DNA of 32,000 nt from Candidatus Hadarchaeota archaeon (GCA_964514965.1 CAZETV010000001.1:540001-572000); one strand, 5' to 3'; numbered from the stretch's first letter, positions 1-32,000 are shown. Numbers and translations: made by a program. Notes: generated from the sequence alone by a model not told the origin.

Positions 1-109
1 GCTGTTGTCTGAAGCTTGCCGCTCAGGCAAAGGTAGTGAGCTAAGACATTTGTCCGGTTAGCTTCTAGAGGGATTAGAGTTAATAGTTTTACGATTTTAT
101 CAATTACTG

Positions 110-2614
110 GTGAGTAAAATTTCAGAAACTGAGCAACATCGTAGACTAAAGGAGCTTTTAGCTGAAAAACTGAAAGAATGGTTCGGCGTTTGTGTACCAG
201 AGTACCCTTCAGCTGGCCATGAACTGGACATATTTGGCGTCACGCCAGAAGGCGTCTCTATCTATATTGAGATAATATGGTCTCCATCAAGAACTCATTT
301 TTTGAATGACATAAATATGCTTCAACAATCTGATGCAGACGTAAAAGTGGCGATTGCGAGTCCTGAAATAATCTCAAAAGAGGAGTTTCGCAGGGAATTT
401 TCGAAAGTTGCTATTGCGCAGCGTCGCGAAGGGCAAGTATTCCATGGAGAGATGTTGAACGGTGAGAAAATTCTTCAAAACAAGGGTTTTATGGACAGTG
501 ATCTGAAGGGACTCTTTACACAGCTGGTAGCACAAGTAGCACCGTTAAAGAAAAGACCTCCTAGACCAAAGTTAAAGTTCCCCCAACCTCAAATCTCCGA
601 TACTTTGCCTGATGAGATAAGTGACAGACTTCTATCAAACCTGTTTCCGGTAGCCAGTATGCCTAAGTTTCCAGATGTGGAACAACGGCGCTTAATGGAG
701 TTTTTGAACAACGCCCTTTATACGTACCTGAAATCAAACCCGAGTTTGCAACAGCATCCCATATTTAGAAGCACCTATTTTTACAAGCCGGATAATAGCA
801 AGCCGAGGGTGGTCGATGGGCGAATCGTAGCATCGCCAGAATATCTGCCTTCCGGGGAGCTACACTATTGGGTGCACGACTCTGTAACTTTGAGGTTTGT
901 CGCGTTAGAAGAGATGATTTTTCTACTTGTGGAGCCATGTTACGTTTTCACCGAGGATGAGGAGAAGTTACTTCCCAAAGAAAAAGCCGGGCCACTTACA
1001 ACCAAAAAAATTGCCCATGAGTTCAACAGGCAATATTTGCAGCACATAAGATTTTGGATTTCTACTCTCGCAACTGACAAAGATAAAATTACAATACCAA
1101 CTAGTCTGGGCTCGATAGTTATTTCTGTAAGCGAAGCTGGGGTAAGTGTAAACTTTGGGGGGGGGAGTCAGGTGAATTCTCAACATGATTTCCAAAGCTG
1201 GCATGTAAATGAGCCGGAATTGTTTTTCGGAGGCGGTAATAGACATGTCGACCAGAAAATCGGACTCACACTTTACGGGCCAGCCCAGCTTCCTGATAAG
1301 GCCGATCTCATAAAGTCGATTAATGTGGGGATCGTGGGTACAGGTGAAACAGTTGGTCTCGCCGAAATGTGGATGGAAAAACTAAAGCGTGAGATACCAA
1401 GCAAAAAAGAGTCTGTACATTCTCCTTCATTCATGGGATTTGAAAAGACGTTCAATTGCGTACTTAATGTCGCAGATCAATGGAAAGAGATCATCCCTGA
1501 AAAAGAGATACAGCAACTTGCAGATCTAGAAAAATATAAAGATTGCGTAAATAAAGCTGTCGATTTGTTTGTAGAAAGGCTCCAAAGCTTGGTAGAACGA
1601 GAGCCGCGACCGCAAATCGTTATCTGTGCCATACCTCAAGCTCTTATACGTATAATCGGCAGTCGAAAAACATCTGTAGCAGTTCCAGAAGAAAATGATG
1701 TTGCGGATCCTCTACCCGAAGCGATAGATTTCCGGAGAGCATTGAAAGCTAAGGCGATGGGATTTGGGATACCAACTCAGCTGGCTAAAGAGAGTACATT
1801 TACAGGAAAGACGACCACAGAGGAAAGGCCATTACAAGATGAAGCTATGAGAGCTTGGAACTTCTCTGTTGCTCTGTACTATAAGGCTGGAGGGCTTCCG
1901 TGGAGATTGGCAGAGGCTTCTCCAAGGACTTGCTATATCGGCGTATCTTTCTACAGGGAATATTTTCTAAGCGCAGCCAGAACAAGAACCAGTTTAGTTC
2001 AGATTTTTACATATACAGGAGAAGGTCTTGTGTTAAGGGGCGACAGGTTCGAATGGGATAAAAAGATGGGCAAAAGCCCGCACCTTTCGAAACAAAATGC
2101 GTTTAAGTTGCTGAGAGACGCTATGGACGTTTATCAGCGCCACATGGGACAAACACCTGCGAGAGTAGTTATACATAAAAGCTCCCGTTATTGGAGCGAC
2201 GAACTCGCTGGGTTTAGGGAAGCTTGTCAGGGAATCGGCAAAGTCGATTTTGTTTCAGTTGGCAGGCGCGGAATTCGATTTTTGAGGCAAGGCTTGTACC
2301 CTCCTTTGCGTGGTACTGTGATACAGCTGTCCAAGCATAACTATCTGGTCTACACCCGCGGCTATGTGCCCTTATACAGAACTTATCCCGGTCTTCATGT
2401 TCCCCATCCTCTGGAAATACTGGAGCACCACGGTGACTCGGATATTCGAACTGTTTGCAAAGAGATACTTGGATTAACTAAAATGAACTGGAACAATGCT
2501 GACTATAGCATCCGCGAGCCAGTAACTTTACGCTTCTCGCGAGAAATTGGGGCGATTCTCGCTAATGTTCCAGAAGCTGTAAAGCCCAGACCACAATACT
2601 TGTTCTATATGTGA
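110..2614 (+). CDS. Catalytically inactive prokaryotic Argonaute (MID-PIWI) with an N-terminal PD-(D/E)xK-like nuclease-fold domain
   Basis: 834-aa ORF with a GTG start and a TATA-like TTAATAGTTTTA about 25 nt upstream. PIWI hallmarks: ALYYKAGGLPWRL, ARVVIHKSSRYW, YLVYTRGYVPLYRTYPGLHVPHPLEI, EPVTLRFSREIG. MID 5'-end pocket-like motif: DFRRALKAKAMGFGIPTQL. The expected DEDX positions read IGVSF, IHKSS and RFSRE, with no acidic residues, so slicer activity is predicted to be lost. The N-terminal ~120 aa read GHELD(40)IFGV...GVSIYIE(54)IIWS, resembling NucS/Mrr/DREN-type nuclease cores but with E-I-I instead of E-x-K. Confidence 0.8.
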   Translation: MSKISETEQHRRLKELLAEKLKEWFGVCVPEYPSAGHELDIFGVTPEGVSIYIEIIWSPSRTHFLNDINMLQQSDADVKVAIASPEIISKEEFRREFSKVAIAQRREGQVFHGEMLNGEKILQNKGFMDSDLKGLFTQLVAQVAPLKKRPPRPKLKFPQPQISDTLPDEISDRLLSNLFPVASMPKFPDVEQRRLMEFLNNALYTYLKSNPSLQQHPIFRSTYFYKPDNSKPRVVDGRIVASPEYLPSGELHYWVHDSVTLRFVALEEMIFLLVEPCYVFTEDEEKLLPKEKAGPLTTKKIAHEFNRQYLQHIRFWISTLATDKDKITIPTSLGSIVISVSEAGVSVNFGGGSQVNSQHDFQSWHVNEPELFFGGGNRHVDQKIGLTLYGPAQLPDKADLIKSINVGIVGTGETVGLAEMWMEKLKREIPSKKESVHSPSFMGFEKTFNCVLNVADQWKEIIPEKEIQQLADLEKYKDCVNKAVDLFVERLQSLVEREPRPQIVICAIPQALIRIIGSRKTSVAVPEENDVADPLPEAIDFRRALKAKAMGFGIPTQLAKESTFTGKTTTEERPLQDEAMRAWNFSVALYYKAGGLPWRLAEASPRTCYIGVSFYREYFLSAARTRTSLVQIFTYTGEGLVLRGDRFEWDKKMGKSPHLSKQNAFKLLRDAMDVYQRHMGQTPARVVIHKSSRYWSDELAGFREACQGIGKVDFVSVGRRGIRFLRQGLYPPLRGTVIQLSKHNYLVYTRGYVPLYRTYPGLHVPHPLEILEHHGDSDIRTVCKEILGLTKMNWNNADYSIREPVTLRFSREIGAILANVPEAVKPRPQYLFYM

Positions 2615-2808
2615 ATTTATCGGATAGGTTTACAGATCTGGTACAATAACTTAACTTTGGCAAATCTAGGCTTTTAAACCTCCGATGATGGCTTTTGGCC
2701 ATGACAAAGAACTCTACAAGTTTGAGAGGATGCTTGAGGAAAGCCGATGACAAGCGAACTTAAGTAAACCCAAAAGGGAGCGGGCCGGACGGGACTCGTA
2801 CAGGTTTT

Positions 2809-2838
2809 GGGTTCGGGTCCAGCGCAAAATTGCGATTT
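2809..2838. repeat. 30-nt direct repeat, copy 1 (gggttcgggtccagcgcaaaattgcgattt)
   Basis: 27/30 identical to copy 2 at 2999-3028. Contains the small palindrome cgca-aaat-tgcg followed by T-rich sequence. Confidence 0.85.
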
Positions 2839-2998
2839 AAATCCAACAGCGTGGCAGAAAGTTCGCAGGAGCAGGACTCACCCGAGCCGCTAGATTAGCA
2901 CTCGGATTAGTCCGGATTCGTCGGTGTCTATACCCAATAAGGTGCAAGTACCGGCCATCCGTGGGGCAAAGCGGGCCTGGTGGTGTCCGCACCCAAAA

Positions 2999-3028
2999 GG
3001 GTTCGCGTTCAGCGCAAAAATGCGATTT
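2999..3028. repeat. 30-nt direct repeat, copy 2 (gggttcgcgttcagcgcaaaaatgcgattt)
   Basis: 27/30 identical to copy 1. It is preceded by acccaaaaggg (2991-3001), which also occurs at 2768-2778. Confidence 0.85.
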
Positions 3029-3099
3029 TTTCTGACAAATCCCCAATTAATTTGGCTTTATAACCCCCCTCTTTCCAGACGTTTATTCAAGAGGGAAAA

Positions 3100-4332
3100 A
3101 TGAAGAGCGAAAAAGGAGAAAACAGGCTCGGTTTAAGGAGGGGGATAAAGCGCCGTGGATTCCTTATCGCCGCGTTGGTCTCTTCAATCACCCTCATCCT
3201 TTTGTGCTGGTCCCCCGCCCACTCGATTAAAATAGGATTCTTGCTGTCCCCATCGATCCTAGCTGTCCTATCAGTTGCGGTTTTATTGAGCTCTCGAAGA
3301 CGCCCGCCACGGCGCTTGCCACTACGCCATTTAGGAAAGCTTACGTTGCTCCCCTGTATAGTACTTGTTCTGGTATTCGTTGTTTTTCCGCGGTTTCTCA
3401 CTCCTTATTCGGTTTTTCTCGGCGTTGCGGTGCCTCTCTCCATCATTTCGTTCCTGGCCACCCTCGCGGTTCTGGGGCGGGCAGACAAATCCCTTGCAAC
3501 ACTTGGGATTCTGTTGCTTGTTTTGATCCCCATGGTCTCCCCGTGGCTCGTCCCCCTCTCGCACGCAAATATTTTCGGGGGGAGGGAAATCGAGGGGATC
3601 GCCTCCGGGATTGCCGCTGGCGAGCCAAATGCAGAACTAGTGGCAAGGAGCATAAACAGCTGGGTTTACAACAACATGAGGGATGCCAACAAATATGGAT
3701 TCGGAGAACAATTTTTTGATTTCCGTACAATCTCCGAGCCCCCGTACATATGGAGGAGGAGCAACGATCCGTCTGAGATTATTTTTTACAGGTACGGCGC
3801 CTGCGAGGAATACGCACGTCTATTTGTGGGGTTGGCCACGGAAGCGAAGCTCTCCAGTTGGCGCGTGCACAGTCCGGGGGAAGATCACGTTTGGGCCGAG
3901 GTCGAGATAGATAACTCGCCTGTGTTTTTCGACCCGAGCAACAACATATTCGGAAATACGGGGGGATACGAAGACATGCGGAGCGTGCAGGTATCCCAGG
4001 TTTACGCGGTTTATGAGAACGGGGAGAACCGCGACATCACAAGCAGGTACACGGACACGGGAAGACTGACTGTCTTTGTAACGAAGGATAATGAACCAGT
4101 CAACGGCGCGACAGTAATAGTGAAGAGCAAATTCCTGTGGCAGCGTGAACCTGACAAGTATGATTGCCCACGGAATGTCACTGAAAGTAGCACCGGCGAC
4201 AATGGCATCTGCATCTTCGATCTGGGGGGGAACGACTACCTGATCCGCGCGGAATCGGGCGGCCTCTGGGATGAGGAAAACGTCGCCGTGGTAGAAAACG
4301 ACAACGTCTTCGTGGAGCTGCAGCTGAGCTGA
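3100..4332 (+). CDS. Multi-pass membrane protein with a transglutaminase-like cysteine protease core and a C-terminal CarboxypepD_reg-like beta domain
   Basis: ATG start preceded by GAGGG. Hydrophobic N-terminal half with several predicted TM helices. Cys-His-Asp triad context: YRYGACEEYARLF, GEDHVWAEVEI, PVFFDPSNN. C-terminal segment LTVFVTKDNEPVNGATVIVKS...DNGICIFDL. Confidence 0.6.
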   Translation: MKSEKGENRLGLRRGIKRRGFLIAALVSSITLILLCWSPAHSIKIGFLLSPSILAVLSVAVLLSSRRRPPRRLPLRHLGKLTLLPCIVLVLVFVVFPRFLTPYSVFLGVAVPLSIISFLATLAVLGRADKSLATLGILLLVLIPMVSPWLVPLSHANIFGGREIEGIASGIAAGEPNAELVARSINSWVYNNMRDANKYGFGEQFFDFRTISEPPYIWRRSNDPSEIIFYRYGACEEYARLFVGLATEAKLSSWRVHSPGEDHVWAEVEIDNSPVFFDPSNNIFGNTGGYEDMRSVQVSQVYAVYENGENRDITSRYTDTGRLTVFVTKDNEPVNGATVIVKSKFLWQREPDKYDCPRNVTESSTGDNGICIFDLGGNDYLIRAESGGLWDEENVAVVENDNVFVELQLS

Positions 4333-4357
4333 AATCGAGCGAAGGGTGGGACAAGAA

Positions 4358-5089
4358 ATGCCGAAACGTCCAAAACCCGAATCGAAAACGGCTGGCCCCA
4401 AGCGGTGGGGGCGCGGGCTCCTTCCCCTTCTATGCGCCGTTCTATTGCTCGTGTCCGTTTTGCTGTCATACGTTCTTGCGGTGGGCATCAACTCCTTCTT
4501 CGAGGGGATTTTGGGGGAGAAAGCCCAAGCCGAGCTAGAGGCCCCGTTCGTGGAGGAGCTCCTGAAACCGCTTGGTCTGATCCTCCTGGCGGCCGTGCTC
4601 TGGTGGGCGAACCGCATCGGGAAGGTAAGGGTTGACTGGCTGAAATCCGCTAAAGTCTACTACACAATCGGGTACGTTAGCGGGTTGGTTTTCGGGCTGC
4701 TTGAGAATTTGCTCAGCTACGAGAAATTTTCTGGCTTGAGGGGGATAGCTCCGTTCTCCCACGCGTTCGGAGCTGGCATGGTAGGTGTGGGCATCTACTA
4801 CGTGCTGACGCGAGGGAAAGGGGGGCTGGGCATGTTTGCTTTCCTGTACTCTATTGCGGCCCTGCTCCACTTCGCTTGGAACAACATCTTGGCTGCGCGG
4901 GCCGTGCTGGGGGCGTTCGAGACGATAATCGGTCTCGCGGCGTTCCTTGTTTTCTTCCAACTCGAACTCCGGGGAAGGTTTGGTTTTCCGCCAAAAGGGA
5001 GTGGCTCTCCCACGGGATGTAGCGGGCATAAGGCGGAATTTACACCATTCTCGTCCCAAAGTTTATACATGCTCGCAAAACAATATTAA
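4358..5089 (+). CDS. CPBP/PrsW-superfamily intramembrane protease-like protein
   Basis: Polytopic membrane ORF. The track starts at GTG 4346; ATG 4358 has GGTGG about 10 nt upstream. Motifs: FVEELLKPLG (EExxK), PFSHAFGAG and LLHFAWNN (HxxxN), as in the PrsW and CAAX/Abi (CPBP) families. The 3' end crosses a 16-bp direct repeat. Confidence 0.5.
   Translation: MPKRPKPESKTAGPKRWGRGLLPLLCAVLLLVSVLLSYVLAVGINSFFEGILGEKAQAELEAPFVEELLKPLGLILLAAVLWWANRIGKVRVDWLKSAKVYYTIGYVSGLVFGLLENLLSYEKFSGLRGIAPFSHAFGAGMVGVGIYYVLTRGKGGLGMFAFLYSIAALLHFAWNNILAARAVLGAFETIIGLAAFLVFFQLELRGRFGFPPKGSGSPTGCSGHKAEFTPFSSQSLYMLAKQY
5032..5047. repeat. 16-bp perfect direct repeat, left copy (ggcggaatttacacca)
   Basis: Identical 16-mer at 5581-5596, exactly 549 bp (183 codons) away. 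The pair brackets an AT-rich single-gene segment. Confidence 0.8.
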
Positions 5090-5125
5090 AAATAAGAAAT
5101 TTTGGTCAAAGAAGGAGAGTCCATC

Positions 5126-5569
5126 ATGCCTCACCACACTAAAAAGGTAGAAGCAGTTGTATTTCCACTCAAAGATTTGTACATAGACCGATTCTTTAAT
5201 GATGGAAAAGATGTATTCATAAAGTTTCCAACTCACGAGATTCTCCCAGAGACTACAAAATTTTTAAAACGTCTAATTTTTTACGCTTCTCGTGCAGATA
5301 AAACATTAAGGGGTGAAGCTACTTTAAAAAAAGTAAATCTCATTTCTTTAGAAGACGCACGAAAGAGATACGGTGGTAGGATTTTTCTCAATACGACTGA
5401 AATTTCGCAATATGCCAGAGGCAGAACTAAAAAGATACTTGTGTTTGAACTTGGTAGATTGAAGAAGTACCAGAAGCCGATCCCGTGGAAGAAACCGATG
5501 ACCATGGTTGGATGCTATCTAACTGACGAAGAGTATCGCAAAGCGATCAATATGAACATGGAGACATAG
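5126..5569 (+). CDS. Hypothetical protein, ASCH/PUA-like fold suspected
   Basis: The track ORF begins at TTG 5102. ATG 5126 has GAAGGAGAG 7 nt upstream, so it is preferred. The pattern FPLKDLYIDRFFNDGKDVFIKF ... RLIFYASRADKTLRGEATLKKV ... KKILVFELGRLKKYQKPIPW resembles ASCH-domain proteins. This was judged by eye only. The gene is AT-rich relative to its flanks. Confidence 0.4.
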   Translation: MPHHTKKVEAVVFPLKDLYIDRFFNDGKDVFIKFPTHEILPETTKFLKRLIFYASRADKTLRGEATLKKVNLISLEDARKRYGGRIFLNTTEISQYARGRTKKILVFELGRLKKYQKPIPWKKPMTMVGCYLTDEEYRKAINMNMET

Positions 5570-5580
5570 CGAGCTCAAGG

Positions 5581-5596
5581 GGCGGAATTTACACCA
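5581..5596. repeat. 16-bp perfect direct repeat, right copy (ggcggaatttacacca)
   Basis: Identical to 5032-5047. Confidence 0.8.
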
Positions 5597-5735
5597 ATAG
5601 GAAATTGTATTCAGGGTCTTGTCTTGCGCATAAATTTTGAAAATTATTCGCCCCCCCATAACTTCTCCCATTCATCTGGCGCACATATTATCCTAAGATC
5701 GGGGGCGGGTTCAGAGCCGCCGATTCTTAGTAGCT

Positions 5736-7379
5736 TTATCTTCGATTGATACGACGGTCGCGTAGCTTGGACCAGATACCCCTGAGGGTGTTAACCTGCT
5801 GAGCTGTCAAACCTAACTGATTCATGAGGAGCATTTGGTCGGTCAAATCCAGAACACTCCCTATACCCTCCTTGCTCAGCACCTGATTCAAATAGTCGAT
5901 GTCAAGATTATCAGCTCCTTGAAGGGGGATGGGCAAGCTGGCAATTTCGCTGGGGTACATCTCGAGGACGCCACCTCCGTAGCTACGCCCCATGACCTCG
6001 GAGAAAGCGAAAGTCAACGAGTTGAGGAGCGCGGCGGCTACAGTATTGATATTTGTTTCCCCAACCATCTTGACTCGATGAATGGTGTCAGTGGAGGTGG
6101 CGTCGGTCCGGTTCACAATTATTCTCGGATGCTGATGAATCTGTCGGAGCATGAAACCGTGAGGAATCCACGTAGACGGGACGGTGTACCAGGGGTCTCG
6201 TATTCGGCACTTGTACCCTTCGTGGATACCTTGGTCTTCACCTGACGTTATGTAGGACCTTAGTGATTTATGAAGCTTGTTTTTTGGCTCCGGAGGAATT
6301 TTGAGCAAGAGCACGGGGCGGTTCTTTCGCAGGTCGCTTTCCCAATCATCTTTGCTGAAAACGATGCCGCTGAAGTGGGCTGATCGCGTGACAATGGGCA
6401 CCGTGTAATCTGTAATACCCAACTCTCTCGCCTGGCTCTTTGTCAGAATGAAGAAGCTGTTCTGGCCAGTCACAACCCCTACGTCTATATCAAGGACATC
6501 TTCTCCCCTAGAGATTTCTCTATTCTCTCGCAGTTTTCTCAGAAGGAGAATCTCATCCTTGTCAAGGAAGTATTGCGTCCACTTCTCCCGAGTGTGATCC
6601 ATCGGCTTAACTTCCCGTCTCAGAATCTCATCATGGTCATAGGTTTTGAGGTCCCCCATGTTCCTGAGTTCTACGACGCGAATCCCCGTGGTGTTCGCTC
6701 CGCCACTCTCAGCCAGAAAGAGTACAACTTCCTGTTGGATTCCGCCGAAGACGAGTCGCTCGAAGGTGACGAGGACGATGTTCTTGTAATATGTACTCAG
6801 GAATTCCCTAAGCTCAGCTGCGTAGCTGACCTGAAGAAGCTCGGCGGGAATGACCATGCCCAGGCGTCCGTGCTCTTTCAGCAAGAGCGTTGACCCGACG
6901 AGAAATGGCATCCAAGTATTTGTCAATCTGCTAGGATGGAGACCTGTGCTACGCATCAGCTCCATCGCAATCTCTCGTTGCTTCTTCGGAAAATTCTGAT
7001 AGCGGATAAAGGGGGGGTTACCAACTACAGCGTCAAAAAGGTCACGTTTCATCAGACGGGCACGGCAATACTCAAAGAAATCCCCCGTTCGAACAATCTC
7101 CCTAGCGCCCTGAATCCCTAACATTCGTAGGCGTTTCCTAGCCTTCTCGGCTTCCTTGGGGTTGAGCTCAACCGCCCTAATCTGACTGCTGAGGGAATCC
7201 TTCGCCTCTAGACTTGCAAGTCTTTCGGTGACAAATCTCAAGAACACGCCGTCGCCGCAGCCCGGCTCGAGGACTTTTGCGTTGGCGGACTGAACCGTCC
7301 AGTTCGTGATGAACTTCGCAAGAGGGTCTGGTGTGTAGTAACCCCCACGCAGTTTCTGAGGTGACGGCTCGGTTTTCAT
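5736..7379 (-). CDS. N6-adenine DNA methyltransferase (Eco57I-family/gamma-class, companion methylase)
   Basis: SAM motif VLEPGCGDGVFLRF and catalytic motif VVGNPPFIRYQNF, followed by a C-terminal target-recognition region. The start overlaps the upstream gene's stop (ATGA at 7376-7379). Confidence 0.8.
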   Translation of the reverse strand: MKTEPSPQKLRGGYYTPDPLAKFITNWTVQSANAKVLEPGCGDGVFLRFVTERLASLEAKDSLSSQIRAVELNPKEAEKARKRLRMLGIQGAREIVRTGDFFEYCRARLMKRDLFDAVVGNPPFIRYQNFPKKQREIAMELMRSTGLHPSRLTNTWMPFLVGSTLLLKEHGRLGMVIPAELLQVSYAAELREFLSTYYKNIVLVTFERLVFGGIQQEVVLFLAESGGANTTGIRVVELRNMGDLKTYDHDEILRREVKPMDHTREKWTQYFLDKDEILLLRKLRENREISRGEDVLDIDVGVVTGQNSFFILTKSQARELGITDYTVPIVTRSAHFSGIVFSKDDWESDLRKNRPVLLLKIPPEPKNKLHKSLRSYITSGEDQGIHEGYKCRIRDPWYTVPSTWIPHGFMLRQIHQHPRIIVNRTDATSTDTIHRVKMVGETNINTVAAALLNSLTFAFSEVMGRSYGGGVLEMYPSEIASLPIPLQGADNLDIDYLNQVLSKEGIGSVLDLTDQMLLMNQLGLTAQQVNTLRGIWSKLRDRRINRR

Positions 7380-10300
7380 TCCTCCTCGACCCCCCTTAGC
7401 TTGCGTGAGAGTTCTTCTAGGACCCCCACATCCTCTTTGTTAACCTCGTAGAACTCTTCGATTGTCTCGTCTAACTTCTTTCTCAGTTGCGTCAGGAGTC
7501 GCTGATAGCGTGTTTTTGTCTGGGGCGTTTGGGCCTTCTCCCATTTCGCGGTCACATCTATGAGTTTGGTCGTGAGCGAGACGATTTTCTTGTAGAGTTC
7601 CGCTTCTCCTTTGTTGTTCTCGTCCGTCAGCTTGATGGGAAGGTCCTTAATGAACTGCTTACCGTGGGAGTAGTACCCTCCTCTGAACTTGCTCGACCGC
7701 TCCTCGACCATTGCCTCGAAGACAGGATGCGACAGGACTGCCTGCAGGTAGTGGATTGAGATTTCGCTATCATCCTTAGGTCTGAGAGCGTAGTATGGAC
7801 CGTTCCCCCCTCCGGTGAATAGGATGTTGTGATCGTCGTGAACATATCGTGGTTCGAGCGAGAGGATTGGCCAGATGAGCTTGTCTCGTCCGTCGAACTT
7901 GGTTAGGCTCTGGGATCGGCCGAATCTGTACCAGGTTTCTGGGGTGCCCCCCTGGATGCTTCTGTCCTCAATTAGTTCGTCTCGGTAATCCTGTAGGTAT
8001 TTCCAACACTCTGGGAAGTTCTCCTGCATTTCTCTGGGCGTGTAAACTATTGCGCGCCCGCTCTTTACCTTATAAGGGAAAATAATGTACGTGTTGGCCT
8101 TTGGCGTTCCAAAGCACTCTAATGGGGCATCCAAGAGCGAAGGCCTCACAATTGCTTTTTCGACCTTCCTTGGGGTGCCGTCCTTGTCCGTAAAGTGTAT
8201 GTAGTTATCGGTCTCCTTTTCCGGCCTAAATATGTAGATTTCGTCTGCGCTGGTCTGGACGCCTACGAAGATGTTCGCGACTGATTCCAACGTAGCCGGG
8301 TTCTCCTGATTCAGGCGCCCGAAGAGTTCCTTCACACTTGGCGGGAGGAACACCCATGGTTCCTCGGATATGTCATCAGCATTGTACTCTTCTGTTACCC
8401 CTCGTCGTTCGTATTTCCACGCAGATAGGTCCGGGACATGCTCAACGACGAACCGTTCTGCGGGTGCATTGCCCAAGATGAGGATGCACGTGTAGGTTGT
8501 ACTGCGCGGATGGAAGACTTGCTGGACTCCGAAGTCGACGAAGCACCGAAGGTTCTTACCTTCGGAGATTAGCTTGCGGAGAGCTTTTCCAGACTTAATC
8601 TTGGTAAACTTGTGAGGCACGATGTATCCGAGGACGCCGTCTTCGGTCAGCAAGGAAACCGCGCGTTCGATGAAGAGAGCATATTTGTCGAAGTTGTCGC
8701 TCTTGGATGTCTCATAAGGGCACTTTCCACTCTGGTAGAAAGATACCTCCTCGGGGGTGTATTTGACCATATTCTGGATGCGGATGTAGGGGGGGTTGCC
8801 AACAATGATGTCGAAGCCGCCTTCCTTAAAGATTTCAGGGAAAGCATCCCTCCAGTCTAATGGGTTGATACTCCTCAGGAGGTTCTCATCATCTAGACCA
8901 TCGGGATTGAATTTAAGATAAGACGAGGTGTCCACCAAGCTGTTGCCACACTGAATGTTGTCGCTCAGGTTGGGGAGGGCTTTTACCCTATGGCGTTCGA
9001 GATGATCCTTGATTGTTGCGGCAGTCTCATTTTCTAACGTTTTCAGTAGCAGACTGAATCGGGTTACCTCGGCGGCTTGTATGTCGATGTCTACGCCGAA
9101 GATATTGTTCAACAGTATCCGTTGCTTTTCTCGTAGCGTGAGGTACCACTGGTCTTGCGGTCCCCTGTATAGTTTGTCCTTGTGCTTCTCGGAACCATCT
9201 TTGAGATACCACTCACGATGGTAGTTGAGGAGATGTTCGTACGCAGCAAGCAAGAATGTCCCAGAGCCGCAGGCGATGTCTGCTACATGTAGCGACGACA
9301 AGTGGTCAGGTGTCTTCCCGTCGCAAGCCGAAGCAACTGTCTGATCAGTAATGTAGTCAACGATGAATGATGGGGTTGGGATAACGCCGGACTCGACCGC
9401 CTCTGGCTTATCCTCAATCTCGACCTTTCTTCCCTCACCGAGTCGTACCTCTTTGCCGAGAAACAGCTCGTAGATTTCACCTAAGACTGTTGCGTCCATG
9501 ACCGAGAAAGCGTACGGGCTTTCGGGGTAGTAGAGCTCCTGAAAGATCTGGATCAGGTTGTCGCTACCCACCTCGACATCGAGGGAGAGTTGGTCCTCAA
9601 CGAAGTCGAAAAGGCCTGAGTTGTATCGTTTGTCGGTTTTGAGAAAGAGCTCCTTGAGTTCGTCATATGACTCAACCTTCTGGAGTCTCTTGTACTTCTC
9701 GAGTTCTCGATCCTCACATATCCTCAAAAAGACGATTCGGTTTATGAGCCTCTGTACGAGAAAGTTGAGCGTATCCTGCGCCAGCGAGGGGTTGCGCGTT
9801 GCTAAATCCTTAGCGAGTGCTTCTCGCCAGCCCTCTATCTGTCGGAGGAAGTAGTCGTCGAACGGTTGGGTTCCCTCGATCTCCCTCTCAACATCGAATA
9901 CCTTGTCAAACCGGCCGCTATAGACAGATTCCCTTGACAACTGTTCATAAATCTCGTCGAACTTCTGGACGTATTCGTTGTAGCTATAAATCTTGAGACG
10001 AGCTACACGGACATCGTCCTCTGGTTTTGGAAGGAAGCGACAATCGTAGATGACGAGGTGCTCGAAGTTGGTCAATACGGATACAGGAAGGCGAGCCGTC
10101 CATCCATATCTCCGAAGCTGGAAAGCAGGCTGCTTATTCCTCTCGATGTGAACCGAGGGTTTTTTTGCCTCGACGAAGAGCTTCCGCTTTCCAGCGACTC
10201 TCAGACCGTAGTCGGGCTCTTTGGGTAGCTGACCGCTCTCTTCCTCGGCCTCCACCGATGTCCCGTGAATAACTTCCCTCAGGTGGAGTGGAGCACCCTT

Positions 10301-10474
10301 CTTGTTTTCCACGTCCCAGCCTAGGAGCCTGAGCAAAGGGTCGATGAACTCCTGCCTTGTCTGGATTTCTTTGTAAGCCGCGTCAGAGCGAACATACTGG
10401 TTGCGATTCCGTTCGTACTTCTCCACTAGCTCACGGAGTTCGGCCATCATAGCTTCTCGAACTACGTCTGCCAC
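7376..10474 (-). CDS. Type IIG restriction-modification enzyme (fused PD-ExK endonuclease + N6-adenine methyltransferase, Eco57I-like)
   Basis: 1032 aa. N-terminal nuclease motif EPDYGLRVAGKRKLFVEAKKP (PD...EAK). Methylase motif I VADIACGSGTFLLAAYEHL. Motif IV IIVGNPPYIRIQNM. Confidence 0.8.
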   Translation of the reverse strand: MADVVREAMMAELRELVEKYERNRNQYVRSDAAYKEIQTRQEFIDPLLRLLGWDVENKKGAPLHLREVIHGTSVEAEEESGQLPKEPDYGLRVAGKRKLFVEAKKPSVHIERNKQPAFQLRRYGWTARLPVSVLTNFEHLVIYDCRFLPKPEDDVRVARLKIYSYNEYVQKFDEIYEQLSRESVYSGRFDKVFDVEREIEGTQPFDDYFLRQIEGWREALAKDLATRNPSLAQDTLNFLVQRLINRIVFLRICEDRELEKYKRLQKVESYDELKELFLKTDKRYNSGLFDFVEDQLSLDVEVGSDNLIQIFQELYYPESPYAFSVMDATVLGEIYELFLGKEVRLGEGRKVEIEDKPEAVESGVIPTPSFIVDYITDQTVASACDGKTPDHLSSLHVADIACGSGTFLLAAYEHLLNYHREWYLKDGSEKHKDKLYRGPQDQWYLTLREKQRILLNNIFGVDIDIQAAEVTRFSLLLKTLENETAATIKDHLERHRVKALPNLSDNIQCGNSLVDTSSYLKFNPDGLDDENLLRSINPLDWRDAFPEIFKEGGFDIIVGNPPYIRIQNMVKYTPEEVSFYQSGKCPYETSKSDNFDKYALFIERAVSLLTEDGVLGYIVPHKFTKIKSGKALRKLISEGKNLRCFVDFGVQQVFHPRSTTYTCILILGNAPAERFVVEHVPDLSAWKYERRGVTEEYNADDISEEPWVFLPPSVKELFGRLNQENPATLESVANIFVGVQTSADEIYIFRPEKETDNYIHFTDKDGTPRKVEKAIVRPSLLDAPLECFGTPKANTYIIFPYKVKSGRAIVYTPREMQENFPECWKYLQDYRDELIEDRSIQGGTPETWYRFGRSQSLTKFDGRDKLIWPILSLEPRYVHDDHNILFTGGGNGPYYALRPKDDSEISIHYLQAVLSHPVFEAMVEERSSKFRGGYYSHGKQFIKDLPIKLTDENNKGEAELYKKIVSLTTKLIDVTAKWEKAQTPQTKTRYQRLLTQLRKKLDETIEEFYEVNKEDVGVLEELSRKLRGVEEE

Positions 10475-10490
10475 TCAGTACCACCTTGGG

Positions 10491-10691
10491 TCAGGCTTTT
10501 CCCTCCTCTTTCCAGAATAAATAGATTCTACCACTGGTTTTATGGGCGACATCCTTCCTTTCAATTGCGAGGCGCAACAGCACCCGCTGCGCTGTCTTAT
10601 AAGAAATCTTCAATTTTTTGGATACTTCACTAGGCGTGACTGGTTCTCGTGAAAGTAATCGGTAAATCTTTTGCTCCCATTCGTGCCCCAT
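10491..10691 (-). CDS. Small winged-helix DNA-binding protein (possible controller of the R-M genes)
   Basis: Ends 17 nt upstream of the type IIG gene on the same strand. wHTH-like sequence PSEVSKKLKISYKTAQRVLLRLAIERKDVAHKTSGRIYLFW. ATG 10691 is preferred over the TTG at 10709 used by the track. Confidence 0.5.
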   Translation of the reverse strand: MGHEWEQKIYRLLSREPVTPSEVSKKLKISYKTAQRVLLRLAIERKDVAHKTSGRIYLFWKEEGKA

Positions 10692-10811
10692 CGGTCCAGC
10701 TCCACTCAATTGTCCAATTAATTTTACGTGGTTTCGTCTTTTAAATAGATTTGCCAGAGAGGTGACCGAAAGTAATATTTAACCCCCGCCCGCATCGCCC
10801 CACTTTAATAA

Positions 10812-11678
10812 CTACTTCTTCTGCTTGAATTCGCCCCTAACGAAAAGATAAGAAACAACAAAGCCGAAAGCAAATCCAATAAGGTGAGCATTTATGTCAA
10901 TTATCCCTTTACCAATTCTTAAACTCTCAGGAAAAATGAAGGCTAGGCCAAAAATGTAGATAAAAAGTATTGGGCGAAAAAACCTATTTTCTGCATAGTG
11001 TATCTGAGCTGATTTAAAACAGGCTTTCGTTGTTGGATTTCTCAAAATTTTGATTAAAAGGCCAGAAAATGCCACGATCAAAACTAACAAGATTACGATT
11101 TTGTGGGGAGCAGGGTCGAAGTATGTGGGGAGGACTAGGATAAAACTTAACAGCAAAACAAGGTTCATAAAACCCGAAATTCCAGTTTTCCAATTACACG
11201 ATTTCTTAAGGTAATTCAAAGTAAAATAAGGGAGAATTCCAAAAAGTGCCGAAACAATCCCTGAAAATCCCATAGATTTACTGGCAGGTAATGACAGAAA
11301 AGTCTCGCTAGCAGGGATAAAATAAGAAGTGGCAGCAACCAACCACGGCAATAGACCAAAAATTATTCCCATCATCAACCAGAATTTTTTCCTTTGCCCT
11401 ATTTGTTGGCTCAACAAGTAAACAGGGATTACAAACATAAAATACCAAAAATAATTCCCTACCAGATGCCCAGACTCTTCGTGGATAAAATTAGTGGTAT
11501 AAAAAGAAACGAGACTTGGAGTATCGTGATGCAATATCAATTTGTCTTTTATTGAGGGCGGAAACAAAAATAGCGCCAAAAGCACAGCGGGAATTACCAC
11601 GACTAACAGAAACAAATCTTTCTTGAAGTGAGGTTTCTTAAATGCCCCCAACGCTTTTTTTAACTTGCCCACCGACAT
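10812..11678 (-). CDS. Rhomboid-family intramembrane serine protease
   Basis: Polytopic membrane ORF with the three rhomboid motifs: HEESGHLVGNYFW (HxxxN), SMGFSGIVSALFG (GxSG catalytic Ser) and INAHLIGFAFGFVVS (catalytic His, HxxGxxxG). ATG 11678-11676 shares one base with the upstream stop (TGATG). Very AT-rich. Confidence 0.65.
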   Translation of the reverse strand: MSVGKLKKALGAFKKPHFKKDLFLLVVVIPAVLLALFLFPPSIKDKLILHHDTPSLVSFYTTNFIHEESGHLVGNYFWYFMFVIPVYLLSQQIGQRKKFWLMMGIIFGLLPWLVAATSYFIPASETFLSLPASKSMGFSGIVSALFGILPYFTLNYLKKSCNWKTGISGFMNLVLLLSFILVLPTYFDPAPHKIVILLVLIVAFSGLLIKILRNPTTKACFKSAQIHYAENRFFRPILFIYIFGLAFIFPESLRIGKGIIDINAHLIGFAFGFVVSYLFVRGEFKQKK

Positions 11679-12262
11679 CAATGAACTTCCATCTTTTTGG
11701 TTGGTTTAGGCAGTAGTTTCAATTTTATAAGAATTTTTTCTATTTTTTCATGAATAGCTTGAAGTTTTTTGTTCAAATCGTTAAAATATTTGTCAGTTAA
11801 TTTTTGTTCACTTAGTTTTCCCCTTCCGTCAATGTATTGTAAGCAAGCTTGGAATTTTAGGTTAGGCTCTTGTTGGTAAAAAATTGGCCCGTGCGCCCAT
11901 TTGTTTCTCTCGGTTATCAATGCCCCTAAAGATTTGAAAAGCTCTTTTTGTTCGTCTTGTTTTAGGTATTTACCCACCTTCACAATCTCCTTAAAAATAT
12001 CGATTTTCACTGTTAAGGGGATAGAACGAGAATTCAATATTTTTTCTGACAACACGGTTTTGAATTTCGATTTTTTAGAAATCATGCTTTTTTCAATAAT
12101 CTTGTTGATGTCTTCCTCTATGCCGATAATCAACTCAATAAAATGCCCCCTGATATACTTCAAGTGGCGCATTTGTTCATTGTAATCCTTGAATTGTTCA
12201 GGCCCCATTTCCACCTTGGATTTTGGGGGAATTCGTATCCAGTGCATATGTGCTCTGGGCAT
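11678..12262 (-). CDS. HEPN-domain protein (Rx4H motif), Abi-like putative RNase
   Basis: 194-aa predicted all-helical protein. LGALITERNKWAHGPIF contains R-N-K-W-A-H, the Rx4-6H HEPN signature in the RNxxAH form seen in Abi/DUF4145-type HEPN families. Own SD (GGGAGGGGTGAG) and TATA-like box upstream. Very AT-rich. Confidence 0.55.
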   Translation of the reverse strand: MPRAHMHWIRIPPKSKVEMGPEQFKDYNEQMRHLKYIRGHFIELIIGIEEDINKIIEKSMISKKSKFKTVLSEKILNSRSIPLTVKIDIFKEIVKVGKYLKQDEQKELFKSLGALITERNKWAHGPIFYQQEPNLKFQACLQYIDGRGKLSEQKLTDKYFNDLNKKLQAIHEKIEKILIKLKLLPKPTKKMEVH

Positions 12263-12264
12263 AT

Positions 12265-12300
12265 CTCACCCCTCCCAATTTGTCTCGTTGAACTTTATAT
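12265..12300 (-). promoter_or_regulatory. Putative promoter/RBS of the HEPN-rhomboid pair
   Basis: On the minus strand, ATATAAA (plus 12294-12300) lies about 35 nt upstream of the ATG, and GGGAGGGGTGAG (plus 12265-12276) lies immediately upstream of the ATG at 12262. Confidence 0.3.
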
Positions 12301-12350
12301 CCTCAAAGACCGCTAGGAGCCGAGACTCAACGGACTGGTTCTCCCACTCC

Positions 12351-12545
12351 TTACGAAAACTCATCAAAATCAACCCACCTCACCCGCGCCACCAGTTTCA
12401 CAAGCCACACCGTGAACTCATCCATACCTTCAAACGGGTCAAGTTTGGGAAGTTCTTGAATTAGCTTCTCCACTAACCGTTTTCTTTCCTCACCTCTGGC
12501 ACGGTCGGCGCGGCGGGCGAGGCCCTTGAGTTGGCGGTAGTTCAT
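12351..12545 (-). CDS. Small hypothetical protein (64 aa, Arg/Glu-rich N-terminus)
   Basis: ATG start 15 nt downstream of the rad50 stop, with GGAG about 10 nt upstream. Same strand as the operon. No recognisable motif. Confidence 0.35.
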   Translation of the reverse strand: MNYRQLKGLARRADRARGEERKRLVEKLIQELPKLDPFEGMDEFTVWLVKLVARVRWVDFDEFS

Positions 12546-12559
12546 AAGGTTCGCTCCAA

Positions 12560-14962
12560 TCAGCTCTCGGCCGTTCTAACCTCGCAGAAACCTGCCTCGT
12601 TTTTGAGGCAGGTGCGCTTGACTCCCTCTGGGTCTATCGCGTTCAGGAAAGCGGGATCGTGCGACACTACGATTACCTGTTCCAGCTTGAGGGCGCCTCC
12701 CTTCATCTCCTTGACGAGGTTGGCGAGGAGCTGCCCGAGCCGCTCTCTGTTTCTATTGTCGACCCATATGGTTGGCTCGTCAAGCACCAAAATTCGCGGA
12801 ACCGATGTCTTCCAGAGGAGGTTGAGGAAGGCTACGCGGAATGCTATTGATGCCAAGACCCTCTGCCCGTGGCTTGAAATCGTATTGAAGGGTATTTTCT
12901 CACCAGTTGCGCTTAACCGGACGAGCAGAGTTTCCGTGACAAGAGTTTTTTCGCCATCTTCTTCCACCTCTTCAACCATGACCTCCAACTCAACCATTGG
13001 CAGGTCTGACCGTGGGTAGAGCAATGGCCAAATCCACCGTAGGTTGTGATTGATCATGTCCCTGTATTCCACCAGAAGTTCGTGGAGGGATACCTTAGCT
13101 GCTTCGCATGCCAGTTTGACTTCATCGGCAAAAGCGCACGTTACTTCATGCCTCTTTTCGGCTTCAGCGAGTCTACCGTAGTAAACTCTTGCATTCTCCT
13201 CGTTTTGTTTTACGAGTTTGATCTGGGGTCCGAATCCCCCTATCTTCGTCACTATTTTCCGCAACTTTTCCTGAAGTCTTTCGTTCCGAATCCTCAACCT
13301 TATTGACCGTTCTTTTAACTTGGGCAAAAGCTTGGTTTCTCTTTTTAAAATCCTGACCTCTTGGTTTAACCTGTCGATATCTTCAAAGGTTTCCGCCAGC
13401 TGTATTTTTTCCCTAATCTCGTCTATTAACTGCTCCAACTTCTTTTCTTTTTTCTTAATTGCTTCTTCTTTTTTAAGGAGCGATGGTAGCTTCTTTCCTG
13501 CGGACTTCAAATTCCTTTCCGCCTCGGATAGCCTACTAGTAAAATCACCCAATTTTCGAAGATTGTCTGTCACTTTCTCTATTAGAGTAATAATCTCTCC
13601 AGCGTTCTTGGACTCCGCGGTTTTTTTCTTTACCTCGGCCTTGAGTTTTTTTAGGAGTTCCAGTTTTTTCCTCAAGATTCTCTCCCGCTTTTCCGAGGTG
13701 AGGCTTGTATCGCAAACGGGGCAGTTGGCTTTCGCTTTTTTAAGCATGCTCACATAGCCGCCTTGGTCCCTCGATTGGGCCTCTAATCCGCCAATCCCTT
13801 TTGCGAGTTTCTGAAGCGCCTTTTGCTGAGATTTTTTGAAGCGATCAACGTCTTTGGCGTTCTTGAATTCAACTTTAATCCCTTTTTCTTCTAAAGACCG
13901 GATAAGAGCACGATACTCTTCAGAGCACTTTTCAATTTTTGACACGAGTTCGTCCTTTTTCCTCGTTGCGTTCTCCACCGCCCTCTTTTGCTCTATGGCG
14001 TCCGCACCAACGCTTGTCAGCCTCGTTCTCAAGCTTCTGAGCTGACCATCAATGCTTTTTTCCCTTGCTTTAAACCAGTTGGATGTTTTCTTGGGCTTGG
14101 CCTTTCCATCAACCTCTCGTCTTTTTCCGTCGATTTGCTCGTCCAATTTATTCAGGCCACCAACTTTTTGTTCTAAACCTGTGATCCTGCTTTCAAGTTT
14201 GTCATGGTTTTCTCTCAAAGTCGTGGCCACGGATTCGAGTTCAGCTTTTTTCCTTTCTTCCGCGTTTCGCTTTCGTTCTAACAGTTTTCGTTGCTTTTCA
14301 TATTCTTCAGGCGGCGCCAATTTCAGGTTCTCTATATCCCGCTTAATGCGTTTGACTTCTTCCTTACATCTCTCGGACTCATCATCGAGCATCGAGAACG
14401 AACTTTTGGCGTTCGTGTAGATGCGCTGAAGGGCCTCGAATCTAAAAAGCTTGGAAAGCTTTGCCCCCACGTCTTTAGGCGCCCTTACGGGCCAGAGGAG
14501 TTTCACGGGATCCTGTGTTTGAATCAGTATGTCTTCGAGTATCTCTTCAGTGGTTCCCAGCCGATCCATAACAAGTCGTTGCATATCGGTCTGACGACGT
14601 GCGACCTCCAGTTCGCCAACTTTTTTCAGCTCTGTTCCATCGCACATTATTGACCATTTGACCTTTTCCCCCACCAGATATTTTCTTATTGAATATTCTT
14701 TTCCGTCTCTATCTGTTATGGTGAGGGTCGCCTCGAAGGGACCCATATCCCTCGGCTCCAAGGTGCGGTACTCATCGAATCGGCTAACATCGATTTTCTT
14801 GTGCAGGAGATTGAAGAGGGTCAGCGTAACTATGGAGGACTTGCCGGTCGCGTTGTCGCCGAGAACTAAGTTTATCCCAGGCGAAAATTTGACGACATTG
14901 TTCTTGTCTCCGTATCCTCTGAAATTCTTCATCTCAGCCGCGTTAATCAGACCCAACTCCAA
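12560..14962 (-). CDS. rad50: Rad50/SbcC-family SMC-like ATPase (divergent)
   Basis: Walker A VLGDNATGKSS. Long Lys/Glu-rich coiled coil with a central zinc hook, KANCPVCDTSL (CxxC). Signature-like ISSHGQRVLASIAFRVAFL (SHGQ instead of SGGE/Q). Walker B RILVLDEPTIWVD. H-loop VIVVSHDP. TTG start overlapping the mre11 3' end. Confidence 0.8.
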   Translation of the reverse strand: MELGLINAAEMKNFRGYGDKNNVVKFSPGINLVLGDNATGKSSIVTLTLFNLLHKKIDVSRFDEYRTLEPRDMGPFEATLTITDRDGKEYSIRKYLVGEKVKWSIMCDGTELKKVGELEVARRQTDMQRLVMDRLGTTEEILEDILIQTQDPVKLLWPVRAPKDVGAKLSKLFRFEALQRIYTNAKSSFSMLDDESERCKEEVKRIKRDIENLKLAPPEEYEKQRKLLERKRNAEERKKAELESVATTLRENHDKLESRITGLEQKVGGLNKLDEQIDGKRREVDGKAKPKKTSNWFKAREKSIDGQLRSLRTRLTSVGADAIEQKRAVENATRKKDELVSKIEKCSEEYRALIRSLEEKGIKVEFKNAKDVDRFKKSQQKALQKLAKGIGGLEAQSRDQGGYVSMLKKAKANCPVCDTSLTSEKRERILRKKLELLKKLKAEVKKKTAESKNAGEIITLIEKVTDNLRKLGDFTSRLSEAERNLKSAGKKLPSLLKKEEAIKKKEKKLEQLIDEIREKIQLAETFEDIDRLNQEVRILKRETKLLPKLKERSIRLRIRNERLQEKLRKIVTKIGGFGPQIKLVKQNEENARVYYGRLAEAEKRHEVTCAFADEVKLACEAAKVSLHELLVEYRDMINHNLRWIWPLLYPRSDLPMVELEVMVEEVEEDGEKTLVTETLLVRLSATGEKIPFNTISSHGQRVLASIAFRVAFLNLLWKTSVPRILVLDEPTIWVDNRNRERLGQLLANLVKEMKGGALKLEQVIVVSHDPAFLNAIDPEGVKRTCLKNEAGFCEVRTAES

Positions 14963-16274
14963 GCACCCCGTTCAGTTTTTCCGTGACCCTTTTCTTTGCA
15001 GCGGCGGATGTTTTTACCTCAGAAAAAATTTGGTAGAGTTCCTCGGGTGAGAAATGCTCCCCCGAAAAGCCGAGCTGGCGAAGCTTTTGGCAGAACCGCT
15101 CGAGAGGGGCGGAAAACATCGCACCGGCTTCCACGGCGCCACGCAGTTTTTCGAGACGTTCCAGTTCCTCTTCGGTGTATAGGTCGCTCGGGATCATCAT
15201 CTCTGACCAGTTGTGTACCTTGTCCCTGTATCCGCTGGCAATCCCCTCCAAATCTAGCTCCGCCCGCTTGGTCTTAGAGGCCAGTTTCCCCGTTAAGTAA
15301 ACCTTAACGCGTGGTTTTTTCTCCAACCCGTCGAGCGGGAGGTCGTTCAACACATCCAGAATTTTGTTTTTCGCCTGCCCCGCGGTTAAATTCTCGCACG
15401 TAATCCTTCGGTGGAACACCTGCCTCGCTTTCTTGAGTTCGAAAGATTTTAAGGCGATGCGATTTTCGGCCCCAATTTCAATAAGGTGCACGTATTTTCT
15501 GCCCTCTTCTTGCTGGGACACGCTGGTCGCGTTAGTGGCGCCAGGAACCAATATCTTGGTTTTAAGGTCTCCTCGTTTTTCAGCTTGGAGAGCCCCCCTG
15601 CCGTCCAAGCACGCTTTGTGGGCATGTCCCATCACCACATAATCGATATTCTGGAAGGGGCTCAAATCCACATACTCGGAAGCGGGCACGGTTCCCTCAA
15701 CCGCGTTATGGATGCACGAGATATTGACGCAACCCGTTTTGTGAGGGATGCCGCACTTTGATATCGATTCGTTGATGTAGCCCTCGGGCCTGTGGCCCGC
15801 GCCCGTTAGCAAAACTCTAGTCCCACCTTTTTTTATTACAATATGTTTCGACGCAAATTTGTTGTCGGGGTCCACATCGAGGTAGTTGACATACCCCGCC
15901 GATACGAGATGCTGAAAAGGCGGCGCAGGTGCTGGTCTTCCGATTGGGCGATCATGCGTGCCATGTATTAGAAAAACTGGTACAGCAATGCTCACGTCTT
16001 CGGCCTCAAAATTGACTTTCCCTTCCAAAACTTCTAGGTTCGGCTTTCGGCCAGTAATGATCGAACGGAGAATTGTCGTGGCTTTATCGTGAATCCACGG
16101 TTGGGGGTCGGTTCGGTCGTAGAAGTCCCCCGCGTGAAGTATCACATCAGCACCTGCGTTAACAAGGGTCTCTAGGCCCTCCTCAAAGGTCTCAAACGGA
16201 TCCATCCGCAACTCCGGGTCTATCGAAGATGCACCCAAGTGCGTATCGGAGAGGATGCCGATTTTCAAACTCAT
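14943..16274 (-). CDS. mre11: Mre11/SbcD-family metallophosphoesterase nuclease (divergent motif III)
   Basis: Phosphoesterase motifs IGILSDTHLG (I), ILHAGDFYDR (II), FLIHGTHDRP (III, with GTHD instead of the canonical GNHD) and YVVMGHAHKA (V). The start overlaps the upstream stop (ATGA at 16271-16274). Confidence 0.8.
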   Translation of the reverse strand: MSLKIGILSDTHLGASSIDPELRMDPFETFEEGLETLVNAGADVILHAGDFYDRTDPQPWIHDKATTILRSIITGRKPNLEVLEGKVNFEAEDVSIAVPVFLIHGTHDRPIGRPAPAPPFQHLVSAGYVNYLDVDPDNKFASKHIVIKKGGTRVLLTGAGHRPEGYINESISKCGIPHKTGCVNISCIHNAVEGTVPASEYVDLSPFQNIDYVVMGHAHKACLDGRGALQAEKRGDLKTKILVPGATNATSVSQQEEGRKYVHLIEIGAENRIALKSFELKKARQVFHRRITCENLTAGQAKNKILDVLNDLPLDGLEKKPRVKVYLTGKLASKTKRAELDLEGIASGYRDKVHNWSEMMIPSDLYTEEELERLEKLRGAVEAGAMFSAPLERFCQKLRQLGFSGEHFSPEELYQIFSEVKTSAAAKKRVTEKLNGVLGVGSD

Positions 16275-17131
16275 TTCTTCGCCTCCTTTTGGGGCCGAAA
16301 GACTTTCTTGGCCGTTTTTCCCTCTTTCGCGAGGACTTCGTTCATGGCTTCTACAAATGCCTCCTTTATTGCTGGCTTAAGCGACTCGGCAAATATCCTC
16401 ATGGTTTCTTTGAGTTCCTCTTCTCTTTGGGTTACAAGGGTCTCCATCTTTTCTTTCAGTAAAACTTCGGGGATTTGTGGTCCAGATTTTTTGGAAATTC
16501 CACCGTAGATATCATCGGAGGTCCACTCAAAATCGCTCCTTAAATCCACGGAATCTGGCAGTTCATCGATTTTTTTAAATATTTTTTTCCTGTTCAGAAT
16601 GGGGCAGTACTTGTACTTCGATCTCTTAATCTCGGAGCTTACATTTTCTTTGATTCTCTTCTTGTTCACATGAAAAATTCCCTTTTCATCGAATTTTCCT
16701 TGTGTGATCCCTATCTCCTCAGCGCCGTATCTCGGCCCCCATAACCCCCTAACGCCAGCATTACTGAATCCAAGCCATCTGCATATGCCGTTGCAGTCTT
16801 TTTTATGATCGTAATGACAAGTAATGGCACTCAGCTCCCTATATTGAATTTTTTTTCCGTCCACCTCAACCCGAGTCGCGGACCAACGTCCAGTCATCCC
16901 GACTAATTCACAAAAACGTTCGCTCAGCTCCGACCTTTTGGCTAGCTCCAACTTGGTTACAGCAACGATGTGCTTGCCCTCTTCTTGTTTGTAATTTGGC
17001 ATCGATTTGGCCAGCTCTATTGCATCCCCTAGGGAGGGGCTCGTGGTCTTCTCCGTGAAAATCAGCTTATACTCCAATGTACTCTCCCCCACCTTACTGG
17101 TGCTGGTTGCCTGATAAATAAGAGTGAACAA
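16271..17131 (-). CDS. Hypothetical protein, first gene of the mre11-rad50 operon (not HerA/NurA-like)
   Basis: 286-aa ORF with an uncertain TTG start, translationally coupled to mre11. No Walker motifs. Cys/His cluster ITCHYDHKKDCNGICRW. Lys/Glu-rich C-terminal tail. Confidence 0.5.
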   Translation of the reverse strand: MFTLIYQATSTSKVGESTLEYKLIFTEKTTSPSLGDAIELAKSMPNYKQEEGKHIVAVTKLELAKRSELSERFCELVGMTGRWSATRVEVDGKKIQYRELSAITCHYDHKKDCNGICRWLGFSNAGVRGLWGPRYGAEEIGITQGKFDEKGIFHVNKKRIKENVSSEIKRSKYKYCPILNRKKIFKKIDELPDSVDLRSDFEWTSDDIYGGISKKSGPQIPEVLLKEKMETLVTQREEELKETMRIFAESLKPAIKEAFVEAMNEVLAKEGKTAKKVFRPQKEAKK

Positions 17132-17468
17132 GAATGCCAGCCCCCGAGTGAAACATTTGGCAAATTTTTAACTGCAAAGAGGTAAATAAGAGATCAAAAC
17201 AATTGGAAACTCGAGATAGCGGAAACTACTTTTTGAAATCCTTTTTTATTTCAGGATCTTTGGAATTCAGAATATCCACCCCAATAGGTACCCGATCGCA
17301 AACCAGTAGAGGAGATCGAAGTTAAATCAGAAAAGACGCTCTATAACTAATACTTTTTGCCGACCGCATCGTTTAGTTATTTCCCCAGTTCCCCAACGAC
17401 CGCTTTTTTGCACATAAATTCATGAATTCCGTTGCTTGCACATAAATTCGAGAAATGATCGACAGAAG

Positions 17469-17494
17469 GGGTTCGAATCCCGCCTGCCGCACCA
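17469..17494 (+). other. tRNA 3'-end fragment (T-loop to acceptor, plus CCA), tRNA-Gly-like
   Basis: gggttcgaatcccgccTgccgca-cca matches 22/23 nt of the 3' end of the tRNA-Gly gene at 22950-22972 (opposite strand). No 5' acceptor partner (gcggcag) lies upstream, so it is not a complete tRNA. Preceded by a 14-nt direct repeat, ttgcacataaattc, present twice at 17408-17450. Confidence 0.7.
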
Positions 17495-17549
17495 TAAAAT
17501 AAACTCTCATTTCACTGGTAAAATGGATAGGGGAGATTTTCCATAACTG

Positions 17550-18305
17550 TTAGAGCCTTTTCTGGATGGTACGTTCGTGAATCTTGATGGATATAACTAA
17601 GAAGACGATTGCGAATGCTACGAGAACGGTAAGGTCCAATTCAATCGGAAAATAGCCATTGCCTTGTATAGAATGTCTTGCCAAATCTGTAAAATATGTT
17701 AAAGGAGAAATTGAAGAGACTACCTTCCCCCAGACTGGCAGTTCCCCTAGTGAAATAAAAATTCCGCTTATGAATATTAGTGGGAATTTGATCATGGACG
17801 ACAGCATCATCACGCTGGCAGGGGAGTCCGTGGGGGGGTAGGCAGATAACAATATGCTGAAAGATGCAAAACAGAATGTTGCAAGAATAATCCCAAATCC
17901 GAGAATTAATGGATTGACTATTCCGACGCCGATGACCAAGCTGGCGATTACGGGAAATATGGAAACAATGATTCCAAAAGAGAACGAAGAAAAAATGTCG
18001 CCTAGGAAAATTGTCCAGATGGAGATGGGAGAGGATACGAGTCGTTCTAGAGTTTTGGCTCTTGCCTCCCAAGGAACAATGACTGGGCCAACAGAGGTAG
18101 CAGTGAAAAAAACTGTCATTCCAAGTAATCCTGGTATGAGTGCTTCAGCTGGCATGTTTCGTCCAATGTAGAATGCCAGAAAAAGAAAGAAGGGTAAGAG
18201 AAGCCCAAAAATAATTACTGGTCCCTTTGAGTAGTAGATGCGTACGTTCTTCTTGGCGATTGCAAGAGACCGTCTAAACTGCTCCAGATAAAAATAGCTT
18301 TTCAT
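17550..18305 (-). CDS. ABC-2 type transporter permease
   Basis: 251-aa polytopic membrane protein with about 6 predicted TM helices, immediately downstream of the ABC ATPase. Confidence 0.7.
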   Translation of the reverse strand: MKSYFYLEQFRRSLAIAKKNVRIYYSKGPVIIFGLLLPFFLFLAFYIGRNMPAEALIPGLLGMTVFFTATSVGPVIVPWEARAKTLERLVSSPISIWTIFLGDIFSSFSFGIIVSIFPVIASLVIGVGIVNPLILGFGIILATFCFASFSILLSAYPPTDSPASVMMLSSMIKFPLIFISGIFISLGELPVWGKVVSSISPLTYFTDLARHSIQGNGYFPIELDLTVLVAFAIVFLVISIKIHERTIQKRL

Positions 18306-18320
18306 TAGAGCATCACCTTT

Positions 18321-19250
18321 CTAACCCTCTTTCACAAGTTTAAGAAACACATCTTCCAAGGTGGGTGCGAGTGTGTTGAGGGTGATTATTTTAAGTTTTT
18401 TTGAACGCGCAAAATTAACCAAGTGATCTAAGACTGCACTTGGCTCATCCACATACAGCCTCATCTTGTCTCCCATCTTTTTCACTTCCATAACGTCGTG
18501 AATCTTTGACAACTCATCAACGCGGATTGTCCTGTCAAAGCTGACTTCAATCGACTGCAATCTGCTACTTCTCATCCGGAGTTTTTCCGGACTGTCGATT
18601 GCCGCGATTTTGCCGTGGTTGATAACTGCTACTCTATCGCAAAGCTGATTGGCTTCTTCCATGTTGTGTGTTGTTAAGAAAACGGTTGCACCACTTTTAT
18701 TGAAATCACGAATCATGTCTTTTATAAGTCGTTGGCTCTCTACATCCAGACCAGAGGTTGGTTCATCCAAGAAGAGAATCTCGGGCTTATTTATTAGAGC
18801 CATGCATAGCAGTAGTTTCTGTTTCATCCCTCTTGAAAAGCCTTTAACAAGTTGGTTTCTTCGGTCGTAGAGTCCAAATTCTTTTAGAAGCTTGCTTGCT
18901 CTTTCTTGTCTTTCCTTTTTAGGAACTCCGTATAATTCCCCAATTAGCATGAGATTATTCCAAGCTGAGAGGTCAACGTACGCATTCGCCATCTCGGGAA
19001 CGATGCCCATCATTTGTTTAGCCTTAAGCCCTTCTCTTAAGATGTCATAACCCAATATGGAAGCCGTACCATCATCTGGCTTAATTATACCAGTGAGCAT
19101 CCGGATAGTAGTGGTCTTACCTGCAGCATTTGGTCCTAAAAAACCAAAAAGTTCTCCTTTCCGCACCTGAAAACTGATGCGATCAACAGCCGCCAACTCG
19201 CCAAAATGCTTTGTTAGATCTGAAACTTCTACGGCATTGTCAGTGTTCAT
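18321..19250 (-). CDS. ABC transporter ATP-binding protein
   Basis: Walker A GPNAAGKTT, signature FSRGMKQKL, Walker B ILFLDEPTSGLD, H-loop LTTHNMEEA. ATGA overlap with the upstream ArsR gene. Confidence 0.85.
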   Translation of the reverse strand: MNTDNAVEVSDLTKHFGELAAVDRISFQVRKGELFGFLGPNAAGKTTTIRMLTGIIKPDDGTASILGYDILREGLKAKQMMGIVPEMANAYVDLSAWNNLMLIGELYGVPKKERQERASKLLKEFGLYDRRNQLVKGFSRGMKQKLLLCMALINKPEILFLDEPTSGLDVESQRLIKDMIRDFNKSGATVFLTTHNMEEANQLCDRVAVINHGKIAAIDSPEKLRMRSSRLQSIEVSFDRTIRVDELSKIHDVMEVKKMGDKMRLYVDEPSAVLDHLVNFARSKKLKIITLNTLAPTLEDVFLKLVKEG

Positions 19251-19588
19251 GGAGATTCCCTTGGCAAGTCAGTGAGAAGGTTAATTTTGATCTCTTTCGT
19301 TTTTAGTCGCCATATCTTTTCAGGTGCCCCCCCTCCAACCTCTCGATACTCAGCTAATTCAACGACGCCTGCTTCCTCTAGTTCAGAAAGGTGATAATAT
19401 AGTCCAGACCTTGAAATGCCTTCTCCAACTTTCTTTAACCCCTCAAAGATTTCATTAGTGCTTTTTGCTTCATTCCCTATAATGTGAATAATCATCCATC
19501 TAGTCGGGCAATGAAGAGCCCTAAAGTACATCTGGAACCTACTGAACTTTTTTGAGTCGAAATCGTCACATTCGCCGCCGCACATCAA
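19247..19588 (-). CDS. ArsR-family winged-helix transcriptional regulator
   Basis: HCPTRWMIIHIIG...STNEIFEGL...SRSGLYYHLSELEEAGVVEL is typical of ArsR/SmtB wHTH proteins. First gene of the ABC operon. Confidence 0.65.
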   Translation of the reverse strand: MMCGGECDDFDSKKFSRFQMYFRALHCPTRWMIIHIIGNEAKSTNEIFEGLKKVGEGISRSGLYYHLSELEEAGVVELAEYREVGGGAPEKIWRLKTKEIKINLLTDLPRESP

Positions 19589-19632
19589 ATACCACCTTTG
19601 TATACCCCGATTTTTTTTGATATATTATCGAA

Positions 19633-19654
19633 AATACTGTAATATTATAGTATT
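19633..19654. promoter_or_regulatory. Inverted repeat in the ArsR operon promoter region (candidate operator)
   Basis: AATACT-N10-AGTATT lies 45 nt upstream of the ArsR start, within very AT-rich sequence. Confidence 0.2.
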
Positions 19655-19947
19655 AAAAACTTTTGCAAAGCACTCAGCGCTGTTATTAAGCGTACCTCTC
19701 CCGCCCGCATTAAAAAAAGGGAAAAATTTTTGCTTAAAGCTTAAAACGAGCGTTAAAATTGCTCAATTTTTGCACTTGAATGGATCACAGGTTACGGTAG
19801 ATTTAAACGGGGGCTTGAACCTACTCCCCCGCACCGTCTTGACGCCGTTGACTTATCCTTTTTATAAAAAGTCCTGCGTCTGGCTGGCTCATGCACAGTG
19901 GGTTCAGGTTTGATGGTTCAAGAATGGACTAAATATAGAAAACGAAA

Positions 19948-19968
19948 GGAGTTCAAATCCCACCTCAC
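19948..19968 (+). other. Degenerate tRNA T-arm/3'-end-like fragment
   Basis: ggagttcaaatcccacctcac aligns with the fragment at 17469 (ggggttcgaatcccgcctgcc). Most differences are G-to-A changes. No complete cloverleaf is present. Confidence 0.4.
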
Positions 19969-20119
19969 TTTTTGGAATTTGAAGGTGTCTTAACGAGGTA
20001 CTACGCAGACTGCTCACCGGAATGACTAGGGGAGATTTACAAAACAGGTTGATATTATGGTCTGCTAAACAAATATTTTAAAACGTGAATAAATTATAAA
20101 CTAGCGAGAGGTAAACAAC

Positions 20120-20326
20120 ATGCCTTTGGTTGAAATAAGTTTGGTGGAAAAAGAGTTGTCCGAGGAGCAGAAAGTTAAAATAGCTAACGCCGTATCCGAC
20201 CTTCTGATATGCGAGATCCCGAAATTGCCCAAAGAAGCCATTTCAGTAATATTCTATGAGACTCCATCAGAGAACTGGATAGTCGGCGGGAAGACTGTGG
20301 AAGAACTAAAGCAAAGAAGAACTTAG
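20120..20326 (+). CDS. 4-oxalocrotonate tautomerase-family protein
   Basis: 68 aa. N-terminal Met-Pro (MPLVEISL) followed by LSEEQKVKIANAVSDLL, the typical beta-alpha-beta tautomerase pattern. Confidence 0.6.
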   Translation: MPLVEISLVEKELSEEQKVKIANAVSDLLICEIPKLPKEAISVIFYETPSENWIVGGKTVEELKQRRT

Positions 20327-20640
20327 ATTCCTCCTGAAAAAGTTTGGTGATGAGAGTTGGGACTCCTGCCGACCTAAAAACGCCTTTAACACGATTTGTC
20401 CTATTGATCAAGTTAAGAGAATGGGTGAGAAAAAGCTAGAAAAGGTGCGGCACTATAACGACTATTTTCCCGAAAGGCTGAGACCTACGAGATGGCGGGT
20501 TTAAGGGTTTTTGTAACCCAACAAGGGCTCTCACTATACTTATTTTCCCAGTTAAAACACCAAATTAGACCATTGAACCCACAATTCTTTAGTTTTCTAC
20601 GCGTTTAAGGTGTTAATAACATTCTGTGGGTTGGTAAAAG

Positions 20641-21861
20641 ATGGCGGATGCGACGCGTTCAGACGGTTCGTTTGTGGATATGGGGGAGGCTGCAGGTCAT
20701 CTTAAAAAACGCAAAGAAAAGCATATGCATAGAATTTTCCCGATTTTGGCCCTATCCATCTTCTCTTCCATGCTGGGGATGGGGCTCATAGTCCCAATCC
20801 TCCCCCTCTACGCCGAGAACATGGGGGCCACCGGGGTCTGGATAGGAATTATCTTCGCCTCGTATTCCATTTCCCGTACCGTGTTCATGCCGGTCATCGG
20901 GAGGCTATCGGACCGGTGGGGCAGGAAAGTGTTCCTTTGCTTTGGACTTCTCGTATATGCTCTGATCTCCATCGGTTATGTGTGGGCGACGCAGGTTCCC
21001 GAGTTAACACTCATCCGGGTGTTGCACGGTGCCGCCGCTGGTATGATTCTGCCAATTGCCCAAGCTTACATCGGAGACCTCGCGCCAACGGGACACGAGG
21101 GGACTTGGATGGGGTATTTTAATGCCGCCTTTTTTATGGGCTTTGGCTTCGGTCCTCTTATGGGGGGAGTTCTTACCGATAGCTTCGGCATGAATTTTCC
21201 CTTTTACATTATGGGCGCCCTCAATTTGCTGGCATTTTTCTTCGCCCTGTTTTTTCTTCCAGAGGTTCGCCGCATGGGTGAAATCGTGGGTCGTGATGCA
21301 CCTTCAGGTAAAATGAGGGAAAGCAGGGTAATGAGGGGCCTCTTCAGTTACCGACTGGCGCGATCCTTTGGAAGGGGTTCTTTCACGTGCTTTCTTCCGA
21401 TCCTCGCCTCCTCTTATCTGGGGTTAACGGCCTCCCAGACGGGGCTTCTGATCGCTGTCAACATTTTACTGATGTCACTGTTTCAGATTAGATTCGGAAA
21501 AATCGCGGACAAGTTCAGCAGGAGAGGGCTAGTCATCTGCGGGAGCTTGACCAATGTCACATTTCTTTTTTTGATCCCGCTGTGCGTAACCTTTTGGCAA
21601 TTGCTGGCTGTATGCGCGTTCGGCGCTCTTGGGGGCTCGATCTCGGTACCTGCCGCTTCCGCTCTAACGGTTAATGAAGGCAGAAAATACGGCATGGGAT
21701 CCACCATTGGAATGTTTACAATGGCGATGAGCATAGGCATGTTCGTGGGTCCGGTCCTGGGCGGGGGACTCGTTGATATGTTGGGTGTTTACTCGGTGTT
21801 TTATTTCGGAGGGTTAGTTTCACTCCTAGGGACTGCGGTATTTGCTTGGTTCACGGGGTAA
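20641..21861 (+). CDS. MFS transporter
   Basis: About 12 predicted TM segments. MFS motif A GRLSDRWGRKVFL. The true start may be ATG 20725 (MHRIFPILAL). Confidence 0.75.
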   Translation: MADATRSDGSFVDMGEAAGHLKKRKEKHMHRIFPILALSIFSSMLGMGLIVPILPLYAENMGATGVWIGIIFASYSISRTVFMPVIGRLSDRWGRKVFLCFGLLVYALISIGYVWATQVPELTLIRVLHGAAAGMILPIAQAYIGDLAPTGHEGTWMGYFNAAFFMGFGFGPLMGGVLTDSFGMNFPFYIMGALNLLAFFFALFFLPEVRRMGEIVGRDAPSGKMRESRVMRGLFSYRLARSFGRGSFTCFLPILASSYLGLTASQTGLLIAVNILLMSLFQIRFGKIADKFSRRGLVICGSLTNVTFLFLIPLCVTFWQLLAVCAFGALGGSISVPAASALTVNEGRKYGMGSTIGMFTMAMSIGMFVGPVLGGGLVDMLGVYSVFYFGGLVSLLGTAVFAWFTG

Positions 21862-22149
21862 GGGAGCACGGACCTCAGCTATTCGAGCCGCGATATGAGC
21901 GTAATTTCGATGTTCATCCGGTTCGCAAAAAATAAAGCAAGATCGAAGCAGGATTTTGCCTTAGGACTGGTCCTGTACAGGTTATGCAGCTGGAATACTT
22001 TCCCTTGAACTTGAGATAGCGCATTCTTAGAAGATTCCGTAAATCCTCTGGAGCGTACAAATCTGAGTTTTTATTATTTTATAGTCGGGAAGAAATAATC
22101 CAACTAGTTTTATAATACTTCAAAACGTATTACATCTCGGTGGAAATAG

Positions 22150-22836
22150 ATGCCAATTTTTGAGAATGAGACTGAAAAGATAGTTAAAACACTGGGTTTA
22201 GAATGGGAACCTGTGGCCGTAAAGTTCTCGGATAGTGCTGATGAGAAGGGAATTCCAAGAAAGCTTAAAGTTTGTCAAGCCATTGATGTGGTTAGACGTG
22301 AAAGCGTGACAATCAACTTATCTAAAGAGAATTGTGTCTGTCCAGGTGGTAGACGCTACACTGGTCTAGAAGTTCTTCCACTAGAAGCAATTGCGGGTGT
22401 TTGGACGAAGGCACATAAGGCTTACGAATCCATGGACATCGCACTATCATCGCTAAAAAAGCAGCCCCAACCTGTTAAGAGGGGAGACTTCCTTATTTTA
22501 AGCCCTCTAAAAAAGGTTGAGACAGACCCCGACATGGTTTTACTTTTCGCAAACGCTGAGCAAGCTGACAGGATATTGGGACTGGTTTCTTTTAAAGAGG
22601 CTGAACCCTTCGCTTATTATCCAGTAAGCAACACGTGTTCAGTTATAACAAACACGTTAGGGAAGGGAGGACCAGAAATATGTTTCATGACAAAACATTC
22701 AAGACAAGAGTTTAGGTTGTCTCCAAATGAACTCATAATTGGTTTGCCCTTCGGAGACTTTGAAGCCGCGGTCAATAATATTTCCAACTCTGGCTTCGGA
22801 ACTGCCCAAACATCTCCCCCACCAAAGGCACGTTGA
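22150..22836 (+). CDS. DUF169-like (COG2043) uncharacterised protein
   Basis: GLEWEPVAVKFSD...KLKVCQAIDVVRRE...NCVCPGG resembles the DUF169 family. GGTGG RBS. Judged by eye. Confidence 0.45.
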   Translation: MPIFENETEKIVKTLGLEWEPVAVKFSDSADEKGIPRKLKVCQAIDVVRRESVTINLSKENCVCPGGRRYTGLEVLPLEAIAGVWTKAHKAYESMDIALSSLKKQPQPVKRGDFLILSPLKKVETDPDMVLLFANAEQADRILGLVSFKEAEPFAYYPVSNTCSVITNTLGKGGPEICFMTKHSRQEFRLSPNELIIGLPFGDFEAAVNNISNSGFGTAQTSPPPKAR

Positions 22837-22949
22837 ACAAAGAAAACTCTCGCAGAGCTAGATGTGAAGATGACTGATTGTATAAGAGCGTATCTCTAAA
22901 GTCCGCAAGACGTTAGAAAAAAAATACAGACAAGTTAGAATTGAATTTA

Positions 22950-23056
22950 GTGCGGCCGGCGGGATTCGAACCCGCGCAGCAGGCTTTTCCCGAGCATTCA
23001 TGGGAAGCCTGAGTCCTTTGGCAGCATTTGCTTTAACCAGACTGGACCACGGCCGC
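22950..23056 (-). tRNA. tRNA-Gly(CCC) with two introns (D-loop and canonical 37/38)
   Basis: Minus-strand read of the tRNA arms. Acceptor: GCGGCCG / CGGCCGC, with discriminator A73. D stem: GTCC / GGAC, enclosing about 17 extra nt that include the hairpin AGCA-AA-TGCT. Anticodon arm: stem CAGGC, loop TT-CCC-A, then a 15-nt insert TGAATGCTCGGGAAA whose GGGAA pairs with TTCCC, then A and GCCTT. T arm: GCGGG-TTCGAAT-CCCGC. C2:G71, G3:C70 and A73 fit Gly identity. No encoded CCA. Confidence 0.8.
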
Positions 23057-23193
23057 ACAATTAAATGTCATCCAGTTCTAATTAAATTTTTAATTTTTGT
23101 CTTCTTCGGATAGCCCGTTTCTGTCGAGCGAGAAGCCGGAGTTTGCCGGGTGTCAGGAGTGGTGTTAAGAAGCTAAGGAGGTTGGAGAAAATC

Positions 23194-23988
23194 CTAGAGC
23201 CGTTCCCGCGCGACCTGAGTGAGTTCGGTCTTTGTCAGCAACCCCACAAGCTCTCCTTCAAAGTTCAGCACGGGGAGGGTGGAGAATCTACGCTCGAACA
23301 TGAGACGCGAAACTTCTGGGAGTCTGGCATCCGTTCGCGTCGTCGTGGCCGGCTGGGTCATGATTTCCTTTACTAACAAATTTCTGATGTGCTCACTCTT
23401 TTGCTGATTTGGAACGGCTCCCTGAAAAGCTGCGAGCTTCATTGCCACGTCTCGCACCGTTACGACGCCGACAAGCTTTCCATCCTCCATGACCGGCAAA
23501 CCGATTAAATCCTCATCGAGCAACAGCCGCCGCGCGTGAACAACCCGATCTCCCGGCGAAACGGTCGTCGGGCTGGCCTGCATCACCTGCCCCACATAAA
23601 CATCTTCGTACTCCGAGCAAACCTTCGCGAAGTCCAGCTTGGTCACGATGCCAGAGAGGTGCCCCTCCTCGACTACTGGAAGTCCACTGATGTCGTGGTC
23701 GAGCATGATCTCGGCAGCCCGCTTCACCATTACTTCCGGGGCCACTGTGATCGGGTTAAGGGTCATCACATTCGAGACGTATATCCGGTCGAGAGACAAG
23801 CGATAAGCTGTGCTCGACCCCATCTCACGAGCGATGTCCTTCTCGGTAATCACGCCCACGATTTTTCCCGTCTGAAGCGCTACGAGGCGAGAGATTTCTT
23901 TCTGTTGCATCAAATCGATCGCGTTCGCTAAAGGCTGATCCTTGTCAAGCGTCACGACGGGCGAGCTCATGATTTGGCTAACACGCAT
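23194..23988 (-). CDS. CBS-domain protein (four CBS repeats)
   Basis: Repeated CBS signatures: IMSSPVVTL...ISRLVAL, GVITEKDI, ISGLPVV, GIVTKLDF, LIGLPVM, GVVTVRDV. Confidence 0.8.
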   Translation of the reverse strand: MRVSQIMSSPVVTLDKDQPLANAIDLMQQKEISRLVALQTGKIVGVITEKDIAREMGSSTAYRLSLDRIYVSNVMTLNPITVAPEVMVKRAAEIMLDHDISGLPVVEEGHLSGIVTKLDFAKVCSEYEDVYVGQVMQASPTTVSPGDRVVHARRLLLDEDLIGLPVMEDGKLVGVVTVRDVAMKLAAFQGAVPNQQKSEHIRNLLVKEIMTQPATTTRTDARLPEVSRLMFERRFSTLPVLNFEGELVGLLTKTELTQVARERL

Positions 23989-23997
23989 TTAAACCCC

Positions 23998-24813
23998 TCA
24001 AACCAACAACTCCAACAGATCATGCTCAGTTATTATCCCCTTGAGTTCATCTCTCTCGACTACCGGCACGCAGCCGCACCCGCGCTCACACATGAGCCCC
24101 GTGGCGTCCCCAAGGTCGGTCTCAGGTGCCACGGTCAACACGTCACGAGTCATTATCTCTTCAACACCTACAGACATCGCTTCGTCTACGCGTTGCGAGA
24201 GCATGTGCTCGAACACCTTACTCGTTCCGAAGTAACGCAAGATGTCAACGCTCGTGACAATCCCAGCAAGTTCTCTTTCGCGTACCACGGGCAGGCGTCG
24301 AACTCCTCTAGAAATCATCCTTCTTGCCGCTTCACGAATTTGAAGTTCGGGCTCAGCTGTGATCACATGGCGGGTCATGTAATAGCTCACGGGTGTCCCA
24401 GTCTTGGCCGGCACATAGGTTATGAAATCGCGCTCCGAGACGATACCAGCAATCTGTCCATGCTCGTCAAGAATAGGTATCCCCCCAACACCTGTTTGGA
24501 GAAGGAGCTTCACGGCATCTATTATAGACATGTCGGTGGTACCGTGGATTACCCGCTCGGACATAATAATCCGCACAGGCTCGTTAGCCGCAGCGAAGAA
24601 ATTGCCCTTTAACTTCTCCTGCACAATTCTGAATTTTTCGCCTCCGCCCAAGAAGTCTATGATGTCTCGCGTGCGGATGATGCCCATGAGTTTTTTGGTA
24701 CCGGGGGTCGCCACAGGTAACCTCCGCACACCCCGCTCAATCATGAGCTCGGCCGCATTCTTTATCTGCATTGTCGGAGGAACTGTTATAACTAGTTTTC
24801 GCGCGAGCGACAT
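23998..24813 (-). CDS. CBS-domain protein (four CBS repeats)
   Basis: CBS signatures: VRRLPV (twice), GIIRTRDI, GIVSERDF, GIVTSVDI, GIITEHDL. ATG 24813 (SD GGAAGGG upstream) is preferred over the track start at 24909, which overlaps the upstream gene. Confidence 0.75.
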   Translation of the reverse strand: MSLARKLVITVPPTMQIKNAAELMIERGVRRLPVATPGTKKLMGIIRTRDIIDFLGGGEKFRIVQEKLKGNFFAAANEPVRIIMSERVIHGTTDMSIIDAVKLLLQTGVGGIPILDEHGQIAGIVSERDFITYVPAKTGTPVSYYMTRHVITAEPELQIREAARRMISRGVRRLPVVRERELAGIVTSVDILRYFGTSKVFEHMLSQRVDEAMSVGVEEIMTRDVLTVAPETDLGDATGLMCERGCGCVPVVERDELKGIITEHDLLELLV

Positions 24814-24898
24814 GATGTTCCCTTCCTCTCGATGGCGTCTCGACTTGAAAGCCAGCGGTCCACGTTTGATAGACTTGTAATGGGGAAATCTCCGCACC

Positions 24899-25714
24899 CT
24901 ACCACCCACATGCTACTCTTACAATATCTGAACGACTCACAATTCCCACGAGGTTGCCCTCATCGACGACTGGGAGCCTTCCAACGTTGCGTTTGAGCAT
25001 GACTTCGATGGCTTCGGTGAGAGGCACCTTGGGAGAAACGGTTATCGCGGGAGTGCGCATGAGATTTCGCACCTTGGTAGATGGACGCCCACCCTTTGCC
25101 GATTCCTCTGCCAATCGAATTTCTCCTGAGCGAATTATGTCCGAGCGGGTTACCATGCCGACTACCTCGAGCTTGTGTTTTTGCTTGTCGTAGCGTGTTA
25201 CCGGCACACCCGAATAGCGATTTTGTTCCATGATGCCCCAGACGCGAGATATCTCGTCATCTCGTTCGCAAATTACAACCTTCTTGACCATGACGTCCCC
25301 GACCGTAAGCTTCGACTTCATCCTCTCCACAATTTTGAGGATGTCATCCAGCTTGATGAGTCCGATCACAGTTTTATCGCTGTAGCTCTGAACCACCGGC
25401 ACATTTGATATCCCAAGCCGGACCATGTCTTTTGCAATCTTAGCTAAATCGCTTGCGGGGGTTGCGATGAGTTGTGAAGGGAACATGAGACCTGCGACGG
25501 GGATGTTGGAGCGGGTTGAGGTAATGCGAATGATTTGTTGGGCAGTGATGATTCCCTCGAGCCTCCCCCCATCGATGACGGGAAGGGCTCGAAAGCCGCT
25601 CGAGCGCATGACTGCCCGAGCTCTGGTGATTAGGTCCCGTGAGCTAACAAAAATGAGGCAGGGCTGCATCACATCGCTGATGCTGACCCGCATGAGCAGG
25701 CCCCGGCATGCCAT
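24899..25714 (-). CDS. CBS-domain protein (four CBS repeats)
   Basis: CBS signatures: FRALPVI, GIITAQQI, ISNVPVV, GLIKLDDI, YSGVPV, GMVTRSDI, VGRLPVV, GIVSRSDI. Confidence 0.8.
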   Translation of the reverse strand: MACRGLLMRVSISDVMQPCLIFVSSRDLITRARAVMRSSGFRALPVIDGGRLEGIITAQQIIRITSTRSNIPVAGLMFPSQLIATPASDLAKIAKDMVRLGISNVPVVQSYSDKTVIGLIKLDDILKIVERMKSKLTVGDVMVKKVVICERDDEISRVWGIMEQNRYSGVPVTRYDKQKHKLEVVGMVTRSDIIRSGEIRLAEESAKGGRPSTKVRNLMRTPAITVSPKVPLTEAIEVMLKRNVGRLPVVDEGNLVGIVSRSDIVRVACGW

Positions 25715-25722
25715 TCCACCAT

Positions 25723-26271
25723 CTACCCGCCCACAGTGTCGCGGCAGTTCTCACAAACCCACATACCGTTTACTTCGGAGAGGGCAGTTGTAACCTCGCC
25801 GCAGACCTCGCATACGCTCTGCCCGACCTCCTCGCGCTCGAACATCTCTGAGTGCGAGACTAATTCAGTGAGTTCGGGAGAAATCGCGGTGATGTCACTT
25901 GCGGTGAGGATACCTATGAGGATTCCTTTTTCGACCACTGGCAAACGTCTAATCTTGCTGTGGGCCATCATTCGCGCGGCATCGGTTATGTCTATGTTGG
26001 GGCTAATCGTCATTATTGGACTCGACATGATCTTGCCGATCTTGACTTTGCTAGGTTTCAAATCCAAACTCACAACTTTCATCAACAGATCCCGTTCGGT
26101 CAAAATTCCTACTGGCTTCTTTTTCTTCACAATAATTATACTTCCCACTCCGCGCTCGGCCATGAGTTTCGCTGCCCGGTTGACAGTAGTGTTTGGGCCT
26201 GCAGTGAGAACCTTGTCAGCCATCGCGTCTCTGACTGAAGCAACACGCTTCACGGATTCACCGTTCTTCAA
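25723..26271 (-). CDS. CBS-pair protein with a C-terminal zinc ribbon
   Basis: Two CBS repeats (GILTERDL, IRRLPVV, GILTASDI) followed by CEVCGEVTT...WVCENC. TTG/GTG start. Confidence 0.75.
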   Translation of the reverse strand: MKNGESVKRVASVRDAMADKVLTAGPNTTVNRAAKLMAERGVGSIIIVKKKKPVGILTERDLLMKVVSLDLKPSKVKIGKIMSSPIMTISPNIDITDAARMMAHSKIRRLPVVEKGILIGILTASDITAISPELTELVSHSEMFEREEVGQSVCEVCGEVTTALSEVNGMWVCENCRDTVGG

Positions 26272-26323
26272 TATGGATTATGGTATTTAAAAACTTACAA
26301 TACTAAACTTCAACGGGTTTAAC

Positions 26324-27031
26324 TTGGTCGAAGAGTGGAAGCGTGCAGCGGCCGAGGCGGCGGCGAAGCTTGTAAAGGGACACATGTTCGTTGGCCTAGG
26401 CTCGGGCACGACGGTCGCGCTGGTTGTTCGGGCCCTAGCGAAGTTGAGGCCCAAGGCGGTCTTCATCCCGAGTTCCTTCTCCACCCAGAGGCTTGCGAAC
26501 GAGTTGGGATTAAAACTAAGTTCACTCGATGTCCACGAAAAACTCGATCTAATGATTGATGGAGCCGATGAAGTCGACCCGAATTTCAACCTGATCAAAG
26601 GAGGAGGTGGAGCTCACACCCGCGAGAAAATCGTTGCGAGCGCGGGACAAAAAGTTGTCATCGTTGCGGACCGGACAAAATTGGTCAGACGCTTGGGTGA
26701 GCGCATGTCCGTGCCGGTCGAGGTTTTGCCCTTCTCGCGCGAGTACACGATGAAACATCTGGCGAAGCTCGGCGGAGAACCTAAGCTGAGGATGACTCCG
26801 GCTGGAACACCTTTTGTGACCGATAACGGCAACTACATCGTGGACGTGAAGTTCGCGCGGATAGCTAAACCAGCTCAGCTCGAGGCGGCGATCAATCGCG
26901 TGCCGGGTGTTGTTGAAAACGGGATTTTTGTGGACGTCGCAGACCTGGTGCTAGTTGGATATGAAAGAGGCTGCGCAAAACTGCGATCGAAGAAAGATTT
27001 TCTGAAGTTTGTGCAAAGCGTCAAAGCTTAA
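26324..27031 (+). CDS. rpiA: Ribose-5-phosphate isomerase A
   Basis: VGLGSGTTVA, MIDGADEVD and LIKGGGGAHTREKIVA are canonical RpiA motifs. TTG start. Confidence 0.9.
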   Translation: MVEEWKRAAAEAAAKLVKGHMFVGLGSGTTVALVVRALAKLRPKAVFIPSSFSTQRLANELGLKLSSLDVHEKLDLMIDGADEVDPNFNLIKGGGGAHTREKIVASAGQKVVIVADRTKLVRRLGERMSVPVEVLPFSREYTMKHLAKLGGEPKLRMTPAGTPFVTDNGNYIVDVKFARIAKPAQLEAAINRVPGVVENGIFVDVADLVLVGYERGCAKLRSKKDFLKFVQSVKA

Positions 27032-27056
27032 GAATTTGAGACATGAATTGATTAGT

Positions 27057-27175
27057 GCCGGAGTAGCTCAAGCGGTCCGAGCGCGAGACTCATAACCTTA
27101 CTAGCGGTTGTGAGTGCTGATTTACGAGATGATGTGAGAAATCTCGAGGTCGGGGTTCGACTCCCCGCTCCGGCA
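27057..27175 (+). tRNA. tRNA-Met(CAT), elongator type (tRNA-Ile2 not excluded), with a 46-nt intron at 37/38
   Basis: Acceptor GCCGGAG / CTCCGGC with A73. D arm GCTC-AAGCGGTCC-GAGC. Anticodon stem CGAGA / TCTCG with loop CT-CAT-A|intron|A (CAT at 27091-27093). T arm CGGGG-TTCGACT-CCCCG. Intron is about 27095-27140. G1:C72 argues against an initiator tRNA. Confidence 0.9.
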
Positions 27176-27267
27176 TCAATCCAGTAAAAACTTTCAGACC
27201 TCCATCAAGGATTGACGGCACTAAATAATTTATATAGGGTTGGCTCCAAGTTTGCGGAGGTGATAGT

Positions 27268-27945
27268 TTGCTGAAAACACCAATCGTAATCGTGAACTTC
27301 AAAACCTACCCTCAATCGGTGGGCGAGCGAGCTGTGGAACTTGCCAAGGCAATCGCCGAGGTGGCCGAGGAGGAGGGGATAAGCGTCGCGGTTGCCCCTC
27401 AGAACCTCGATCTTTATCGGGTCGCGAGTCAGGTCGACATACCAGTTCTCGCGCAGCACGTTGACTCCATTGCCCCGGGTGCCCGCACGGGATGGTTGCT
27501 AGCAGAGACGGTGAAGGCGACAGGGGCTATTGGCTCGTTGATCAATCACTCGGAGCACCAGATTCAGTCCGAGGAAATCGAGAAGGTGGTAAAGCGTCTG
27601 CGAGAAGTAGAGTTAACGAGCGTGGTTTGTGCGAAGGACCCGGAGGTCTGTAAGAAGGTCGCGGCATTCAAACCAGATATGGTCGCGGTCGAGCCTCCAG
27701 AACTGATAGGGACAGGTCAACCGGTGTCAAAAGTCAAGCCCGAGGTAGTGAGCGACGCGGTAAAATTAGTACACGAGGTCAACCCTGATGTCCGAGTGCT
27801 CTGCGGAGCGGGGATAACAAGCGGCGAAGACACGCAAATCGCGCTGGAGCTGGGTGCCGAGGGCGTGCTACTTGCCTCGAGCGTTGTGAAGGCTGCCGAC
27901 CCACGAGCGGCGATGTTGGACGTCGCGAAGGGAATAACTAAGTGA
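27268..27945 (+). CDS. tpiA: Triosephosphate isomerase (short archaeal type)
   Basis: 225 aa. IVIVNFKTY, GSLINHSEH, MVAVEPPELIGTG and LCGAGITSGED are archaeal TIM motifs. TTG start. Confidence 0.9.
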   Translation: MLKTPIVIVNFKTYPQSVGERAVELAKAIAEVAEEEGISVAVAPQNLDLYRVASQVDIPVLAQHVDSIAPGARTGWLLAETVKATGAIGSLINHSEHQIQSEEIEKVVKRLREVELTSVVCAKDPEVCKKVAAFKPDMVAVEPPELIGTGQPVSKVKPEVVSDAVKLVHEVNPDVRVLCGAGITSGEDTQIALELGAEGVLLASSVVKAADPRAAMLDVAKGITK

Positions 27946-28038
27946 AACGAAATTAGGTAGTAGCGTGAGGGCGTTCTCGCAAACAAAGATAATTTTCTTC
28001 TCTACAGCATTTGCGTTCGTGACTTTAGAATTGGAAAA

Positions 28039-28665
28039 TCAGCTCTTCCCCGCCAATACTTTGAGAACATCGACGGGCTTTCCTTTGAGCTTCGTTTCTA
28101 GCTCCAACAGAAATCGGTCAGCGGGATCCCCCCCGAGTTGCCAGAGGTCGACGTAGATTTGAGCAAGCGTAGCCGCACCGTTCTTGTTCGTCTGCGCTAA
28201 ATGTGGGTCCGGACTCAACACAAAAACGTTTTTTCGTTCAGCGGGACTTTCTGGGAACCTTCGTCGCACCTCATCGGGATTGGCGTAAACGAATATCTCT
28301 TCGTAATGGGTTGGGGTTCCCCTAAATCTCCGCCGGTAGCCGGAAAATGCCGTGAAGACAGCACCGCGGGGCATCCCATCCTCGATCTTGGAAACCGAAT
28401 TGGGTGAGTAAGTCGAGTAGGAGATATCGCCGGCAAGGTTGCGAGTGCAGGCCCAGTAGGTGAGAACCTTCTCCGGATTCACCACTCTGAACCCGAGGGG
28501 CTTCTTCTTGATCGTGTGGAACTGGTTGAGCTTGGTCACCACGCGGTTCACTGTATCCATTGACAGCTCACACGCCTGCGCAAGCGATTTCTGACTCATA
28601 AAGAGCTCATTCTGCTCATAGACTCGGTAAAGAATCTCTCGCAGAACACGATTAATTTTCTTCAC
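28039..28665 (-). CDS. wHTH DNA-binding protein with an uncharacterised C-terminal domain
   Basis: wHTH segment REILYRVYEQNELFMSQKSLAQACELSMDTVNRVVTKLNQFHTIKKKPLGFRVVN. GTG 28665 is the preferred start because the N-terminal 39 aa of the track ORF lie in AT-rich promoter-like DNA. The C-terminal ~130 aa are unassigned. Confidence 0.5.
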   Translation of the reverse strand: MKKINRVLREILYRVYEQNELFMSQKSLAQACELSMDTVNRVVTKLNQFHTIKKKPLGFRVVNPEKVLTYWACTRNLAGDISYSTYSPNSVSKIEDGMPRGAVFTAFSGYRRRFRGTPTHYEEIFVYANPDEVRRRFPESPAERKNVFVLSPDPHLAQTNKNGAATLAQIYVDLWQLGGDPADRFLLELETKLKGKPVDVLKVLAGKS

Positions 28666-28838
28666 GTATCTACCGATGTATAACCCTCTTATTAACGTAA
28701 CGAATACCCAACAAACGCTGAACTTTCTTATCAATGTTTCGTGGAAAACCGATATATTTATATCTAAAAATTTCATAATCATAGTAGTAGCAAAATTAGC
28801 AAAGCTATTTATGCACGTTTTTCAAGAAAACTATCCGT

Positions 28839-29564
28839 ATGAAGTGTCCTCGATGTGGATATGAGTGGGAGTCGAAGATCCCAAAACCAAAGGAATGCCC
28901 GCGGTGTAAAGGGAGATTGGATTATCAATACGCGGGGGCACCCAGAATTAAAATGGAAAAAAAGGAGGTGAGAAAAGAGATGACCAGTAAACTTCCTTGG
29001 GTAGCAGCAGCAACCATCATAGTGATAGTAGTAGGACTAGGGGCATGGACGCTTTTGGGACAAGCACCCGCAGGAACCGCCACCATAACGGGAATTGCAG
29101 GAACAGGAACTGTCTTCGCTGCCAGTATACCACTCGACACCGCCTCGGGAATAGAGAACGTGTACATAATACAGCATGGCAACTACAATGAAAATGACAA
29201 CTTATGCGGGAATGAGAATATTCTTGGTGTCATCACAGCCACTTTGGGATCTGTGAACATCGCTTATGAGACGTCCTTCGACATCGTCGTCGCCGTAAAA
29301 TCGGGATCTGACAACATGGCCTACGTCACGATAGACAACATGAAAGTGGGATTAGCTATCACCGGATCGTTTACCCAAACTGACGAAAACGCTCCCGGTA
29401 CCTATTCTCACATGGCCCCAGTACCGTACGAAAACAGCAACTACGGCACGACTTCTGGCTGGCTCCGCATAAACGCAGTGTGGGACAACAATAACAACGG
29501 TTACAAGCTACCAGCCAACGGGACTCTTACCCTAGAAAACATAAACCTGTGGGGCTGGAAGTAG
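28839..29564 (+). CDS. Membrane-anchored protein: N-terminal zinc ribbon, one TM helix, beta-rich extracellular domain
   Basis: CPRCGYEW...CPRCKG zinc ribbon, TM helix LPWVAAATIIVIVVGLGAWTLL, then an Asn/Gly/Thr-rich C-terminal domain. Confidence 0.55.
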   Translation: MKCPRCGYEWESKIPKPKECPRCKGRLDYQYAGAPRIKMEKKEVRKEMTSKLPWVAAATIIVIVVGLGAWTLLGQAPAGTATITGIAGTGTVFAASIPLDTASGIENVYIIQHGNYNENDNLCGNENILGVITATLGSVNIAYETSFDIVVAVKSGSDNMAYVTIDNMKVGLAITGSFTQTDENAPGTYSHMAPVPYENSNYGTTSGWLRINAVWDNNNNGYKLPANGTLTLENINLWGWK

Positions 29565-29584
29565 AGACCTAGCTCCTAAGCCCC

Positions 29585-29598
29585 TTTTTTTATTTTTT
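29585..29598 (+). terminator. Oligo-T archaeal terminator candidate
   Basis: T7-A-T6 run starts 21 nt after the stop codon at 29564. Confidence 0.35.
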
Positions 29599-29706
29599 CT
29601 GATTTAGCGCTAGCTATAGATCAAACACGAAAAGAAAGATCCCGATGCGAAGTAAATAACTTATATCTCTCGAGTAATTACCTACTTAGTTGAAAGGTGA
29701 AACGTG

Positions 29707-30189
29707 ATGGACAAGAAGACGACGACAATCTTCGCGCTTCTCGTTCTGGTTACGGTCACTGGAGTCGGGTGGCTCAGCTCTGAGTTGAGGTCTGAACGAG
29801 CGCGTCCTCTCCCCGGAGGGATAGAGAATTGGACCGAGCTATTTCATGGATATGAGGCCTACCTCGATCAAAACATCTATTACTCCACCGTTAGCGGAAC
29901 CAGCATGGAGCCAACTTTCGGGGAAAACGACAAGGTCCTCTGGGTAGAAGTCGACCCGTCAGAGCTCAAAGTTGGCGATATTATTGTTTATGATCACCCG
30001 ACTAAACCAGCGGAGGGAACCATCGTTCACAGGATAATCAAAATAATGAAAAATGGAGAATATCGATTTGAAACCAAAGGAGACAATCGATCGGAATCGG
30101 ACGCGGAAACTGCCATCAGCGCTTATTATGTATCGGAGAACGACCTCAAGGGCCTCGTGATCGGCGTGATATACTCCTATAACCCTTAG
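29707..30189 (+). CDS. Type I signal peptidase (S26 family, SipW/Sec11-like)
   Basis: N-terminal TM anchor. Catalytic Ser box VSGTSMEPTFGEND. GDN box ETKGDNRSESD. GGTGA RBS. ATG one codon after the track's GTG. Confidence 0.75.
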   Translation: MDKKTTTIFALLVLVTVTGVGWLSSELRSERARPLPGGIENWTELFHGYEAYLDQNIYYSTVSGTSMEPTFGENDKVLWVEVDPSELKVGDIIVYDHPTKPAEGTIVHRIIKIMKNGEYRFETKGDNRSESDAETAISAYYVSENDLKGLVIGVIYSYNP

Positions 30190-30657
30190 AATCACGGATT
30201 ATCAGTGCAAACACGCGCGATATCCGTGAAATCTGCACAAAGGATAACTGCCCTTCTCAATCTTATTCTGTAACTTGTAATAACGCCAAACCTTTCTTTA
30301 ACCCAATCCATTTTACACACTCACTCTTCCCAACCGGCTCAATTCACCATTTGCGCTTATGCAGGGCCGCTATCTTCTCTTCGCCTTTGTGCCCCATTAT
30401 CGATTCAGTACCAAAGAGGGAGATAATCTACAGAAAACAAACAGGCCCACCTGCTAGAGAACTCGACCTAACTTTCGTCGCCTCTAATAGCTGATGTCGT
30501 TCTTTGATTATTTTCGTTTATTGTTGGATAAGTCCATTTTTTTATATATCTCGAAAAAATCCGAAATCGGTTTAGTCTAAACAATTTTGCAAGTTATTTT
30601 TAAAGGTTTCGATAAAAGCCGTAACGGCTAGATTATATTTCCAACCTTAAATATGCC

Positions 30658-30784
30658 AAAAATTACATTAAAAGTGCTGTAAAATGGCCTAAAAATAGGT
30701 AAAAAAAGTGGCATGTAAAAAAAGATAATAATCATGAAAAAATGTCAAAAAGTTGAAAAAAATGGTAAAAAAGGATACAAAAAA
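30658..30784. repeat. Phased A-tract array (intrinsically curved DNA candidate)
   Basis: Eleven A4-A7 runs start at 30658, 30670, 30681, 30691, 30701, 30717, 30737, 30747, 30756, 30767 and 30779. Most are spaced 9-12 bp apart. The array spans the promoter and 5' end of the wHTH gene. Confidence 0.6.
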
Positions 30785-31118
30785 TTTGCGGCGACCTCCC
30801 AAGGAAATGCCTATCCAAACCGTAGGGAGGGTGCTCCTTTCCAATGGTAAGGTCAGCCAGACTGACCTATACCTAGCCACGGGATTCCCTTCTTGGAAAA
30901 TTTCGCGGTTATCAAGGCGATTGGAGATTTTGGGATTCATCGATGTCGAGAATGAGCCTCGTTTCACCCGGGGCCGCCCCAGAAAGTTCTGCAGGCTCAC
31001 ATCGAGCGGAATCGAGTACTTCACAGACATGCTGAGGAAGGCCGGTAACGGGGGAAATGCTGGAAATCACGACCCCATACAATCCGTCGCTAAGGAGGAT
31101 GAGCTCTGTGGACAGTAA
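30762..31118 (+). CDS. MarR/wHTH-like transcriptional regulator
   Basis: SQTDLYLATGFPSWKISRLSRRLEILGFIDVENEPRFTRGRPRKFCRLTSSG is a wHTH with a wing. ATG 30762 is preferred over TTG 30753. Confidence 0.5.
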   Translation: MVKKDTKNLRRPPKEMPIQTVGRVLLSNGKVSQTDLYLATGFPSWKISRLSRRLEILGFIDVENEPRFTRGRPRKFCRLTSSGIEYFTDMLRKAGNGGNAGNHDPIQSVAKEDELCGQ

Positions 31119-32000
31119 GCGAGGGACTGGACGAAGCCGATTAGGGCAGAGGGTTGGCTCGTTAGCTATGCCTGTTCTACTCGTGCTGTTCTTGCTCAAC
31201 GCACCCGCAGCGGCCGCGATTGCCAGCACGCAAGACGCTGGATCTCAACCTGCAGAAAATCAACCAACGGACAACCAAATATCTGATAATTATTCCCTCA
31301 TTGAGACTTGGACTGGGGACGTTCAAACCTTAGCTGCGTGGCAACTCGTCGAGACGTGGACTGGGGTCATGTCCAAAAATCAATCTCCCGATAACCAGAC
31401 GACCGAGAACCAAATCGTGCCTGAAAATCAGAGCATCGATAATCAAGTTGCCATTGGGGTAACGTTAGATAGACAACTATCCGGAGATCGGGTCGGTCAG
31501 CACAAGACGCCACCGCTCTCCTCCGTGAACGTGACTATCACCGCGACCGTTTCAAGTCAGGTGGAAAACGCGGTTCTGGTTGATTATTTCCCGAGCGATT
31601 GGACCGTGACCGACGCGAATGGAGGGACAGTCAACCTCAACACGATAGAGTGGAGCGTTGGCTCGGTCAGCGATTCCGTTTCTAGATCATATGTGATCAT
31701 GTCCCCACAACTAACGTCACCACCGACTAAGTATTACTTCCACTCCGAGCTGGCCTACCAAGGAGAGAGCGGGGTCAGCGATGACTGGCGGGTTATTGTT
31801 GCAGATCCTCCAGATATTGAAACAATAAGGCCAACGGATGCTTTTATTTCTCCAAATAAGTGGACTACACCAGCAAATGGCTATGATGGCAATACTGGAA
31901 CCAGCACTTTTTACTCCGACATAAACAAAACTCCCTCTATTTCTTTTGGTGGCGCCTCAGCCGGAGAGACTACGAATGCTTGGCAAACCAAGTCCCAAAC
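31108..32000 (+). CDS. Secreted/cell-surface protein, partial (runs off the window end)
   Basis: Frame 1 is open from GTG 31108 (GGAGG 10 nt upstream; alternative ATG 31168) to the window end. It is not in the supplied track because it has no stop. Signal-peptide-like KRGTGRSRLGQRVGSLAMPVLLVLFLLNAPAAAAIA. Asn/Gln/Asp-rich repeats and a duplicated ETWTG motif. Confidence 0.55.
   Translation, partial: MDSKRGTGRSRLGQRVGSLAMPVLLVLFLLNAPAAAAIASTQDAGSQPAENQPTDNQISDNYSLIETWTGDVQTLAAWQLVETWTGVMSKNQSPDNQTTENQIVPENQSIDNQVAIGVTLDRQLSGDRVGQHKTPPLSSVNVTITATVSSQVENAVLVDYFPSDWTVTDANGGTVNLNTIEWSVGSVSDSVSRSYVIMSPQLTSPPTKYYFHSELAYQGESGVSDDWRVIVADPPDIETIRPTDAFISPNKWTTPANGYDGNTGTSTFYSDINKTPSISFGGASAGETTNAWQTKSQ

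What the first reader, a model, noticed from the sequence alone, without database searches (positions are those of the whole stretch)
110..2614. Slicer-dead Argonaute fused in one polypeptide to a PD-(D/E)xK-like N-terminal domain
**Seen in sequence.**
- The C-terminal ~430 aa are clearly MID-PIWI (KAGGLPWRL, GIPTQL).
- All recognisable catalytic-tetrad positions lack Asp/Glu (IGVSF, IHKSS, RFSRE).
- The first ~120 aa have the alpha-beta-beta-beta layout of restriction-endonuclease-fold domains: helix RRLKELLAEKLKEWF, strand HELD40IFGV, strand SIYIE54IIW. The usual E-x-K lysine is replaced (E-I-I).

**Established knowledge.** Inactive pAgos work with an effector. Known cases are SIR2/TIR/DREN-APAZ partners in SPARSA/SPARTA/SPARDA, nuclease/SIR2/TM partners of long-B pAgos, and Aga1/Aga2 with SiAgo.

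**Inference.** This protein may carry its own nuclease effector: nuclease, then an APAZ-like or N/L1/PAZ*-like linker (aa ~130-400), then MID-PIWI. As far as I know, this archaeal architecture has not been characterised experimentally.
Basis: partly seen in the sequence, partly recalled or inferred. Interest (0 to 1): 0.8.

Follow-up and report, generated by a model that had tools for sequence, protein, structure and literature searches.

The report
Archaeal short Argonaute with new nuclease-like partner
This is an archaeal short-Argonaute defence module whose partner protein carries an undescribed restriction-endonuclease-like domain; all 13 related loci examined encode two genes, and only one extra G in a run of nine Gs joins them into one protein here.

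Summary
- aa 355-834: catalytically dead short-pAgo MID-PIWI.
- aa 175-349: APAZ.
- aa 1-147: a high-confidence restriction-endonuclease-like fold, with invariant D40 and E54 but no beta-3 lysine.

The "single polypeptide" rests on one nucleotide. The junction is a G9 run (1157-1165), the longest homopolymer in the window. Removing one G restores a 354-aa effector-APAZ gene ending at the TGA of GTGA and a 480-aa pAgo starting at GTG. Every related locus examined has that two-gene layout, including the closest at 87% DNA identity. Of the 120 best pAgo relatives, only this protein is longer than 533 aa.

So this is a two-component short-pAgo system of the nuclease-associated kind. It probably works like SPARDA or SPARHA. 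Here it is either fused by a recent G-tract slip or mis-assembled.

What is new is the effector. It is a small family absent from Pfam, NCBIfam and PADLOC. It also sits at the N-terminus of archaeal STAND NTPases. Nuclease activity is inferred, not shown. Verdict: new variant of a known kind, moderate interest.

The parts
43..109 (+). Conserved non-coding leader of the cassette. It contains an A/T-rich TTAATAGTTTTAC element about 20-30 nt upstream of the GTG start, a possible archaeal promoter.
   Evidence: DNA homology to L001 starts at window 43. The conserved block is visible in alignment A8. The promoter role is inferred only.
110..2614 (+). Single 834-aa ORF as it reads in the window: effector-APAZ fused to pAgo.
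   Evidence: An identical 834-aa protein, P0001, is on record from NCBI and Logan.
110..550 (+). N-domain, aa 1-147. Restriction-endonuclease-like (PD-(D/E)xK-type) fold and the presumed effector. Conserved residues: E6, H10, K14, E31, G36, D40, E54, W57, D67, K79.
   Evidence: AF2 mean pLDDT 94.1. Foldseek PDB and BFVD hits are all restriction-endonuclease-fold proteins. Conservation. No Pfam, NCBIfam or PADLOC model matches it.
554..631 (+). Flexible linker, aa 149-174.
   Evidence: pLDDT below 50 for aa 149-173 in the aa 1-358 model.
632..1156 (+). APAZ domain, aa 175-349 (equivalent to N-L1-L2 of long pAgos).
   Evidence: PADLOC APAZ-partner (Aga_*-PNTD1-PNTD2) models match aa 190-348 (E down to 1.7e-17). 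phmmer hit to the HNH-APAZ chain 9om4_A. All 50 top Foldseek PDB hits are APAZ chains.
1157..1165 (+). G9 homopolymer at the gene junction. It holds one G more than the two-gene reading needs. In relatives this is the G-rich ribosome-binding stretch of the pAgo gene.
1172..1175 (+). GTGA: latent pAgo start codon (GTG, V355) overlapping the latent stop (TGA) of the upstream gene. Relatives have ATGA here.
1172..2614 (+). Short pAgo, MID-PIWI, aa 355-834, with the catalytic tetrad lost.

Best explanation
**What it is.** Window 43-2640 is a compact, horizontally mobile short-Argonaute defence cassette of the nuclease-associated (S2B-like) kind. Its normal form is two overlapping genes.
- Gene 1 is an effector-APAZ protein of about 354 aa. 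It has a new restriction-endonuclease-fold N-domain, a flexible linker and an APAZ domain.
- Gene 2 is a catalytically dead MID-PIWI short pAgo of 480 aa.

**The fusion.** In this genome one additional G in the G-rich ribosome-binding stretch between the genes (G8 to G9) puts both in one frame. The result is a single-chain effector-APAZ-MID-PIWI protein of 834 aa. I estimate about 65% that the extra G is real in the organism and about 35% that it is a homopolymer error.
- If it is real, the fusion is recent and probably still functional. It joins the APAZ C-terminus to the MID N-terminus, the same connection as in long pAgos and in SIR2-APAZ-pAgo fusions.
- The pAgo could still also be started internally at GTG 1172.

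**Mechanism, inferred by homology with SPARDA and SPARHA.**
1. The pAgo/APAZ core loads a short guide, probably RNA.
2. Binding of complementary invader DNA remodels the core and drives oligomerisation.
3. Oligomerisation brings the N-domains together and switches on indiscriminate nucleic-acid cleavage.
4. The infected cell is killed or arrested.

**Shown versus inferred.** Shown: domain identities, the split state of all relatives, the nature of the junction, and purifying selection. Inferred: guide and target type, oligomerisation, and nuclease activity of the N-domain.
For: **pAgo and APAZ identity.** HMM and PDB sequence matches come, and structural matches. Bit scores against solved short pAgos rank SPARHA (286) and SPARDA (264, 260, 239) above SPARTA (about 171-177) and SPARSA (93.5). 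Long pAgos score 35 or less.

**N-domain fold.**
- AF2 mean pLDDT is 94.1.
- Foldseek PDB hits are MmcB-like 3dnx (E 5.6e-4), NucS 2vld, EndoMS 5gke, SfsA, Exo5, Cas4 and Card1.
- Many of the BFVD hits are uncharacterised or unnamed; most of the named ones are Mrr, MmcB-like, VRR-NUC, DUF559, Holliday-junction resolvase or Cas4 proteins.
- D40 and E54 are invariant. Given the strand boundaries, they should sit opposite each other on strands beta-2 and beta-3. That is my inference; no coordinates were available.

**Effector role.** The same domain sits at the N-terminus of nSTAND3, NACHT and other STAND NTPases. That is the usual effector position. In the aa 1-358 model it is joined to APAZ by a disordered linker, as described for DREN in SPARDA (10.1101/2025.04.08.647717).

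**Split ancestry.**
- L001-L004, L005-L007, L008, L010, L011, L012, L013 and L014 all have two genes, with junctions from -16 to +12 nt.
- Deleting one G gives an upstream ORF ending ...NFGGGVR*, matching the GGGVR* end of L001, plus a 480-aa pAgo.
- Between window and L001 the only non-triplet indels are the G-run and one at the start codon.
- 119 of the 120 best pAgo relatives are 402-533 aa.
- None of the N-domain family proteins retrieved except P0001 carries a PIWI.

**Functional constraint.** dN/dS against L001 is 0.10-0.17 in all parts.

**Cassette boundaries.** Homology with L001 stops at 43 and 2640.

**Assembly quality.** The other homopolymers of 7 or more nt that fall inside ORFs lie in intact ORFs. 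The same 834-aa product is also flagged as present in a Logan assembly of sequencing reads.
Against: - No reads were available, so G9 versus G8 cannot be settled. G9 is the longest homopolymer in the window and is the kind of site where assemblies err.
- The N-domain lacks the canonical beta-3 lysine (E54-I-I). Its similarity to known nucleases is at fold level only: TM about 0.4-0.5, Foldseek E about 1e-4 to 1e-3, hhalign against a NucS_C protein 0.9% probability. No Pfam hit appeared at E up to 10 in 40 members.
- I could not inspect model coordinates. Whether K14 or K79 reaches the D40/E54 site is unknown.
- No full-length or complex model was obtained.
- Guide and target preferences are extrapolated from bacterial systems whose pAgos match this one at E 5e-84 and weaker.
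Confidence: 0.8

Rival explanations
1. The fusion is a sequencing or assembly artefact. The organism has G8 and makes two proteins, an ordinary two-gene operon. The 834-aa protein does not exist in vivo.
For: - The frame change sits in a G9 run, the longest homopolymer in the window.
- One G fewer reproduces the relatives' gene ends exactly.
- The fusion is unique among 120 close pAgo relatives and among the N-domain family proteins retrieved.
Against: - The other homopolymers of 7 or more nt that fall inside ORFs lie in intact ORFs, including 800-aa and 1032-aa ones. The assembly is therefore not generally frameshift-prone.
- The identical 834-aa product is also flagged as present in a Logan read assembly.
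- G8 tracts do slip in vivo.
Confidence: 0.35
2. This is a dedicated, selected single-chain nuclease-APAZ-pAgo architecture. It would be a distinct archaeal class comparable to the S1A SIR2-APAZ-pAgo fusions.
For: - The ORF reads through.
- The order effector-APAZ-MID-PIWI is the one used by known fusions (PMC9097488).
- The internal start has changed from ATG to GTG. That would be tolerated after fusion.
Against: - No second fused example exists in about 5.8 billion clustered proteins or among the 150 N-domain matches in a 1.8-billion-protein representative library, checked.
- The nearest relatives, at 87% and 76% DNA identity, are split.
- The fusion adds no linker and rests on one base in a slippery tract.
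- GTG is also a valid start codon.
Confidence: 0.1
3. The N-domain is not a nuclease. It would be a degenerate restriction-endonuclease fold that has lost catalysis and now serves as a nucleic-acid-binding, oligomerisation or signalling module. The toxic output would then come from something else.
For: - The canonical lysine is absent.
- The superfamily contains inactive members that act as structural or binding units (PMC3424549).
- There is no sequence-level link to any characterised nuclease.
Against: - D40 and E54 are invariant at the canonical acidic positions.
- E6, H10, K14, E31 and K79 are at least 90% conserved across a family that has only 42% mean column identity.
- Relocation of the lysine is documented in active members, for example Pa4535 with the motif PD-EXX-K (PMC3424549).
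- The domain occupies the effector slot in both APAZ and STAND proteins.
- No other effector gene is conserved next to the operon.
Confidence: 0.25
4. The G tract is a hypermutable switch. By slipped-strand mispairing, or by transcriptional slippage, it toggles the locus between heterodimeric (G8, G10) and single-chain (G9) forms.
For: - G8 to G9 is a typical slippage length.
- An A-to-G change relative to L001 (GGGGGAGG to a G run) created the uninterrupted tract.
- All three tract lengths leave a translatable pAgo.
Against: - The tract is interrupted in every relative examined, so it is not a conserved feature.
- There are no population data.
- No functional difference between the forms is known.
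Confidence: 0.1

Closest known systems
SPARDA (short pAgo plus DREN/DUF4365-APAZ, clade S2B)
   Same: - An inactive MID-PIWI short pAgo.
- A partner with an N-terminal PD-(D/E)xK-fold domain joined by a flexible linker to APAZ.
- The pAgo matches SPARDA pAgos at E 1.9e-77 to 5.6e-70.
- The APAZ model matches the DREN-APAZ chains 9qcc, 9qbq, 9qbp and 9vx6.
   Different: - The effector is not DUF4365. There is no Pfam hit, and no SPARDA chain appears among the top 50 structural matches of the N-domain alone.
- The canonical lysine is missing.
- The host lineage is archaeal.
- The two genes are fused here.
SPARHA (short pAgo plus HNH-APAZ)
   Same: It gives the best sequence match for both halves. 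For the pAgo this is 9om4_B (E 5e-84). For APAZ it is 9om4_A (phmmer E 1.6e-4; Foldseek 26% identity, rmsd 3.3 over 164 columns). Its effector family is also shared with STAND NTPases (PMC12738770).
   Different: The effector fold is HNH (beta-beta-alpha-metal), not restriction-endonuclease-like. SPARHA is bacterial and always has two genes.
Clade S1A SPARSA-A (SIR2-APAZ-pAgo single chain)
   Same: A single polypeptide in the order effector, APAZ, MID, PIWI.
   Different: - The effector there is a SIR2 NADase.
- The fusion is clade-wide and old (PMC9097488, PMC6299218). Here it is in one genome and rests on one base.
- The pAgo here is far closer to S2-type pAgos: SPARSA 8in8_C scores 93.5 bits against 286 for SPARHA.
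NucS/EndoMS C-terminal domain and MmcB-like proteins (PD-(D/E)xK superfamily)
   Same: They are the best structural matches of the N-domain (3dnx, 2vld, 5gke; MmcB-like viral proteins). They share the hairpin pattern G-x-E-x-D-hydrophobic ... hydrophobic-E.
   Different: There is no detectable sequence homology (hhalign probability 0.9%). NucS has E-x-K where this family has E-I-I. The extra invariant H10 and the conserved K14, E31 and K79 are specific to this family.
Antiviral STAND/NLR-like NTPases with N-terminal nuclease effectors
   Same: The identical N-domain (33-51% identity) heads nSTAND3-HEAT, NACHT-pentapeptide-TFIIB-like and NTPase-TPR proteins.
   Different: Those proteins use an NTPase and repeat sensor instead of the guide-loaded pAgo/APAZ core. 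None of them has been characterised.

Membership tests
Short prokaryotic Argonaute (MID-PIWI only) | MID and PIWI domains only, with no N or PAZ domain in the pAgo polypeptide | tested here: met
   aa 363-834 cover PADLOC pAgo_I 3-455 of 455. Relatives are 402-533 aa stand-alone proteins. The upstream part is APAZ, not N-PAZ.
Short prokaryotic Argonaute (MID-PIWI only) | The DEDX catalytic tetrad is lost | tested here: met
   The motifs GVSF (aa 611-614), HKSS (689-692) and RFS (808-810) stand where active Agos have GxDV, RDG and YA(H/D) (plus established motif knowledge). The same non-acidic residues align with the inactive SPARHA pAgo. I did not make a direct alignment to an active Ago.
Short prokaryotic Argonaute (MID-PIWI only) | Encoded with, or fused to, an APAZ protein | tested here: met
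   APAZ lies immediately upstream in the same frame here and in a separate gene in all relatives.
APAZ domain | Sequence and structural similarity to the APAZ (N-L1-L2-like) domains of SPARTA, SPARSA, SPARDA and SPARHA partners | tested here: met
   PADLOC APAZ-partner (Aga_*-PNTD1-PNTD2) models give E 1.7e-17 to 1e-8 on aa 190-348. 9om4_A gives E 1.6e-4. All top 50 Foldseek PDB hits are APAZ chains, with E down to 4e-11.
SPARDA | The effector is a DREN (DUF4365) nuclease domain | tested here: not met
   No DUF4365 or any other Pfam hit for the protein or for 40 family members at E up to 10. No SPARDA chain is among the top 50 structural matches of the N-domain.
SPARDA | Guide-RNA and target-DNA dependent filament formation and collateral DNase/RNase activity | not testable with these tools
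   This needs biochemistry and cryo-EM.
SPARHA | The effector is an HNH nuclease | tested here: not met
   The N-domain model has an alpha-beta-beta-beta-alpha-beta restriction-endonuclease-like core. Only the APAZ part matches the HNH-APAZ chain.
S1A single-chain short pAgo systems | Effector-APAZ-MID-PIWI in one polypeptide as a conserved clade feature, with a SIR2 effector | tested here: not met
   It is one polypeptide here only. All relatives are split. The effector is not SIR2. The pAgo is closer to S2-type pAgos.
PD-(D/E)xK (restriction-endonuclease-like) superfamily | Alpha-beta-beta-beta-alpha-beta core fold | tested here: met
   The AF2 model has mean pLDDT 94.1 with that element order. 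The top structural matches in PDB, and most of the named ones in BFVD, are members of the superfamily, with modest scores (TM 0.4-0.5).
PD-(D/E)xK (restriction-endonuclease-like) superfamily | Acidic residue in strand beta-2 and (D/E)-x-K in strand beta-3 | tested here: inconclusive
   D40 (beta-2) and E54 (beta-3) are invariant, but the K position is Ile or Val in all members. K14, K79 and H10 are conserved candidates for a relocated catalytic residue. Their geometry could not be inspected because no coordinates were available.
PD-(D/E)xK (restriction-endonuclease-like) superfamily | Metal-dependent phosphodiesterase activity | not testable with these tools
   This needs an enzyme assay.
Long-B pAgo | N-L1-PAZ*-L2-MID-PIWI in one ancestral polypeptide, with a separate effector gene | tested here: not met
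   Long pAgos score 35 bits or less, against 240-286 for short pAgos. aa 175-349 is APAZ without a PAZ* insert. Relatives are split at the APAZ/MID boundary.

The most novel reading that the evidence does not exclude
The N-domain founds an undescribed family of immune effector nucleases. Its active site would be non-canonical: invariant H10, D40 and E54, plus conserved E6, K14, E31 and K79, with no beta-3 lysine. Uncultivated archaea (Bathyarchaeia, Hadesarchaea, Conexivisphaerales, Heimdallarchaeota) would plug this domain interchangeably into guide-directed short-pAgo sensors and STAND NTPase sensors. In this genome a genuine G-tract slip would have produced the first single-chain nuclease-APAZ-pAgo outside the SIR2 clade, a natural one-protein programmable collateral nuclease.
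Probability: 0.3. Interest if true: 0.6.

Novelty: new variant of a known kind. Interest (0 to 1): 0.45.

Why it matters
**Why it matters.**
- Short-pAgo systems with nuclease effectors (SPARDA, SPARHA) are a current focus, both as abortive-infection immunity and as programmable nucleic-acid detection tools.
- All systems with solved structures that matched here are bacterial, and APAZ proteins were once reported as almost exclusively bacterial (PMC6299218).
- This locus and its relatives show a sizeable archaeal radiation of such systems with an effector domain that no library describes. The same domain is reused by archaeal STAND NTPases. That gives a concrete new candidate nuclease to test and a case of effector sharing between sensor platforms.
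- If the one-base fusion is real, it is a natural experiment. It would show that a heterodimeric nuclease-type short-pAgo system tolerates being a single chain, which is convenient for engineering.

**Why it is not a bigger find.**
- The overall logic (dead pAgo, APAZ, swappable N-terminal effector) is established.
- Recent literature already notes "additional uncharacterized effectors" in clade S2B (PMC12738770).
- The headline feature, the fusion, is a single-genome, single-nucleotide event.

Tried and rejected
**Searches and jobs that failed or gave nothing.**
- Exact look-ups of the window protein, of P0001 and of a neighbouring window protein found no contig on record. The source record, upstream context and reads could not be seen.
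- The genome-contig scan did not recover the source genome. It returned only 4 distant archaeal MAG loci.
- A full-length structure prediction was not possible. MAFFT misplaced the unpaired halves. I modelled aa 1-358 instead.
- Model coordinates are not exposed, so active-site geometry could not be measured.
- The N-domain had no significant or consistent match in Pfam, NCBIfam, PADLOC or PDB sequence profiles; the isolated weak Pfam hits look like noise.
- hhalign of the family against a NucS_C protein gave 0.9% probability. I used it only to illustrate the motif.
- The sigma-70 promoter and terminator scan was uninformative for an archaeon.
- Literature searches for APAZ with Bathyarchaeota, and for Mrr-, REase- or SMEK-APAZ names, found nothing relevant.

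**Readings considered and rejected.**
- Long-B pAgo with an ordinary N-L1-PAZ*-L2: rejected.
- DREN or HNH effector: rejected.
- A conserved extra effector gene upstream. The 541-aa gene of L001 is absent from the other loci, and homology with the window ends at position 43.
- A decaying pseudogene: dN/dS is 0.10-0.17 and both halves are intact.
Full report

Yes. Window 110-2614 (+) is an uninterrupted 834-aa ORF with a GTG start. An in-frame TAG at 59-61 closes it upstream, and no earlier start codon exists (read). An identical 834-aa protein (P0001) is on record from NCBI and from a Logan read assembly, on a contig of 1,030,738 bp.

The window is archaeal.
- It carries two intron-containing tRNA genes.
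- Its Mre11-like protein clusters at 90% identity or more with a protein of a Hadesarchaea MAG.

**2. Domain anatomy**

*pAgo part.* aa 363-834 match the PADLOC short-pAgo model pAgo_I over its whole length (E 5.8e-159). Bit scores against solved structures rank as follows.

| Solved structure | System | Bits |
|---|---|---|
| 9om4_B | SPARHA pAgo | 286 |
| 9qbp_B, 9qbl_B, 9jsb_A | SPARDA pAgos | 264, 260, 239 |
| several | SPARTA pAgos | about 171-177 |
| 8in8_C | SPARSA pAgo | 93.5 |
| several | long pAgos | 35 or less |

The positions where active Argonautes carry the DEDX residues read GVSF (aa 611-614), HKSS (689-692) and RFS (808-810). They align with the same non-acidic residues of the inactive SPARHA pAgo. 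So this is a slicer-dead short pAgo nearest to the nuclease-associated S2B-type systems.

*APAZ part.* aa 190-348 hit the PADLOC models of APAZ-containing pAgo partner proteins (Aga_SIR2-, Aga_REase- and Aga_TIR-PNTD1-PNTD2; E down to 1.7e-17). They also hit the HNH-APAZ chain 9om4_A (E 1.6e-4).

An AlphaFold model of aa 1-358 (mean pLDDT 84.3) shows three parts:
- a compact N-domain, aa 1-147;
- a disordered linker, aa 149-173;
- a well-predicted domain, aa 175-348.

All 50 best Foldseek matches of this model in the PDB are APAZ chains of SPARTA, SPARHA, SPARDA or SPARSA. E goes down to 4e-11, and 9om4_A matches at 26% identity with rmsd 3.3 Å.

**3. The N-domain**

*Distribution.* aa 1-147 have no significant or consistent match in Pfam, NCBIfam, PADLOC or PDB sequence profiles.
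- A full HMMER scan of 1.84 billion representative proteins found only 150 proteins at E up to 0.001, nearly always with the domain at or very near the N-terminus.
- Some partners are APAZ proteins.
- Others are STAND NTPases: nSTAND3 with HEAT repeats, NACHT with pentapeptide repeats and a TFIIB-like domain, and an NTPase with TPR repeats.
- Further partners are a membrane protein, zinc-ribbon proteins and a 514-aa protein with no recognised domain (P0009).
- The N-terminus is the classical slot of an effector module.

*Fold.* The model built with 40 family members has mean pLDDT 94.1. Its elements run helix 8-25, strands 27-34, 37-44 and 50-56, helix 61-73, strand 78-83. This is the alpha-beta-beta-beta-alpha-beta core of the restriction-endonuclease fold.
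- Foldseek in the PDB returns members of that superfamily at the top: MmcB-like 3dnx (E 5.6e-4), NucS 2vld, EndoMS 5gke, SfsA, Exo5, Cas4, Card1 and I-Bth0305I.
- In BFVD the named hits include Mrr, MmcB-like, VRR-NUC, DUF559, a Holliday-junction resolvase and Cas4.
- Scores are modest, with TM 0.4-0.5.

*Conservation.*
- H10, G36, D40 and E54 are invariant.
- E6, K14, E31, W57, D67, K79 and K99 are at least 90% conserved.
- Given the strand boundaries, D40 (beta-2) and E54 (beta-3) should be cross-strand neighbours, as the canonical D and E are.
- The canonical lysine two residues after E54 is always Ile or Val.
- A NucS_C-domain protein from locus L012 shows the canonical version of the same hairpin: GWEIDIL...VVVETK against GHELDIF...IYIEII.

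Relocation of the lysine to another element is documented in active superfamily members such as Pa4535 (motif PD-EXX-K). Catalytically dead members are documented too (PMC3424549). I rate nuclease activity likely, at about 0.6-0.7, but it is not shown.

**4. The fusion is one nucleotide**

*Relatives are split.* The closest relatives of the C-terminal half are stand-alone pAgos of 478-483 aa: P0002 at 89% identity and P0003/P0004 at 74%.
- On their contigs each is preceded by a separate gene that overlaps it by 4 nt (ATGA).
- That gene is 350 aa in L001-L004 and 354 aa in L007, with a truncated 285-aa call in L005/L006.
- The L001 gene is 81% identical to window aa 6-352.

*The junction.* The DNA alignment shows TTTGGGGGGGGGAGTCAGGTGAAT in the window against TGT-GGGGGAGGAGTCAGATGAAT in L001.
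- The G9 run at 1157-1165 is the longest homopolymer in the 32 kb.
- Deleting one G yields a 354-aa ORF ending ...NFGGGVR* at the TGA of GTGA, and a 480-aa pAgo starting at GTG 1172. This is the relatives' layout, down to the C-terminal GGGVR of L001.
- Across the 2.6-kb homologous stretch, the only non-triplet indels between window and L001 are this one and one at the start codon. All other indels against L007 within the coding region are multiples of three.

*More distant loci are split as well.*
- Bathyarchaeota MAGs: L008, L010, L011.
- A Conexivisphaerales MAG: L014.
- Metagenome loci: L012, L013.
- Gene gaps range from -16 to +12 nt, and each upstream gene carries the N-domain (E 1e-42 to 1e-70).
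- L009, a Heimdallarchaeota MAG contig, ends too soon to show the pAgo.

*The fusion is unique.* A profile search with the pAgo alignment found 2779 relatives. 119 of the best 120 are 402-533 aa, and only P0001 is longer. None of the N-domain family proteins retrieved except P0001 contains a PIWI.

**5. Real or artefact?**

I could not reach the source record or its reads.

For a real G9:
- The other homopolymers of 7 or more nt that fall inside ORFs lie in intact ORFs, including proteins of 800 and 1032 aa.
- The same 834-aa product is also flagged as present in a Logan read assembly.
- An A-to-G substitution relative to L001 created an uninterrupted G8 tract, which is prone to slip.

For an artefact:
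- The fusion is unique.
- It sits at the single most error-prone site of the window.

My estimate is about 65% real. Either way both halves are under purifying selection. dN/dS against L001 is 0.10 for the N-domain, 0.17 for linker plus APAZ, and 0.16 for the pAgo. The locus is therefore not a decaying pseudogene.

A real fusion would probably work. It joins the APAZ C-terminus to the MID N-terminus, the same connection as in long pAgos and in SIR2-APAZ-pAgo fusions (PMC9097488; 10.1101/2025.04.08.647717). The GTG with its G-rich upstream stretch could still start a free pAgo.

**6. Boundaries and context**

Homology with L001 runs only from window 43 to 2640 (86.8% identity), and the flanks are unrelated. 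The two genes therefore move as a cassette. No third gene is conserved next to it.

About 65 nt upstream of the start are conserved with L001 and contain an A/T-rich element at about -20 to -30. This fits the cassette having its own promoter, but that is inferred.

Neighbours in the window:
- a weak, sub-threshold transglutaminase-like match in a predicted membrane protein;
- a PrsW-family protease;
- a DUF365 protein;
- an Eco57I-type restriction-modification pair (5736-10474, minus strand);
- Rad50 and Mre11 homologues.

**7. Mechanism**

This follows by homology with SPARDA and SPARHA (PMC12205087, PMC12774872, PMC12738770, 10.1101/2025.04.08.647717).
1. The pAgo/APAZ core binds a short guide, probably RNA.
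2. Pairing with invader DNA triggers oligomer or filament assembly.
3. Assembly juxtaposes the N-terminal effector domains.
4. Collateral nucleic-acid cleavage follows, then abortive infection.

Shown here: the parts list, the linker, the effector position and the conservation. Inferred: every dynamic step and the chemistry.

**8. Comparison with known systems, and novelty**

The system works like a clade-S2B nuclease-associated short-pAgo system.
- It is not SPARDA, because it has no DUF4365 domain.
- It is not SPARHA, because it has no HNH domain.
- It is not an S1A fusion, because it has no SIR2 domain and the fusion is not a clade feature.

Recent work already notes "additional uncharacterized effectors" in S2B (PMC12738770). 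An older survey found APAZ proteins almost exclusively in bacteria (PMC6299218).

New here:
- an undescribed restriction-endonuclease-fold effector family with a non-canonical motif;
- its sharing between archaeal pAgo and STAND systems;
- an apparently large archaeal radiation of such operons;
- a one-base natural fusion.

An archaeal TIR-APAZ/pAgo operon in Nitrosarchaeum (L015, pAgo 45% identical) shows that effectors are swapped within the archaeal radiation.

**Verdict.** New variant of a known kind, interest about 0.45. Its headline, a distinct fused architecture, does not hold.

Noticed in passing
window 5736-10474 (-); L005 9004-10928: An Eco57I-type restriction-modification pair lies 3 kb downstream of the pAgo cassette: a 1032-aa HSDR_N plus Eco57I/MmeI-type methylase fusion, and a 547-aa M.Eco57I-like methylase. 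The relatives L005 and L007 also carry an Eco57I-type methylase with an EVE-domain gene next to their cassette, but the proteins are only about 23-39% identical. This is a recurrent defence-island association, not synteny.
   Followed up: partly
window 27057-27175 (+) and 22951-23056 (-): Rfam finds two tRNA genes of 119 and 106 nt (53 and 46.5 bits) that ARAGORN missed. They presumably contain introns, as is typical of archaea.
   Followed up: no
window 125-1156 versus 1175-2611, compared with L001: Synonymous divergence from L001 is more than twice as high in the effector-APAZ half (dS 0.75) as in the pAgo half (dS 0.33), although dN/dS is similar. This hints at recombination or partner exchange between the two genes of the cassette.
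   Followed up: no
window 120-125; L001 1969: A second 1-nt indel between window and L001 sits at the very 5' end of the first gene. The window starts at GTG 110 (MSKISETEQH), whereas L001 must start five codons later at TTG ((M)ETEQH).
   Followed up: partly
P0010, P0011, P0013, P0039 (about 1010-1060 aa): These archaeal proteins combine the N-domain, a NACHT NTPase, pentapeptide repeats and a C-terminal TFIIB-like cyclin repeat. This STAND architecture is unusual, and I did not find it described.
   Followed up: partly
L015 2583-5572 (Nitrosarchaeum MAG GCA_021414365.1): A TIR-APAZ (473 aa) plus short pAgo (523 aa) operon, SPARTA-like, in a thaumarchaeon. Its pAgo is 45% identical to the window's pAgo, so archaeal short pAgos pair with different effectors.
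   Followed up: no
L012 5429-9175: Directly downstream of the related pAgo cassette lie a 340-aa protein with a canonical NucS_C nuclease domain and two Endonuc_Holl (PF10107) genes. It is unclear whether they are linked to the pAgo system.
   Followed up: no
window aa 182-192 versus P0007, P0008, P0022, P0028 (alignment A3 columns about 215-295): The window, L001 and L007 proteins lack a segment of about 75 aa between the LSNLFPV strand and the rest of APAZ. The segment is present in the 409-467-aa relatives, so two length classes of this effector-APAZ protein exist.
   Followed up: no
window 23194-25714 (-): Three consecutive genes each encode proteins with four CBS domains (264, 303 and 271 aa).
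   Followed up: no
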